From: Deltaproteobacteria bacterium RBG_13_43_22
GTDB lineage: Bacteria; Desulfobacterota; RBG-13-43-22
Length of the DNA: 64,000 bases
Direction of reading: 5' to 3'
Assembly (NCBI GenBank): GCA_001797675.1
Contig: MGQB01000001.1
Location: 248,816-312,815, forward strand
This document shows positions 1 through 64,000 of the stretch, one piece after another. Within the stretch, counting starts at the first letter, position 1, and each line of letters begins with the position of its first letter. Position numbers and translations under genes: made by a program. The notes under the pieces were generated by a model. The model saw only the letters and a program-made list of their open reading frames with translations, was not told the DNA's origin and searched no databases.

Positions 1-427
1 CGGTCATAGCCGTGGCCTGAGAAATTTTCTCGGCGATGCGCCGGCAGGCTTGTTCATCGGACCCATGGATCATGGTAAAGAGATTATATTTCCATTTACC
101 TTGAGGCCGTCGGTGATAGCAATGGGTCACCTCCCTGAAAGAGGCCATGGTTCGACCCACTTCATCGATCTTTTCCTCAGGGACCCTCCAGACCGTCATG
201 GCGTTGGCGGAAAAACCTGTATTGCGGTGCCGGAGAGTGGCCCCGAAACGGCGGATAAAACCTTCTGCTTTCAATTTTTTTATGATGCTTAAGAGTTGTC
301 GTTGAGAAATCCCCAATTGCCCGGCGATCAGGTTAAAAGGGCGGGAAATGACAGGGAGGTCCCCGGTAAGTTCCCGGATAATGGTTTTTTCCAGATCAGA
401 CAGGCCGGTTGCTTGTTTCGGTTTCAA
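1..427 (-). CDS. AsnC/Lrp-type protein, siroheme decarboxylase-like (AhbA/AhbB, NirD/G/H/L family); C-terminus runs off the window
   Basis: It is absent from the ORF track because the window edge truncates it. Manual minus-strand translation from TTG 427-425 stays open to position 2: LKPKQATGLSDLEKTIIRELTGDLPVISRPFNLIAGQLGISQRQLLSIIKKLKAEGFIRRFGATLRHRNTGFSANAMTVWRVPEEKIDEVGRTMASFREVTHCYHRRPQGKWKYNLFTMIHGS. The N-terminal HTH plus the RHRxxGFxANAMxVW core is typical of this family. The TTG overlaps the TGA stop of the upstream gene (TTGA). Confidence 0.6.
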   Translation of the reverse strand, partial: MKPKQATGLSDLEKTIIRELTGDLPVISRPFNLIAGQLGISQRQLLSIIKKLKAEGFIRRFGATLRHRNTGFSANAMTVWRVPEEKIDEVGRTMASFREVTHCYHRRPQGKWKYNLFTMIHGSDEQACRRIAEKISQATAMT

Positions 428-750
428 AAATATTTTCGCTCCAATTCATTCACCAGCAATTCCATGGCCAGGTGAATATTTTTATAATCATCCAAGAGGG
501 CTTTCCCTTGGGTGGTTAAATGAAGACCTCCTTTTTTCCCCTGGGAGGTATCTTTTTCAGCCAAGGGAAATCCCAGGCGGTCTTCGGAGGCCTTCAACCG
601 CCCCCAGGCCGCCCGATAAGACATATTGATCTTCTTGGACGCCTGGGCCAGTGACCCATGATCTTCTATGGCCTGAAGAAGCTGCCTCCGGCCTTCACCA
701 AAAAGAACCCGTTTGTCTTTTTCCAGCCAGACTTTGAAATGAATCTTCAT
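424..750 (-). CDS. Small winged-helix regulator resembling the ModE N-terminal (LysR-type HTH) domain, without Mop/TOBE domains
   Basis: 108-aa ORF. The string GSLAQASKKINMSYRAAWGRLKASEDRLGFPL matches the ModE-N HTH pattern. Confidence 0.65.
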   Translation of the reverse strand: MKIHFKVWLEKDKRVLFGEGRRQLLQAIEDHGSLAQASKKINMSYRAAWGRLKASEDRLGFPLAEKDTSQGKKGGLHLTTQGKALLDDYKNIHLAMELLVNELERKYF

Positions 751-811
751 CGGACAATTTCCCCCATCTCCTGACCAAAGAGCAGGATGAATGGTTTTAT
801 GTGGTTATCAA

Positions 812-896
812 CCTTAGATTCTTACACTTAAAATCTGAGAATTTATCTCTAACAAATTATCCGGTCTGTAGGGGTCTTGTCTTTTGAAGTTGTCCA
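812..896 (-). repeat. Copy 1 of a two-copy ~85-nt intergenic element (partner at 46784..46869)
   Basis: The reverse complement of 812..896 aligns with 46784..46869. The alignment has a 10-nt exact start (TGGACAACTT), a 21-nt exact core GTTAGAGATAAATTCTCAGAT (833..853 versus 46828..46848), and a conserved TAAGNATCTAA tail. Confidence 0.75.
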
Positions 897-1013
897 AAAA
901 GTGATTCATCGCCCCATCCCGGCCCAAAAGCTAAGTGGATTGGAAGCAGGGCATTGAAGCTTTCCGGCCTTTGGCCGGAGCTTCCCGGTAAGGATGGTAA
1001 TCAATTATTGAAG

Positions 1014-1062
1014 TTTGCTTCCCGTAGTCCCCGCCTAATAGGCGGGGACTACGGGAAGCAAA
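1014..1062. repeat. Perfect 22-bp inverted repeat (hairpin) with a 5-nt loop
   Basis: TTTGCTTCCCGTAGTCCCCGCC (1014..1035), TAATA loop, then GGCGGGGACTACGGGAAGCAAA (1041..1062). The arms are exact reverse complements. No T-run follows on either strand. Confidence 0.9.
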
Positions 1063-1371
1063 CCGGTCATCAAAACCTGTTTCGATCAATAGGGAAGGCC
1101 TGCTCTCGGACTCATGCTCGAAATTTGGCCCGGCAAAGAAGCCCATGGCCTATTGGTGGACAACATCAAAAAACGAGACCTCTACAGACCAAATTTCAAA
1201 TATCTTTGGTTAGGTCTTAGGTATCATGGCAGTTTTGAAAAAGAATTGCAAGTCTTCCTGTGGCCTATTTTGTTTCCCTCGGTTCATTTTCCTTGACCCT
1301 TAAAGCCTTTTCTTATAATGATTGATAGCTAGAATAGCCCTCACTAAATTGGACGAAATGACAAGGCTTAA

Positions 1372-2505
1372 TTGAGTCAAAAAACCTCATTTTTAGATCT
1401 TATAAAAGAGTTGGCGAAGATCGCCGACCGGGGCTGGTCGGAAGTTGCCACTCATCTTCCTCCCGGACGGATACCTATCGGCTATTTCTGCCCCTATGTG
1501 CCCGAAGAACTCCTTCAGGCCGCCGGGACTGTTCCTCTTCGCCTCATGGACATGCCGGTTAAAATATCCCATGCCCAGGCCCATCTACCGGCGTATTGCT
1601 GTCACCTGGTCAAATCCTCTTTGGAAAATTACCTTCGAGGGGATTTGGATTTTTTGCAGGGGATCGTATTCAGCCAAAGCTGTGACACCATGAAAGGCCT
1701 GGCTGATATTTGGACTATTGAAGGCCGTCTTCCCTTTCAATTCAACCTGATGGTCCCAACCCGTTTGAATTCTCCTTTGGCCCGTGATTATTTCAGAATC
1801 GAAGTGGAAAATCTTAAGGCGGCCCTGGAAAAAAAACTGGGGAAGATTTCAGACGAAAGCCTTAAAGAAGCAGTCCGACTTTTTAATCAAATCCGAAAAC
1901 GGCTCAGGACTTTATATGCCCGAATGCGGCTGGATCCCGGCCGTCTTCCCGGAAAGGGGTTGGCCCAGATTGTTCAGGCCGGATATCTGATGGACCGGGA
2001 TCAATATCTCCAGTTATTGACCGGGTTGTTGGATTCCTGGCCGGACCAGTCCGCAGGGAAGACTCCCGAAGTGCCCCTTTATCTCTCCGGAAACATCGTC
2101 CATTCAGGTGATTGGTTTTCTTTGATCGAAGAGGCGGGGGGCAGAATCGTCTATGACGACCTGTGCAGCGGAGCACGCACTCTTCGTTTAACTATTAAGG
2201 AGGAGGGCGACCCCTTGGACGCCTTGGTGGACCGCTATTTTACCAACTATCTCTGCCCGACGAAGCACCAGGGAATCGAGGCCCATCAAGAGCTCCTTTT
2301 AAAAGAAGTTCAGGAATCGGGGGCCAAAGGGGTCATTTTTCTTTTTTATAAATATTGTGAATCCTACTATTTCGATTATCCGGATTTAAAAAAATTGCTG
2401 GAAGGCAAAGGTTTTCCTACATTATTATTGGAAATAGAAGATCCTTCGCAAGCCAGGGAACAGATGAAGATCAGATTGCAGGCCTTTGTGGAAATGCTGA
2501 GCTGA
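1372..2505 (+). CDS. 2-hydroxyacyl-CoA dehydratase / benzoyl-CoA reductase family subunit (BcrC/BadD/HgdB-like)
   Basis: 377-aa ORF with a TTG start. It has the family-typical N-terminus IGYFCPYVPEELLQAAGTVPLRL and is paired with the adjacent second subunit. Confidence 0.8.
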   Translation: MSQKTSFLDLIKELAKIADRGWSEVATHLPPGRIPIGYFCPYVPEELLQAAGTVPLRLMDMPVKISHAQAHLPAYCCHLVKSSLENYLRGDLDFLQGIVFSQSCDTMKGLADIWTIEGRLPFQFNLMVPTRLNSPLARDYFRIEVENLKAALEKKLGKISDESLKEAVRLFNQIRKRLRTLYARMRLDPGRLPGKGLAQIVQAGYLMDRDQYLQLLTGLLDSWPDQSAGKTPEVPLYLSGNIVHSGDWFSLIEEAGGRIVYDDLCSGARTLRLTIKEEGDPLDALVDRYFTNYLCPTKHQGIEAHQELLLKEVQESGAKGVIFLFYKYCESYYFDYPDLKKLLEGKGFPTLLLEIEDPSQAREQMKIRLQAFVEMLS

Positions 2506-2683
2506 AGTTTAGCGGTTGATGTAAAACACCCATCTGTCCTCAGGATTTTTTCGTGTTGAGGGCAGCGCTCAGTCCCGTCTCATTCAGGACGGGTCCCGGT
2601 TTCGGAGTCCTTGCATCTGGACATTTTTGATCAACCTTAACATCGGGTATTTCAGTATCCGGTAAAAAACAAACACAAAAACC

Positions 2684-3910
2684 ATGGCAACAAAAAAAAC
2701 AGCCCCAAAGTCCTACCGGGAGATCGAATCCGTCAAGGCCTATCGCCGGCTGATGCAGGGCTATTATTTGATGGCCACGCATCCCAAATGGTTTGGTAAA
2801 AAAACAGCCTGGATCACCAGCGGCGGGCCCGTGGAACCCCTCTATGCCATGGGAGTCCTTCCCTTTTACCCGGAAAATTACGGGGCCATGTGTGGTGCCG
2901 GTCGGGAGGCGGTATCCCTGTGCGAGACGGCGGAAGCTCAAGGTTATTCCCGGGACCTCTGTTCTTATGCCCGGTTGGATATCGGTAGCTCCATAAGCGG
3001 CAAAGGCCCCCTGGGGGTTCTGCCCAAACCTAATTTTCTGGTCTGCGGCAACAACATTTGCGGGACGGTCATCAAATGGTATGAAATCCAGGCCCGGAAA
3101 TTCCAGGTTCCCCTTTTTTTCCTGGACACTCCTTTTATCCATAAGGAACTGACCGATCACACCATTCAATATGTCCGACGACAGATGGAGGAATATGTCG
3201 CCTTTCTGGAAAAAGCATGCCGGCGCCCTTTTTCGGAAAAGCGTTTTCTGAAGGTTTCAGCCAGGTCCGTCGAAGCGGTCAGCCTGTGGAAGGAGATCCT
3301 GGAACTTTCCCGATCCCGTCCGGCCCCTTTCGCCGCCTTTGATGCCTTCATCCATATGGCCCCCATTGTCACCTTACGGGGGACCGGTTGGGCCGTCCGC
3401 TATTATAAAAAACTGAAAAAAGAACTCGAAAACCGGGTAAAAAATGGGCAAGGGGCCTTTGCCCGGGAAGAGATCCGGTTGATCTGGGATAATATCCCCA
3501 TCTGGTATGACATCCGGAACCTGTCCCAACTTCTGGCCCGACACGGGGCGGTTCTGGTGGCCGACACCTATACGTCGGCCTGGACTTTAAAACCCTTGGA
3601 TCTGGCAAATCCCCTGGAAAGTCTGTCCCGCTCCTATGCCTCTGTGCTTCTCAATTTGGGATTGGAACATAAGGTGGCCAACATGTCGGAATTGATAAAA
3701 CAATATCAGGCCGATGGATTTATCATGCATTCCAACCGGAGTTGTAAGACCTATTCTCTGGGACAATATGATCTTAAGAAAAAGGTCACGGAACTGACCG
3801 GCAAACCGGGCCTGATCATCGAGGCCGATCACACAGACTCCCGCAGTTACGCACCAAGCCAAGTCGAAAAACAGATCGAGACCTTTGTGGAAATGGCCCG
3901 AACGAGGTAG
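2684..3910 (+). CDS. 2-hydroxyacyl-CoA dehydratase family subunit (HgdA/BcrB-like partner)
   Basis: 408-aa ORF containing AWITSGGPVEPLYAMGVLPFYPENYGAMCGA, typical of this family. No HgdC/BcrA-type ATPase activator gene is visible in the window. Confidence 0.8.
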   Translation: MATKKTAPKSYREIESVKAYRRLMQGYYLMATHPKWFGKKTAWITSGGPVEPLYAMGVLPFYPENYGAMCGAGREAVSLCETAEAQGYSRDLCSYARLDIGSSISGKGPLGVLPKPNFLVCGNNICGTVIKWYEIQARKFQVPLFFLDTPFIHKELTDHTIQYVRRQMEEYVAFLEKACRRPFSEKRFLKVSARSVEAVSLWKEILELSRSRPAPFAAFDAFIHMAPIVTLRGTGWAVRYYKKLKKELENRVKNGQGAFAREEIRLIWDNIPIWYDIRNLSQLLARHGAVLVADTYTSAWTLKPLDLANPLESLSRSYASVLLNLGLEHKVANMSELIKQYQADGFIMHSNRSCKTYSLGQYDLKKKVTELTGKPGLIIEADHTDSRSYAPSQVEKQIETFVEMARTR

Positions 3911-4281
3911 ATTGATTGACCCATCAATCCAATCAGTGGAAGCTCGAAATCATGACCACCGAAGCGGAAACGTCAGCCGCCGCTGCAATGGTCTTTATCA
4001 CCTAAGCCGTCGAGGAAGTGGCAAAAGGGGCCATGTAGGTTATGGCCGGCAAGGGTTAAGTGAATGGAAAGGTCATCGAAACCTGTTTTCGGGATGCCCG
4101 GTTCCGGCCGGTGGCACGAAAAACATCGGAAGCGCTCTGTATGCGCATTGCCGACGATTGCATGGCCAAGTATAGGTGATGCACAGGTAAATAAGTTGGG
4201 TAAAAGATTTTTTGGCGGGCCAAATGATAAATTATTTTTATTGTCCTGTTTAAAAATAATATTATAACCGCAAATAACGAA

Positions 4282-4311
4282 TTGACAACCAGTAATTTGT
4301 TAGTGTATTAA
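4282..4311 (+). promoter_or_regulatory. Sigma-70-like promoter candidate inside the long non-coding region
   Basis: TTGACA (4282..4287), an 18-nt spacer, then TATTAA (4306..4311), in an AT-rich context. Confidence 0.3.
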
Positions 4312-4652
4312 AGAACAAACAGTCTTAATAAATCCTGAAGTTATATATAATACATACCGTTAAGGATCCTGGATTTCTTTCCCCCGTTTTTTCCGGCGGT
4401 CAAACTTGACAGGATTGACAGGAAGGAAAACACGACTGCTCTCTGTTAAAAAAAGAAATCCAAAGCGATATCTTCTAACCTATTGCCAGGCTTAAGAAAA
4501 GGGTGCAGTATCTTCGACTCTGTCGAAGAACCCATGACTGCAATCCCTTCAAAAGGAACTGACCGGTCAGGATGCAGATACCAATAAGCAGACACAATCC
4601 AAAAAAAGTTCAATACCTTATTTATCCATTCAATCTTCCCTTTATTCTAAGG

Positions 4653-4684
4653 GGAATCCCAGCCATGGCGGGATTCCTCTTTGT
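4653..4684 (+). terminator. Hairpin plus weak T-tract, possible terminator of a non-coding transcript
   Basis: GGAATCCC (4653..4660) pairs with GGGATTCC (4670..4677) and is followed by TCTTTGT. Confidence 0.3.
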
Positions 4685-4802
4685 AAAATAGGATCGGTGA
4701 AGACCTAAAAACCCAAGGGCGATGAACTATTCCGAGGGTAAACCACTATGGAGATCTGACCGGGTGGGTAGCAACTTGGAATGGTTGAACCCAGGGAGTT
4801 CA

Positions 4803-4831
4803 TTGACAAAGTCGATGAGGTGTTTTAGAAA
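4803..4831 (+). promoter_or_regulatory. Sigma-70-like promoter candidate for the ABC transporter operon
   Basis: TTGACA (4803..4808), a 17-nt spacer, then TAGAAA (4826..4831). This lies about 40 nt upstream of the RBS AAAGGAGG and the ATG at 4869. Confidence 0.35.
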
Positions 4832-4868
4832 ATTTAACTTTTTTATTTTTTATTAAAAGGAGGACGCC

Positions 4869-6059
4869 ATGAAAGTACAACAAGGATGGATTGGATTTTT
4901 GGTCGTTTGTTTCTTATTAATTCCGGTCTTTGGTAATACCGCAGTTGTCGGGGTAACGGATACGGAGGTTTGGGTTGGTATCACCACCCCTTTATCCGGG
5001 CCGGCAGCCCTCTGGGGGGCGACAGGGCAGGGTGCCAAGGCCTGGGCCGATTATGTCAATGACCAAGGCGGGGTTCATGGCCGGAAGATTAAAGTGATCC
5101 TCAAGGACGACGGGTATAATCCGGCCAGGGCTGTGGCTAACCTGAATGAAATGAAAGGAAAAATCTTTGTAGTGAACGCCCTTCTAGGAACTGCGGTCGT
5201 CAATGCCTGTAAGGATTTTTTCTTTGATAATAAGATTCCTTTGATCGATGCCTACGGTGATGTCCGCATATGGGCTAAGTATCCAAAAGACAAACTGAAA
5301 TATATTTTTGTTTCTTATCCGGATTATGAAGACGAAGCCCGGTATTTGGCCAACTACTCCATGAAAAACATGGGATCTAAAAAAATGGCCATTTTCTATC
5401 AGAATGACGACTACGGCAAGATGGGCCTGGAAGGGATAAAAATGGTGGTATCCGCAAGTCAGGGTAAGGCCCAATTGGCGGCGGCCGTCCCCTATGAGGT
5501 GACCGAAAGGGCCTTGTCCACTCACGCCCTTAAACTTAAAGAATCGGGAGCCGACACAGTTTACCTGTATACCACCATGAGCCATGCCGCCCTGATTCTG
5601 AAGGAAATGGCCAAAGTGGGTTATCGACCCAAAACCATGGTCAGTTTTCCCATGGGTGATCCCGTTATGTTCAAAGTAGCCGGAGAGGTCTGGGAAGGGG
5701 TTTACCCGGCCGGTGCCGGCCAGGTCGGGGTTCCCGGTGAAAAGGTCATGGACCGGGTGGCCGACATCCTCATAAAATATGATCCCAGTCTCAAAGGGAA
5801 AGAATATCTGGCTGTTTTTGGGGCCGTCTCCATGATGACTTTGGCGGAAGGTTTAAAAAATGCCGGGAAAAATCTTACCCAGGATTCTTTGATCAAGGGA
5901 ATGGAAATGATCAAGAACTGGAAGCCGGAAGGGATCGGTGCCGGGATGACTTTCTCTCCCACCCGCCACCACGGGGTCAATGGTTCACGTCTCTTACATG
6001 CCGAAAAAGGGACCCATGTCCCGATTTCTGAATACGTTATTCATAAACCTTTATTTTAA
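4869..6059 (+). CDS. ABC transporter substrate-binding protein, branched-chain amino acid (LivK/Peripla_BP_6) family
   Basis: 396 aa with an N-terminal signal peptide. Family strings VGITTPLSGPAALWG and KDDGYNPARAV are present, with a strong RBS. Confidence 0.88.
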   Translation: MKVQQGWIGFLVVCFLLIPVFGNTAVVGVTDTEVWVGITTPLSGPAALWGATGQGAKAWADYVNDQGGVHGRKIKVILKDDGYNPARAVANLNEMKGKIFVVNALLGTAVVNACKDFFFDNKIPLIDAYGDVRIWAKYPKDKLKYIFVSYPDYEDEARYLANYSMKNMGSKKMAIFYQNDDYGKMGLEGIKMVVSASQGKAQLAAAVPYEVTERALSTHALKLKESGADTVYLYTTMSHAALILKEMAKVGYRPKTMVSFPMGDPVMFKVAGEVWEGVYPAGAGQVGVPGEKVMDRVADILIKYDPSLKGKEYLAVFGAVSMMTLAEGLKNAGKNLTQDSLIKGMEMIKNWKPEGIGAGMTFSPTRHHGVNGSRLLHAEKGTHVPISEYVIHKPLF

Positions 6060-6076
6060 AAAGAGGAGCCGGAAGA

Positions 6077-6134
6077 CCGGATACGGAAGATGGAACCGGT
6101 TCCAGACCTGATTTTTTCCAAAATCCGTATCCGG
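6077..6134 (+). repeat. Intercistronic hairpin between the binding-protein and ATPase genes
   Basis: CCGGATACGGA (6077..6087) pairs with TCCGTATCCGG (6124..6134). The stem encloses the palindrome GGAACCGGTTCC (6092..6103). Confidence 0.8.
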
Positions 6135-6151
6135 ACTTTCAACCATAAACC

Positions 6152-6904
6152 ATGCCTCTCCTGGAAATTAAAGATATCAGCATCAGTTTCGGCGGAATAA
6201 TGGCCTTGAGCGGAATTTCTCTTCAGGTGCAGGAAGAAAAGATCATTGCGGTCATCGGCCCCAATGGATCGGGTAAGACCACCTTGTTTAACTGCCTGAC
6301 CGGTATTTACCATCCGAATGAAGGGGAAATCCATTTAAACGGAGAAAATATCCTAAGGCTCTCTCCGGACGCCATAGCTGAACTGGGGATAGCCCGGACC
6401 TTTCAAAACCTCAGACTCTTCATGAATATGAACGTATTGGACAATCTTCTGGTGGGAAGGCACCTTCATTTCAGAAAAAATCCCCTCTTGCCCATGCTCC
6501 GAATTCGGAAAGAAGAAATCCTTCATCGAAAAATAATCGAAGAAATAATCGATTTTCTGGATCTCCAGGCCTATCGAAAGGCCCGCGTGGCCGACTGTCC
6601 CTATGGGGTTCAGAAAAGGGTGGAATTAGGGCGGGCCCTGGCCCTGGAACCTAAACTGCTGTTATTGGATGAGCCGATTTCCGGGCTGACCTCGGAAGAA
6701 AAGGAAGAGGCCGCTTACCGGATCAATGAGATCCGGGGTCGATTCCAAATGACCATTCTTTTAGTCGAACATGATCTTCGGATCGCCTCCCGTCTGGCTG
6801 ATTCGATGGTCGCTTTTTATTATGGCCAAAAAATTGCACAAGGGACTCCGGAGGAGGTACAACGCAATCCGGAAGTCATCAGGGCCTATCTGGGGGATGA
6901 TTGA
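6152..6904 (+). CDS. ABC transporter ATP-binding protein (LivG-type)
   Basis: 250 aa with Walker A GPNGSGKTT, LLLLDEP Walker B, and the LivG-type C-terminal EEVQRNPEVIRAYLG. Confidence 0.92.
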   Translation: MPLLEIKDISISFGGIMALSGISLQVQEEKIIAVIGPNGSGKTTLFNCLTGIYHPNEGEIHLNGENILRLSPDAIAELGIARTFQNLRLFMNMNVLDNLLVGRHLHFRKNPLLPMLRIRKEEILHRKIIEEIIDFLDLQAYRKARVADCPYGVQKRVELGRALALEPKLLLLDEPISGLTSEEKEEAAYRINEIRGRFQMTILLVEHDLRIASRLADSMVAFYYGQKIAQGTPEEVQRNPEVIRAYLGDD

Positions 6905-7677
6905 TGTCTTTTTTAAAAATCGCCAACATCGAAACGCTTTACTTTGACCGTATCTATGCCTTACACGGCCTCACCCTGGATGTGGCCGAAAAAGAGATTT
7001 TTGCCGTCCTGGGTCCCAATGGGGCGGGCAAAACCACCCTGCTCAAGACGGTTGCCGGTTTACTCAAGGATCAGCCCAAGAAAGGAATCATCGAATTTAA
7101 CGGCCGCAGGATTCATCGTCTGGCTCCGGAACGAATTTCTTCTTTGGGGATCGTTTACGTCCCTGAGGACCGGGGTCTTTTTCGGGAATTGACTGTAAAG
7201 GAAAATCTGGATCTGGGGTGCTGGGGCAGAAGGACCAAGGGAATAAAAGAAGACCTGGATTTTATTTACGAGCTTTTTCCCATTCTTATAGAACGGACAG
7301 GGCAACAAGCGGAAACCTTATCCGGTGGTGAGCAGCAGATGCTGGCTATTGCCCGGGCCATGCTCCGCAAGCCTAAACTGCTGATGCTCGATGAGCCTTC
7401 TCTGGGTCTGGCACCCCTGTTGGCCCGCAATGTCTTTGAGGCCCTGGAAAAAATCAGCCAGTTAGGAACCACCATTCTCCTGGTGGAACAAAACGCCAAG
7501 CTGGCTCTCAAAATTGCCAATTATGGGTACATTCTGGAGGCCGGTCGAATTGTTTTAAAGGGAACCTCCAAAGAGCTGATGGAAAATGAGGATGTTCAGG
7601 AATTGTATTTGGGCCTGGGTCAGGAAACCACCACATCCAAGGGGTGGCGGCTCTATAAGAAAAGAAGGAGATGGTAA
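6901..7677 (+). CDS. ABC transporter ATP-binding protein (LivF-type)
   Basis: 258 aa with Walker A GPNGAGKTT, signature LSGGEQQMLAIARA, and Walker B LLMLDEP. It overlaps the previous gene by 4 nt. Confidence 0.92.
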   Translation: MMSFLKIANIETLYFDRIYALHGLTLDVAEKEIFAVLGPNGAGKTTLLKTVAGLLKDQPKKGIIEFNGRRIHRLAPERISSLGIVYVPEDRGLFRELTVKENLDLGCWGRRTKGIKEDLDFIYELFPILIERTGQQAETLSGGEQQMLAIARAMLRKPKLLMLDEPSLGLAPLLARNVFEALEKISQLGTTILLVEQNAKLALKIANYGYILEAGRIVLKGTSKELMENEDVQELYLGLGQETTTSKGWRLYKKRRRW

Positions 7678-9485
7678 TGCATCAGGGAATCATTCATTTT
7701 CCGGAACTTTTTTTCCGACAGGTAGAACGGCTGCAGGATCGAGTAGCCCTGCGAAATAAGGATTACGGAATCTGGAAGCGGGTTTCCTGGAACGAATACG
7801 GGCGAATGGTCCGACAGGTAGCCGCCGGTTTGATGGCCCTGGGGGTAGAGCGGGGGGATCGGGTATCCATCCTGGGTGAAAACCGGCCGGAATGGCTGAT
7901 CTGCCATATAGGGACTATGTCCAGTGGGGCCGTGACCTGCGGGGTTTATCCCACTTCGGCCTCGGACCAGGTGGCCTATGTGGTGGGTCATTCCGAATCA
8001 AAGGTTCTGTTCATCGAAAACGAAGAACAGGTGGACAAGGTCCTTCAAATCCTGCCGGATCTGGAAAAGGTCAAACAAATCATTATCTGGGACCCCAAGG
8101 GACTCTGGGGATTTACCCAGGAAAAAATTATTTTTTTTGACCAATTTATAAAGGAAGCCCAGTCCTATCTGGACAAATATCCCCGCTGCGTAGAGGACCG
8201 CATGAGCCAATTGGAGGCCGATGATACGGCCATGATCATCTATACCTCCGGAACCACCGGCCGTCCCAAAGGGGCCATGATCAGCCACCGCAATATCCTG
8301 GGGATGACCGAATCCTTTATTGCAGTCAATAAGGGTTTTGAAAGCGATGAGGTGGTTTCTTACCTGCCCCTGGCCCATATCTATGAAAATCTCATCTCCC
8401 TCTTCCAGGCCATTTGGAGCGGGTGCAAGGTCAACTTTGTAGAGAGTATCGATACACTGCCGGAAAATCTGCGCGAGGTCTCCCCTACGGTTTTTGCCAG
8501 TGTCCCCAGGATCTGGGAAAAGTTTGCCTCCATGATCGAAATCCGCATGTCCGACTCCACTATCCTAAAAAAAGCCTTATACCGTCTGGCTGTCGGAGTT
8601 GGAATGAAATATGTCCGATCAGCGAAAGGCTCTAAGGAACATCACACCTGGGCTTTACTGTATTGGCCCCTTTACTGGCTGGTTCTTTACCATTTAAGAC
8701 GCCAGCTTGGGTTTGAACGGGTCCGACTGGCTATTTGCGGGGCGGCACCGGCCTCCCCGGAACTGTTTGAATTTTACAATGCCATAGGGGTCCCTTTGCG
8801 TGAAGGGTACGGGCAGACCGAATCCACCGGCGTCATCGCCCTTCAACGTTTGGAAAGGCCCCGTTGGGGGTTTGTGGGGGAACCGATTCCAGGGGTTGAA
8901 GTCAAAATAGCCGAAGATGGAGAGATTCTGGCCCGGGGGGTCGGCGTTTTTAAGGGCTATTTAAAAGATCCTGACCTGACGGCCGAGACCATCAAAGACG
9001 GCTGGCTCCACACCGGAGATGTTGGAATGCTCGATGAGGGTTATCTCAAAATCATGGACAGGAAAAAAGATATCCTGATCACAGCCGGCGGTAAAAATAT
9101 CACCCCGGCCTATATCGAAAACAAACTGAAATTCAGCCCATATATCCAGGATGCCGTGGTCATCGGGGACGGCCGCAAATTTCTTGTGGCCCTGATTCTG
9201 ATTGATGAAGACAACATCAATAAATACGCCCAGGACAACCGTATCCCCTTTACCACTTTTGAAAGTTTAACCCAGAATCCCGAGGTGGTTAAATTAGTTG
9301 ATCAGGAAGTGACTAAGGTCAACAAGACCCTTTCCCAGGTGGAGTCGATAAAAAAATTCGCCTTACTGCCCAGGCGTTTTTATGAAGAAGACGGCGATGT
9401 GACTCCCACTAAAAAGGTCAAACGACGTTTTCTGGAAAAAAGGTATGCCGATTTGATCGAATCCTTGTATAAGGGAAGAAACTGA
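7671..9485 (+). CDS. AMP-forming acyl-CoA ligase (long-chain-fatty-acid-CoA ligase family) embedded in the ABC operon
   Basis: 604 aa with AMP-binding motifs YTSGTTGRPKGAM and GYGQTES. The true start may be the ATG at 7677, which has AAGGAG 8 nt upstream and overlaps the livF-type stop. Confidence 0.88.
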   Translation: MVMHQGIIHFPELFFRQVERLQDRVALRNKDYGIWKRVSWNEYGRMVRQVAAGLMALGVERGDRVSILGENRPEWLICHIGTMSSGAVTCGVYPTSASDQVAYVVGHSESKVLFIENEEQVDKVLQILPDLEKVKQIIIWDPKGLWGFTQEKIIFFDQFIKEAQSYLDKYPRCVEDRMSQLEADDTAMIIYTSGTTGRPKGAMISHRNILGMTESFIAVNKGFESDEVVSYLPLAHIYENLISLFQAIWSGCKVNFVESIDTLPENLREVSPTVFASVPRIWEKFASMIEIRMSDSTILKKALYRLAVGVGMKYVRSAKGSKEHHTWALLYWPLYWLVLYHLRRQLGFERVRLAICGAAPASPELFEFYNAIGVPLREGYGQTESTGVIALQRLERPRWGFVGEPIPGVEVKIAEDGEILARGVGVFKGYLKDPDLTAETIKDGWLHTGDVGMLDEGYLKIMDRKKDILITAGGKNITPAYIENKLKFSPYIQDAVVIGDGRKFLVALILIDEDNINKYAQDNRIPFTTFESLTQNPEVVKLVDQEVTKVNKTLSQVESIKKFALLPRRFYEEDGDVTPTKKVKRRFLEKRYADLIESLYKGRN

Positions 9486-9588
9486 TCCAGGATACGAGAA
9501 AATGGGATGGGATACGGAATATCCCACAAACATCAGCAGTTTTATCATGCATCCTGCATCCTGCATCTTTTTCCGGGAGTAACCAATT

Positions 9589-10569
9589 ATGGATCTAATA
9601 GAAAGCTATAAAGAAGACCTGCGTTTGATCAGACGTTTTGGAACGGGATTCTGGATCGTTTTGTTGCTGATCGGCCTGATCCTGCTCCCCTGGTTTGCCA
9701 GAGAGTATTGGGTTTATGTGGTTACTTTGATATTCATCTATTCCATCGGGATACAAGGGCAGAATATTTTGATCGGCTATACAGGTCAGATATCCTTCGG
9801 TCAAGCGGGCTTCCTGGCTATTGGGGCTTTTACCTACGGGCATCTCTCTCTACTGGGCAGTCCCATCCTGGTTAATCTCTTTTTTTCCGGTCTCATGGCC
9901 GGAATTTTCGGGATATTGGTCGGGTTCCCCTCCCTCCGTTTGAAAGGTCCCTATCTGGCTATTGTCACCCTCGGGTTCGGTATCGCCGTCTATCAGGTTT
10001 TTGTCAACTCGGAAATCCTATCCGGCGGCAGGATGGGTCTGACCATTCAAAAGCTTCAACCCCTCTTCGGCCTGAGCCAGATGACGACTTATTATTATTT
10101 CAATTTTATTTTGGTTTTTCTTTTTACCCTCCTATCTTATAATCTGATCTCTTCTTTTGTAGGCAGGGCCTTTATTGCCATACGGGATAATGACATCGCC
10201 GCCGAGGCCATGGGGGTGAGTCTGACCCGGTACAAGCTCCTTTCCTTTGCCATCAGTTCTTTTTATACGGGCGTCCAGGGCGGATTATATGCCCTCTTAA
10301 TGGGATACCTGGAACCCAACATGTTTACCTTTCTGGAAACCATCACGATCTTTGTAGCCGTCATCATCGGAGGGCTGGCCTCGGTGGAAGGCTCTATCCT
10401 GGGAGCGGCCTTTGTGGTTATGGTGCCTCAGGTGTTCAGCAATACCAAAGCTTTTATCCCCGTTATCTATGGGGTGACCATCCTGATTATTTTAATTTTT
10501 GAACCATTGGGTTTATCCGGCCGATGGATGAAAATAAGGTTATATCTCAGGATGTGGCCGTTTAGATAA
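9589..10569 (+). CDS. Branched-chain amino acid-type ABC permease (LivM-type)
   Basis: 326 aa and polytopic, containing the family string GYTGQISFGQAGFLAIGAF. Confidence 0.9.
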   Translation: MDLIESYKEDLRLIRRFGTGFWIVLLLIGLILLPWFAREYWVYVVTLIFIYSIGIQGQNILIGYTGQISFGQAGFLAIGAFTYGHLSLLGSPILVNLFFSGLMAGIFGILVGFPSLRLKGPYLAIVTLGFGIAVYQVFVNSEILSGGRMGLTIQKLQPLFGLSQMTTYYYFNFILVFLFTLLSYNLISSFVGRAFIAIRDNDIAAEAMGVSLTRYKLLSFAISSFYTGVQGGLYALLMGYLEPNMFTFLETITIFVAVIIGGLASVEGSILGAAFVVMVPQVFSNTKAFIPVIYGVTILIILIFEPLGLSGRWMKIRLYLRMWPFR

Positions 10570-10686
10570 CCAGGTACAAGGTTTACGGTATACGGTTTAA
10601 AGATTTAGGGGGTCCAAGACCCTCCTTCCTTTTACCTTTTACCGTAGACCTTGATATATTTGCACCTTGGATATAAAGGATGTCCT

Positions 10687-11568
10687 ATGAATCAATTTCT
10701 TCAATATTGTGTTTCCGGTTTGTCCATCGGAAGTTTATATGCCCTGGTGGCCCTGGGCGTGGTTTTGATTTACCGGTCTACCCGTATCTTAAATTTTGCC
10801 CACGGGGATATGGCTACGGCCGGGACCTTCTTCGCCCTGATGATTTATGAATTGCATCCTTCCTTTGGTTTGTCCTTTTCGCTGGCCCTTTTATTCGGAG
10901 GTCTTTTGGCCATGGGATTTTATTTCGGCATTCTTATTCCGGCTCAACGGAGGGATGCCACCTTGTTGGGGCAAACTATTTTAACTGTAGGGTTAGGATT
11001 GATTTTCCAAGGCTTATCCTCATATTTCGGGGGAACTGAACCGCAATCTTTTCCCTTCCCTCTCTCCGATACAAAGGTTTATAAGCTGGGCCAGATCTAT
11101 ATCAGCCAATTGGCTTTAGGGGCTACAGGCTTCAGTTTATTAGGCAGTCTATTGCTTTTTTTTCTGGTACAAAGAACCCGGTTGGGACTGGCTATGAGAG
11201 CCACCTCAGAAAATCTTCAGGCCGCCCAAACCTTAGGGATCCCCACCCGTCGGGTCCTTTCGCTTTCCTGGGGTCTGGCTTCTCTCCTGGGTGTTCTGGC
11301 CGGCCTTTTCCTGGCCCCGGCATTGCTGCTGGATCCCTTTTTTATGCTCGAACCCTTTCTCAAGGGATTTGCGGCCGCGGTCTTGGGTGGGTTGAACAGC
11401 CTTCCGGGAGCTATTGTCGGCGGTTTTTTGCTGGGATTGGCCGAAAGTCTGGCCGGCGGCTATCTCACCGTGGCTTTTAAAAATACCCTGGCCTTTTTGA
11501 TTATTATCATTATATTATTGATCCGCCCTGAAGGACTCCTCGGAACAGAGTTCAAGGAGCGTGTGTAA
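10687..11568 (+). CDS. Branched-chain amino acid-type ABC permease (LivH-type)
   Basis: The ORF track starts it at 10651, but MNQFLQYCVSGLSIGSLYALVALG...NFAHGD matches the canonical LivH N-terminus. The earlier start would also run into the hairpin repeat at 10628..10653. Confidence 0.88.
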   Translation: MNQFLQYCVSGLSIGSLYALVALGVVLIYRSTRILNFAHGDMATAGTFFALMIYELHPSFGLSFSLALLFGGLLAMGFYFGILIPAQRRDATLLGQTILTVGLGLIFQGLSSYFGGTEPQSFPFPLSDTKVYKLGQIYISQLALGATGFSLLGSLLLFFLVQRTRLGLAMRATSENLQAAQTLGIPTRRVLSLSWGLASLLGVLAGLFLAPALLLDPFFMLEPFLKGFAAAVLGGLNSLPGAIVGGFLLGLAESLAGGYLTVAFKNTLAFLIIIIILLIRPEGLLGTEFKERV

Positions 11569-11575
11569 TTTGAGG

Positions 11576-12364
11576 ATGAAAATGATGTCTTCTTTAGCTC
11601 GATATTTTGTCTTTACCGTTGTTTTCATTGGACTGACCCTAGGAAGAGGGTTGGCTTTCTCTTCATCCAATTTAGTCCAATGTCCCCAGAAAAATAAACT
11701 TCAACAAGGATTCCATAAGACCTTCCCAAAATTACAATTTGAGATCATCCGGATCGATCCAAGTCAGGTTAAAGGTCTGTGCCAAATTCAAATAAAAATA
11801 GGGGCTCGGATACACCTCCTTTATGCCGATTCCCGAGGTGAGTTCGTATTTGCCGGCAATCTTCATGAGCTAAATACCGGGAGAAACCTGACCCAGGAAA
11901 CCGTTCAACTGCTGAATCGTCTAACGCCTGAAGAACTTCTCCTTATTGAATCCCTGACGGCTTTAACCTTGGGTCAGGGGAAAAAAGTGATCTATTTGGC
12001 AACCGATCCTCAATGTCCTTATTGCAAGCAAGCCGAAACCCTTTTAAAAAAATTGGTACAGAAAGAAGACCTGATGGTTCGCTTCCTCTTTTTTCCAATG
12101 GACTCGCATAAAGGGGCCAGAGAACAATGTATCTCCATCCTTTGCGACAACAAAGGAATCGAAGGCTATGACAGCGGTTATCGATCGGAAAACCAATGTC
12201 CGGAGGGAGTCAAAAAAGTGGATGATACGATTGCCTTCATGAATAAGAAAGGGATTGATTCAACCCCGACTTTCATTTTTATGGATGGAATTCATCTGTC
12301 CGGATTATTGAGCGAAGAAGCACTGCGGGATCGACTGGGATTGTCAAAACCCCTTCCCAAATAA
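11576..12364 (+). CDS. Periplasmic thiol:disulfide interchange protein, DsbC/DsbG-like
   Basis: Signal peptide (MKMMSSLARYFVFTVVFIGL) and a thioredoxin-fold CxxC motif DPQCPYCKQ. The start is placed at ATG 11576 so that it does not overlap the permease stop. Confidence 0.7.
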   Translation: MKMMSSLARYFVFTVVFIGLTLGRGLAFSSSNLVQCPQKNKLQQGFHKTFPKLQFEIIRIDPSQVKGLCQIQIKIGARIHLLYADSRGEFVFAGNLHELNTGRNLTQETVQLLNRLTPEELLLIESLTALTLGQGKKVIYLATDPQCPYCKQAETLLKKLVQKEDLMVRFLFFPMDSHKGAREQCISILCDNKGIEGYDSGYRSENQCPEGVKKVDDTIAFMNKKGIDSTPTFIFMDGIHLSGLLSEEALRDRLGLSKPLPK

Positions 12365-12550
12365 CACCCTTATTCCATTTCAAGCACACCATTCATAAAA
12401 AATAATTCAAGTGGAACAATCGGCTATAGGCCAGGGGTGTTATGAGTTCGGATTAATGGGTTCGGAGTTCGGAGATTTATTATTTATTTCCGTGTTAACG
12501 CCTGAACCCAACGAACTATCTCCAAGTGATTCCCTTTAAAAACCGTTCAG

Positions 12551-12605
12551 GAAAGAGAAAAAAGAAAAGGGACAGTTTGAATAAGTTCAACAAACTGTCC
12601 CTTTT
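12551..12605 (-). terminator. Rho-independent terminator (possibly bidirectional) between convergent genes
   Basis: GGGACAGTTTG (12569..12579) pairs with CAAACTGTCCC (12591..12601). The minus-strand transcript then reads a T-rich tract (TTTTCTTTTTTCTC). Confidence 0.75.
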
Positions 12606-12634
12606 CTGATGAAAAATCCGATAAAGACAAGAAA

Positions 12635-12844
12635 CTATTTTTTTTCTGGAGCCGGAGCCGGAGCCGGGGCTGGTTCCGGGGCTTTTTGCTCACCAGCAGC
12701 CGGAGCCGCAGCTGGTTCCGGGGCTTTTTGTTCAGCCGCAGGTGGGGGGGGCGGTGGAGCCTCTTCCTTTTTCTTGCATCCCATGGCAAAAGAAAAAACC
12801 ACAAACAACATAACGACGAGTACCAAGGACATTATTTTCCGCAT
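12635..12844 (-). CDS. Small lipoprotein with a Pro/Ala-rich repetitive tail
   Basis: 69 aa with a signal peptide and lipobox FAMGC. The tail is EQKAPEPAAAPAAGEQKAPEPAPAPAPAPEKK, encoded by tandemly duplicated DNA. A terminator follows. Confidence 0.6.
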   Translation of the reverse strand: MRKIMSLVLVVMLFVVFSFAMGCKKKEEAPPPPPPAAEQKAPEPAAAPAAGEQKAPEPAPAPAPAPEKK

Positions 12845-13003
12845 TTTGACTCACCTCCTTTGCTTAATTTAATATGCTTAGTTACTTAAAAAAAAATAAT
12901 TACAAAACCAAAAAAACTATCTTTTTTCAAGAGGATAGACAGAGCATGCCTTTATATAAAATGAGATAATAGGCGATCTGAAATCCCATGTCAAGATAAT
13001 TTT

Positions 13004-13273
13004 TTACTTGATTACTTCAAGGTCGATCAGCCTCAATTTTCCCTTTTCTCTAATAAATTCCCCCATTACCCAGTAACCTACCTGCAGATCGGAGAGCTCA
13101 AAATCCGAGGCATCCAGGGTCTGGCCGTTTATGGTGATGGTTCCTCTTTTTTCATTGATCTGGGTTATACGTCCTTCTATGGGTTCAGGTTCGTTCCCCC
13201 AAACGTCAATACATAGAGAAACCAAAAGCAATAAGGTGATTAAAAGATAAAAAGCTTTTTTCTCGGGATTCAT
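13004..13273 (-). CDS. Small exported protein of unknown function (possible small beta-barrel)
   Basis: 89 aa with an N-terminal signal peptide. Its start overlaps the stop of the upstream DHS-like gene (ATGA), which suggests translational coupling. Confidence 0.5.
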   Translation of the reverse strand: MNPEKKAFYLLITLLLLVSLCIDVWGNEPEPIEGRITQINEKRGTITINGQTLDASDFELSDLQVGYWVMGEFIREKGKLRLIDLEVIK

Positions 13274-14379
13274 TTGTTCGATCCTTTATTATTTTTAAGA
13301 ACCTTTTGCCTAACCCCGGCCATTAGAAAGGGCCAGGCAATGGTGGCATCGCATAACACCTCGGCATAACGACCTCCATCTTCAGGGGAGATAAATTTCC
13401 CCCAGGAAACCCCTTCCGAATAAGTGCAGCCGCTTAATCCACCCCAATGGGCGGGTTCTGGACAAATACGAACTCCGTAAGAAAAGCGTTTCAAGGGAAG
13501 GGGTTCTTTTAACCGATATTGAAGGATTTCCAGAAAAGGTCCGACCTGTTGGGCCCAATTTCTGGGTACCCCGCCGCCGACAGTAAAAATGCCCAGTTTG
13601 GAGGCTTTAATGATGCGTTGAGTATAGGACCCCAAGTCAAGAAAGGGATTAAAATTGACGGCCATATTACCGATGGCCTCACTTGGATCTTTATTTGTTT
13701 TTGAATCCAAAGCCTTTCTGACGATAAAGGTGGCCATATCCAGGCCCAATTCCGAATCGATGAAGGCCGGGATATAAACCGGAACCCCTTTTAAATAAGC
13801 ATTTCTCAAGATACCGGGCTGGTTTGTAAATTCAGATAAATATTTCCCGATCTCCCGGCAGAGTATTTCAGAGGAAAGGGGGTCCTTTTCCAAGTTTAGG
13901 CGTTCTAAGACCCGGGAGATGATTTCTTCAATATGATTCAAATTCTTTTCCATTTCCAGGGTATCATAGATCCGGTTATACCCGAGGGCGTATAAATCGG
14001 CGTCCGATTGGGAAGGGTCGTATTTGTAATGGGTTAAACCCACTGATTCGATCAGGCCATGGGCCATTAAGGCCCCGGTGGAGACGATAATATCCAGCCA
14101 TCCCCAGTCGATCATATCACAGATAAGCAGACCCATTTTAGCCACCGACATAGCCCCGGAGAAGGTTCCGATCTTTAAACAATCCTGATCAGAGACCATT
14201 TCAAAGAATACTTCCTGGGCCTCGCCCAGGGACCGACCTCCGAAAGCAGTTTGGGACATGCCCGAAAGGAGGGTGGTGAAGTCGTTACTCTCTTTAATAT
14301 CGAGACTTTTAAGCGGAGTCAATCCGTCCCGGGATCCGTCGTGCAGATCGGTCCATGACCGTATTTTATGATCGGACAT
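13270..14379 (-). CDS. Deoxyhypusine synthase-like protein (possible homospermidine synthase)
   Basis: 369 aa with the NAD-site string TVGGGVPRNW and the catalytic-lysine context EGVSWGKF. Confidence 0.8.
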   Translation of the reverse strand: MSDHKIRSWTDLHDGSRDGLTPLKSLDIKESNDFTTLLSGMSQTAFGGRSLGEAQEVFFEMVSDQDCLKIGTFSGAMSVAKMGLLICDMIDWGWLDIIVSTGALMAHGLIESVGLTHYKYDPSQSDADLYALGYNRIYDTLEMEKNLNHIEEIISRVLERLNLEKDPLSSEILCREIGKYLSEFTNQPGILRNAYLKGVPVYIPAFIDSELGLDMATFIVRKALDSKTNKDPSEAIGNMAVNFNPFLDLGSYTQRIIKASKLGIFTVGGGVPRNWAQQVGPFLEILQYRLKEPLPLKRFSYGVRICPEPAHWGGLSGCTYSEGVSWGKFISPEDGGRYAEVLCDATIAWPFLMAGVRQKVLKNNKGSNK

Positions 14380-15274
14380 ATGGGTTTTCTTTCTTGGTTG
14401 GGTAAAACAGGTAAGAGAGCAATTTAAATATCAATTTTGCAGCTACAAATTCCGATAAACGAGATCCCGGCAAGGGCATAAGCTCACAAACATCAATCCC
14501 CCGGATCGGACCCTGGCTGACAATAATTTTGAAAATATGCATAAGATGATGCCAGGTCAATCCCCCCGGTTCCGGGGTTCCGGTCCCGGGGACCAGGGAC
14601 GGGTCTAAGACATCAATATCCAGACTGAGATAAAAATTTCTATCGGCCATTGCTGTCAGGTCATGCCGGAATCGATCCAGGCCGTTATTAAAAAGAATCT
14701 CTGGACTGGAATAGGAACGGATTAGAGACTGTCCTTTAAGATATTTTTGTTCTTCCTTGGATAGGCTTCGTAGCCCCAAATGGAAAATAGGGCAATCCAG
14801 TTCAGCGATTCGTTTGAGGGTACAAGCGTGAGAAAAAGAGGAGCCTTCCCAGGATTCACGTAAATCCGCATGAGCGTCCAGAACCAGAACCACCGGATCG
14901 GGGTAGCTTCGTTTGACCCCCCGGACCAGGGGGAAAGCAACAGTGTGTTCTCCCCCCAAAGCCAGAATCATTTTTTTTTGTTTCCAGAAAGGCCTCATAT
15001 GTTCATCAATGTCGCGGATCATCATTTCCGGACTGTGATGATTTCTGGGGATATCTGAGAGGGTTAGGCAGGTTCTATGGGCCATGGGTTCCCAGTCCAA
15101 TTCCTCGTCCCAAAGTTCGACTTGGCTGCTGGCCTGAAGGATAGCCTCGGGACCGAAGCGAGTTCCCGGTTGGAAACTGGTCGTTGAATCGTAAGGAATA
15201 GGTTGGATGAGAACATCTGCCGTTTCTGGAGAAAGGCCTGTTTCATCCAGTCCCAGAAAATTAAGGGTTCGCAA
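14366..15274 (-). CDS. speB: Agmatinase (arginase/ureohydrolase family)
   Basis: 302 aa with the Mn-ligand motifs GGEH, DAHADL and SLDIDVLDP. Confidence 0.85.
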   Translation of the reverse strand: MRTLNFLGLDETGLSPETADVLIQPIPYDSTTSFQPGTRFGPEAILQASSQVELWDEELDWEPMAHRTCLTLSDIPRNHHSPEMMIRDIDEHMRPFWKQKKMILALGGEHTVAFPLVRGVKRSYPDPVVLVLDAHADLRESWEGSSFSHACTLKRIAELDCPIFHLGLRSLSKEEQKYLKGQSLIRSYSSPEILFNNGLDRFRHDLTAMADRNFYLSLDIDVLDPSLVPGTGTPEPGGLTWHHLMHIFKIIVSQGPIRGIDVCELMPLPGSRLSEFVAAKLIFKLLSYLFYPTKKENPYVRS

Positions 15275-15337
15275 AAGATTGTCCTGCTAAGTTGTGATGA
15301 AAATCCTGATCCAGAATTTCCTTTAAGAGTGCGGCAC

Positions 15338-15931
15338 TCAGAGTAAAAAAACAGCTGCCACCACCACCGTGGTCCAAATACCATCCCCCCTGGTTGTGCA
15401 GGTGGTGGAAAAGGTATCTACGATCTTGCCGCTCATTCGGTAAATCTCCCGGCGTTCATCATAGTCTTTTTGCGGATCAAAATCAATCCCCAAGGTGGTT
15501 GCCAACATGGTGGAGGCCAAATCCTCGGCAAAATCACCCATCTCTTTTTCGTTTTCACCAAAGGCCGAGTGTTCGGACAAGTATCCGTAATGATACTCGT
15601 CGGCCGGAACGGCCAGACCGATGGAAGCCCCCATCAACCTTTCAGGTTCATTGGAACTGATCTTGGCTAAAACGCAGAAAGTCACCTGCCCCGGCAAGAG
15701 ATCCTTGATCCCTTCTTCAAAAGGAATGATTTTACAGTTGGGAGGAAAAATCGAGGAAACATATACCAGGTTGCACTTTTCGATCCCGGCATCGCGTAAA
15801 GCCAATTCGAATGATTGCAGCTTGGCCTTGTGTCTCCCTATCCCCTTGGTAAAAAAGACCTTTTTGGGGACCAGCCAAGCATTATCAATCCGGCCCTGCT
15901 CTTTTAATTTTTTGGTTTTAGAGGTGGTCAA
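15338..15931 (-). CDS. pdaD: Pyruvoyl-dependent arginine decarboxylase
   Basis: 197 aa. [11 protein letters not shown] matches the Ser-Ser self-cleavage site context of PvlArgDC/AaxB proenzymes. Confidence 0.8.
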
Positions 15932-15990
15932 CGTCTTAGCCCCTATTATTTTGAAAAGTCATGTTATATATGATAAATTTGATGATATTG

Positions 15991-16737
15991 TCAAGGGTAA
16001 AATATCATCAGGCGGTTTTTCATTTCCCGGGCGCTCAACTCCATCAACGGCTTGAGCTGGACGATATCCATGGTGTTGTAAAGAATGAGGCGTTCCAAGG
16101 CCGATACATTTCCGCATTGATAATCCTGCCAGAGTAGAACGGCGTCAAAGCCGTTTAATCCCATCACCTTTGGGTCTCTACTAAGGCCCACCTGTTCCTC
16201 AATGGCCTTCAATCCTCCTCGGAGCCCCATTTTTTTCAAAACAAACCGAAGATCGATATGGGCCGGAGGGAGGGAAAGGTGTCGGAACCACCGTTTGAGA
16301 TAGGGCAGATCGAAACAAGACCCGTTAAAAGTGATGACCATGGAATAGGAGGCGATGGCCTCTTCAAAATCCTCCAGATTACGGCCGTTGACAAAGGTCT
16401 GAACCTTTTGGCCGTCATAGAGGCCGATGACGGTGATCTCGTCCATTCCCAGATAGCCACCGCTGGTTTCTATGTCCAAAAAAACAGCCTGCTCCTTAAA
16501 GGCATCATAGATCCTCCACAGGTCGGTCGCAGGGAGACGGTTAACAAAAAAATGGAGATCATTACGATGTTCCAGGGTGGCTTCAAGCTCCCGGCGGATA
16601 AAGGCATCCCGACTCGAGGAAAAGACCTTTCGGGGATGACTTAAGAAGTCTTCCCAGGTCAGGATCCCCTTCCTCCAAAGGTGCTGTTCGGTCTTGGGGC
16701 CTATTCCGGGAATATGGATAAAGGTATGTTCCAGCAA
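15991..16737 (-). CDS. RNase H-fold 3'-5' exonuclease-like protein (YprB-like) with an N-terminal helix-hairpin-helix
   Basis: 248 aa with HhH IPGIGPKT and DEDD-like motifs FLDIETSG, FNGSCFDLPYL and YNTMDI. Confidence 0.6.
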   Translation of the reverse strand: MLEHTFIHIPGIGPKTEQHLWRKGILTWEDFLSHPRKVFSSSRDAFIRRELEATLEHRNDLHFFVNRLPATDLWRIYDAFKEQAVFLDIETSGGYLGMDEITVIGLYDGQKVQTFVNGRNLEDFEEAIASYSMVITFNGSCFDLPYLKRWFRHLSLPPAHIDLRFVLKKMGLRGGLKAIEEQVGLSRDPKVMGLNGFDAVLLWQDYQCGNVSALERLILYNTMDIVQLKPLMELSAREMKNRLMIFYP

Positions 16738-16766
16738 AGGGTGTGATATCCTTTAATCCGAAAATA

Positions 16767-16854
16767 GGGTTCGAGGATTCTAGGATTCGAGTGGTTTACC
16801 TTCCAGGCCTTTCACTCTGCCCTGCGGTCCTTGCCCCCTGAACCCCTTGAATCC
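16767..16854 (+). repeat. GGATTCAAGG-family intergenic element, copy A
   Basis: It starts GGGTTCGAGGATTCTAGGATTCGAGTGG and ends CCTTTCACT...CCCCTTGAATCC. Its ends and internal TTTCACT block are shared with the copies at 35618, 30747, 37082 and 51962. Confidence 0.8.
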
Positions 16855-17032
16855 TTTTTCATGATTCGTCGGGGCCCGCATAAGGCGGACATGAGGGTTT
16901 ACTGCGAAAACAGAAAACAACTAAAAAGGCTATGGGTAAATAAAAATCAGGAAAACCCTTAAGCCTTTTGCCCTTTGCCCCTCGTCTATTACCTCATCTT
17001 ACATTCTCCCAGGGGTACGAAAAAGGTTTTGG

Positions 17033-17554
17033 TTATATCCGATTCATCATGGATGAATAATCATTTTTCACGTCGATCATATCCAGTAACACGGAGATCT
17101 GGCCCCGATGATGGGTTTGGTGGTTGAACCACTGGAGAAGGATTTTCCATAAGAGGCCTTCCACTTCGTCTCCTTTAAAGTTTTTATATTTGACAGCAGA
17201 ATTCAATTGGTTTTCATCGATTTCGCCAATCAATTGACTGATGGTCTCATCGGCTTGTCTCCTGTGCTGAAACAATTTTTTATACTCGGGCTCATACTCC
17301 TTTTTTAACCCCCTCAAATCCAGGGAAATCACTTCACTTCCGGCTAAGGCTTTGCTTTCCGGGAACACACCCTTAAAACGGGTCAGCCAGAAGAGATCGG
17401 ACAAGAGGTTATGGAACATGGTTTCAAATATGGACGGGAAAAAGGCCTTGGTTTTCATCATGATCTGTTCTTCAGACAAGGGCTCGGTTAATTCAAGGAT
17501 ACTCAGATTGACACTCTGATTATACTTGGCAAATGCATGAAAAATGGTTTTCAT
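17033..17554 (-). CDS. DinB-family protein
   Basis: Contains the NHQTHHRGQ metal-binding motif. The start is moved to ATG 17554 because AAAGGAGA sits 5 nt upstream. The ORF-track start at 17611 has no RBS. Confidence 0.75.
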   Translation of the reverse strand: MKTIFHAFAKYNQSVNLSILELTEPLSEEQIMMKTKAFFPSIFETMFHNLLSDLFWLTRFKGVFPESKALAGSEVISLDLRGLKKEYEPEYKKLFQHRRQADETISQLIGEIDENQLNSAVKYKNFKGDEVEGLLWKILLQWFNHQTHHRGQISVLLDMIDVKNDYSSMMNRI

Positions 17555-17645
17555 GTTTTCTCCTTTCAGGGGAAATTCTAAAATAAAATAACGATAATCC
17601 TTGGATAACATAACCAGCTAATTTGTCAAGAAATTTATTTTATTT

Positions 17646-17674
17646 TTGACAATGGCCGTCGGCTGACATACATT
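17646..17674 (+). promoter_or_regulatory. Sigma-70-like promoter candidate driving a ~250-nt leader of the response-regulator gene
   Basis: TTGACA (17646..17651), a 17-nt spacer, then TACATT (17669..17674). Confidence 0.4.
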
Positions 17675-17929
17675 AAAAAAACGTGACTGATCAGGTGGGT
17701 AGGTAGAAGGCTGAAGACCGAAGGAAAAGCCGGACACTGCCAACCGGTAATGGGCTGGTAACTATAAGGCCGAAACATGTTTCAGTAACTGACAAAGCCG
17801 AGAGCTGACCTTGATCGGAAAATCGGGTCTTCGCAATATCTCATCAATATCTTTCATCCTTCAGCCTTCGGCCTTCAGTCTATTTACTTGAGTATTTCCA
17901 AAAAACAAAAGGCGGTTGTGGAAATCTAA

Positions 17930-19300
17930 ATGAAAGAATCGCACAATATCCGGCTTCTCGTGGTCGATGACGAGAAGAATCAACGGGAACTTCTCCAGGG
18001 CTTTCTGCAGAAAAAGGGCTATTCAGTGCAGGCAGTTGAAAGCGGGGACCAGGCTTTGGGCTGGCTGAAAGAGCATGTCTGTGAGGTCATCCTGACTGAC
18101 CACAAGATGCCCGGTATGGACGGGACCACCTTGCTCAAAGAGATCAAGGCCCTTTTCCCGGAAACCTGGGTGGTCCTGATGACTGCCTACGGCACGGTGG
18201 AAAAGGCCGTGGAGGCCATGAAACTCGGGGCATACGATTATTTAAGCAAGCCTATTAATCTGGAGGAATTACTGATACTGCTGGAACGGATTGAAAGCAG
18301 TATCCTGCTGACCCGGGAAAACCGTCAATTGCGTGAGGAGTTAAAGGAAAAATTCAGTTTTGAAGGGTTGATCACCCAGAGCTCTAAGATGGAAGAGGTC
18401 CTGTCTCTGGTGGCCCGGGTAGCCCCCAGCCAGTCCACGGTCCTGATCCGGGGAGAAAGCGGGACAGGAAAAGGGTTGATCGCTAAGATTATTCATTACC
18501 ACAGTCCCAGATCCACCGGTCCTATGATCACCATCAATTGTGCGGCCATTCCCGAGAATCTGTTAGAGAGCGAAATCTTCGGTCATGAAAAGGGGGCCTT
18601 CACCGGGGCCTTGTTCCAGCACCGCGGAAAATTCGAACAGGCCCAGGGGGGGACCCTGTTTCTGGATGAGATCGGCGATCTTTCCCCGGCCCTCCAAGCC
18701 AAACTTCTCCGGATGATTCAGGAAAAAACCTTTGAACGGGTGGGCGGTAACAAAACCATCCGAGTGGATGTACGGGTCATTTCAGCTACCCATCAGGATC
18801 TGGAGTCCTCCATTCAAGAAAGACAGTTTCGACAGGACTTATATTTCCGGCTTAATGTGGTTCCCTTATTTTTACCCCCTTTGAGGGAACGTCGTGAAGA
18901 TATCCCTTTGCTGGTTGATTATTTTTTACAAAAATTCGGGCGTGAGAATAATAAAAAAGATCTCGAGGTTTCCAAAGAGGCCAGAGAACTTCTTCTGCGT
19001 TATCCGTACCCGGGCAATGTACGGGAATTGGAGAATTTAGTGGAAAGGGCCGTGGTCCTTTGCCGTGATCCATTGATCACCAGCCGGGACCTGCCTTTCC
19101 ATTTAAAAGAAGGCGTGGGGGAACCTGCTGGTGTAGTCTTTCCTTCCGATCTTACCCTGCCTGAACAATTGGAAGAACTGGAAAGGCATTTGATTCAGCA
19201 GGCCCTCAAGGAGATGGGCGGAGTGCAAACCCGGGCCGCGGAAAAACTGGGAATTAGTGAGAGGGTGCTGCGGTATAAGCTTCAAAAATACGGGCTTTAG
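17930..19300 (+). CDS. Sigma-54-dependent response regulator (NtrC/AtoC family)
   Basis: 456 aa with a REC domain ([12 protein letters not shown]), AAA+ Walker A GESGTGKG, the GAFTGA loop (EKGAFTGA), and a C-terminal Fis-type HTH. Confidence 0.92.
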
Positions 19301-19429
19301 CAGGCCAAGAAGCCATTTTAACCAGAAATTAATGTTGGCAATTTATTCAGGATAGGTTAAAATATTTCATAAAGTAATTGGGGGTTTTTCATTGATCATT
19401 GACTTAATCAAAAAAGGAGGATCTCAATT

Positions 19430-19594
19430 ATGCCCACCTATGAATACCTGTGCAAAAAATGCAATGAGTCTTTCTCCGTGATTTTAAGTATAAAAGACCA
19501 TGAAGAAAAAAAGGTACAGTGCCCGAAATGCGGAGGCAAAGACATCGAGCAGCAGATCACTCATTTTATGACCAAGACCTCACGGAAAAGCTAA
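19430..19594 (+). CDS. FmdB-family zinc-ribbon protein
   Basis: 54 aa, below the ORF-track cutoff: MPTYEYLCKKCNESFSVILSIKDHEEKKVQCPKCGGKDIEQQITHFMTKTSRKS. It has two CxxC pairs and the canonical MPxYEYxC start, with RBS AAAGGAGG upstream. Confidence 0.8.
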   Translation: MPTYEYLCKKCNESFSVILSIKDHEEKKVQCPKCGGKDIEQQITHFMTKTSRKS

Positions 19595-19598
19595 AGTT

Positions 19599-19698
19599 AG
19601 AATCCAGAAATCAGGAGCCAGCATCCAGAATAAAACACTAAGCTTCATTTATTAACCCGTTTTTCGTCTGACTTCTGGATTCTGGCTTCTGGATTCTC
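19599..19698. repeat. Hairpin element between convergent genes; its left arm is a 38-nt repeat also found at 25956..25993
   Basis: AGAATCCAGAAATCAGGAGCCAGCATCCAGAATAAAAC (19599..19636) faces the inverted partner CTTCTGGATTCTGGCTTCTGGATTCTC (19672..19698). The right arm lies inside the last codons of comEC. Confidence 0.8.
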
Positions 19699-22182
19699 TG
19701 ATGGCGTGCATATTATAGGCCCCTTTAAAAAGCTTCTCACTTCCCATTCCCTTTTTTTTAACTCAAAGCTGACCGCCCCTTCCTGATCGGTTCGAAACAG
19801 GGTCACACCCCGTTCCTGGTAGCGCCGGATGATCTCCGGGTGGGGAAGAAGAAGGCGGGGCGAAGGCCGTCCGGAAATAACCGCATAACGTGGATGAACC
19901 GCTTCAATAAAAGGAATCGTACTGGAAGTCAGGCTCCCATGATGAGGGACCTGAAGGATATGGCTTTTTAGGGAAACGTTTTTCCCCAGAAGAACCTTTT
20001 CGGTCTCAGCTTCGATATCGGCGGGCAAAAGGAGGGATTGTTTCTTATAATTTAACTGTATGACCAGGGAATCATTATTCTGGTTGTGCCAGAGCGTAGA
20101 ACTCGTTTCTTCTTTTAAAGACGATTTCATCGGAGCATGCAACACCTCAACCTGCACATCGGAAATCAATCGAGACCATCCAGGACCGGGATGAACCACC
20201 GGGATCTTCTTCTGCCGAATCAACTCGTTAAAATGCCCAAAGGCTTCAGAATCCACCCATTGACCATTGGTCCAGACCTCCTTCACCTTGAATTTTGAGA
20301 GAATAAAGGGCAACCCATTTAAATGGTCCGGATGGGGATGGGTCTGGACCAAAACGTCCAGACCGGTAATTTTTTTATCCCAAAGAAAGGGGGCGACCAC
20401 CCGCTCCCCCAGATCAAATTCAGGATTGAAGGAACCTCCGCCGTCTATCAGCATCTTTTCCCCCCGGGGGAACTCAATCAGCGTGGAACTTCCATGCCCA
20501 ACGTCAAGGAAGGTGGCCCGAAAAGGTGGGGAAAAGAAATCCTGGATCTGGGGGGATAAGAAAAATAAAATCATCGCTGAACAGGAAAGAGAAATCAACC
20601 AGGCCGGTTTGGGTGTTTTTCGCCAGTTGAATACTAACATCAGGGTCAGATAAAAAAGTCCGATTTCCCCATATCCCGGTCGAGGCACCGTTAGGGATGA
20701 GAAAGGCAAATCGGCAAAAAACCGGGTTAACCACATGGTCCATTGAAGTAATACATCCATTATCCAAAAGAGACCGGAACTAAGCGATGAAAAAAAAGGA
20801 GCGGAAATAAGGCCCAGGAGTCCAACAGGTGTAACCAAAACTCCGGTTAAAGGGACCAGCAGGAGATTGCTGAACAAGCCTACCAGAGAAACCTGATGAA
20901 ACCACCAGATCACAAAGGGGGCGGTGGCCAATTGGCAGACCAGGGAAACGCAAAACGTTCCCCAGAGATAAAATAGTAACCGGCGGATGCGGGTGGGATT
21001 CTGAAATTCCTGAGGATTGGTAGGGTTCCAAATCTTGGGAAGCAAATACCCGATGGCCCAGACCGAAATAAATGATAATTGAAAGGAAGGCGAGAAAAGG
21101 GAATCCGGGGAGATCAGAAGCAGAACCAGGGCTGCTAAGGCCAGGCTGTTCAGAAGGTCGGAGTATCTTTGCATCAGAAAGGCCACAATGACCATGGAGA
21201 CCATAAAAAAGGCGCGGGCCGCCGAGGGACTCATGCCGGCCAATAAAGCGTACCCCAAAACCGGAAAAAGGGAACCGATCAACGCCCATTTACGGACGTT
21301 TAAAAACAACAGGGTCTTTTCCGAAAGGCTCATCAGGAAGCGGAACAGGAAAAAAGAAAGGCCTCCCACCAGGCTTAGATTCAGGCCGGAAAAGGCCAGG
21401 AGATGAGATACCCCGGCCCGGCTGAAGGTTTCCTTTATCTCTCGGGGAATTTTATTCTGGTCTCCGGTCAAAACGGCCTGGGCCAGACCATGAACCGGAG
21501 GTGAAACCCGGGAGTCGATCAAGGCCGAAACCCGATTTCGAAGAGTGGGGAGATATTTCAATAGCCAGGACCTTTGATTGGGTCCGGACAACATCAAAAG
21601 GCCCGGGTCTTCTAAAAATCCGGAAACCCGAATCCCCTTCCCGGCCATTCTTTTTTCAAAATCATATCCTCCGGGGTTATGGTAGCCCTCGATCAAACGC
21701 AATCGACAGACAAAGCGAACAGGGTCTCCTATTTCGAATCTTTTGAGAAGGCCCTTGACTCCCAGCAGAATCGTTCCCTGGACAGGCCGGTCTTGACCCT
21801 GATCGGAATAAGAGGTCAATCGAATGGTAAAGCGGGTTTTGTCAGGATAGACGACGGGTTCCTCAATAATCACTCCGGATAGATGTTGCAATGGATGGTT
21901 TAATAAAACGGAGGGCATCTGTGGGGTGTTGACCCGAGGGGAAAGAAAGGTCATCAGACAGAGACCCGTCACTAAAAAGAAAACGCTGCCGGTCCAAATG
22001 GCTGCGGAAGGAAATATAAGAATAACGACCGGGAGAGCAAGTAGAAGAAAAACCAGTATCCAGGGAAGGATCGGCGGATAGGGATCAAAAACATGGAGAC
22101 CGAATACCAGCCCGGTCATCAGGGCCAGGACTAAGGGGACGCCGGGGCGGGCGATGACTTGAGGGAAAGGGAATTTGCCCAT
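19645..22182 (-). CDS. comEC: DNA internalization competence protein ComEC/Rec2
   Basis: 845 aa and polytopic, with a C-terminal metallo-beta-lactamase domain carrying HPHPDH. Confidence 0.88.
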   Translation of the reverse strand: MGKFPFPQVIARPGVPLVLALMTGLVFGLHVFDPYPPILPWILVFLLLALPVVILIFPSAAIWTGSVFFLVTGLCLMTFLSPRVNTPQMPSVLLNHPLQHLSGVIIEEPVVYPDKTRFTIRLTSYSDQGQDRPVQGTILLGVKGLLKRFEIGDPVRFVCRLRLIEGYHNPGGYDFEKRMAGKGIRVSGFLEDPGLLMLSGPNQRSWLLKYLPTLRNRVSALIDSRVSPPVHGLAQAVLTGDQNKIPREIKETFSRAGVSHLLAFSGLNLSLVGGLSFFLFRFLMSLSEKTLLFLNVRKWALIGSLFPVLGYALLAGMSPSAARAFFMVSMVIVAFLMQRYSDLLNSLALAALVLLLISPDSLFSPSFQLSFISVWAIGYLLPKIWNPTNPQEFQNPTRIRRLLFYLWGTFCVSLVCQLATAPFVIWWFHQVSLVGLFSNLLLVPLTGVLVTPVGLLGLISAPFFSSLSSGLFWIMDVLLQWTMWLTRFFADLPFSSLTVPRPGYGEIGLFYLTLMLVFNWRKTPKPAWLISLSCSAMILFFLSPQIQDFFSPPFRATFLDVGHGSSTLIEFPRGEKMLIDGGGSFNPEFDLGERVVAPFLWDKKITGLDVLVQTHPHPDHLNGLPFILSKFKVKEVWTNGQWVDSEAFGHFNELIRQKKIPVVHPGPGWSRLISDVQVEVLHAPMKSSLKEETSSTLWHNQNNDSLVIQLNYKKQSLLLPADIEAETEKVLLGKNVSLKSHILQVPHHGSLTSSTIPFIEAVHPRYAVISGRPSPRLLLPHPEIIRRYQERGVTLFRTDQEGAVSFELKKREWEVRSFLKGPIICTPSENPEARIQKSDEKRVNK

Positions 22183-22241
22183 TGGAAGGATAGGGTCTCG
22201 ATTTTTTGCCGGTCTTAAAAACGTTAAGGGCTTCTAAATTA

Positions 22242-25200
22242 TTAATCTTTTCCTTCCGTTGACTCCAACCTCGCCAAGGCCTGGGCTACGCGGGTGGGCC
22301 AGTAGAACGACGGGTTCACGCCCATCTCACGGTAGAGGGCTTCGGCCTTCTTCAGGTTTTCCAGGGCCTCTTCCCTTTGGCCGGCATCAACCAGCAGCTC
22401 TCCCAGAAAAAGATACCCCATGACGGCCGTCGGCCTCGATTTCAATTCTTCGCTTTTGGAGATCCCTTTTTGAATATATCGCTTGGCTTCATCGATATGG
22501 GATGGGTCCGCTTTTCCAGCAATGGACCCGAGTATTATATAGGCTAATGCTTCTCTTCCTCTTAAATTTTTATCGCGGATATATTTTAAGACTTCCTCAA
22601 CAAAATCTCGGGCAGGTCCCAGTTCACCTTTATCCAAGAGGATCAAGGCCAGCATCGAATTACAAATGACGACAGAACCCTCCCCCACAGACTCCTTTTG
22701 GATTTTTAGGCCCTTCTCGGCATGATCCCTGGCCTTATCATACTCTCCGCGGAGATAATGTCCACCCCCGAGGAAACACCAGGCCACTCCGATCGCTAGC
22801 GTAAATCCCGCCTCTTCCATGAACTGAAGGGATTCCCTCGCATGAGCAATCGTATTATCCCCATCCCCCTCAAAGAAAGACAGGATACTGTAAAATAATT
22901 CCCCCCATCCGATGGCGAACTTGTCCTTCAATTCACGGGCATTCCGGATCCCCTTCTCCAACCACGGCTTGGCTTCCTCAAAGCTTCCTAAGTTCGTCAA
23001 CGCGCCCCCGTAGTATGAACAGAGTAACGAATAAACGTTCTGCCCACTTGTGGAAAGGTCCTTTTTCAGCTGGTGTTCCTCAAAGGGCCGGAGGGCCCGC
23101 TGGGCGATGTCGGCCACTTTCCAGGAATCACTACTCGAATAGTATGCAAAACACAACTGATCCGCGCTTTGGAGCATTATTTCGGTTTCCCCGGTCTTCT
23201 CAGCCCCATTGAAACACTTTTCGGCATAGTCCAACCCCAGTGAGAGATTCCCTTTTACAATATGATATATGCTCAAGGTGCGGTGGATACGTATGAGGGC
23301 CTTTTCATCCCCCAGGTCCTGGGCCAGCTTTTCCAACCTTTGCAGGATTTCAAAACTGCCCTCGGGATAGCCTGAGAACATCAAGGGTAAATACATTAGG
23401 AGCATAAGCTCCATCTTTTCCCTTTTCATTTCTTCGTTCTCGGGTTGACTGTCCAGGACCCGGAGGGCCTCCTTGTAGAATCGTATCGCCTCCCAGTTGG
23501 CGTAGTTTTTCACGGCCTTGTCCCCGGAGAGCTTGAGGAACTGATAGGCCTTTTGAGAGTTATTACTCAGGGCGTAGTGGTAGGCCAGCATCTCATAAAA
23601 TTCTTCCAGCCGGTTGGCGTAGATCCCTTCGATCGCCTGGCCGACCTGTTCATGGGTCTCTCTTCTCCTCTTAAGGAGCAGGCTGGTATAGGCCACCTCC
23701 TGGGTCAGGGCATGCTTGAAGATGTACTCCAGCTCCGGGAAGATGGATTTCTCGTTGATGAACTCCAGGTCCTGGAGGGTAAGGAGAGAGGACTTGAGGT
23801 CTTCTCTCAGGCTGGTAACCGCCTGGAGGATACGGAAGGCGAACTCCCGGCCTATGACCGAGGCGGTCTGGATGATCCTCTTGAGATTTTCTTCCAGCCG
23901 GTCCAGACGGGCGGCGATGATCCCCTGGATGGTGTCCGGCACCTGGATGTCCGCGGGCTTGCAGGACAGTCTATAGGTGTGATCCTTTTTCTCGATGGAG
24001 CCGTTCTCCAGGAGGTTGTGGGTAAGCTCCTCCATGAACAGGGGATTGCTGGCCGCTTTGTTGACGATAAGATCAATGAGATCGGGCGCTGCTTCACCCT
24101 CGATGAGGATGGATTGCACCAGACTGGAGCTTATTTTTTTGGGAAGCTGGTCCACTCGAATTTGGCTTAAGTAAGTTTTTCCGGCCCAGGCCGGGGTGTA
24201 GTCCGGGCGAAAGAGAAGGATAAGCAGGATCTTGGCACCAGCCAGGCCCCCGATAAAGGAGGTCAGGAATTCCTCGGAGGTCTTGTCCATCCAGTGCAGG
24301 TCATCCACCACTAAAATCAGCGGCTTCTTTTGGCTCTCGGCCATGAGGAGCAGTCTGATGGCCTCGAAGACCTTCTCCCGCCTCTTCCCGGCCTCGAGCT
24401 TGAGGTATTCCCCGTCTTCCACCGGGAGGGAAAGGACCTCATGGATGGGGGCCTGTATGGGAATAAGATGCCCGCCCACCTCATTGATCCTTTGACCTAT
24501 CTTCTGCTTGATCAGGGCCTCGTCTTCCTCATCGTGGATGTCGAAGCAGCTCTTGAGGATGTCCAGGATGGGAAGGTAGGGGATGATGTCGCCGTAATGA
24601 AGGCATTTGCCTTCAAGAAAGGAGCACTCCGTGAAGGGGAGGGATCGGGTAAACTCACGGACCAGACGGGATTTGCCCATGCCGGCCTCTCCCATGACAC
24701 TTACCACCTGGCCCTGTCCATCCTTGGCCTGTTCATAACAGTCCATGAGATGATCCAGTTCCTTGTTTCGTCCCACGAACGGGGTCAGACCCTTACCTAA
24801 GGAGGCTTCGATCCGGGTCCGGACCGGCCTGGGGCCGATAACCTTGAATGTCCTGACCGGCTGCTCTTTATCCTGCACCTTGGTCTCGCCCAGATCTTCA
24901 AAGTCAAAGTAACCCTCGGTTTGGCGATAGGTATTCTCAGCCACCTGGATGGCGCCGGGTACTGCGGTGTTCTCCATCGCCGAAGCCAGGGTTACGGTGT
25001 CCCCAATGGCCGTGTATTCCATGGTAAGGTCATCGCTTATCCGTCCCACGATGACCAATCCGGTGTTGATGCCGATGCGCAGGGCCAGCTCTATGCCCCT
25101 GGCCTTGAGCTTATCGGCGAAATCTTTCAGGCGGCGCTGGATGGCCAGCGCTGCATACAGGGCACGATGCGGGGCATCTTCATGGGCGATGGGGGCGCCG

Positions 25201-25904
25201 AACAAGGCCATAAGCCCATACCCCAGGGACTGGGCCATGGTGCCCTCATAGCGGCGGATCTCTTCGGTCATGAATTCGAGACAGGGGCTGATCAGGTCAT
25301 GCACTTCTTCGGGGTCCAGTTTCTCCGAAGTGGCAAACCCTTTGGCATCGGCAAAGAGCACCGTGACCTGCTTTCGCTCTCCCTCCAGGCTGCTGCGGAC
25401 AGCCAGGACCCGTTCAACAACGTGTTTGGGGGCAGAGGCCATGGAGGTGGAGAGGACCGACGACCCGGGAGAAGACTGAGCTTCGCCGGGCATAATGCCC
25501 TTGGCCTTTAATCCTTCTATGATCCGGGTAACGGCGGCGGGAATACCTTCCGGCCCCACGGTGATCATGGCCGTCCCGCCCAGGGCATGCCGCCATTCCG
25601 GCTGGCGCTCTTTTAGTTCGGGTGGAGTAATGTTGATCAAAACCGGGAAAAACGGCTTGCCCCTTTCGAATCCTCCTACTACTTCTTTTGTCACCTGGTC
25701 GGAACTGAAGGCATTCGGGGAGGCGATCAGGACGAGACCTTCACAGTCCTCGATGGCCTGGGTGATCTGGATCAGGTAGCTTGTTCCGACCAGTACGTCA
25801 CGTTCGAAATACCAGGTGGAATACCCGGCGGCCTCCAGACCTTGGGCGATCTGCAGCATAATCGGCAGGTCTCTCTCGACATGGCTGAGGAAGATGCGAC
25901 TCAT
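22242..25904 (-). CDS. Multidomain TIR / cyclase-homology / STAND (AAA_16) NTPase / TPR protein
   Basis: 1220-aa ORF with RBS GAGGAGG upstream. N-terminus IFLSHVERD...LVLIASPNAFSSDQVTKEV (TIR-like); RKQVTVLFADAKGF...IGDTVTLASAMEN (class III cyclase fold); GEAGMGKS Walker A and LILVVDD Walker B; then about 430 aa of helical TPR-like repeats. Confidence 0.85.
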   Translation of the reverse strand: MSRIFLSHVERDLPIMLQIAQGLEAAGYSTWYFERDVLVGTSYLIQITQAIEDCEGLVLIASPNAFSSDQVTKEVVGGFERGKPFFPVLINITPPELKERQPEWRHALGGTAMITVGPEGIPAAVTRIIEGLKAKGIMPGEAQSSPGSSVLSTSMASAPKHVVERVLAVRSSLEGERKQVTVLFADAKGFATSEKLDPEEVHDLISPCLEFMTEEIRRYEGTMAQSLGYGLMALFGAPIAHEDAPHRALYAALAIQRRLKDFADKLKARGIELALRIGINTGLVIVGRISDDLTMEYTAIGDTVTLASAMENTAVPGAIQVAENTYRQTEGYFDFEDLGETKVQDKEQPVRTFKVIGPRPVRTRIEASLGKGLTPFVGRNKELDHLMDCYEQAKDGQGQVVSVMGEAGMGKSRLVREFTRSLPFTECSFLEGKCLHYGDIIPYLPILDILKSCFDIHDEEDEALIKQKIGQRINEVGGHLIPIQAPIHEVLSLPVEDGEYLKLEAGKRREKVFEAIRLLLMAESQKKPLILVVDDLHWMDKTSEEFLTSFIGGLAGAKILLILLFRPDYTPAWAGKTYLSQIRVDQLPKKISSSLVQSILIEGEAAPDLIDLIVNKAASNPLFMEELTHNLLENGSIEKKDHTYRLSCKPADIQVPDTIQGIIAARLDRLEENLKRIIQTASVIGREFAFRILQAVTSLREDLKSSLLTLQDLEFINEKSIFPELEYIFKHALTQEVAYTSLLLKRRRETHEQVGQAIEGIYANRLEEFYEMLAYHYALSNNSQKAYQFLKLSGDKAVKNYANWEAIRFYKEALRVLDSQPENEEMKREKMELMLLMYLPLMFSGYPEGSFEILQRLEKLAQDLGDEKALIRIHRTLSIYHIVKGNLSLGLDYAEKCFNGAEKTGETEIMLQSADQLCFAYYSSSDSWKVADIAQRALRPFEEHQLKKDLSTSGQNVYSLLCSYYGGALTNLGSFEEAKPWLEKGIRNARELKDKFAIGWGELFYSILSFFEGDGDNTIAHARESLQFMEEAGFTLAIGVAWCFLGGGHYLRGEYDKARDHAEKGLKIQKESVGEGSVVICNSMLALILLDKGELGPARDFVEEVLKYIRDKNLRGREALAYIILGSIAGKADPSHIDEAKRYIQKGISKSEELKSRPTAVMGYLFLGELLVDAGQREEALENLKKAEALYREMGVNPSFYWPTRVAQALARLESTEGKD
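22260..23567 (-). other. TPR-like helical repeat sensor region (aa ~780-1215)
   Basis: Repeated ~34-aa A/Y/L-rich helical units, for example WEAIRFYKEALRV, EYDKARDHAEKGLKI and QREEALENLKKAEALY. Confidence 0.6.
24105..24782 (-). other. STAND/AAA_16-type P-loop NTPase region (aa ~375-600)
   Basis: FVGRNKEL...VMGEAGMGKSRL (Walker A encoded at 24669..24692) and PLILVVDDLHWMD (Walker B). Confidence 0.75.
24837..25379 (-). other. Class III nucleotidyl cyclase homology domain, predicted catalytically degenerate (aa 176-356)
   Basis: The first metal Asp is present (LFADAKGF). LGYGLMALFG replaces the xGDAxMAxFG motif (Asp->Tyr, and the upstream Lys->Gln). GDTVTLASAME replaces GDTVNLASRLE (Asn->Thr, Arg->Ala). 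Confidence 0.6.
25500..25904 (-). other. TIR domain region of the 1220-aa protein (aa 1-135)
   Basis: IFLSH start, the beta-strand LVLIASP, and the S-x-x-V-x-x-E motif with candidate catalytic Glu74. Confidence 0.65.
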
Positions 25905-25955
25905 AAGGAATGCCCTCCTCGTTACAAATCATCATTTAAAGCGAAAAGAAGAACA

Positions 25956-25993
25956 AGAATCCAGAATCCAGGAGTCAGAATTCAGAATAAAAC
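25956..25993 (+). repeat. 38-nt direct-repeat partner of 19599..19636
   Basis: AGAATCCAGAATCCAGGAGTCAGAATTCAGAATAAAAC matches 33 of 38 positions of the copy at 19599..19636, in the same orientation. Confidence 0.8.
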
Positions 25994-26170
25994 TTTTTCA
26001 TTCTAAGTCTTATTTAGGTGCTTAAATGTTGCCTACTGCAGGAAAACAAGAAATTGCTATTAATTCGAAGAGTATAAAGCAAGGGAAAGACAGGATCAAG
26101 GGAAAAAAGGGGCGAGAGAGACCAAAGATTGGCCTCAATAATTTTAAGGTTTATAGTTGAGTTTTTATGA

Positions 26171-27427
26171 TTATTCCTTAATCCGCTCAATCCGTGCCCC
26201 TAAGGGAAGCAGCTTTTTTTCCAGGCCTTCATATCCCCGGTCCAGGTGATAGACCCGCGAGATCTCAGTTGTCCCGTCTGCAGCCAGTCCGGCCAGGACC
26301 AAGGAGGCACTGGCTCGGAGGTCTGTAGCCATTACCGGCGCTCCAAGGAGCCGGGATACCCCTTTGATTACGGCTTGATTCCCGGATACCTGGATATCGG
26401 CTCCCATGCGCCTTAGTTCGCTGACATGCATGAAACGGTTTTCAAAAATCGTTTCTTTGATCAAACTAGTATCCTGGCCGAGGGATATGAGGGCCATGAA
26501 TTGGGCCTGCATATCCGTCGGGAAACCGGGATAGGGTCTCGTGGTCAGGGAAACGCTTTTTATTTTCTGAGGCCCATGAACGGTCAAGCCTGTTTTTTTC
26601 TGGGAAAACTCCAGACCGGCCTCCCGCAATTTCCCCATGACCGTTTCCAAACAGGACCCATCGTAGTTGACTAGCGTGATTTCTCCCCCGGTAATGCCGG
26701 CGGCTGTCATATAGGTTGCGGCCTCAATCCGATCGGCCATGATCCGATAAGGAGTAGGGTGGAGATGGGAAACACCGTGAATGGTTATGATATCGGTTCC
26801 GACCCCTTCAATCTTGGCCCCCATGGCGGTTAAAAAATTAGCCAGGTCCACGACCTCGGGTTCCTTGGCTGCATTTCCGATAATCGTTTTCCCCTTGGCC
26901 AGGCAGGCGGCCATCATCAGATTTTCCGTTCCCGTTACTGTAGGAATATCAAACACAATTTCAGCCCCTTGTAACTGGCGGGCTTTGGCCTCCACATACC
27001 CGTGTTTTAAATCGATCCGTGCACCCATCAACTCCAGTCCTTTTAGATGAAGGTTGATAGGCCTGGCTCCGATAGCACATCCCCCGGGTAACGATACCCG
27101 GGCCCGGCCGAAGCGGGCCACCAAAGGTCCCAAAACCAGTATGGAAGCCCTCATGGTTTTTACCAGATCGTAAGGGGCCTCCATTCGTTGAATTTTAGAA
27201 CTGTTAATGCGCAGGGACGCTTCGGGGCCTTCTTCAAATGATGCCCCTAAAAAAGATAATAGTTTTTTTTCGGTCTGGATGTCCCTTAATGCCGGAAGGT
27301 TGGAAAGGGTAACCCAGCCGTCGGTCAAAAGGGCGGCTGACATAATGGGCAGGGCGGCGTTCTTGGCTCCGGATAGGACTACCTTGCCTTTTAATGGGAT
27401 TCCTCCCTGGATGCGAATTTTATCCAT
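26171..27427 (-). CDS. murA: UDP-N-acetylglucosamine 1-carboxyvinyltransferase
   Basis: 418 aa. Full-length MurA pattern (MDKIRIQGG...[12 protein letters not shown]...CAIGARPI...). Confidence 0.95.
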
Positions 27428-28331
27428 GATAGCAGGCCTTCAGTACACGATCCTTTCCGGCATAATCCCGGAGAATTTCGGATGGATGGAAATGAAATTG
27501 TTCTGCCAGTTCCAGGATACGTTTACCCTGGGTTTCCCCGATTTCCAGAAGCAGCCAGGCTCCGATCTTGAGTTGTTCTGCGGCCTGAGACAGGATGGTC
27601 CGGACCGCATCTAATCCATCTTGTCCGCCGAAAAGGGCTCTTAGAGGTTCAAACCTTTTAACCGTTGTGGGGAGATGGTGCATCTCCCTTTCTGAGACAT
27701 AGGGTGGATTGGAAATCAGCACATCTATCCACCTGAATCGGGAAGAAAAAGGTTTCAGCCAGTCACCTTGAATCCATTGGATTTTTTTCCCCACCCCGTG
27801 CGAAGCGGCATTTTCCCGGGCGGTTTTCAACGCCCCCCGGGAAATATCTGTTGCCAGAAACGGTCTGGCTTCTGCATGGGTCAGCGACTTGGCCAGGGCA
27901 ACGGCAACGGCCCCGGAACCGGTTCCCAGCTCGATCAGGATCTTGGGTCCGGGAACAGAACAGAATATCCTCATGGCCTCTTCAACCAACAACTCGGTCT
28001 CCGGTCGTGGAATCAGCACTTCAGGATCGACCTGAAAATTCAAAGACCAGAATTCCTTTTTTCCGGTGAGATAGGCGATCGGTTCGTGCTCGGCCCTTCG
28101 AAGAACTTTTTCCTGAAAAACCATCCATTCCGTGTCATCAAGGGATTGATCCCGAAGGACGACCAAGTCCGGACGGTCCAGACCCAATACCGACCCAAGT
28201 AGCACCTCCGCACTTAGACGGTGATCGGGCAGGTCTTCAGCCTGCAAATAGCCTCCGGCCCAAAACAAGGCTTTTCGGATAGTCCATGGTTGATTCATAG
28301 ATTTTTTGGTTGTTGGCTGAGGGTGTCCCAT
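27420..28331 (-). CDS. prmC: Release-factor glutamine N5-methyltransferase
   Basis: 303 aa with SAM motif ELGTGSG and catalytic NPPY. It lies downstream of prfA. Confidence 0.9.
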
Positions 28332-28340
28332 ATAAAATCA

Positions 28341-28417
28341 GGCGATAGACACGAGGCCATTGGCAATAAAGATCGGGGACTTTTTTTTCTATCGCCTATA
28401 GCCCAGTGCCTATTGCC
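28341..28417. repeat. Stuttered-word imperfect inverted repeat inserted between prfA and prmC
   Basis: GGCGATAGACACGAGGCCATTGGCAATA (28341..28368) faces CTATCGCCTATAGCCCAGTGCCTATTGCC (28389..28417). A T8 run sits in the loop region. Confidence 0.75.
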
Positions 28418-28479
28418 TCCCTATTGAATCCTTTTCCATGGTCCATTGTTGCCCGAATCAGGCAAGTTTGGGGATGTGT

Positions 28480-29553
28480 TTAATCTGAATTCCCGGCCTT
28501 GAGTTGTTCGGCTTGGTAGTGCGTGGTCAGGGGATCGATAACCTCAGAGAGATTACCTTCCATAATCGTATCCAATTGATAGAGGGTCAAACCGATTCGG
28601 TGATCCGTCAATCGGTTCTGGGGGAAATTATAAGTTCGGATTCGTTGACTACGATCCCCACTGCCGACCTGACTTTTTCGATCCTCGGAAATTTTATCTT
28701 GTTGTTCTTTGACTTTGAGGTCCAACAGGCGTGCCCTTAATACCTTTAAGGCCTTGGCCTTGTTTTTGTGCTGAGATTTTTCGTCCTGACAGGAAACCAC
28801 CAGACCGGTCGGCAGGTGAGTGATGCGTATAGCCGAATCGGTGGTATTGACGCTTTGCCCTCCGGGTCCGGATGAACGAAAAACATCCACCCGGATTTCT
28901 TCGGGATCGATGACAATATCCACTTCCTCGGCCTCGGGAAGAACGGCTACGGTGACGGCTGAGGTATGAAGACGGCCTTGCGCTTCCGTAGCCGGTACCC
29001 GCTGGACCCGGTGGACTCCGCTTTCATATTTAAGTTTGCTGTAGGCCCCTTTCCCTTCAATCAAGGCTATGATTTCTTTATATCCCCCCATACCGGTCGG
29101 ATGTTCGCTCATGATTTCCACCTTCCAGCCCATGGCCTCGGCCAGCTTGGAATACATACGAAAGAGATCGGCAGCAAACAAGGCGGCCTCCTCTCCTCCG
29201 GTGCCGGCCCGAATCTCCAGAAAGGTGTTTTTTTCCTCATTCGGATCCCGGGGCAGGAGGAGTATCCTGATCTCTTCTTCGATTTTGGAAAGATGTTCTT
29301 TCAGGGTTTCCATTTCACTCCTGGCCAGTTCCCGCATTTGGGGATCGGAATCCTCAAGGAGTTGTTTGTTTTCTGACAATTGGTCGGAAAGAGATTTGTA
29401 GCGGCGATACTTGACCATTAATGGAGCCAAGCCGGAATGTTCTTTGGCCAGTTTTTGGTAGGTCGAGGGATTTTTATGGACTTCGGAGTCGCTGAGAGAC
29501 TCCTCCAACTTCAAAAAACGGCTCTCCACTTCTTCCAGTTTTTTAATCAGCAT
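28480..29553 (-). CDS. prfA: Peptide chain release factor 1
   Basis: Contains the PATE (PxT-type) tripeptide and the GGQ motif ([11 protein letters not shown]). The start is set at ATG 29553 ([13 protein letters not shown]). The ORF-track N-terminal extension overlaps the upstream gene and looks non-native. Confidence 0.93.
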
Positions 29554-29561
29554 AATTGGAG

Positions 29562-30500
29562 TTAAACAACCTTTGGTTCGGAAAGCCGGCCTTCCATGGT
29601 GATTACCCGATTCAGGGCGGCCAGGGCCACCTCGATCTGGTCTTCCGTGGGTTCCTGAGTGGTCAGGCGTTGGATCCATAGGCCGGGAAGGATGATAACC
29701 CGCATCCAGGGTAGATGTGTTTTTTTACTGGAATATTTAATGGCTTCATAAGCCAGTCCGGTGATGGGTATCATTAAAAGGATTTTAAAACCGACATATA
29801 ACCCATTCCGATACCAGGAACTCAAAGAGAGCATCTTGGGCAAAAAAGGAAACAGGATAGAGAAAAAAAGGATGCTGATGACCAGGACCAGCAGGATAAA
29901 GGAAGTTCCGCAACGGGGATGAAGGGTGGAGTGCCCTTTGGCATTATCTACCGTTAGTTCCTGACCGGCCTCATAGGTGAAAATGGATTTATGTTCGGCC
30001 CCATGGTATTGAAAGACCCGGCGGATATCCCGAAAACGGGAGATGATCCAGATATAAGCAACGAAGAAAAAAACCTTGATCCAGCCGTCCAGGAGATGAA
30101 AAGAAAAAGAATCCACCCCGAATTGGAAGGAAGTCAACCCGCCCAGATAGGCGCTGATCCAATGCGGCAGGGCCACAAAAAGTCCCAGACCCAAAAGGAT
30201 AGCCAGGGATAGGGTTCCCAACATGGCTCCCCATCCGATCTCCTTGGTCTCTTCTTCCTCGGTCATGGCCTGATTAGCCGAAAAACTTAAGGCCTGGATG
30301 CCCTGAATGAGAGTTTCCAACAGGATCAGCGTCCCCCTTAATACCGGCCATTTAAGAAACGGAAAGCGATCCGACCAGGGGCGAAGGATATCCTCTTTAG
30401 CCACCATTTCCCCATTAGGCCGCCGAACAACGACGGCAAGGGATTTGGGAGCCTTCATCATCACTCCTTCAATAACCGCCTGACCACCTACTTGGATCAA
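29562..30500 (-). CDS. DUF1385 (YqhQ-like) membrane protein
   Basis: 312 aa. The N-terminus [13 protein letters not shown] and HGAEHK motifs are typical of DUF1385. The position between rpmE and prfA is a conserved arrangement. Confidence 0.75.
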
Positions 30501-30736
30501 ACCGCTGCCTTCTCTGCCGGAGCGGCTTTTTTATTGAGCACCTTGGCGTATTTCTTCTGGAAACGCTCAATCCTTCCGGCCGAATCCATTAATTTTTGTT
30601 TCCCGGTGAAAAATGGATGGCATTGGGAACAAATTTCCACCCGGATGTCTTTCCGGGTGGATCCGGTGGGGACTTCATTTCCGCAGGCACAGCGTATCGT
30701 CGTTTGATGGTATTCCGGATGAATTTTTTCTTTCAT
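30497..30736 (-). CDS. rpmE: 50S ribosomal protein L31
   Basis: 79 aa starting MKEKIHPEY, with CxC...CxxC zinc ligands and FTGKQK. Confidence 0.95.
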
Positions 30737-30746
30737 AATATTAACT

Positions 30747-30794
30747 CCTCACTTTCCTCGGACCCTTGACCCCTTGAATCCTGGAACCCTTTCG
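30747..30794 (-). repeat. GGATTCAAGG-family element, copy B (short)
   Basis: The reverse complement reads CGAAAGGGTTCCAGGATTCAAGGGGTCAAGGGTCCGAGGAAAGTGAGG, colinear with the reverse complement of the 51962..52026 copy. It fills the rho-rpmE gap. Confidence 0.7.
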
Positions 30795-30802
30795 TTGTTT
30801 TG

Positions 30803-32053
30803 TTATTTATTCATTAAGCTCAAAAAATCAGCGTTATCCTTGGTCCCGTCCATCTTTTCCAGGAGGAACTCCATGCTGTCCACCACGGTCAGGGGGGCCA
30901 ATAATTTTCTTAAAATCCAAACCTTGTTGAGTTCATCCGTTGGCAACAGTAACTCCTCTTTGCGGGTCCCGGAGCGGTTTATGTCTATCGCCGGGAATAT
31001 CCGTTTGTCACTCAGTTTGCGATCCAGATGGATTTCCATGTTTCCTGTACCTTTGAATTCCTCGAAGATCACTTCGTCCATCCGGCTTCCGGTATCCACC
31101 AGAGCTGTGGCAATAATAGTCAGACTGCCGCCCTCTTCGATGTTTCGGGCGGCCCCGAAAAAGCGTTTGGGGCGATGTAAGGCATTAGAGTCCACTCCAC
31201 CGGAGAGGATCTTGCCGCTGGGAGGGACCACGGTATTATATGCTCTGGCCAGGCGGGTGATACTGTCCAAAAGAATGACCACATCCCTTTTGTGTTCCAC
31301 CAGCCGTTTGGCCTTTTCAATGACCATTTCGGCCACTTGAATATGCCGCTGGGCTGGTTCATCAAAGGTCGAGCTGATGACCTCGGCCTTGACCGACCGC
31401 TGCATGTCGGTGACTTCTTCGGGGCGTTCGTCAATCAGCAGGACGATTAAAATGATATCTTTGAAATTTCGAGAGATACTGTTGGCGATATTCTGGAGCA
31501 GCATGGTCTTACCGGTTCGGGGAGGAGAGACGATCAGGCCTCTCTGCCCTTTGCCGATGGGGGTTAATAAATCCATAACCCGAATGGAATAATTGGCCGG
31601 GTCGTCGGTCTCCAACTGGATTCGTTCCTCGGGATACAGGGGGGTCAAGTTGTCGAATAAGATTTTATCCCTGGAGACTTCCGGGTCTTCAAAATTAACC
31701 GACTCCACTTTAAGGAGGGCAAAGTATCGTTCGTTATCCTTGGGAGACCTGATCTGTCCGGAGGTCGTATCGCCGGTCCGCAAATTAAATCTTCGGATTT
31801 GAGACGGGGAGACATAAATATCATCCGGTCCGGGGAGATAGTTGTAATCCGGCGCCCTTAAAAACCCAAATCCGTCGGGCAGTATTTCCAGCACCCCTTC
31901 CCCGTAAATGAGGCCGTTTTTTTCCGTTTGGGCCTGGAGCAGGGCGAAAATGAGTTCTTGTTTTCTCATCCCGCTGGCCCCTTCGATATTGAATTCTTTG
32001 CCCATCTGGGTCAGTTCACTGATTTTCTTTTGCTTGAGTTCAGCTAAATTCAT
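30803..32053 (-). CDS. rho: Transcription termination factor Rho
   Basis: 416 aa with the N-terminal [14 protein letters not shown], Walker A PPRTGKT, and the full Rho pattern. Confidence 0.96.
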
Positions 32054-32498
32054 AGTATCCTCGGTATTCTTAAATAGACCTTAGTAAGGTAGTCTTTTGG
32101 GGAATAAGCGCTCTTTATCAAAACAGACTTATGAATTAAATGTTTGGGCTGACAAATATCACTTTATTGAGAGCTTTAAAAACATCCCCTTTTGCCCAAT
32201 CTTTGTGTCAGACTCAAATTTTAATCCTCAAAATACAAAATGTATTCCTGCGGTTAAAATTTTCATCTTCCTTAACCTTGAACAAAATTGAACCTTTTTC
32301 AAAACTCCCTTATTGATCTTAAATGATTGCAATGAGAAATGCTGATGATTTTGGAATTTGTTCGGTTTCTTCTTGGATTTAAATCCTTACCAGGCAGGAA
32401 TTAGTGCTTTATTGGAGCACCATGATCTCCTTAGTATTCCGAAAGCTATAGGATAATTCCAAGAATGTCAAGCATTTTTTATGTTTTTCCCCTTATTA

Positions 32499-33467
32499 TT
32501 ATAGACCATCTGAATTGTTTGTTAACTTCCGGATCAGTTTTTCCATTTCTCCGGGAAGAGGCGATGAAAAGTCTAATAAATTTCCATTAGTTGGATGAAT
32601 AAAAGCCAAACGACTGGAATGGAGCATTTGGTGGGAAATGGATTTGGCAGCTTCCAATGACAGCTCTTTCCCTTTGGCCCCATAATTTTTTTTCCCACCA
32701 TATAGGGGATCTCCGACCACCGGCCATCCTTGTGAAGATAGGTGAACACGAATCTGATGGGTCCTTCCTGTTTTTATTACCAGGTTCAACCGGGTGATCC
32801 CCTGAGGAAATTTTTTAATGACCTGCCATTCGGTCACGGCTGGTTTGCCGTGAATCTCATCAACGGCCATCTTTTTTCGCTGCACCGGATGCCGGCCGAT
32901 AGGTTTTTCAATTCTTCCCCGGCTTTTTAAAGGGAGCCCCCAAACCAAGGCCTGGTATTCTTTGACGACTTTTCCCGTTTGGAATTGATGGATCAGTCGC
33001 TGGTGAGAAACATCATTTTTAGCGACCACCATCAGCCCGGAGGTGTTTTTATCCAGGCGGTGGACGATCCCGGGGCGGAGCACCCCGCCTATCCCTGAAA
33101 GATCAAAGCAGTGAAAGAGCAGGGCATGAACCAGAGTTCCGGAATAATTTCCCGGGGCGGGATGGACCACCAATCCGACCGGTTTGTCCAATACCAATAG
33201 GTCCTGGTCTTCATAGAGTATAGACAAGGGAATGTTTTCCGGGATCAGTGATAAAGGGACCGGGGCTTCGGGAAATACCTCCAGGAAGTCCCCACCCTTT
33301 AAACGATAACCTCCTTTTTCCGGCTGACCATTGACCGAGATCTTCCCTTCATCGATCCATCTTTTGAGTTGGGAACGGGAATAAGGGACCCCCTTTTCCA
33401 CCAGGAAAAGATCTAATCGTTTATGAATATCCGGGGTCTGGACTTTAAATGTGTATGGTCTGCTCAA
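32499..33467 (-). CDS. rluD: 23S rRNA pseudouridine synthase, RluA/RluD family
   Basis: 322 aa with an S4 domain at the N-terminus and the catalytic HRLDKNTSG. Confidence 0.88.
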   Translation of the reverse strand: MSRPYTFKVQTPDIHKRLDLFLVEKGVPYSRSQLKRWIDEGKISVNGQPEKGGYRLKGGDFLEVFPEAPVPLSLIPENIPLSILYEDQDLLVLDKPVGLVVHPAPGNYSGTLVHALLFHCFDLSGIGGVLRPGIVHRLDKNTSGLMVVAKNDVSHQRLIHQFQTGKVVKEYQALVWGLPLKSRGRIEKPIGRHPVQRKKMAVDEIHGKPAVTEWQVIKKFPQGITRLNLVIKTGRTHQIRVHLSSQGWPVVGDPLYGGKKNYGAKGKELSLEAAKSISHQMLHSSRLAFIHPTNGNLLDFSSPLPGEMEKLIRKLTNNSDGL

Positions 33468-33640
33468 CGATTTAATGATACATTATAATGGATTATGAAT
33501 GACCGGTACCCGATCTCCGTTGACCTTAGGTTTTTGTAACAGCTAAATTAAAAGAGCTGATCTGCGACGATTTTTATTATGAGTCATACTGCATCCGGGA
33601 GCGGGTATCGGTCATCGGGTGTCCGGTTTCCTGTTTTTAT

Positions 33641-34645
33641 TCATCCATTTTTTATCTCGGTAAAGATCATCCGGCCGGTACCTGTTTGCAGAACACTGGT
33701 AACAACCACCTCGATGGTTTTACCGATATGCCGTCGGGCATTTTCGACCACCACCATAGTCCCATCGTCCATATAGGCAATGCCTTGCCCGGGAGTTTTC
33801 CCTTCCCGAATAATCTGAACGGTCAAGACCTCTCCGGATAAAACGGCCGGTTTCAGGGCATTGGCCAGCTTGTTCAGATTCAGGCATTTAACCCCACGAA
33901 GCTCAGCCACCTTATTTAGATTGAAATCGTTGGTAATGATCGTTCCATTCAATTCCAGGGCCAGGTCCACCAGTTTGGCATCCACATTGTCCTTGGGAGG
34001 GTTCTGATCCAGGATGATGACTTCCTGGTCTTTTTGTTTCTGGATCTTTTCAATGACATCCAGTCCCCTTCGTCCACGAATTTTTTTTAAGGAATCGCTG
34101 GAATCGGCAATATGGTGCAATTCCTGAAGGATAAACTGGGGGATAATCAAGGTCCCTTCTACAAAACCGGTTTCACAGATATCGGCAATCCGTCCATCAA
34201 TGATTACACTGGTATCCAGTAAATAACGGGAAAGATTTTTAGACAGGGGGGAAGGAAACAGGGCTGAATTGGCGAGTTTACCGATTCCTTCTGCTTTATT
34301 GCTGCCCAGAGTCAACCCCAAGTATCCAAAAATCCCGCTTAAAAAGACCAGTATCAGATAATGGAGAAAGACGTCGTTTCGAAAAAAATCAAAGGGAAAC
34401 ATTAAGAGACGGGCGACTACCAGCCCCAGGACCAAACCGGTCACCCCTCCTAAGGATCTTCGCAGGGGTGCTTTTTTAATTTGTTTTTCAACTTCTAGGA
34501 TTATTACAGATAAAATAAGGCCCAGGAAAGCCCCCAGATAGGGGGTCCACGGAATTTCCTCGGTGTTCCCAATGTGGTCGGAAATAATATAACCGCCTAT
34601 CAAACAAATAAGAATTAAAATTGCTTTTAATATAAGTTGGTTCAC
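33641..34645 (-). CDS. Membrane-anchored PIN + TRAM domain protein (YacL-like)
   Basis: N-terminal TM helices, a PIN core (YLLDTSVIIDGRI...ITNDFNL) and a C-terminal TRAM. The start is moved to GTG 34645, which is preceded by AGGAGGTGA. Confidence 0.75.
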   Translation of the reverse strand: MNQLILKAILILICLIGGYIISDHIGNTEEIPWTPYLGAFLGLILSVIILEVEKQIKKAPLRRSLGGVTGLVLGLVVARLLMFPFDFFRNDVFLHYLILVFLSGIFGYLGLTLGSNKAEGIGKLANSALFPSPLSKNLSRYLLDTSVIIDGRIADICETGFVEGTLIIPQFILQELHHIADSSDSLKKIRGRRGLDVIEKIQKQKDQEVIILDQNPPKDNVDAKLVDLALELNGTIITNDFNLNKVAELRGVKCLNLNKLANALKPAVLSGEVLTVQIIREGKTPGQGIAYMDDGTMVVVENARRHIGKTIEVVVTSVLQTGTGRMIFTEIKNG

Positions 34646-34972
34646 TCTTTCACCTCCTTTCATCGCTTTTCTGGTTAAAATCACAGCGTTCCTCTCCTTT
34701 AAGCTTTAAGATTATCTTGAAACCCACTTTTACCTTACAAGCGGTCGAAGGGAGCGTGGCCATCTCTTTGATTTAAAAGTATTCTAAGATAGTTGGGATC
34801 GATTTACTCCCTGGCAACACCATTGCGAAACAGTTCCTGGGCAAGAAGGGAAACAAATAATAATTGCTTTTGACTTACACCCAGAAATAGGGATCAATTA
34901 AATAGACCCTACGGATTCGGCCGGGTTAAGAAACAAGGCGGGAATACTTAAGTTTGAATAAAAAACAGTTTT

Positions 34973-35461
34973 TCAGTTCTTAAAAATCCGTCTTATATTT
35001 TCTTCCACCTTGGTTTCTTCCATCTTCTTGGCTATGGAGATTTCCTTAACCAAAAGGCTCTTGGCCGTATCAAGCATTTTCCGTTCACCAAAAGAAAGCT
35101 CTTTTTCCAATTTCAATAAAAACAGATCACGCAAAACTTGAGCCACTTCATATACCGAACCGGTCTTTATTTTTTCCATATATTCCCGGTATCTGCGGTT
35201 CCAGCTTTGATTGTCGAATTCAATGTCTTTTTCTTTTAAGATTTTAAAAATCTTGGAAACTTCCTCTTCCTTGATTATTTCCCTAAGTCCGACATTGTTA
35301 GCGTTGCTGATCGGGATCATGATAATCATATTATTATCCAAAATTCTCATGATATAAAAATTTTGAGAAGAACCGTAAAGGTTACGAGCCTCTATGGATT
35401 CTATCCGACCAACTCCATGGGCTGGATAAACCGCCAAATCCCCCACCTTAAATATCATCAT
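34973..35461 (-). CDS. CarD-family transcriptional regulator
   Basis: 162 aa. FKVGDLAVYPAHGVGRIESIE is the canonical CarD N-terminal Tudor-like domain. Confidence 0.88.
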   Translation of the reverse strand: MMIFKVGDLAVYPAHGVGRIESIEARNLYGSSQNFYIMRILDNNMIIMIPISNANNVGLREIIKEEEVSKIFKILKEKDIEFDNQSWNRRYREYMEKIKTGSVYEVAQVLRDLFLLKLEKELSFGERKMLDTAKSLLVKEISIAKKMEETKVEENIRRIFKN

Positions 35462-35617
35462 GGGGCAACCTCCTGGCTTATATTTTTAAAACCTTATAAT
35501 TATATCACGTTACCCGGGAAAACCCAATATAAAAATTTTTCTAATGTATTTAATCGGTTATATTATGACAGGATAATATTGGGGAATCGTCCCCAAAATA
35601 GTTACTGATGATAGGGA

Positions 35618-35687
35618 GGTTCGAGGATTCAAGAGGTAAAGGATTCAAGTGAAAGGCATTGAAATAAAGAACAAACCCTTGAATCCC
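35618..35687 (+). repeat. GGATTCAAGG-family element, copy C (most complete)
   Basis: GGTTCGAGGATTCAAGAGGTAAAGGATTCAAGTGAAAGGCATTGAAATAAAGAACAAACCCTTGAATCCC. The terminal GGATTCAAG and CTTGAATCC can pair. Confidence 0.85.
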
Positions 35688-35693
35688 TGAGCC

Positions 35694-37016
35694 CTACCTG
35701 GTTAATAAAGTGATACTTTCCAGGTGGAAGGTCTGGGGGAAAAAATCAACCGGCTGAGACCATTCAACCCTCCAGTCCCTTCTCACCAAATGGGTCAGAT
35801 CCCGGAAAAGGGTCATAGGATTACAGGAGATATAAAGGATTCCCCTTATGTTCCGGGCATCCAACATCGGGATCACCTCCAAGGCCCCGGTTCGAGGGGG
35901 GTCCAAAATTACAAGGGAAATTGTTTTGTTAGGCAATTTTAATTGATGGATCCCTTCCCCAACCTTGGTTTGGATAAAGGTGCAGTTGGAAATTCGATTG
36001 ATTTTTTGATTCCAGCGGGCATTGGCCACCGCCGGAGAAAAGGCTTCAAGGCCGATGACTTCTTGAGCTTTTAAGGCTATGGGGAGAGAAAAATTTCCCA
36101 AACCGCAATAAAGGTCCAGGACCGTATCCCGTCGGTCAATAATGCCCCCGCTTAATAATCGGGCCATCAGCTGTTGGTTTAGATCTAAATTGATCTGGGT
36201 AAAGACCTGGGGGAAACAGGCCATTCGAATGTCCCTCGGTAGCCCGGTGTCAGAGGTTGAAAAGAAAAATTCGGGGCTGTCCTTTTCAGGGGAAAAATGG
36301 TGCTCTCCTGTTAATGGGAGTTGATTGGATTCCTGGAACAGGAGGTAGTTCAATTTAAGAATTGGAAAGAGCTCTTTGGTGATTCTTTTCTTTTGGGAGG
36401 GATCGATCCTCTTTGGCGCGGTAAACACAATCCCGCCTCTTCGAGGCATTTCAAAAACCTGGAGTTCGATTTCCGATGTCCAATACCCATATTTGTGACT
36501 TTGGAGATTTTCCAGAAGGACTCTCAAAACCTCATTTAATTGGTCATTGGCTAATAAGCAGCGGTTGATGGCGATCACATCGTGACTTTTTGTTTTGAAA
36601 AGTCCAAGATTAAACCGGTTGTTTTTCCAGGCTGTTTTAAGATGCAGTCGGTGGCGGTAACCGAATGCCGAAGGGGAAATCAGGGTTGGATAAACCTGAA
36701 CTTTTTTTGGTTTCAGGGCATGGTTCAGGGCCTGTCTAAAGAGTCTTTCTTTTTCTTGGACCTGTCTATGGGGTGCCAAGTGTTGAAGCTGACATCCCCC
36801 ACATTCACGGTAGAAGGAACAGGGCGGTTCAACCCGGTCCGGGGAAGGATCAAGGATGCGGATCAACCTTCCTCGGTCATAGCTTTTCCAGAAATGGACC
36901 AACTCCACTTCAACCACTTCCCCTGGAAGGCTGTGGGGTACAAAAACAACTTTCCCTTCTATTCTACCTATGCCCTCTCCTCCCCAGGAAAGGTCTGAAA
37001 TACGTACGACAGGCAT
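35694..37016 (-). CDS. rlmD: 23S rRNA (uracil-5)-methyltransferase RumA/RlmD family
   Basis: 440 aa with an N-terminal TRAM, the Fe-S cysteine cluster CSFYRECGGCQLQH, a SAM fold, and the catalytic ISCNP. Confidence 0.85.
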   Translation of the reverse strand: MPVVRISDLSWGGEGIGRIEGKVVFVPHSLPGEVVEVELVHFWKSYDRGRLIRILDPSPDRVEPPCSFYRECGGCQLQHLAPHRQVQEKERLFRQALNHALKPKKVQVYPTLISPSAFGYRHRLHLKTAWKNNRFNLGLFKTKSHDVIAINRCLLANDQLNEVLRVLLENLQSHKYGYWTSEIELQVFEMPRRGGIVFTAPKRIDPSQKKRITKELFPILKLNYLLFQESNQLPLTGEHHFSPEKDSPEFFFSTSDTGLPRDIRMACFPQVFTQINLDLNQQLMARLLSGGIIDRRDTVLDLYCGLGNFSLPIALKAQEVIGLEAFSPAVANARWNQKINRISNCTFIQTKVGEGIHQLKLPNKTISLVILDPPRTGALEVIPMLDARNIRGILYISCNPMTLFRDLTHLVRRDWRVEWSQPVDFFPQTFHLESITLLTR

Positions 37017-37081
37017 ATTACATCTTTCGCACTAATTCCTCATGTCTGCTCGCGGCGTGCACACGAAATATGAGAATTAAT

Positions 37082-37145
37082 CAAAGGGTTCAAGAGAAAG
37101 GCATTGAAATCCAAGGAAACCATTAACCCATCGAATTCTCGAATC
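37082..37145 (+). repeat. GGATTCAAGG-family element, copy D (diverged)
   Basis: TTCAAGAGAAAGGCATTGAAAT matches TTCAAGTGAAAGGCATTGAAAT of copy C with one mismatch. The ends are degraded (GGGTTCAAG ... CGAATTCTCGAATC). Confidence 0.65.
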
Positions 37146-37593
37146 AAATTTTTGTATTAAACCTTCATGATCATGTAGGGCGGCATCGAAGCCTCAAAAC
37201 CCCCCTCCCCCTCCGAGGGGGGAAGAAGGGGTGGGGGTAGACCATTAATCTGTTTTCTTGCTAAAGGTATTATTATTTGATCCATTTTGTTTAATATATT
37301 AGTCCAGGAAGGGCTTTCCCACAATTAAATTAATGATTGACCTTACGCCTTTCTATATGCTATGAATACATTGATAATCTCTGAGAAAAGGGGATTTGGT
37401 CCAAAAAGGATGCAATCTCCACTGAGAGGACACCCTCAACGACTCGAGTCCTTTAAGAATTTTTAGGGCTTTATTGCCAAAACCCGGGGCCCGATCCTGA
37501 ACTCCGACCCCACCGGTTGAGGAAAAAAGAATTGTTCGCGTCCGATTAATTCAAAACACAATCCAGTTAAAACTATAGGAGCATTATTAGCCT

Positions 37594-38238
37594 ATGGGCA
37601 AGAAAAATAATGGGAACGGCCGATCTATGGAAGGGATTTATTCCTTTTATTCTCCCTTTTATGATCTGATCTTTGGTAAAGTCCTTGAAGCCGGCAGAAA
37701 AAAGGCTTTCAATTATCTGAATTCTTTCAACAAAAAAGTCCTGGAGGTCGGCATTGGAACTGGATTGACCTTACCGCATTATCCCAAGAGTTGTCACATC
37801 GTGGGAATCGATATTTCTGCCAAGATGATCCAGCGGGCCAGGGAACGGGTCAAACAGATGGGTAATGGACTCAAGGTGGAACTTCAGGTTATGGATGCCT
37901 GCCGGATGACCTTTGAAGACAACACCTTTGATGCCGTACTTTCTCCCTACGTCATCACAACGGTTCAGGATCCCTATCAATTCTGTCAAGAGATTATTCG
38001 GGTCTGCAAACCAGGAGGACAGATCATTATTGTTAATCACTCCAAAGACCCTGACCGGTTGTTGGGCAAAATTGAATCGATCGCTTCCCCCTTTTTTGCT
38101 AAAGTCGGCTTTGTTACCGACCTGGATGTAGTTTCCCTGGTTAAATCCACGGAAATCGAGATCCAGAGAATCATCGATTGTAACCTCTTTAATCTGCACA
38201 AGATCATCCTGGGTCAAAAACCCATGCACCTGACCTGA
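37594..38238 (+). CDS. Class I SAM-dependent methyltransferase
   Basis: 214 aa with motif I VLEVGIGTG and the post-I acidic residue. Confidence 0.75.
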   Translation: MGKKNNGNGRSMEGIYSFYSPFYDLIFGKVLEAGRKKAFNYLNSFNKKVLEVGIGTGLTLPHYPKSCHIVGIDISAKMIQRARERVKQMGNGLKVELQVMDACRMTFEDNTFDAVLSPYVITTVQDPYQFCQEIIRVCKPGGQIIIVNHSKDPDRLLGKIESIASPFFAKVGFVTDLDVVSLVKSTEIEIQRIIDCNLFNLHKIILGQKPMHLT

Positions 38239-38368
38239 ACCTTTCTGGAATATAATGCAAAAATACCGTTCGGCGTTCAGTGGTCGTCGAACTCGATTAT
38301 CATGATTTGATGACACCCGTCACCTGCGAGCATAAGGATACATTTTTAAGTCTTTAAGGATCCCTCCT

Positions 38369-39790
38369 ATGTTTAAAAAAATAACTAAAAAAGAAGTCCA
38401 AGCCCTGGAAAAACGCTTGTCTTACCACCGGCGGTTGGTCTGGGATGAACTTTCCCCGGGGGATCGGGAAAAGGTTTGGAAAACAGCAGAAGACTATAAA
38501 TCCTTTTTGAATGCCTCCAAAACCGAACGGGAAACTATCTTCGAAATTTCCCGAAGATTAACCCTGGCAGGATTTAAAGAAGTGGATCATTCCGGGTCAA
38601 AAGGGAGGGTGTTCCAGGTCTGGAAAGACAAAGTTCTGGCCTTGGCCATTCTCGGGAAAGAGCCCTTATCAAGAGGGATGCAAATAATCGTTTCCCATGT
38701 AGATGCCCCTCGTCTGGATCTAAAACAACACCCCTTATATGAAGAAGCAGACCTGGCTTTTTTTAAGACCCACTATTATGGAGGAATTAAAAAATACCAA
38801 TGGCTGGCCAGACCCCTTGCCCTTCACGGAACCATTCTTACTGCCGAAAATAAAAAAATCAATCTGGCCATTGGCGAAAAAGAACAAGACCCTGTCTTCT
38901 CAGTGGCCGACCTCCTGCCTCACCTGGCCCGAAAGGTTCAGATGGAAAAAAAGCTTTCCGAGGCCATTGAGGGAGAAAAACTCAATATCCTGGTCGGTAG
39001 CACTCCTATAGGTCCGATCGAAACCAAGGAACGGTTCAAGCTGGCGACCCTACGGTATCTACATGAACATTACGGACTGATTGAAGAGGACCTGATCAGT
39101 GCTGAATTGGAGCTGGTCCCGGCCGAGCCCGCCCGGGATGTTGGCCTGGACAGGGGAATCGTCGGGGCCTATGGCCAGGATGATCGGGCCTGTGTCTTCA
39201 GCGCTCTGAAAGCCGCGATAGAGGTGGAAAAACCCGGCAGGACCGTGGTGATCCTGTTTTATGATAAAGAGGAAGTCGGAAGCGAAGGCAATACCAGCGC
39301 CCGGGCCCGGATATTGGAGGGTTTTTTACCCCGGTTGTTTTCCCTGAAGGGAGAAACCTTGTCTCCGCAGATCCTCGATGTGACTTTGACTGCTTCTCGG
39401 GCTATTTCCGCCGACGTGGCCGGGGCCTTGGACCCGGATTACCCGGAAGTCCATGAAAAACGGAACGCCCCGCGTCTGGGGTGCGGACTTTGTCTGACCA
39501 AATTTACCGGGTCGGGGGGAAAAATCGGCTCCAGCGATGCCCATGCCGAATATGTTTACTGGATCAGGAGGTTATTTAATCAAAAAGGGATTATTTGGCA
39601 GACGGGAGAAATGGGCAAAGTGGACGAAGGGGGAGGTGGCACAATCGCCAAGTTTTTAGCCGCCCTGGGTCTGGAGATTGTCGATTGCGGTACACCGGTC
39701 CTGTCTATGCATTCCCCTTTCGAATTGGTCAGCAAGGCCGACCTGTACATGACTTACAAAGGATACAAGGCATTTCTCCGGGCCTCCTGA
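38369..39790 (+). CDS. M18-family aminopeptidase
   Basis: 473 aa containing VSHVDAPRLDLK, GQDDRAC and the EEVGS metal-ligand motifs. Confidence 0.8.
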   Translation: MFKKITKKEVQALEKRLSYHRRLVWDELSPGDREKVWKTAEDYKSFLNASKTERETIFEISRRLTLAGFKEVDHSGSKGRVFQVWKDKVLALAILGKEPLSRGMQIIVSHVDAPRLDLKQHPLYEEADLAFFKTHYYGGIKKYQWLARPLALHGTILTAENKKINLAIGEKEQDPVFSVADLLPHLARKVQMEKKLSEAIEGEKLNILVGSTPIGPIETKERFKLATLRYLHEHYGLIEEDLISAELELVPAEPARDVGLDRGIVGAYGQDDRACVFSALKAAIEVEKPGRTVVILFYDKEEVGSEGNTSARARILEGFLPRLFSLKGETLSPQILDVTLTASRAISADVAGALDPDYPEVHEKRNAPRLGCGLCLTKFTGSGGKIGSSDAHAEYVYWIRRLFNQKGIIWQTGEMGKVDEGGGGTIAKFLAALGLEIVDCGTPVLSMHSPFELVSKADLYMTYKGYKAFLRAS

Positions 39791-40061
39791 TTTCTATCCA
39801 TTAAAACAAAACTCCTCGAACTTCAGGTCGACTATTCTTCCAGTGCCTTATTTCTGATTTTTTCTTTCCAAAAGCTTTGAATATTTCCGGCCTTGAAGTT
39901 CCATTTTTTCTTTTTTGTACGAGGTTCTCTCCCTGGTCTTATTGTAGGTTTTTTTTATTTCGAGTAAGTTATTATCAAAAACCAAGCCATTATTTCTACC
40001 TTTCCCATAAAAATAAATTGACTTTTTTAGGTTAATTCTATTGTATAGAGAGAACTGATCT

Positions 40062-40080
40062 CATAATAGAATTTATTATG
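40062..40080. promoter_or_regulatory. Palindromic operator candidate upstream of abfD
   Basis: CATAATA-GAATT-TATTATG. It lies just downstream of a TTGACT promoter-like hexamer and about 95 nt upstream of the start codon. Confidence 0.3.
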
Positions 40081-40173
40081 GAAAAATGAGTAGTCATGGA
40101 GCCTTTTGCAAAAGAATAGATTATACTATACCCAGTTAAAACCAAAACAAGGAAAATGTCTAAAGGAGGAAAA

Positions 40174-41673
40174 ATGAGAACCAAGGAACAGTATGTTCAG
40201 GGTCTTTCCAAGATGAAACGGAACATTTATTTCGACGGCCAGCGGATTGACCGCACGGACGAGCTCCAGAGGGACTGTCTCAATACCATCGGGACCACCT
40301 ACGATGAAGCCGCCAAACCGGAGAATCAAGACCTCTGCACCGCCATCTCCCATCTCACGGGAGAGCGGATCAACCGGTTCACCCATGTCCATCAAAACAC
40401 CGAAGACCTGCACCGAAAGCAGGACATGACCCGCATGCTCTGCCAAAAGGTGGGAGGGTGTATTCAGCGCTGCATGGGTATCGACGCTACCAATGCCGTT
40501 TACAATGTTTCTTATGAGGCGGACAAGCAGAACAATGGGGCCACCCAGTACCATGAGAATTTTAAGAAATGGCTGACCCGTTTCCAGACCGAAGATCTGG
40601 TGGGGTGCTGTGCCCAAACGGATGTCAAAGGGGACAGGCTGCTCAGGCCGGCCGACCAGGAGAATCCCGATGCCTATGTGCGGATCAAGGAAAGACGCAG
40701 CGACGGCATTGTGGTCAGTGGTTGCAAGCTGCACATATCGGAGGCCTCGGTGGCCGATGAGGTGCTGGTGGTCCCCACCCGGGCCTTACGTCCCGAGGAC
40801 AAGGATTATGCCGTGGCCTTCGCCGTTCCCGGTGATTGGGATGGATTGAAACAAGTGGTCACCATCCACAATCTTCGGTCAAGGGAGCATTTCAAGCGAG
40901 GGTTTTTGCCGGGTGCCACCGATTCCTATATGATCTTTGACGATTGCTTCGTCCCCTGGGAAAGGGTTTTTCTGGCCGGTGAGTTTCAGCATGGCGGGGT
41001 ATTGGCCTTACTTTTCGCCTTGTTCCACCGTCATTCCTATTCAGGCTGTAAACCGGCCATCGGTGACGTCTTGTTGGGCACCGCGGCCCTGGCTGCCGAA
41101 GTGAACAACATCCATAAGGCTTCCCATGTACGGGAAAAATTGGCCGAGATCATCATGACCACCGAATTGGGTTATGCCGCCGGATATACGGCTTCGGATT
41201 TGGGGAAACCGGAGGTTTACATGCCCGGGGTGGGATTCGTCCCTTACGGACCCGGCTCGTATATTCCCAATTCGATCTATTGTAACGTGGGCCGCTGTCT
41301 AACCGGCGAAGCGGTTTATCGGGAAGCGGAGATCTTATGTGATCTGGCCGGTGGTGTGGTGGCCACTTTCCCTCATGAGAAGGATTTTGTGAACCCGGAT
41401 ATTAAAGATCTTCTCCTGAAGTACACCAAAAGGAATCCCAAGATGGCGGTGGAGGATCAGGCCCAGTTCTGGCGATACTTGGGCGATATGCTCTGTTCGG
41501 CCACAGGCGGCATCAATAGTGTGGGCAACTACCACGGAGGCGGCTCGCCAATCATGGAACAGATCGCCATCACCACTCAGTATGATATTGAGGCCAGGAA
41601 AAAGCTGGTCAAGCATATCGCCGGTATGAGCGGCGGTGACCGCGAGGCCTTGAGCAAGCCTGGAAACCGCTAA
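40174..41673 (+). CDS. abfD: 4-hydroxybutyryl-CoA dehydratase / vinylacetyl-CoA isomerase family (4-HPA hydroxylase-like fold)
   Basis: The Cys/His cluster context CQKVGGCIQRC and HRHSYSGCK matches the AbfD [4Fe-4S] ligand pattern. The start is set at ATG 40174 (AGGAGG 5 nt upstream; MRTKEQYVQGL). Confidence 0.8.
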   Translation: MRTKEQYVQGLSKMKRNIYFDGQRIDRTDELQRDCLNTIGTTYDEAAKPENQDLCTAISHLTGERINRFTHVHQNTEDLHRKQDMTRMLCQKVGGCIQRCMGIDATNAVYNVSYEADKQNNGATQYHENFKKWLTRFQTEDLVGCCAQTDVKGDRLLRPADQENPDAYVRIKERRSDGIVVSGCKLHISEASVADEVLVVPTRALRPEDKDYAVAFAVPGDWDGLKQVVTIHNLRSREHFKRGFLPGATDSYMIFDDCFVPWERVFLAGEFQHGGVLALLFALFHRHSYSGCKPAIGDVLLGTAALAAEVNNIHKASHVREKLAEIIMTTELGYAAGYTASDLGKPEVYMPGVGFVPYGPGSYIPNSIYCNVGRCLTGEAVYREAEILCDLAGGVVATFPHEKDFVNPDIKDLLLKYTKRNPKMAVEDQAQFWRYLGDMLCSATGGINSVGNYHGGGSPIMEQIAITTQYDIEARKKLVKHIAGMSGGDREALSKPGNR

Positions 41674-41720
41674 CCTCAAACTTTCCTGGAAATAAAAAAA
41701 ATAACGGATCATTTTTTTCG

Positions 41721-41758
41721 TGCCCCTTCCCGTTTGATCGGTTAGGGGCATTTTTTTT
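41721..41758 (+). terminator. Rho-independent terminator after abfD
   Basis: TGCCCCT (41721..41727) pairs with AGGGGCA (41744..41750) and is followed by T8 (41751..41758). Confidence 0.7.
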
Positions 41759-41872
41759 AACCTATCGAACAGGAACTCAATTAGGAAAAAATATGGAAAA
41801 GGGGTTCTACTTTCTTGATATAATCTATTAGATTCTACAAGAAATTTCAAAAATAATAATTGATCAGGAAGG

Positions 41873-42922
41873 ATGGTAACGATGCGGGAAAAACCTTGTT
41901 TTGCAGGGACGATGATGGGGGCGGTGCCTTACCGTGAAATGGACCGGGTCGCGGAAATCATCCTGGAATGTTTTCCGGAAGCGCCCAGTCTTCCGATCAT
42001 GACCAGGAACATTCGCTGGATGCTGGAGGGGATTCCCTGCCTGGTGTTCGACCGGGAAAGACGGATTGTTTATTTCGATTTGTCTACGGAAAGGGAAGGA
42101 GAAATTCTGGATTTCTATGACCGGATTGAAGCCGACGATTTGGACTATTTCGCCACCACCTCCAAAGCCGCCCCTTTTTTTCATCAAATGATCGAGCGGA
42201 TTCAGGGTTCCCGAACATCACAACTAAAATGGGTGATTTTCCATACCTCCGGACCATTGTTGTTCGGCGACATGCTCAAACAAGCGGACGGCACCCCTTC
42301 GATCCACAATGAAACCTTGCGGGATATCCTGATCAAGGGACTGAATGCAAAAGCCCGCTGGCTGGAAAAAAAGATCAGGGCGGAAATCCCCGGCGTTGAG
42401 GTAGTAGCCGACCTGCCGGAAACAACCCTGGTCAATTTTACTTCTTCGGCCGGTACCGGCTCCCGGGAAGAGATTATCGAGGCCATCAACTTAAGCTTTG
42501 AAAATATCAATGGACTTACCTGGGTTCACTGCTGTGCCAATATCGATTGGTCTCTGCTTTTAGATTCCCGGGTGCAGGTCGTCAATTTCGATGCCTACCA
42601 GCATGCGGAGCAGGTTGCCCTTTATGCCAAGGAGATCCAATCCTTTATAAAAAGAGGAGGGATGTTGGGCTGGGGTATTGTCCCTGTGGTCAGTGATCAT
42701 CTCAAAGGAGAAACCACGGAAAGCCTTATTCAAAGGCTGGAGGAGGGTATAGAACGTTTTGTGCAGCAAGGGATCGACGAAAAAACCTTGGCCGAGTCTT
42801 CCTGGGTCCTGCCCTCTTGCGAGACGGTCCTTCTCACCCCCGAAGAATCCGACCGGGCCTTAAAAATAACCAGTGAGATTTCTCAGGCCATGAAAAAGAA
42901 GTACGGCTTTGACCATCCATGA
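41873..42922 (+). CDS. Uncharacterised protein, possibly MetE-C-terminal/UROD-like TIM barrel with a Zn site
   Basis: 349 aa. HCC (WVHCCAN) and a later PSCE resemble the His/Cys...Cys Zn ligands of cobalamin-independent methionine-synthase-like proteins. The assignment is by eye only. An alternative start is ATG 41882. Confidence 0.35.
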   Translation: MVTMREKPCFAGTMMGAVPYREMDRVAEIILECFPEAPSLPIMTRNIRWMLEGIPCLVFDRERRIVYFDLSTEREGEILDFYDRIEADDLDYFATTSKAAPFFHQMIERIQGSRTSQLKWVIFHTSGPLLFGDMLKQADGTPSIHNETLRDILIKGLNAKARWLEKKIRAEIPGVEVVADLPETTLVNFTSSAGTGSREEIIEAINLSFENINGLTWVHCCANIDWSLLLDSRVQVVNFDAYQHAEQVALYAKEIQSFIKRGGMLGWGIVPVVSDHLKGETTESLIQRLEEGIERFVQQGIDEKTLAESSWVLPSCETVLLTPEESDRALKITSEISQAMKKKYGFDHP

Positions 42923-43031
42923 AGTGCTGGTTGCCTCTTTTTGCAGCACTTAGGGGTGCTTAAAAAGGTCACTGTCAAAAGAAAAGGTCATCCGTAGGCA
43001 AGAAATTTTTCTTCAAGGTTTTGAGGTCAGG

Positions 43032-44012
43032 TTAGGGATTGGTTTTAATAAATTCTTTCATGTTTTTTTCCAAAAGGGTTTTTCCACCGGCTGGAATTTT
43101 GAGTTGATGAACGCCAACCGGCAGGGTATAACCTTGGATTTCCGGATTCAGCTCTTTCAGTTCTTTAAAATAAGATCCACAGGCCTTGGCAATATCCCGA
43201 AGAGGGACTGACTTGGAAAGGTACAAGGTCACCGTATCGGTTTCAATAACCGGATAGTGGTCTTTTTCCGGAAGATCAAAACCGTACTTCTTGGGGTCGC
43301 TCAATAAAACTTTAACAGTTAAGATACGAAAGATATATCGTTCGGTTTCCTGGGGCAGGGCCAGGCGGTAATAGTTATTCTCCCCCTGTTGATTTATTTC
43401 TTCTTTAACCCGGTCCTCCCCGCAGTTATAGGCGGCCATGGCCAGGGTCCATTTTCCAAATTGATCGTATAAAAACTTTAAGTAACTGATAGCCGCATCG
43501 GTAGATTTGGCCAGATCCAACCGTTCGTCGATCCAGGATTTTTTTTGCAGGTTGAATCGTTTTCCTGTTCTTTCGATGAATTGCCAGAATCCGGCCGCCC
43601 CTTTATTGGAAAAGGCCCTGGGCAGAATTGAGCTTTCTGCCACCATTAGGTATTTTAAATCGTCCGGCATACCTTTTTCTTTCAGACGGGCTTCTATTAC
43701 AGGAAAGTAGCGCCTGCTTCGTTTCAACCATAAATAGACCTGCCCTTGATCATAGACGTTGAGCATGAACTCCCGATCCATGCGCTCCCAGACCCATCGA
43801 TCCGATAAGGGGACCGTTTCTCCGCAAAGGGACAAAGTCCGGGGGAAGGCAAGGTGGGAGGTCTGGGGATGGACCAGAGGTTGGACTTGAGCCTGAGCCG
43901 GGTTCTCCCACAGAGGGAAAAAAACCAAACAGAGGATGGAAAAAAGGAAATTCCTTTTCGCCTGTTTGAAGGGCCTCATCGTTATTTTACGTTCCAGCTG
44001 ATCAAGCCTCAC
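43032..44012 (-). CDS. Lytic transglycosylase (SLT domain) with a C-terminal LysM-like segment
   Basis: 326 aa with a signal peptide and the catalytic block [23 protein letters not shown], followed by AYNCG. Confidence 0.8.
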
Positions 44013-44425
44013 CGGACGATCTCCAGGGCGTTGAAGAAATAGCCGATTTCATACCGGGCTGTTTCCGGTCCGTCGGACCCATGGACGATGTTTTGCTCGA
44101 TACTGCTGGCAAAATCAGCACGGATGGTTCCGGGATCGGCCTTGGTGTAATCGGTAGCCCCCATCAGTTGTCTGTTTTTCTCAATGGCCCCTTCCCCCTC
44201 GAGGATCAGAACCACACAGGGTCCGGAAGACATAAAATCGGTCAGGCTGTTAAAAAAAGATTTTTGTCGATGAACGTCATAAAAGCCCTCGGCCTGTTTT
44301 TTATTCATGGAGATCATCTTCAATGCCGCTACTTTAAGACCGTGGGATTCAAATCTTTTAATGACCTCCCCGATCAGCCCTTTGGCCACCCCATCGGGTT
44401 TAATGATTGACAACGTTCGTTCCAT
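44009..44425 (-). CDS. ndk: Nucleoside-diphosphate kinase
   Basis: 138 aa containing [11 protein letters not shown] and the active-site NIVHGSD. Confidence 0.96.
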
Positions 44426-44462
44426 CCGCCTCTCCTCAATTAATTGGATTTTTTTATGTTAA

Positions 44463-44492
44463 ACTCTATCGAAATTTTCCCTGGACTGTCAA
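44463..44492 (-). promoter_or_regulatory. Sigma-70-like promoter candidate for ndk
   Basis: The minus strand reads TTGACA (44492..44487), an 18-nt spacer, then TAGAGT (44468..44463). Confidence 0.3.
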
Positions 44493-44601
44493 GGGGTAAA
44501 TAAAGCCTGCCCCGTCATACTTTTGAAGGTCTTTCCAAAACGAGGCTCCGATTGATTGGATTTGAGGGATTTCTTTTCCGGGTTGTCCAAAAGAATTGTT
44601 C

Positions 44602-45522
44602 TTAGAAAATTATGGGAAGTTTTTTGGGCAGGATCTGAAAACGGGCCGGGAGGCGGCCGACCAGTTCGCCGTCAAGATCGATCAGGACCTCTTCTTCGGA
44701 GGTTAGTTCAATGGACCGGGCCTGAAAGGTCTCGACCTTGGGATGTTCAGCTATAGTCCCGCGATAAAGGCGGGTTATATTTGTCAATACTTCCATTTTG
44801 GATACATCGCCGATTACTACCAGATTGAAATAACCGTCTTCCAAACGAGCTTCCGGGGCTACCCACATCCCTCCGCCGAAATATTGTCCATTGGCGATAA
44901 CGACGGAACTGGCCCTTATTTCAAAATCTTCTTTTTCATCAATAGAGATATGAACCCTTTTATTTTGGTACTGGAACAGGGTTACCAAGACCCCTTTTAA
45001 AAAGCTTAGTTTTCCCCCCAGCCTTTTGGAATGACTGTTCACATAACGGACCAGGTCTCCGCCGAATCCCACATCGGTCACATTGACAAAATACCGCTGG
45101 ACCGGACGACCCTCCATATCCGTAAATTGGACTTGGCCGATGTCAATGGGTTGGGCGGAGCCTCCCACGGCCTGCCGGGCGGCCTCAGGTAAAGAATGAG
45201 AAATCCCCAGGGTGCGAACCAGATCGGCGCCGGTCCCGCTGGGCAAAAGGGCCAAGGGGATCGGCGGGGAGGATGGGTTTAAAATTCCGTTGACTACTTC
45301 ATTGAAGGTTCCGTCCCCCCCATGGACGGCAATGGTCGTATATCCGGACTGGACGGCCTTTTCAGCAAGTTCCCTGGCATGGCCGGTGTGGGTCGTAGGC
45401 CAGACTTGGAAGGGAGGCAAAAGGTTTCGCAACCAAGTTACATTGTGGGACCATTGCCGGCCTGTTCTTCCATCGGCACTGGCCGGGTTGACGATGACGA
45501 CCCAGGGAGGATGGTTTTGCAT
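44602..45522 (-). CDS. Diacylglycerol/lipid kinase family protein (YegS/BmrU-like)
   Basis: 306 aa with the GGDGT motif (VHGGDGTFNEVVNG). Confidence 0.82.
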   Translation of the reverse strand: MQNHPPWVVIVNPASADGRTGRQWSHNVTWLRNLLPPFQVWPTTHTGHARELAEKAVQSGYTTIAVHGGDGTFNEVVNGILNPSSPPIPLALLPSGTGADLVRTLGISHSLPEAARQAVGGSAQPIDIGQVQFTDMEGRPVQRYFVNVTDVGFGGDLVRYVNSHSKRLGGKLSFLKGVLVTLFQYQNKRVHISIDEKEDFEIRASSVVIANGQYFGGGMWVAPEARLEDGYFNLVVIGDVSKMEVLTNITRLYRGTIAEHPKVETFQARSIELTSEEEVLIDLDGELVGRLPARFQILPKKLPIIF

Positions 45523-45524
45523 GA

Positions 45525-46721
45525 CTACAGATTCTGCAAGGCCTGGCCGATCTTTTGACCCAGTTGGATGGCCGCTTCGATTTTCTGGGGATCGGGGACA
45601 AATTGAACCCTCAAACCCGGATCAATCAAATCGAATTTCATTTCTTCCAATTCTTGGTTGATCAGTTTGACAGCCTCCCCGCTCCAGCCGTAGGAGCCGA
45701 AAGCAGCGGCTATTTTTTTGCTGGGTTTCAATCCCTTCAGGTAGGTCAGGAAATCCATAACCGTCGGGAAAAGACCATTGTTCAAAGTCGGGGACCCCAC
45801 AATAACTGCCCCGGCATCCAGGATCTCGGTTATGACATCGCTTCGATGACTGGCCCGGAGATGCATGGGTTTGGCCTCAACCCCGAGCTGACAAAGACCG
45901 TCCACGATGGCCTCGGCCAGTTTCTGGGTGCTTTGCCACATGGTGTCATAAATGACCACGGCCTTCTTTTTAGGCTTCTGTCGGCTCCATTCCACGTAGG
46001 CATTGATTATTTTTGTCGGGTCCTGCCTCCATATGATTCCGTGATCAGGACAAATGGTTTTGATCTCCAGACCCACTTGAGAAACCTTTTCCACTAATTG
46101 GAGAACTAAGGGGGCATACAGGAGCAAAATATTGGCGAAATATTTCCGGGCATGAGGTATGATGGCCTCTCCCACCTGGTCGTCAAATCGTTCCGGACCG
46201 GCATAGTGCTGGCCGAAGGCATCACTCGAAAAAAGGAGGTGTTCTTCTTTCATATAGGAAAACATACTATCCGGCCAGTGGAGCATCCGTGTTTCCAGAA
46301 AGGTTAAAGTTTTTTTCCCTAAATTCAAAACTCCTCCGTTCTCCACCGGTTGATAATTCCATTTTTCCTGAAAATGAAGAGAGAGGTTTTTTTGTCCCAC
46401 CTTCGAGCAGTACAGGGGTTTATCTTCTCCGATTTTATGCATGACCCGGGGTAGGCTGCCGGAATGGTCCATCTCGGTGTGATTGCTGATGACATAGTCA
46501 ATCTTTTTAGGATCGATGATTTGAGAGACATTACTCAGAAGTTGGTCGGCGAATTCTTTTTTGACCGTATCGATCAAGGTCACCTTTTCATCCAGGATCA
46601 AGTAGGCATTATAGGTTGAACCCTGGGGAGTGGCATAACCATGAAAATCCCTCAGGTTCCAATCAACCGCTCCCACCCAATAAATACCTTTGACTATTTC
46701 CAATGGTTTCATGATATTCAC
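45525..46721 (-). CDS. fprA: Flavodiiron protein (FprA / rubredoxin:oxygen oxidoreductase type)
   Basis: 398 aa with a metallo-beta-lactamase-like diiron motif NHTEMDHSG plus a C-terminal flavodoxin domain. Confidence 0.88.
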   Translation of the reverse strand: MNIMKPLEIVKGIYWVGAVDWNLRDFHGYATPQGSTYNAYLILDEKVTLIDTVKKEFADQLLSNVSQIIDPKKIDYVISNHTEMDHSGSLPRVMHKIGEDKPLYCSKVGQKNLSLHFQEKWNYQPVENGGVLNLGKKTLTFLETRMLHWPDSMFSYMKEEHLLFSSDAFGQHYAGPERFDDQVGEAIIPHARKYFANILLLYAPLVLQLVEKVSQVGLEIKTICPDHGIIWRQDPTKIINAYVEWSRQKPKKKAVVIYDTMWQSTQKLAEAIVDGLCQLGVEAKPMHLRASHRSDVITEILDAGAVIVGSPTLNNGLFPTVMDFLTYLKGLKPSKKIAAAFGSYGWSGEAVKLINQELEEMKFDLIDPGLRVQFVPDPQKIEAAIQLGQKIGQALQNL

Positions 46722-46783
46722 CTCGGTTTAAAATGATGATAAAAGATTCAAAATCAACAACAGACCGTTTTAGTTCGGAGAAG

Positions 46784-46869
46784 TGGACAACTTTAAAAAA
46801 ACAAGGCCCTTAAACACTGTACATCAAGTTAGAGATAAATTCTCAGATCAAAAGATTAAGTATCTAAAG
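46784..46869 (+). repeat. Copy 2 of the two-copy ~85-nt element (partner 812..896, opposite strand)
   Basis: TGGACAACTT...GTTAGAGATAAATTCTCAGAT...TAAGTATCTAAAG. It lies between the fprA start and the kinase stop and is antisense to both. Confidence 0.75.
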
Positions 46870-46882
46870 AAGGGTACGACAC

Positions 46883-47971
46883 CTATGCCTCTCTTAAAAG
46901 AGGCAAAGAAATTTTAGCGATGGTCCCTTTTCCCTCTTGACTATCCAGTCCCAGAGTGCCTCCGGGATGGTCCTCGATAATTTTTTTCGAAACACTAAGG
47001 CCGAGGCCCGTACCCCGGCGCTTGGTGGTAAAAAATGGGGTAAATAACCGGTCCCGGTCTTTCAGTGGTATTCCCGGACCGTTATCCGTAATGGTAATTT
47101 CCGCCTGGTTGTCCGTCCGTTTAGAGTGGATAGTGAGAGTCCCTCCCTTTTCCATAGCCTCTAAGGCATTTTTTACTAAATTTAGAAAAACCTGTTTTAA
47201 TTTACCTGGGTCCCCTTCAACGAAAAGGGGATTTTGGTGCGTTTCCAACTGGAGTGTTATTTGGGCAGTTTTACAATCCTCTTTGGAAAGGGAATAAATC
47301 TCCTCCAATAAGGTATTGACATTCACCCGTTCGAAAGTTAATTTTTGAGGACGGTAAACCTCCTTGAGTTCCAGAATCAGCTTTTCCAGTCTCTGGACTT
47401 CATCGGCAATAATTTTCAGCTTGCCTTGACTCTTCTCATCCTGGACGGTTCGTGAAAGCTGCCGGGCAAACCCACCAATCATGATCAAAGGATTTTTGAT
47501 TTCATGGGTGATTTCAGCCACCAGTTGGCCCAGGGCGGCCAGACGTTCGGATTGGGCAATTTTTTCTTGAAGGGCTTTGGTTTCCGTCAGATCCCGGACA
47601 ATTCCGGTAAAATAAAATTTGCCCTCGATTTCCGAAACGGAAAAAGAGATGGAGAGAGGAAACCTCTCCCCATTCTTTCGGGTAGTCAGAAATTCGGTTT
47701 GATGGCCGATGAGTTTTGGTTCCCGGAAGTCTAAGAACCTGGAAACCGCCTGTTTGTGGCCTTGCTCACATTCGGGGGAGAGAATCAATCCCAAATCTTT
47801 CCCCAAGACCTCTTCCCGGGAGTACCCAAAAATTTTTTCGGCGGCCTTATTAAAAATGATTACCTGATGATGTTGATCAATGGTAATAAATCCCTCGTTG
47901 GTATTCTCAGTCGCCCCCCGAAGGATGATCGATTCCCGATCAGAAGAGGGATCTCCCCTCTTTTTTCGCAT
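46883..47971 (-). CDS. PAS-domain sensor histidine kinase (cytoplasmic)
   Basis: 362 aa with a PAS domain (ITIDQHHQVIIFNKAAEKIFGYSREEVLGKDL), H-box AEITHEIKNPL, and N/G boxes (NLVKNALEAM, DNGPGI, GTGLGL). Confidence 0.9.
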   Translation of the reverse strand: MRKKRGDPSSDRESIILRGATENTNEGFITIDQHHQVIIFNKAAEKIFGYSREEVLGKDLGLILSPECEQGHKQAVSRFLDFREPKLIGHQTEFLTTRKNGERFPLSISFSVSEIEGKFYFTGIVRDLTETKALQEKIAQSERLAALGQLVAEITHEIKNPLIMIGGFARQLSRTVQDEKSQGKLKIIADEVQRLEKLILELKEVYRPQKLTFERVNVNTLLEEIYSLSKEDCKTAQITLQLETHQNPLFVEGDPGKLKQVFLNLVKNALEAMEKGGTLTIHSKRTDNQAEITITDNGPGIPLKDRDRLFTPFFTTKRRGTGLGLSVSKKIIEDHPGGTLGLDSQEGKGTIAKISLPLLREA

Positions 47972-47985
47972 AGAGAGTCCGCCTG

Positions 47986-48144
47986 TTATTCCTGTTCAAA
48001 CTTGTCCTTGGTGGCTCCGCAAACCGGGCAAGACCAATCATCCGGCAGATCTTGAAATCGGGTTCCCGGTTTTATCCCATTATCGGGATCGCCGTTGGCC
48101 GGATCATAGACATAACCGCATACCGAACAGACATATTTTTCCAT
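47986..48144 (-). CDS. Rubredoxin
   Basis: 52 aa, below the ORF-track cutoff: [52 protein letters not shown]. It has the canonical CxxCG...CPxCG pattern and lies 14 nt upstream of the kinase gene. Confidence 0.92.
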
Positions 48145-48269
48145 TCCTTTTGTTCCTTTCTCTTTTTTTAAATAGCAGGGTCAAGGATTAAAGAATTCAG
48201 TTCCAGCCTGGGGCAGGATTGAATCTTTTTTGCTCTTTGGTATTGCTCGACAAAAGCGTGCGCGAGGGA

Positions 48270-48473
48270 TTATTCGGTAACCACCTCATAGCCGGCTTTT
48301 TTTATCTTATCTTTAATCAGGTTCTTGTCAACCGGTTTTGTTTCTTTAAATGCGGCCTCGCCCTTTTCAAGATCGACGGCTATATCCTGAAGCCCTTCGA
48401 TTTCCTTTAAGGCCTTGGTTACCGCCATAACACAATGCTGGCAGGACATGCCTTTTACTTTCACGGTTGTCAT
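48270..48473 (-). CDS. copZ: Heavy-metal-associated (HMA) domain metallochaperone, CopZ-like
   Basis: 67 aa with the GMSCQHC metal-binding motif. Confidence 0.85.
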   Translation of the reverse strand: MTTVKVKGMSCQHCVMAVTKALKEIEGLQDIAVDLEKGEAAFKETKPVDKNLIKDKIKKAGYEVVTE

Positions 48474-48579
48474 AACAATATTCCTTTCTCTGAAAACGTT
48501 CTAATAATCACGGATTGAGGTATAGGGGAAAAATCGAAATTGCCTGTATCCTTGCATCATAAATCTTGTGCCTTAAACC

Positions 48580-49743
48580 CTATTTTTTATAAAGCGGCGA
48601 CATAGCCCTTAACGTTTGAACAACATTCTTTAACACCAATAAAAACCGGTCGATATCGGCTTCCGTGGTTTCTTTCCCAAACGTGATGACCAAAGTCCCC
48701 TGGGCATCGGCGAAGTCCCTGTTTATCGCCAAAAGGACGTGAGAGGCCTGAAGGGCTCCGGCAGCACAGGCTGAGCGGGTGGAAACCAGGATCTTTTCCT
48801 CATCCAGCATCAGGACAATCCCTTCACCTTCGATGTACCGGATGGATACCGAAACCAGATTAGGCAGGGAAAGTTCAGGGTGCCCGTTGATAAAGATGTC
48901 TTCAATATGATTTTTCAGACCCTGGATCAGTTTCTTTTTCAGTCGGAGGCAATGATGGTTTCGGGATTCCATTTCTCGTACAGCCGATTCGGCCGCTACC
49001 CCCAAACCGATGATGCCGATCAGGTTCTCGGTCCCGGCGCGTTTGTTGTTTTCTTGAACCCCGCCATCCAATAAAGGCCATAAGCTGGTCCCCGAACGGA
49101 TATAGAGACCTCCTACCCCGGAAGGACCGTAAAATTGATTGGCCGAAAAGCTCAACAGGTCAACCCCTAACCTTTGAACATCCACCGGCACGACACCAAC
49201 GGAAGTTACGGCATCGCAATGAAAGGGAATCTTTTGTTCACGGGTGATCCGGGCGATTTCTTCGATCGGTTGAAGGGTACCGATCTCGTTGTTGCTGTGC
49301 ATGACGGTAACCAGAATGGTTTCTTCAGTGATGGCCTTGGCGATATCGGCGGGATTGACCCTTCCGTTTTCATCGACGCTTACTGAGGTCACCTTAAAAT
49401 CCATCATCCTTAACCGGCGAATAGTCCGAAGGACGGCATTGTGCTCAATATTGGAAGTGATAATATGCTTTCCTTTTTTGGTGTTGGCCAGAGCCACTCC
49501 CTTGATGGCCTGATTAATGGATTCGGTTCCACCGGAAGTAAAGATGATCTCTTGCGGGGAAGGACTGTTGATTAAACGGGCCATGGATTCCCGGGCCTTT
49601 TCCAGTGTCTCGGCGGCCTGATCCCCCACCTGGTGGGGGCTGGAAGGGTTACCGAGATTGGCCCGAATGGCCGCAATCATGGCCTCCTGGACTTCCGGTA
49701 AAAGGGGGTTTGCGGATAAATAATCGAGATTGATCGGTTTCAT
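48580..49743 (-). CDS. nifS: Cysteine desulfurase (NifS/IscS class)
   Basis: 387 aa with the PLP-lysine context SANQFYGP, the active-site SACAAG, and an adjacent NifU-type scaffold gene. Confidence 0.88.
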   Translation of the reverse strand: MKPINLDYLSANPLLPEVQEAMIAAIRANLGNPSSPHQVGDQAAETLEKARESMARLINSPSPQEIIFTSGGTESINQAIKGVALANTKKGKHIITSNIEHNAVLRTIRRLRMMDFKVTSVSVDENGRVNPADIAKAITEETILVTVMHSNNEIGTLQPIEEIARITREQKIPFHCDAVTSVGVVPVDVQRLGVDLLSFSANQFYGPSGVGGLYIRSGTSLWPLLDGGVQENNKRAGTENLIGIIGLGVAAESAVREMESRNHHCLRLKKKLIQGLKNHIEDIFINGHPELSLPNLVSVSIRYIEGEGIVLMLDEEKILVSTRSACAAGALQASHVLLAINRDFADAQGTLVITFGKETTEADIDRFLLVLKNVVQTLRAMSPLYKK

Positions 49744-49765
49744 CAGGCACCTTCCTTGATCATGG

Positions 49766-50284
49766 CTAATGGAGTTTCTTCAGCATCTTGCCGCATCCGA
49801 CACAGAACAGGTCATCTTCGGTGACTTCGATATTGCAGTATGGACAGTGGCATTTCCCGCCTTCTTCATGATCGTGTTCGTGTTTTTCTTCCCGTTTGGG
49901 TTTCGGACGCACGATCCCGGCCTTTTTATCTTCATAATCCTGGATGGCCAGATGAAGGGCATCGGCCCCCAGATTTGAACAATGGAGTTTGTTTTTCGGC
50001 AACCCCTCCAGGGCCGCGGCCACGGATTTGTTGGTAATTTTCTTGGCTTCTGCAAGAGTCTTGCCTTTGGCCATTTCGGTCAGCATACTGGAAACGGCGA
50101 TAGCCGCCCCGCAACCGAAGGTTTTAAATTTGATGTCTTTAATGGCATCCTCTTCAATTTTAAGGTAGATCGTCATCATATCACCGCATAAAGGATTGCC
50201 CACTTCGCCGATGCCGTCCGCATTCTCAATCTCGCCGACATTTCGGGGATTTTTAAAATGGTCCATTACGGTACTTGAATACAT
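49766..50284 (-). CDS. nifU: IscU/NifU-N-type Fe-S scaffold with a His-rich linker and C-terminal zinc-ribbon tail
   Basis: The IscU core is NPLCGD, FGCGAAIA and LHCSNL. The extra tail is KPKREEKHEHDHEEGGKCHCPYCNIEVTEDDLFCVGCGKML. Confidence 0.85.
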   Translation of the reverse strand: MYSSTVMDHFKNPRNVGEIENADGIGEVGNPLCGDMMTIYLKIEEDAIKDIKFKTFGCGAAIAVSSMLTEMAKGKTLAEAKKITNKSVAAALEGLPKNKLHCSNLGADALHLAIQDYEDKKAGIVRPKPKREEKHEHDHEEGGKCHCPYCNIEVTEDDLFCVGCGKMLKKLH

Positions 50285-50347
50285 GGTCTTTGCCTCCCGT
50301 TAAATCCGTCGTTAATGGCAGGATAGCCGTTTTTCCCTTGAATTTCC

Positions 50348-50361
50348 TTGACCTAAGTCAA
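50348..50361. promoter_or_regulatory. Inverted-repeat operator candidate upstream of nifU-nifS
   Basis: TTGAC-CTAA-GTCAA lies about 65 nt upstream of the nifU start, and the minus strand reads TTGACT as a possible -35. It could be an Rrf2/IscR-type site (inference). Confidence 0.3.
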
Positions 50362-50363
50362 AG

Positions 50364-50399
50364 AAAAAAACTCGCCTCTCCTTGACCGAAAGGAGAGAC
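50364..50399 (-). terminator. Rho-independent terminator after the FTR-like gene
   Basis: The minus strand reads GTCTCTCCTT-TCGGTC-AAGGAGAGGC, then GAG and T7. Confidence 0.7.
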
Positions 50400-50537
50400 A
50401 AGTTTCCCCCCGGTTGTCTTTTTCCATTCCTTCCGGGTATTTTAATAATACTAATCACGAAAATTTATTTGTAAAGGGACGCCGGGTGGTGGTTCTTATT
50501 TATTAATATTAATCAAATTTGAAGGGCTAAGCTTCCC

Positions 50538-50870
50538 TCAATAGGGGAGCCGGGTCTGGGGCCGTCGTTCCGGGACATAGGGATGGGACCCTTCGCTTTC
50601 GTTCCATTCTTTGGAGACATAAAGATTACAATAGCAACTCCCGAATTCTTCCACATCCTGAGCCCGGTAAAGGCAAGGGCAGATGATGTCCTGGTCGAGT
50701 TTTCGGTCTCCGGAGGCCAGCCGGCAAGGACAGGACATGTAACCATACCGTTCTTTATTGACCAGAAGTGCCTTGAGCAAATCATCAACCCTATCTTGTT
50801 CTTTGTTAAAAAAGTACCCCTTGGGTTCCTGAACCTTTTTTAAAATGGTATAGAGTTCTTGTTCTTTCAT
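50538..50870 (-). CDS. Ferredoxin:thioredoxin reductase catalytic-subunit-like protein
   Basis: 110 aa with the cysteine pattern CPCR ... CPC ... CYCNLY, matching the FTR-B CPC/CHC [4Fe-4S] plus redox-disulfide layout. Confidence 0.8.
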   Translation of the reverse strand: MKEQELYTILKKVQEPKGYFFNKEQDRVDDLLKALLVNKERYGYMSCPCRLASGDRKLDQDIICPCLYRAQDVEEFGSCYCNLYVSKEWNESEGSHPYVPERRPQTRLPY

Positions 50871-51130
50871 AGTCCCAGGGCCTCTTTGATTTCATTTTCT
50901 TTAAACCCGACGACACACCGGTCGCCGATGAGGATGGTAGGGAAGGAACAATCCGGGTTATATTTTTTTACTTCTTCAATCATGTCGGTCCGCTCCTGCC
51001 CTTGAAGCAGATCAACATCAATAAAATCATACTGGACCCCTAAGTCGTTGAGAAATTGTTTTGTGCGTTTACAATGACTGCAGGTGCTCAAGGTGTATAA
51101 TTTAACCGGCGGCATAAATTCTCCTTTCAA
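50867..51130 (-). CDS. Glutaredoxin-like small thiol-disulfide protein
   Basis: 87 aa with a thioredoxin fold and CSHC. It overlaps the FTR-like gene by 4 nt. Confidence 0.8.
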   Translation of the reverse strand: MKGEFMPPVKLYTLSTCSHCKRTKQFLNDLGVQYDFIDVDLLQGQERTDMIEEVKKYNPDCSFPTILIGDRCVVGFKENEIKEALGL

Positions 51131-51529
51131 TAATGCTATTGATTAGTTGAAATGGTATCAAAAAAAGGAGGTTAAAGCAATTTGTTTCTCAGGCTTTAAA
51201 GTTGACACCAGAGCAAAGGAGGGTTAAAAAATTCCATAAAACGGCAACCCTAATCAACGACGATGCTTTTTGTCGATCGTTTAAATCCAAATTCGGTTAC
51301 TAACCAAAAAGTTTGGAGTTTACAAAAATAATGGGGTGGGCCAAAAATAAAATTGAACTATATGATTTTCTTATTCTTTTTAGGACATTCCCCCATTTTC
51401 ATTTCACTGAACATTTTTTTGAATTTTACCAACAAAATCATCCAAAGCTATTGACCAAATCGGGATTTATGGTAGGATTAAGGGAGACAAAATATGATTA
51501 ACCGCATAATGCATCTGAGGTGATTGATA

Positions 51530-51904
51530 ATGAAAAATATTAAGTTTCATCCGGAACATGCCTGGATAACCTTTAACGGCCACCACGGAACCATCGGTAT
51601 CTCGGAATATGCACAGCAGCAATTAGGAGACATCATCTATGTGGACCTACCGGAAATCGAAACGGAGATCAAACCCGGTGAACCCTTATGTGCTTTGGAA
51701 TCCAGCAAGGTGGCGACCGATGTAATTGCCCCGGTCAGCGGGACGGTTATAGAAATAAACGGGGCCCTGGAGGAAGAACCTCAACGGATCAATTCTTCTC
51801 CCTATGAAGCGGGCTGGCTGGTTAAGATTATTTTAAAAAAACCTTCGGAACTGAATGAATTAATGGACAGGACTGCTTATGAGGAGTATATTAGCTCAAG
51901 ATAA
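51530..51904 (+). CDS. gcvH: Glycine cleavage system H protein (lipoyl carrier)
   Basis: Contains the lipoyl-lysine motif LESSKVATDVIAPVSG. ATG 51530 is preferred because GAGGTGA sits 6 nt upstream. Confidence 0.9.
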   Translation: MKNIKFHPEHAWITFNGHHGTIGISEYAQQQLGDIIYVDLPEIETEIKPGEPLCALESSKVATDVIAPVSGTVIEINGALEEEPQRINSSPYEAGWLVKIILKKPSELNELMDRTAYEEYISSR

Positions 51905-51961
51905 ACCTTTTTTCTCGAACTACCTCCTCATTCCTTTTGGGGCGGTAAGAGGTAGAAAAGA

Positions 51962-52026
51962 GGATTCAAGGGTTTTGATTTCCAAACCTTTCACTTGGAT
52001 CCTTGACCCCTTGAATCCTTGAATCC
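51962..52026 (-). repeat. GGATTCAAGG-family element, copy E
   Basis: The reverse complement GGATTCAAGGATTCAAGGGGTCAAGGATCCAAGTGAAAGGTTTGGAAATCAAAACCCTTGAATCC is colinear with copy C. Confidence 0.85.
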
Positions 52027-52049
52027 TTTTATTAGAGAGAGGAAAAAAT

Positions 52050-52511
52050 ATGATCCCACAAAAAAGAAAAGGCTGGCTTATAATCCTGCTAAAATGCTTT
52101 GTTTTGATAATAACCTGTCTGTCTTTTTTTGGAGTTCTCTCCTGTAATAATTCGGGTACCAGCAGTACCACTAGTTCGGCTGGTGGATCCGGTACGGGGA
52201 CGGGTTGGACGATTACCATCACAGTGGGAACAAACCCGCTTCCCTACGGAGGTACCACCGCAGTCATGGCCGTAGTCAAGGATCGAACCGGAGCCCCTGC
52301 CCCTTATGGGACAAATGTCTGTACAACCGTAGTAAACAATGGTCTTTTAAAACCCGGAGATACTCAGTTGTATGCAACTATATGTGAAACCACCTCAAAC
52401 AATCTCGGGCAAACCATCCAAACATACTATGCTGCATTAGTAACAGGCGATGATACGGTAGAGGTTTCTTCCCAGGGTGTTATTGCTACCGCGAACATTA
52501 CAGTCTATTGA
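52050..52511 (+). CDS. Lipoprotein with an Ig-like (Big_1-type) beta-sandwich domain
   Basis: 153 aa with a signal peptide and lipobox VLSC, a Ser/Thr/Gly linker, then TTAVMAVVKDRTGAPAPYGTNV, resembling invasin/intimin-type repeats. It is a paralogue of 54277..54711. Confidence 0.6.
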   Translation: MIPQKRKGWLIILLKCFVLIITCLSFFGVLSCNNSGTSSTTSSAGGSGTGTGWTITITVGTNPLPYGGTTAVMAVVKDRTGAPAPYGTNVCTTVVNNGLLKPGDTQLYATICETTSNNLGQTIQTYYAALVTGDDTVEVSSQGVIATANITVY

Positions 52512-52589
52512 ACCCTGGTATTCAATCTTTTTTCGGATTGAACCAAATTGAATAATATCTCCTGGTTCAAAAAATTTTCCTTTTTCAAA

Positions 52590-54311
52590 TCAATGCGACA
52601 ACGCTGTTTTAAGGGTTACAAGAAATTCTGTTGGTTTTTGCACGCCGATTACCCTGGTTCCTGGGATTTCCTGACCTCTATCATCAAAAAACAAGACCGC
52701 CGGGGGGCCGAAAAGGCCGAATCTTTTTAAAAAATCATCGGTTTCCTTTCCGGTCCGGGTCACATCCGCCTTCAGGAGTTTCACCCCTTTAAGTTTTTCT
52801 TTTACCCGAGGGTCTCTAAAAGTCAGAATGTCCATCTCCCGGCAAGATACACACCAATCGGCAGAAACGTAGAGCATGATTGATCGGCCATCGGCCTCTT
52901 TTATGTAGGAGTCGACTTGGCTAAGCTGGGTTAGCCGTTGAAAAGACAGGGAAGAGGGCATGGGTGGGGAGACGATGGGGTAAATGATCCAAAAAGCAAC
53001 GGCCAACAGGATGATCCCGAAAAAGACCTTAACCCATTTCATCCATAGCCCGGCCTTCGGGAATAAGACCCCGGCCGAGGTCCCTATGATCAATAAAGGT
53101 ACACCCATACCAAGCGCCAGGGAAAACAAGGCCGAACCACCCAGCCAGACATCTTTCGTCCGGCTGATGTAGAGTAAGGCCCCGGAGAGGGGGGCGGTGA
53201 CACAGGGACTAACCATAATGGCCGAAAGCAACCCCATGAGAAAGACCCCCACGAAGGTCCCGGCCTTGAAACGATTGCTGATCCCCATTAATTTGGTTTG
53301 AATGAAGCCGGGGAGCTGCAATTCATAAATTCCGAACATGGAAAGAGACAGGGCAACAAAGATCAGGGCAAAGGCGGTCAACACAAAAGGATTTTGCAGC
53401 GCAGAGGAAATTAACCGGCCTGAGAATCCGGCTGCAATACCGGCCGCAGAATAAGTGAGGGCCATGCCCAGCACATAGGTTAAAGAAAGAGAAAAGGACC
53501 TTTTTTTGGTCAGTTTCTCGCCCTGGGCAAGAATAATACCGGAAATAATGGGAACCATGGGTAAAACGCATGGTGTAAAACAGAGCAACAGGCCGAATCC
53601 AAAGAAGCTTAAGACGATCCAGAAAAAGCTGTTTCCAAGGAATAATCGGGTGATGTCACCCCCGTCCCCGGCTCCCTCTATTCGACCTGACAAATTGACC
53701 TGAACGCCCTGACCGTTCTCATTCCCGGCCGACAAGGGGAAAGAGGATGGGGGGGAGGATTTTAATTCTTGTCCTTCTGTGACGGTTCGGGCAGGAAATT
53801 TTAATTGAACTTTTTTAGTTTTAGGCGGATAACAAAAGCCGGCATCGGAACAACCCTGGTAAGTTATATATAAGGTGATATTTTGTATATCCTTAGGGGG
53901 TCGGATCAGGGGGAGGATGATAACCAGTTGGGAACGGAAAATATCCATTCGGCCGAAATTGGGATCCTCTTTGACCTGCCCGGCAGGCATTTGGGGGGGG
54001 GTGGGTTTTATTTCTATTGGTTCAATTTGAAATTGGAACTTATTCCGGTACAGGTAATATCCAGGAGCAATCTGAAAACGGATTTCAATCAGATCGGTCT
54101 TTAAGACTAGGGCTTGAAATGAAAAGGCCTGCTCGGGTCTTAAAGGCTGACCATATATTGTCTGAAACGGAGGAAAGATTACTAGAAAAGTGAAAAAAAA
54201 TAAAACAGAGTAGAACGATGGGAAGGTTTTTCTTTCAGCCTTGAGCCTTGAGCCTTTCGCTTTGAACTCATAAATTTTAAGGGGCATACACGTAAATACT
54301 GATATAGGCAA
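52590..54311 (-). CDS. dsbD: Thiol:disulfide interchange protein DsbD
   Basis: 573 aa with an N-terminal periplasmic domain, a CcdA-like TM core (FTPCVLPMVP, SPCV) and a C-terminal thioredoxin domain (WCVSC). The start is ambiguous (54311 or 54287), and the first codons run through a stuttered repeat. Confidence 0.88.
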   Translation of the reverse strand: MPISVFTCMPLKIYEFKAKGSRLKAERKTFPSFYSVLFFFTFLVIFPPFQTIYGQPLRPEQAFSFQALVLKTDLIEIRFQIAPGYYLYRNKFQFQIEPIEIKPTPPQMPAGQVKEDPNFGRMDIFRSQLVIILPLIRPPKDIQNITLYITYQGCSDAGFCYPPKTKKVQLKFPARTVTEGQELKSSPPSSFPLSAGNENGQGVQVNLSGRIEGAGDGGDITRLFLGNSFFWIVLSFFGFGLLLCFTPCVLPMVPIISGIILAQGEKLTKKRSFSLSLTYVLGMALTYSAAGIAAGFSGRLISSALQNPFVLTAFALIFVALSLSMFGIYELQLPGFIQTKLMGISNRFKAGTFVGVFLMGLLSAIMVSPCVTAPLSGALLYISRTKDVWLGGSALFSLALGMGVPLLIIGTSAGVLFPKAGLWMKWVKVFFGIILLAVAFWIIYPIVSPPMPSSLSFQRLTQLSQVDSYIKEADGRSIMLYVSADWCVSCREMDILTFRDPRVKEKLKGVKLLKADVTRTGKETDDFLKRFGLFGPPAVLFFDDRGQEIPGTRVIGVQKPTEFLVTLKTALSH

Positions 54312-54711
54312 AGGCCCCTTGATAAGAGGCGGTAACCTGATCCACTCCGGGGGTAGCCGTATTGGTAGATGACGGGGCGGTGTAGGTGGTGGAACAGGCC
54401 CCGAGGGTTATCGAATCAACAGTGGTAATAGTAGCCCCCAAAGAAGAAGTAAAAGAAACTCCCCGCGTTGCATCATTGACGGGATTCCCCTGGGCATCTC
54501 TTACGGTGGCGATCAAGGTTGTTTGACCACTTTGAGGGATTATGGTTTGGGTGGCCCTGAGATTGATCGAATAACCACCACCCGTCCCAAAGCCGCTGGA
54601 GGTAGAGGTGTTAGTACAGCCGGCAATCCCCAAAGTACAAAGAATTAGACCAAAAATTAAAATTTTAGTATAAGTCATCCCCTGTTCCTTTATAAAAAAA
54701 TTTACGTCCAA
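54277..54711 (-). CDS. Lipoprotein with an Ig-like (Big_1-type) domain, paralogue of 52050..52511
   Basis: 144 aa with lipobox IAGC, a Ser/Thr/Gly linker, and TTLIATVRDAQGNPVNDAT. Confidence 0.6.
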   Translation of the reverse strand: MDVNFFIKEQGMTYTKILIFGLILCTLGIAGCTNTSTSSGFGTGGGYSINLRATQTIIPQSGQTTLIATVRDAQGNPVNDATRGVSFTSSLGATITTVDSITLGACSTTYTAPSSTNTATPGVDQVTASYQGAFAYISIYVYAP

Positions 54712-54885
54712 TTTTTGTATATTTTTATCTTTTAATCTTTTTTAATTTTTTGTCAAGTCAATTTAAAGAGATAAAGTTGAAAAAGTTCTCTCCCCTTTTT
54801 CTTTTAAACTTGACTCCTTACCCTGAAAAATAATATAAACAACAACAATCAGTTTATCTTATCTTATTGAATATTATTATTTTTT

Positions 54886-56199
54886 ATGCCCATTGGTCTT
54901 TTCTTATATAATTTCTGGGTCGGAATAATTTTTTTGATTGGGTTTCCTTTCCTGATCTTGTATAATCTGGCTCAAGGAAAGTACAGCAACCATCTGGTCG
55001 AGCGGTTGGGGCGATACCCTCTCCATCTCCGGCCGGTTGATTCCCTGCCCAATGCCAGACCGGTCTGGATTCATGCCGTCTCGGTGGGCGAGATTAAGGC
55101 CGCCATCCCCCTGACCCGGAGTATCAAAGAGCAGCTCCCCGATATCCCCATCCTTGTTTCAACTACAACCCCGGGAGGAAGGGAATTAGCCGAAACGCTC
55201 TTGGGAAAGGAAATACCCGTTATTTACTTTCCCCTGGATTTTTACCCTTGTGTAAAAAGGGCGGTCAACTTCTTTCACCCCAGGGCCTTTGTAGCCCTGG
55301 AAACTGAATTATGGCCTAATTTTCTTTTTCAGATCCATAAATCTGGCGGTCAATTGATCCTGGCCAACGGCCGTATCTCCAACCGCTCTTTTAAACGGTA
55401 TAAGAATTTTCGCTGGCTGTTTCGGCCTGTACTTGAAAAGTTCAAGGTCCTCTTAGTCAGAGATCCGGATGATGCGAAGCATTTGATTGCCCTGGGGGCT
55501 GTAGCTGAGCGGGTCCGGGTTTTAGGCAATATCAAATACGATGGTCTGTTGGATCAGGCCAAAGAGACCCTGCGCCTCCATATCCGGCAACGGATCCATG
55601 TCCCGGAAGGAAAACCTGTCCTGGTAGCCGGAAGCACCCGGGGAGGGGAGGAAGCGGCGCTTATCGACGTCTATCAACGTTTAAAGCCCGCTTTCCCGGA
55701 CTTGATTTTAATCCTGGTCCCCAGGCATATCAACCGATGTGCCGAGATAGAAGACCTGTTACAAAAACGAGGGGTTTCTTACCAACTGTTCGGCCGAATC
55801 GTTTTGACGGGGGAGCAGAAGAAAGAATCGGTCATCCTCGTCGATCAAATCGGCGATCTCTTCGCCCTCTACAGCTTGGCCACTATTGCTTTTTGCGGGG
55901 CCAGTCTGGTCCCCAAGGGAGGACAGAATATTTTAGAGCCGGCTGCCTGGGGAAAACTGGTCTTATATGGACCTTACCTGGAAGACTTCAAAGATGCCCG
56001 TCGTCTTTTAGAAGAGGCCGGGGCCGGGATTATGGTCCGGGATCAGAAAGAATTGGAGATTCAAATAGCCTACTTTTTAGAACACCCGGATGAACGGGAA
56101 AGACGAGGAGAAACCGGCCGAGAGGTTTTGAAATCACAGACAGGATTGACGAAAAAAGCAGCGAAGATTATTGCTGAGATTATCCGGAATCAGGATTGA
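54886..56199 (+). CDS. waaA: 3-deoxy-D-manno-octulosonic acid (Kdo) transferase
   Basis: 437 aa with an N-terminal membrane anchor and the typical KdtA strings WIHAVSVGE and PRH. Confidence 0.88.
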   Translation: MPIGLFLYNFWVGIIFLIGFPFLILYNLAQGKYSNHLVERLGRYPLHLRPVDSLPNARPVWIHAVSVGEIKAAIPLTRSIKEQLPDIPILVSTTTPGGRELAETLLGKEIPVIYFPLDFYPCVKRAVNFFHPRAFVALETELWPNFLFQIHKSGGQLILANGRISNRSFKRYKNFRWLFRPVLEKFKVLLVRDPDDAKHLIALGAVAERVRVLGNIKYDGLLDQAKETLRLHIRQRIHVPEGKPVLVAGSTRGGEEAALIDVYQRLKPAFPDLILILVPRHINRCAEIEDLLQKRGVSYQLFGRIVLTGEQKKESVILVDQIGDLFALYSLATIAFCGASLVPKGGQNILEPAAWGKLVLYGPYLEDFKDARRLLEEAGAGIMVRDQKELEIQIAYFLEHPDERERRGETGREVLKSQTGLTKKAAKIIAEIIRNQD

Positions 56200-56200
56200 A

Positions 56201-57340
56201 ATGAAAGCGATATTGGTATTAGAAGACGGGACTGTATTTCCGGCCCGATCCTTCACCGGACCCGGGGAAGCCGAAGGGGAATGTGTGTTTAATACGGCCA
56301 TGACCGGATATCAGGAAGTCCTGACCGACCCTTCTTATAAAGGTCAGTTGGTAACCATGACCTATCCCTTGATCGGAAACTACGGAATCAACAACCAGGA
56401 TGTTGAATCGGACCGGATTCAGGTTGAAGCCTTTCTGGTCAAAGAATACCTGCCCTTCCCGAGCAACTTTCGATCTCAAGCCCCTTTATCCGACTATCTG
56501 AAAAAAAGCAAGGTCCTGGGCCTGGAAGGGTTAGACACAAGGGCCTTGACCCGGCATCTTAGAAACTATGGGGCCATGCGGGTAGTCGCCTCTACAGAAA
56601 ACCTTGATCCTGATATTCTGATCAAAAGGGCCAAGGCCATCCCGATCATGCTCGGTCTGGGATTGGTGGATCAGGTCACGACCGATCGGCCTTTTCTCTG
56701 GTCTCAGGAGAAAAAAATTCCTGTTCCTGAGGATCAAAGGGAAACCCCCTGGAAGGGGAACGGCTCCTCCTATAAAGTAGTGGTTCTGGATTGCGGGGTC
56801 AAATTCAATATCCTGCGAAGTTTAGAGCGACGGGGCTGTCAGGTTCTGGTCCTCCCTGCCCAGACCCCGGCCCAGGAAATATTATCGTTTGAGCCTGACG
56901 GCCTGCTGCTTTCCAACGGCCCAGGGGATCCAGCGGCCAATCCGGGAATCGTCCGAACCGTTCAAAACCTGCTGGGCCGGCTGCCCATCTTTGGTATATG
57001 CCTGGGCCATCAGATCGTTGGATTGGCCTTGGGCGGAACCACTTTTAAACTCAAATTCGGACACCGAGGAGCCAACCAGCCGGTCAAATATTTGAAGACC
57101 GGCCGGGTGGAGATCACCTCTCAAAATCACGGCTTTTCCGTAGACATCCCATCCATGAACGATCCGGATGTGGAATTGACCCACATTAACTTGAATGATC
57201 AAACCCTGGAAGGGCTGGAGCATAAGCGAATCCCTCTTTTTTCCGTCCAGTATCATCCCGAGGCCTCTCCCGGCCCTCATGATGCCTCTTATTTATTTGA
57301 TCATTTCCTGTCCCTCATGGGGAAAAACCGGAGAAAATAG
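56201..57340 (+). CDS. carA: Carbamoyl-phosphate synthase small (glutaminase) subunit
   Basis: The MKAILVLEDGTVF start, the GATase triad context GICLGHQ, and the HPE motif are present. Confidence 0.95.
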   Translation: MKAILVLEDGTVFPARSFTGPGEAEGECVFNTAMTGYQEVLTDPSYKGQLVTMTYPLIGNYGINNQDVESDRIQVEAFLVKEYLPFPSNFRSQAPLSDYLKKSKVLGLEGLDTRALTRHLRNYGAMRVVASTENLDPDILIKRAKAIPIMLGLGLVDQVTTDRPFLWSQEKKIPVPEDQRETPWKGNGSSYKVVVLDCGVKFNILRSLERRGCQVLVLPAQTPAQEILSFEPDGLLLSNGPGDPAANPGIVRTVQNLLGRLPIFGICLGHQIVGLALGGTTFKLKFGHRGANQPVKYLKTGRVEITSQNHGFSVDIPSMNDPDVELTHINLNDQTLEGLEHKRIPLFSVQYHPEASPGPHDASYLFDHFLSLMGKNRRK

Positions 57341-57343
57341 TCC

Positions 57344-60300
57344 ATGCCTAAACGAACCGACATTCAAAAAATACTGATTATCGGCTCCGGACCGATCATC
57401 ATCAGTCAAGCCTGTGAATTTGATTATTCAGGCACCCAGGCCTGCAAGGCCTTGCGGGAGGAAGGTTTTGAAATCGTCCTGGTCAACAGCAACCCGGCCA
57501 CGATCATGACCGACCCGGAGATGGCCCATAGAACCTATATCGAACCGGTCACCCCGGAAATCGTGGCCAAGATCATCGAACGGGAACGCCCTCAGGCCCT
57601 CTTGCCGACCTTGGGCGGGCAGACCGGTCTTAACACCGCTGTCGCCGTAGCCGAGATGGGGGTTTTGGACCATTTCGGCGTAGAAATGATCGGGGCCTCG
57701 ATACCGGTGATTAAAAAGGCCGAGGACCGAGATGAGTTCCGGCGGGCCATGTGGAAGATCGGGTTGCGGGTACCGGAAAGTGTTATTGTCACCAGTTTGG
57801 AGGAGGCCCGCGCTCAGGCCGAAATAATCGGCTTCCCGAATATCATTCGTCCCAGCTTTACCCTGGGAGGGACCGGCGGTGGAGTGGCCTATAACCGGGA
57901 GGAATTCGAACGTTTGGTGACCTCCGGACTTGAGGCCAGCATGATCCACCAGGTTATGCTGGAGGAATCGGTCCTGGGCTGGAAGGAATATGAACTGGAG
58001 GTCATGCGGGATTTCAAGGACAATGTGGTCATCATCTGTTCCATTGAAAACTTCGATCCTATGGGTGTCCATACCGGGGATTCCATTACCGTGGCCCCGG
58101 CCCAGACCCTGACCGACAAAGAATACCAAACAATGCGGGATGCCTCCCTGGCTGTAATCCGCGAGATCGGGGTGGAGACCGGGGGATCGAATATCCAATT
58201 TGCCGTTCATCCTGGAACCGGGGAGATGGTGGTCATTGAAATGAATCCCCGAGTGTCCCGTTCCTCGGCCCTGGCTTCCAAGGCCACGGGTTTTCCTATT
58301 GCCAAGATCGCCGCCAAATTGGCCGTGGGCTATACACTGGATGAGATCCCTAATGATATCACCAAGGAGACCATGGCCTCTTTTGAACCGACCATTGATT
58401 ACTGTGTGGTCAAAATCCCGCGCTGGACCTTTGAAAAGTTTCCCGGTTCGGAAGATTACCTGACCACCTCAATGAAATCCGTAGGCGAGATCATGGCCAT
58501 TGGCCGGACTTTTAAAGAGGCTCTGCAAAAAGGGATCCGCTCCCTGGAAATCGGAAGATTCGGGTTTGGGGCCGACGGAAAGGATCTCTTTCAGATCCCT
58601 TTGGATGAAATCCACAAAAAACTCCGCCAGCCCAATTCACAACGGATTTTTTACCTGAGGGCAGCTTTGGAAGCAGGGATGTCCGTCGAAGAGATTCGCG
58701 ATCTGACCTGGATAGACCCTTGGTTTCTCCATAACCTGTCCCAGATTTTGGCCATGGAGAAAACGTTGGCCGGACAGACCATGGAAACTCTGACACCGGA
58801 ATTGCTGCGACAGGCCAAGGAATACGGTTTTTCCGATGTGCAGCTCGGCTATTTGCTAAAGGTGCCTCCTGCGGAAATATTTGAGAAAAGAAAAAAACTC
58901 GAGATGCTTCCGGCCTACAAATTAGTGGATACCTGTGCTGCCGAATTCGAGGCCTATACCCCCTATTATTATTCGACCTATGAGCTGGAAGACGAGTCCC
59001 GGGCTTCGGAAAAAGAACGGATCATGATCCTCGGCGGCGGCCCTAACCGGATCGGGCAGGGGATCGAATTCGACTATTGCTGTGTCCATGCTTCGCTGAC
59101 GGCCAGGGAGGAGGGCTATACCAGCATCATGGTCAACAGTAATCCGGAAACGGTCAGCACGGACTATGATATTTCCGACAAACTGTATTTTGAACCCCTC
59201 ACCCATGAAGATGTCTATCATATTATCGACCGGGAAAAACCAAAGGGGGTCATCGTTCAGTTCGGAGGCCAAACTCCTTTGAATCTCGCTGTGGGTCTTC
59301 AAGCGGCCTCGGCCCCGATCATCGGCACTTCACCGGACAGTATCGACCGGGCCGAAGATCGGGAACGCTTCAAAAAATTGTTGAAAAAGTTGGGTTTGCT
59401 TCAGCCGGAAAACGGGACGGCCTTTACCACCCAGGAAGCCCTGGCCGTTGCCGAAACGATCGGCTATCCTGTGGTTGTCCGGCCTTCTTATGTCCTGGGC
59501 GGCCGGGCCATGGAGATTGTTTATGAGCCGGCGGCCCTGGAAATCTTTATGGCCAAAGCGGTTCTGGTCTCACCGGGTCATCCTATCCTGATCGATAAGT
59601 TTCTGGAAGAGGCCATTGAAATCGACGTGGACGCCGTTTCCGACGGGCAAAAGTCCTTGATCTGCGGGATTATGGAACATATTGAAGAGGCGGGGATCCA
59701 TTCCGGTGATAGTGCCTGCGTCCTGCCCCCTTATACGCTCAAAGCGGATCAGATTGACCGGATTAAATCCAATACCTATGCCTTGGCCCGGGAATTGGGG
59801 GTTCAGGGGCTCATGAATATTCAATATGCGATTAAAGGCGATACTCTCTATGTCCTGGAGGTCAATCCCCGGGCTTCGCGGACGATCCCCTTTGTCAGTA
59901 AGGCCACAGGTATTCCTTGGGCCAAGGTGGCTACCCGGGTGATGCTGGGCCTGACCCTGGAATCGCAAGGGTTGAGTGAAGAGATTGTTCCTGCCCATAT
60001 TTCGGTCAAGGAATCGGTATTCCCCTTCTTACGTTTTCCTGGAGTGGATACGCTGCTTGGTCCGGAGATGAAGTCGACCGGAGAGGTCATGGGCATTGAT
60101 CAAAATTTCGGCCTGGCCTTTGCCAAATCGCAGTTGGCCGCCGGCGTCGATCTGCCCCTGACCGGTACGGTCTTTATCAGTGTCAAAGACCAGGATAAAA
60201 AAATGATTTTATCCACGGCCCAAAAGCTCTATAATCTGGGTTTTAAAATCATGGCCACCGCCGGGACTTCACAATTTTTGGACCGGGCCGGGTTTCCCAA

Positions 60301-60565
60301 CCAAAAAGTCAACAAGGTCCGGGAAGGAAGGCCTCATGTGGTCGACCTCATAAAAAATGGAGAGATTCAATTGGTCATCAACACCACCATTGGTTCTAAA
60401 AGCGTTTCTGAATCCGCCTCCATCCGGCAGACCGCTCTCGTTAACCAGATCCCTTATACCACCACGGTGGCCGGGGCCAGGGCCACGGCCGAGGCGATTG
60501 AAGCCCTGCAGCAAAAAAAACTTTCCGTAAGAACCATACAGGAGTATCATACGGATCTGAAATAA
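57344..60565 (+). CDS. carB: Carbamoyl-phosphate synthase large subunit
   Basis: 1073 aa with duplicated ATP-grasp halves and a C-terminal MGS-like domain. Confidence 0.97.
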
Positions 60566-60646
60566 AAGTCCGATTCCGGAAGCAGATTCCCGATGTTTTT
60601 CATTGGGTGTCCGGCATGGACATCAGCAGAAAATAGTTCAAAGGCT

Positions 60647-62056
60647 ATGACAATGGATATTTTCGACGATCGACCATTAAAAGAGGAATGCGGCATTTTC
60701 GGGATTTTTGGCCATCCGGATGCTGCCAAACTAACCTATTTCGGTTTATATGCCTTGCAACACCGAGGGGAAGAGAGCGCCGGTATCGTCATTTCCGACG
60801 GCACCCAGGTTCGGGAACAAAGAGGAATGGGTCTGGTGGCCGATGTTTTTAATGAACAAAGCCTCTCCGCCCTTCAGGGAAACTTGGCTATCGGGCATGT
60901 ACGCTATTCCACTACGGGTTCTTCCATGTTAAAAAATGCCCAGCCCTTCCTGGTCTCCCATGGAGGATTGGCTCTGGCCATTGCTCACAATGGAAACCTG
61001 ACCAACGCCCACGAACTGCGCCGGGGATTAGAAAAGAAAGGGGCTATCTTTCAATCCACCATGGATAGCGAGATATTTATCCATCTCATCGCCCATGGGT
61101 TGACCCAGGGATTTGAAACGGCCCTGATTCAGGCCTTATCCCAGGTTCAGGGGGCGTATTCCATGCTCCTTTTAACTCAAGATCAAATCATCGGGGCCCG
61201 GGACCCAAACGGGTTTCGCCCGTTATGCCTGGGGAGATTGAACGGGTCTTATGTGCTGGCTTCCGAGACCTGTGCCCTAGATCTTGTGGAGGCCCAATAC
61301 GTGCGGGATATTGAACCCGGCGAAATCATTTTTATCAACAAGAACGGTCTTCGCTCTGTCAAGTCGGCTGCTAAGGTCCCGAAGTCTTTTTGCATCTTCG
61401 AATTCATTTATTTTGCCCGGCCGGACAGTTATATCTTCGGCCAGAATGTTTATCAGATCCGGAAGCGACTGGGTCAGATGCTGGCCAAGGAATTCCAACC
61501 CCAGGGGGATCTGACCATGCCCTTCCCGGATTCCGGGAATTACGCCGCCCTGGGTTTTGCCGAGGCCTCCAACATCCCTTTTGAAATGGGGGTTATCCGC
61601 AATCATTATGTGGGACGAACCTTTATTCAGCCCTCTCAGAGTATGCGGGATTTCGGGGTCCGGGTCAAACTCAATCCGGTCCGCTCGGTACTGAAAGGAA
61701 AACGGGTGGTCATCATCGAAGATTCCATAATCCGCGGGACCACCAGCCGCACCCGGGTTCAAGCCGTTCGTGCCGCCGGAGCCAGGGAAATTCATATGCT
61801 GGTCAGCTGCCCCCCGCATCAATTTCCTTGTTTTTACGGAATCGATTTTTCTACCAAAGGGGAGTTGATCGCCAGCCACCATTCCGTGGAGGAAATCAGG
61901 AAATATTTAGGTTTGGATGGGTTGGGATATCTAAGTGTCGACGGGATGGTTTCGGCCACCGGTCTGCCGGAGTCCAACTTTTGTCTGGCCTGTTTTAACG
62001 GCCAATACCCGGTTGAACCGGATACGACCTTTAACAAGCTTTGTTTGGAAAGGTAA
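60647..62056 (+). CDS. purF: Amidophosphoribosyltransferase
   Basis: A propeptide is followed by the Ntn Cys (ECGIFGIFG) and a PRT motif VVIIEDSIIRGTT. The start is chosen at ATG 60647 rather than the ORF-track 60593. Confidence 0.93.
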   Translation: MTMDIFDDRPLKEECGIFGIFGHPDAAKLTYFGLYALQHRGEESAGIVISDGTQVREQRGMGLVADVFNEQSLSALQGNLAIGHVRYSTTGSSMLKNAQPFLVSHGGLALAIAHNGNLTNAHELRRGLEKKGAIFQSTMDSEIFIHLIAHGLTQGFETALIQALSQVQGAYSMLLLTQDQIIGARDPNGFRPLCLGRLNGSYVLASETCALDLVEAQYVRDIEPGEIIFINKNGLRSVKSAAKVPKSFCIFEFIYFARPDSYIFGQNVYQIRKRLGQMLAKEFQPQGDLTMPFPDSGNYAALGFAEASNIPFEMGVIRNHYVGRTFIQPSQSMRDFGVRVKLNPVRSVLKGKRVVIIEDSIIRGTTSRTRVQAVRAAGAREIHMLVSCPPHQFPCFYGIDFSTKGELIASHHSVEEIRKYLGLDGLGYLSVDGMVSATGLPESNFCLACFNGQYPVEPDTTFNKLCLER

Positions 62057-62067
62057 ATTTGACGGCC

Positions 62068-63045
62068 ATGCTGTTGGATGACGCCAGAGAAGTTTTGGAA
62101 ATCGAAGCCCAGGGGATATTAAATCTCATTCCCAAATTGGGCCCCGGATTTGAAATGGCCGTCGAGGCCATCTATCGCCTCAAAGGACGGGTGATTCTTA
62201 CCGGGATCGGCAAGACGGGGATCGTGGCTCGGAAGATCGTGGCCACCTTAAACAGTACCGGGACCCCGGCCCTATTTTTACACTCGGGAGAGGCCATGCA
62301 TGGAGATTTGGGTATGGTCACCTCTAGGGATATCGTCCTGGCTGTTTCCAACAGCGGTGAGACCGCGGAGCTTAATAGTATCCTGCCCAGCATTAAAAAA
62401 ATCGGAGCCAAACTGATTTCATTTGTCGGAAATCCTGAATCAACCCTGGCCAAACAAAGTGACCTGGTGCTCGATGTCGGAGTGGAAAAGGAGGCCTGTC
62501 CCCTAGGACTGGCTCCAACGGCCAGTACCACCGCCGCCCTGGCTATGGGAGACGCCCTGGCCGTGGCCTTGATTAAACGGCGGCAGTTCAATCAACAGGA
62601 CTTTAGACGGTTTCATCCCGGGGGAAGCCTCGGAGAACGGCTGGCCGTCAAGGTTTCCGCAGTCATGCTCACGGGGGAGCAGATACCTTTAGTGTCTCCC
62701 AAACAAACCTTATTTGAAGCCATTGAGGAGATGGATGCCAAAGACCTGGGGGCCACCCTGGTGGTGGACCATGCCCAGAAATTAATGGGTATTTTGACCG
62801 ATGGTGATTTAAGAAGACTCTTTAAACGAAAAACACCCCTTAAACAAACCCTGACCGGGCAAGTCATGACCCCCGATCCGAAGTCTATTTCGCCCGAGGT
62901 CCAGGCCTCTGAGGCACTGGAGATGATGGAACAATATCTGATCACCATCCTGCCGATTGTTGACTCGCAAAAGCGGGTTGTGGGTGTTCTGCATCTTCAC
63001 GACTTGCTGGGAAAAGGGGAGTTTAAATTCAGTTTCAGGGAGTGA
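62068..63045 (+). CDS. kdsD: Arabinose-5-phosphate isomerase (KdsD/KpsF; SIS + tandem CBS)
   Basis: GIGKTGIVARKIVATLNSTGTPALFLH (SIS domain) and a C-terminal CBS pair. The start at ATG 62068 avoids overlap with purF. Confidence 0.88.
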   Translation: MLLDDAREVLEIEAQGILNLIPKLGPGFEMAVEAIYRLKGRVILTGIGKTGIVARKIVATLNSTGTPALFLHSGEAMHGDLGMVTSRDIVLAVSNSGETAELNSILPSIKKIGAKLISFVGNPESTLAKQSDLVLDVGVEKEACPLGLAPTASTTAALAMGDALAVALIKRRQFNQQDFRRFHPGGSLGERLAVKVSAVMLTGEQIPLVSPKQTLFEAIEEMDAKDLGATLVVDHAQKLMGILTDGDLRRLFKRKTPLKQTLTGQVMTPDPKSISPEVQASEALEMMEQYLITILPIVDSQKRVVGVLHLHDLLGKGEFKFSFRE

Positions 63046-63048
63046 ATC

Positions 63049-64000
63049 TTGGAATCTTTTGATTATTTAACTGAGGAAGATACGGCCATTGAGACCCTGG
63101 GGTCGCCCAAGATCGATTCTCCCGTACAATGCATCACCATTCAAGGACAAGAGATCGGGCAGTTCCCCTGCAGAAATTTTGTTACCGAAGATGATCGGGT
63201 GGTGATTGATAATTCCCAAAAATATTTTTTGGAGTGTTTTGAAAAAGGAAAGTCCCCTCTTTCCTTTGAAAAGGCCGGCCCGCGTCAGAAAATCTATTTC
63301 GATCCTAATAAGATAAAATGTGCCATTGTCACCGCCGGCGGCCTCTGCCCGGGACTGAATGATGTCATTCGTTCCATTGTTCTGGAACTGTACTATATTT
63401 ACGGAGTGGACAATGTGATCGGTATCCCTTATGGGTACCAAGGCTTTATCCCCCAATACGGTCATCCGGTTATTGATCTGACCCCGGAACGGGTTTCCTA
63501 TATTCATGAGCGGGGGGGGACGATCCTCGCCTCTTCCAGGGGACAATACAAGACCGAAGAAATCGTGGATGCCCTGCAACAACTGAATATTAACATCCTC
63601 TTCACCATTGGAGGGGACGGCACCTTGCGGGGGGCACAACAGATTTACAGGGAAATCGAAAAGCGGGGGCTGATCACCTCGATTATCGGTATCCCGAAGA
63701 CCATTGACAATGATATCTCCTGGGTGGAAAAGTCCTTCGGCTACGAAACGGCGGTGGAAGATGCCGCCAAGGTGCTTCGCAGCGCCCATGTCGAAGCCGT
63801 AGGGGCCCCCAATGGGATCGGTATGGTCAAGCTCATGGGACGCTATTCCGGCTTTATCGCCGCCAGTGCCGCCCTGGCCTCCCGGGAAGTCAATTTTGTA
63901 TTGATTCCGGAATCGGATTTTGATTTGGAAGGTCCTGGAGGATTATTGATTGCCTTGGAAAAACGATTGGAAAAAAGAGGCCATGCCGTCATTGTGGTTG
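63049..64000 (+). CDS. pfkA: 6-phosphofructokinase (PfkA family, long N-terminal type); 3' end beyond the window
   Basis: It is absent from the ORF track because it is truncated. The manual frame from TTG 63049 reads ...KIKCAIVTAGGLCPGLNDVIRS...FTIGGDGTLRGA...IPKTIDNDI...MGRYSGFIA. ATP versus PPi specificity is not decidable by eye. Confidence 0.85.
   Translation, partial: MESFDYLTEEDTAIETLGSPKIDSPVQCITIQGQEIGQFPCRNFVTEDDRVVIDNSQKYFLECFEKGKSPLSFEKAGPRQKIYFDPNKIKCAIVTAGGLCPGLNDVIRSIVLELYYIYGVDNVIGIPYGYQGFIPQYGHPVIDLTPERVSYIHERGGTILASSRGQYKTEEIVDALQQLNINILFTIGGDGTLRGAQQIYREIEKRGLITSIIGIPKTIDNDISWVEKSFGYETAVEDAAKVLRSAHVEAVGAPNGIGMVKLMGRYSGFIAASAALASREVNFVLIPESDFDLEGPGGLLIALEKRLEKRGHAVIVV

Follow-up and report, generated by a model that had tools for sequence, protein, structure and literature searches.

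A TIR/cyclase-homology/STAND/TPR protein from a deltaproteobacterium: a likely NLR-like receptor with a degenerate cyclase fold

A gene in a 64-kb stretch of DNA from Deltaproteobacteria bacterium RBG_13_43_22 (the whole stretch analysed, hereafter called the “window”) encodes a 1220-residue protein that joins a TIR domain, a class III cyclase-homology domain (CHD), a P-loop STAND NTPase and TPR-like repeats. With modest confidence, we read it as a single-chain, NLR-like STAND receptor whose output would be a TIR NADase, whose cyclase fold would have been kept as a scaffold, and whose role likely lies in conflict or defence. The protein is a variant within a known kind of immune-type receptor and does not amount to a new system.

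Gene and domain architecture

The ORF is real and has exactly the coordinates given in the initial annotation, from which its strand (minus) was absent; the ATG lies at 25904-25902 and the stop at 22244-22242. The product is 100% identical to hypothetical protein A2Y79_13375 (P0001) of the same bacterium. The features are as follows.

22242..25904, minus strand: complete ORF, 1220 codons plus stop, TIR / cyclase-homology / STAND NTPase / TPR (ORF list and translation)
25500..25904, minus strand: TIR domain, aa 1-135, with the Glu74 codon at 25683-25685 (Pfam, alignment, AF2/Foldseek, dN/dS)
25389..25499, minus strand: flexible linker, aa 136-172 (pLDDT <50 at aa 141-148; dN/dS 0.54)
24840..25388, minus strand: class III CHD, aa 173-355, predicted to be catalytically degenerate (Pfam, residue alignment, AF2/Foldseek)
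25347-25349, minus strand: Asp186, kept (this and the next three by alignment to solved cyclases)
25218-25220, minus strand: Tyr229, replacing the second metal Asp
24990-24992, minus strand: Thr305, replacing the transition-state Asn
24978-24980, minus strand: Ala309, replacing the Arg
24240..24782, minus strand: STAND/AAA_16 P-loop NTPase, aa 375-555 (Pfam AAA_16)
24669-24692, minus strand: Walker A GEAGMGKS with Lys411 (read in translation)
24300-24320, minus strand: Walker B LILVVDD (read in translation)
23535..24239, minus strand: conserved helical middle region, aa 556-790 (near-invariant columns, e.g. GNPLF.EE and FKHALTQEVAY)
22245..23534, minus strand: TPR-like repeat sensor, aa 791-1220 (Pfam TPR_MalT, TPR_12, TPR_2, TPR_1, TPR_10)
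25914..25920, minus strand: Shine-Dalgarno GAGGAGG, spaced 9 nt from the ATG (read directly in the sequence)
26071..26099, minus strand: candidate promoter-like site TTGATC-17-TATACT, within the 266 bp of upstream spacer (consensus scan, weak evidence)
26103..26136, minus strand: hairpin and U-run directly past the murA-like stop, probable murA terminator (stem GAGGCCAA/TTGGTCTC, then CCCCTTTTTT)

The four-domain layout proposed initially holds, as each domain exceeds its curated Pfam threshold: TIR_2 (aa 4-101, 53.4 bits, E=4.5e-14; threshold 28), Guanylate_cyc (aa 177-353, 78.9 bits, E=4.7e-22; threshold 21.9), AAA_16 (aa 375-555, 99.8 bits, E=3.2e-28; threshold 32.6) and TPR_MalT (aa 1006-1213, 51.8 bits; threshold 45), the last accompanied by TPR_12, TPR_2, TPR_1 and TPR_10. 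The motifs quoted for them—IFLSHVERD, SSDQVTKEV (Glu74), GEAGMGKS (Lys411) and LILVVDD (Asp534/535)—are all found, and Pfam reveals no cNMP-binding domain in the protein. Both Walker motifs of the STAND NTPase are intact; among the homologues, every one carries the Walker A Lys (120/120) and the acidic pair of Walker B is conserved. No solved structure detectably similar to the STAND region was found by the sequence-profile search. The STAND module probably extends into the adjoining residues 556-790 (pN/pS about 0 at aa 661-750), which would supply its helical and winged-helix portion.

The gene has its own strong ribosome-binding site, as annotated. In the upstream spacer, promoter-like sites were not more numerous than in shuffled sequence. 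The hairpin at 26103..26136 would, if it is a real terminator, uncouple transcription of the gene from that of the upstream housekeeping genes; we infer this assignment, since the terminator scan did not detect the hairpin. The same-strand genes upstream are murA-like, prmC, prfA, DUF1385 and rho, and comEC lies downstream. No obvious partner gene adjoins the ORF in the window, in agreement with the initial annotation, whose label “least housekeeping-like stretch” fits the locus only in part, given the genes upstream. This position, from murA/prmC/prfA/rho to comEC, is syntenic in one related genome. The composition of the gene is atypical, its GC (0.547) and GC3 (0.683) being the highest among the 21 long ORFs in the window.

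A conserved TIR, a degenerate cyclase fold and a variable sensor

Glu74, the proposed candidate catalytic residue, aligns to the catalytic Glu of AbTir, BtTir-type TIRs and PdTIR. It is retained in 92/93 TIR-bearing homologues and, across a wider set of 83 TIR relatives, in more than 90%; 12 residues of the domain are invariant across 76 homologues. The structural comparison with NADases suggested for the N-terminal domain pointed the same way: an AlphaFold (AF2) model of the TIR alone (pLDDT 94) is closest in Foldseek to NAD-cleaving TIRs, namely the SARM1 TIR and SPARTA TIR-APAZ (TMq 0.80-0.84) and AbTir 7uxu (TMq 0.80, rmsd 2.3 A), and its top matches are all enzymes. Gln70 stands where AbTir-type TIRs have a Trp preceding the catalytic Glu, and the chemistry could therefore differ from that of the AbTir type.

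The Pfam match confirms the class III cyclase-homology domain itself, and its AF2 model superimposes on solved cyclases (TMt about 0.8-0.88, Foldseek), but three canonical catalytic residues are missing from it, which the initial annotation overlooked. In a residue-by-residue alignment to CyaB 3r5g, Cya2 2w01 and RhGC 6sir, the substitutions D229Y, N305T and R309A preclude conventional cyclase chemistry. The Asn column also holds His or Gly in TIR-less relatives, so N305T taken alone would be no proof of inactivity, and the case is built on D229Y together with R309A. Judged from these residues, the CHD cannot be a conventional cyclase and would not serve as a second signal generator. Gln225 occupies the substrate-Lys position, where Gln is the norm in the homologue family (column tally); Castro and colleagues are said to have described, in 2005, a Gln there in Rv0386. 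The syntenic orthologue (84% identical) has the same substitution pattern, and with a dN/dS of 0.20 against it, the CHD is still constrained.

The loss of cyclase residues appears to be tied to the presence of the TIR. It is seen in about 30/93 TIR-bearing members against none of the 49 close homologues that are complete and lack a TIR (Fisher p=5e-7, which overstates the significance because the sequences are phylogenetically related), and the Asp/Asp/Arg set is missing in just 1/82 TIR-less genome homologues. Parsimony on the homologue tree gives about 16 changes in the cyclase residue state. In the degenerate members, CHD conservation relative to the NOD is lower (ratio 0.99 vs 1.12, p=5e-6), whereas that of the TIR is not lowered.

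The rates along the protein fit the effector/sensor logic expected for an NLR/Avs-like receptor, with a conserved TIR and a variable TPR sensor. In a single pairwise comparison, with the 84%-identical orthologue, constraint is strongest on the TIR (dN/dS 0.09), and the TPR sensor evolves fastest (dN/dS 0.45-0.49; sliding pN/pS 0.5-1.0, never above 1, vs 0.01-0.19 in the flanking genes). Identity of the sensor to the family consensus is about 0.52, the lowest of the protein. The rates in the sensor may also reflect relaxed constraint. The synonymous divergence of the gene from its orthologue is lower than that of the neighbouring genes.

Homologues, proposed mechanism and alternatives

The initial annotation described a TIR in front of a cyclase module as uncharacterised. 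Our literature search indeed found no paper on a TIR-cyclase-STAND protein, but the architecture is not rare: it occurs in 77 of the 120 best database matches, and one metagenome scan yielded 56 complete genes; metagenomic homologues of this layout number in the dozens. Close relatives carry a double zinc ribbon or nothing in place of the TIR, and these N-terminal module types are intermixed on the CHD-NOD tree. With TIR-less relatives, identity is 50-56% across 85-88% of the length. Tandem paralogue arrays occur and genomic contexts vary; the family is modular and mobile, a view that the atypical composition and low synonymous divergence of the gene also support. On five contigs of a sister subclade, 17-22 bp separate the TIR gene from a SLATT_1 gene upstream.

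How could such a protein work? We propose that the C-terminal TPR array binds a ligand, which would unlock the AAA_16 NTPase so that it binds ATP and oligomerises. Oligomerisation, probably aided by head-to-tail dimerisation of the CHD fold, would gather the TIR domains into composite active sites that cleave NAD+, leading to NAD+ depletion or an ADP-ribose-derived signal. The CHD would be a pseudoenzyme—a scaffold, or possibly a module that binds nucleotides, rather than a cNMP generator—because its fold is under purifying selection but lacks the metal Asp and the Asn/Arg pair. The most likely role would be in conflict or defence, as abortive infection or growth arrest upon sensing an invader. 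No partner would be needed at the window locus, although the sister subclade pairs such a protein with a SLATT membrane effector.

The NLR/Avs-like reading put forward initially is supported by the layout, Glu74, the Walker motifs and the rate pattern, and not by two of the checks that had been suggested for it. PADLOC called no system at the gene and matched no Avs or TIR-NLR model, returning only PycC at the domain level (best E 7e-16) and weak TIR matches. The neighbourhoods of 48 non-redundant homologues are not defence islands; they are heterogeneous and chiefly housekeeping or metabolic, with almost no specific defence matches, no enrichment of defence genes among 112 neighbours and no conserved partner gene. 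The housekeeping neighbours, the PADLOC result, the lack of defence enrichment, Gln70 and the single-pair rates count against the proposed mechanism and role. We thus regard the NLR-like logic as a well-supported analogy, and a defence role as a plausible inference.

The same neighbourhood data would also suit a physiological role, in which the ligand of the STAND-TPR module would be endogenous or environmental and the TIR would tune NAD+/ADPR-type metabolites or recruit partners in normal regulation, for instance of stress, dormancy or development. The protein would then resemble the many cyclase-AAA_16-TPR proteins in Actinobacteria and Proteobacteria to which a part in cAMP signalling is ascribed. 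The housekeeping neighbours and local synteny favour this reading, as do the absence of defence-gene enrichment, the very large TIR-less core family (>7700 matches), which occurs in ordinary chromosomes of Cupriavidus, Paraburkholderia, Pseudomonas and Ralstonia, and the best NCBIfam similarity, which is to a TOMM kinase/cyclase fusion and MalT/AfsR-type regulators. We nevertheless consider it rather unlikely: the TIR Glu is strictly conserved and the nearest folds are NADase TIRs; the fast sensor, N-terminal swaps, tandem arrays and atypical composition are more typical of conflict genes; and in one subclade the gene forms an operon with that of a pore-type SLATT effector. To our knowledge, bacterial NAD+-cleaving TIRs have been characterised almost only in defence or toxin contexts, which also argues against physiological signalling.

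The evidence on the TIR likewise bears on whether it is instead a non-catalytic adaptor of the TLR/MyD88 type, acting in homotypic assembly or recruiting a TIR protein encoded elsewhere. MyD88 TIR filaments do match the model, at rank 36, and the Gln in place of the AbTir Trp is compatible with such a role; however, the retention of Glu74, top structural matches that are enzymes throughout, and the absence of a TIR partner gene near the ORF make an adaptor very unlikely. Least probable of all, in our view, is a CHD that still makes a cyclic nucleotide, non-canonically or as a heterodimer with an intact paralogue, to control the TIR in cis or trans as a fused Pycsar/Pucsar-like circuit. Such a circuit would agree with the PycC matches, with the full catalytic set in about two thirds of TIR-bearing homologues, with cNMP-binding neighbours in arrays elsewhere (a CNBD-patatin gene at locus L004; at L007, a CNBD-rubredoxin gene whose CNBD resembles that of PycTIR), and with the existence of cGMP-activated TIR effectors. 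In this protein the damage extends to both halves of the class III active site (the metal Asp229 on one face; Asn305/Arg309 and the substrate Lys on the other), so the CHD could complete no site, whether as a homodimer or as either half of a heterodimer. Moreover, the protein has no domain to bind a cNMP, no second cyclase or CNBD gene lies beside the ORF, and no further CHD or NOD match occurs elsewhere in the window.

Comparison with known systems

The preferred reading, an NLR-like receptor with a TIR output, places the protein beside the Avs-type/TIR-NLR proteins and plant TNLs. Like them, it is a single polypeptide that begins with a TIR, has a P-loop STAND NTPase at its centre and ends in a helical-repeat sensor; it combines a conserved effector with a variable sensor; and, by analogy, ligand-induced oligomerisation would be expected to assemble its TIR active sites. 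Unlike them, it has a roughly 180-aa class III CHD between the TIR and the NTPase, its NTPase is AAA_16 (MalT/LAL-like) and not NB-ARC or NACHT, and it shows neither a PADLOC Avs/TIR-NLR match nor a defence-island context.

From the CHD to the TPRs, the core is homologous to the cyclase-AAA_16-TPR proteins, such as the M. tuberculosis Rv0386-type STAND adenylyl cyclases and the TIGR03903 TOMM kinase/cyclase fusion (NCBIfam, 329 bits over aa 173-1111, below the cutoff of 705), and the Gln at the substrate-Lys position is reportedly shared with Rv0386. In contrast to these proteins, ours adds a TIR, has lost three cyclase residues (second metal Asp, Asn, Arg) and has no LuxR-type DNA-binding domain; it also lacks the kinase domain of the TOMM fusion.

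In type VII Thoeris, a TIR makes cADPR, which activates the SLATT effector ThsH (bioRxiv 10.64898/2025.12.03.692087). The likeness rests on the gene pairing in the sister subclade, whose SLATT proteins are long (483-539 aa) and matched no PADLOC model; the window locus has no SLATT gene, and in place of the small ThsB of that system there is a STAND receptor of 1200 aa.

Like Pycsar/Pucsar, which pair a cNMP cyclase with a CNBD-TIR effector, the protein unites a class III-like cyclase fold with a TIR domain of the NADase type in a single functional unit, and PycC models match its CHD. Here, however, cyclase and TIR are fused, the cyclase is degenerate and a cNMP-binding domain is absent; control would be expected to pass through the STAND/TPR module rather than a diffusible cNMP. 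According to a 2026 preprint (10.64898/2026.08.12.744502), cNMP cyclases fused to STAND modules belong to a predicted “immune clade 1”, in keeping with the receptor reading preferred here.

Architecture of the protein and its TIR domain

The gene is a single unbroken ORF on the minus strand (22242-25904), with an ATG at 25904, a stop codon at 22244-22242 and 1220 codons. Its own ribosome-binding site, as claimed in the initial annotation, is a Shine-Dalgarno sequence, GAGGAGG, 9 nt upstream of the ATG; the ORF had also been placed correctly, with its strand left unstated. A protein search found a "hypothetical protein" of Deltaproteobacteria bacterium RBG_13_43_22 that matches the product with 100% identity. 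The division into four regions is borne out, as all of them, namely the TIR domain, the class III cyclase-homology domain (CHD), the STAND/AAA_16 NTPase (NOD) and the TPR repeats, pass the curated Pfam thresholds.

Pfam matches along the protein (amino acid positions, score against curated cutoff)
4-101: TIR_2, 53.4 bits against 28, E=4.5e-14 (the Pfam TIR model scores 22.1 against 21.3)
177-353: Guanylate_cyc, 78.9 bits against 21.9, E=4.7e-22
375-555: AAA_16, 99.8 bits against 32.6, E=3.2e-28
~966-1213: TPR_MalT, TPR_12, TPR_2 and TPR_1, all above threshold

The observation is thus confirmed, and the domains had been read correctly. With the TIR domain at the N-terminus and TPR_MalT and TPR_12 spanning aa 966-1213, effector and sensor lie on one polypeptide, as expected of a STAND protein. 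The Walker A motif GEAGMGKS (Lys411) and the Walker B motif LILVVDD fit GxxxxGK[ST] and hhhhDD, and the Walker A lysine is kept in 120 of 120 aligned homologues. The NTPase is followed by a conserved middle region (aa 556-790). When the NOD-TPR region was searched against the PDB, by single sequence and by profile, the matches were confined to designed or generic TPRs and to P-loop noise, with no solved STAND relative (best profile E=0.06).

How does the TIR domain compare with known TIR enzymes? The fold search with a model of aa 1-365 was dominated by cyclase matches, and the TIR domain was therefore remodelled alone. The resulting AlphaFold2 model, from 76 homologues (pLDDT 94, pTM 0.88), has the flavodoxin-like TIR fold, with Foldseek TMq values of 0.74-0.84 to SARM1, SPARTA TIR-APAZ and AbTir. 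In the comparison with TIR NADases that the initial annotation had proposed, the best PDB matches are indeed NAD+-cleaving TIRs, SARM1 among them; the values are TMq 0.80-0.84 with an rmsd of 2.1-2.5 Å for SPARTA TIR-APAZ, and TMq 0.80 with TMt 0.83 for AbTir with 3AD. The plant TIRs RUN1, RPV1 and RPP1, and Cat1, are also among these best matches. Glu74, the conserved glutamate at the alpha-C position, aligns by phmmer with the catalytic Glu of the solved bacterial TIRs 7uxr, PdTIR (3h16) and AbTir (7uwg/8g83). It is kept in 92 of the 93 TIR-bearing homologues and is one of 12 TIR residues invariant across the 76 homologues, while a near-invariant Gln70 occupies the position, four residues ahead of the Glu, at which AbTir-type TIRs have a Trp.

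This TIR clade (235 clusters at E<=1e-30) is the N-terminal module of many other protein types, fused to alpha/beta-hydrolase, WD40-propeller, Lcl_C and LVIVD domains or arranged as tandem TIRs. Outside the family, the nearest TIR (79% identity over 140 aa) belongs to a 438-aa TIR plus alpha/beta-hydrolase protein (P0121).

The cyclase-homology domain and its decay in TIR-bearing relatives

The cyclase fold is certain in the predicted structure, which matches CyaB, CyaC, Cya2, Rv1900c and Ma1120 with Foldseek TMt values of 0.8-0.88. Class III cyclases take two Asp from one dimer face, and Asn, Arg and Lys from the other, as in mammalian C1/C2 and Rv1625c. We aligned the CHD residue by residue to CyaB (3r5g), Cya2 (2w01) and RhGC (6sir). 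The first metal Asp is retained as Asp186, in FADAKGF; the second is Tyr229, with the IGD motif reading LGY, which leaves one of the two metal aspartates. The GDTVNLASR motif reads GDTVTLASA, replacing the transition-state Asn and Arg with Thr305 and Ala309, and the substrate-defining Lys position is Gln225, the family norm. The Asn column varies in TIR-less relatives, and N305T is therefore not relied on alone; the Arg column does not vary.

With damage on both faces of the site, a canonical site could not be completed by a homodimer, or by a heterodimer that includes an intact paralogue. Heterodimer rescue of the cyclase, a possibility raised by the tandem paralogues on some contigs, is rejected for this locus on the grounds of this two-sided damage and the lack of a second copy within the 64-kb window. 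The cyclase of the window protein is thus a predicted pseudoenzyme: the cyclase homology of the initial annotation stands, and conventional activity does not, the catalytic residues being lost at Tyr229, Thr305 and Ala309.

The protein search retrieved more than 7700 significant relatives. The full TIR-CHD-AAA_16-TPR layout is present in 77 of the best 120, and the others of these 120 have the same core preceded by a double zinc ribbon (PF12773/PF13240) or by nothing. A metagenome scan with a TIR-only alignment gave 69 loci with 56 complete TIR-CHD-NOD genes; the stack of domains is common in sediment and groundwater metagenomes rather than unique. A genome-contig scan with a TIR+CHD alignment, with the Walker A motif as one of its two patterns, gave 80 TIR-less cyclase-STAND loci; none of the 80 carries this TIR, and they served solely as a TIR-less control. 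A neighbour-joining tree built on the CHD-NOD region intermingles the three N-terminal types, indicating that the N-terminal module has been exchanged repeatedly among close relatives.

Among the 145 non-redundant proteins of the pooled comparison, 30 of the 93 TIR-bearing members have a broken cyclase catalytic set, against none of the 49 complete TIR-less ones (Fisher p=5e-7, which overstates the independence of these related sequences). The broken sets take many forms (DQYTA, GQDNQ, EHHNE, ESESH and others), and parsimony places ~16 changes of the set on the tree. Our first criterion of degeneracy included the Asn, and was relaxed to Asp/Asp/Arg after His or Gly had been seen there in many TIR-less relatives. 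In the TIR-less control of 82 further homologues, from cultured and MAG genomes, the Asp/Asp/Arg set is missing in only one; by this criterion, ~29 of 93 TIR-bearing against 1 of 131 TIR-less proteins are broken. Moreover, the CHD of broken-site members is less conserved relative to the NOD (ratio 0.99 against 1.12, p=5e-6, from related sequences), and their TIR is as conserved as that of the others.

The simplest reading is that the cyclase is the output, and indispensable, in the TIR-less proteins, and that in the presence of a TIR its chemistry is dispensable and the fold is retained for another reason. Decay of the cyclase with a TIR, and almost none without, yields testable predictions on the output domain, and the natural active-cyclase and dead-cyclase variants offer material to dissect how STAND oligomerisation switches on TIR enzymes.

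As a separate observation, 62 of the 82 TIR-less cyclase-STAND proteins have His or Gly at the Asn column (DKDHR, DQDHR, DQDGR) and keep both metal Asp and the Arg, an unusual active-site variant. The TIR-less set comes from contigs L010-L089, in Cupriavidus, Paraburkholderia, Rokubacteria and Methylomirabilota, among others.

Rates, composition and genomic neighbourhood

Rates were estimated by the Nei-Gojobori method, region by region, against the orthologue at the syntenic locus L001, which has the layout murA-X-comEC and an amino acid identity of 84%.

dN/dS against the L001 orthologue
TIR: 0.09
Linker: 0.54
CHD: 0.20
NOD: 0.28
Middle region: 0.16
TPR, two halves: 0.45-0.49

In sliding windows, pN/pS is ~0 at aa 661-750 and 0.5-1.0 over aa 840-1220, and the flanking genes have values of 0.01-0.19. 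A constrained effector and switch joined to a rapidly changing sensor is what characterises NLR/Avs-type receptors. Relaxed constraint on the sensor is a possible alternative, as the rates come from one orthologue pair and no window exceeds a pN/pS of 1.

The composition of the gene also stands out. It has the highest GC and GC3 among the long ORFs of the window (GC3 0.68 against 0.51-0.66), and the two 1-kb bins richest in GC fall within it. The codons up to about number 1000 have a GC3 of 0.67-0.75, and the last 220 codons (22245-22904) a host-like 0.55. The dS against the L001 orthologue is 0.22-0.30 in the first 1000 codons and 0.56 in the last 220, with 0.45-1.2 in the flanking genes. These shifts near codon 1000 suggest that the gene has a mosaic history or that its N-terminal part was exchanged recently.

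On the same strand, murA-like, prmC, prfA, DUF1385 and rho genes lie upstream, and comEC follows the gene; DinB, RNase_H_2 and NtrC-type regulator genes lie beyond comEC. One feature lies between the murA-like gene and this gene:

26103-26136, minus strand: hairpin GAGGCCAA/TTGGTCTC, then CCCCTTTTTT, just 3' of the murA-like stop codon

This hairpin is probably an intrinsic terminator overlooked by the consensus scan. The hairpin and U-run after murA, together with the 266-bp spacer, suggest that the gene has its own transcription start. The scan found no terminator-like site before comEC. For riboswitches or leader RNAs, Rfam gave no match, and shuffled sequences fold as well as the leader does.

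Comparison with L001 gave three side observations. The murA-like gene is called there as two ORFs of 155 and 274 aa (8337-9594), probably an assembly frameshift rather than biology. The DinB-family gene is present as one copy in the window (17033-17611) and as two in L001 (17052-17573 and 18069-18590), and the NtrC-type regulator gene at window 17930-19300 has no counterpart in the matching stretch of L001.

On nine long homologue contigs, the contexts all differ, save for the one syntenic relative (L001). The 112 nearest neighbours at 48 non-redundant loci, a small sample of metagenomic contigs, comprise 136 Pfam families with no recurrent partner gene, and PADLOC gives almost no specific matches among them, with no enrichment of defence genes. 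The family is therefore neither embedded in a conserved housekeeping operon, which would have told against the initial annotation, nor visibly enriched in the defence islands that its proposed neighbourhood survey was to seek.

Tandem paralogue arrays that mix N-termini occur on L004/L133, L005/L137, L007/L125 and L117. In L004 (= L133, 1-20755) and L007 (= L125, 9258-23648), three to four cyclase-STAND paralogues carry a TIR, a double zinc ribbon or no N-terminal module, and cNMP-binding genes adjoin these arrays of intact cyclases: a CNBD-NTE-patatin gene in L004, and in L007 a CNBD-rubredoxin gene with a CNBD that most resembles the one of PycTIR (Pycsar TIR effectors). For the catalytically intact members, these genes suggest partners in cNMP signalling.

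In a sister subclade, whose TIR is 51-58% identical to that of the window protein, one to three tandem TIR-cyclase-STAND genes are preceded, at a distance of 17-22 bp, by a SLATT_1 gene (483-539 aa) in five contigs (L005 1022-13624 (= L137), L009 8532-13651, L136, L138 and L140). No PADLOC model matched these long SLATT proteins. A SLATT gene is matched nowhere in the 64-kb window, and the TIR plus SLATT layout of type VII Thoeris occurs only in the sister subclade.

Possible role and comparison with known systems

The tandem arrays, the cNMP-binding neighbours and the SLATT-linked subclade point to conflict-type biology. We infer a defence role from analogy, the rate pattern and the SLATT-linked sister clade; of the initial NLR/Avs reading, the layout holds, and genomic context at the 48 loci gives the defence role no support. 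TIR-STAND receptors are a theme common to bacterial, plant and animal immunity, to which this family contributes an unstudied arrangement, a cyclase fold placed between TIR and NTPase. If the family were not immune, it would hold one of the few catalytic-type TIRs in ordinary bacterial signalling.

A more specific proposal, which we consider rather unlikely, is that the family represents unrecognised dual-output NLR-like receptors. The cyclase dimer would be a platform that licenses assembly of the TIR active site, and the fused TIR would repeatedly become the sole output; the cyclase would decay to a pseudoenzyme, which may still bind a nucleotide and control the TIR by allostery. The TIR product would, in some lineages, drive a SLATT pore, amounting to a STAND-controlled Thoeris. 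If true, this would be a new mode of TIR activation and a natural series of effector replacement in an immune receptor.

Independently of this proposal, two features of the family deserve most attention: the cyclase site, which has decayed repeatedly and in dependence on the TIR, and the subclade that pairs STAND with SLATT, which would tie STAND sensing to Thoeris-type signalling.

A literature search found no paper on a TIR-cyclase-STAND protein, the supplementary tables of papers on STAND phylogeny and Pucsar trees aside, in line with the initial view that a TIR before a cyclase had not been characterised. STAND-fused cNMP cyclases are mentioned as a predicted "immune clade 1" (2026 preprint, 10.64898/2026.08.12.744502), and the TIRs of Avs proteins, together with TIR genes that stand alone, have been explicitly set aside as probable NAD+-depleting effectors (2025 preprint, 10.64898/2025.12.03.692087).

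The PADLOC run that had been suggested (E<=1) gave only domain-level matches to PycC (Pycsar cyclase models), weak TIR matches (SAVED_TIR, Aga_TIR) and PDC-S27/S66, with no defence system model; the Avs/AVAST and TIR-NLR family models were unmatched. As the matches are at domain level only, we do not assign the protein to Avs, TIR-NLR, Pycsar or Thoeris; it belongs to no defined defence family. It differs from Pycsar and Pucsar in its degenerate cyclase residues and in the absence of a CNBD from the protein and its neighbours. Against TIGR03903, the TOMM kinase/cyclase fusion model, it scores 329 bits (equivalog cutoff 705.75) over profile positions 281-1209 only, and the kinase is absent. Type VII Thoeris, a recently described system whose TIR makes cADPR (bioRxiv 10.64898/2025.12.03.692087), also combines a TIR with SLATT; the sister subclade shares this layout and may be its STAND-sized analogue. 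The window protein itself would work like the TIR-bearing STAND/NLR-type receptors, such as the Avs-type and plant TNL proteins.
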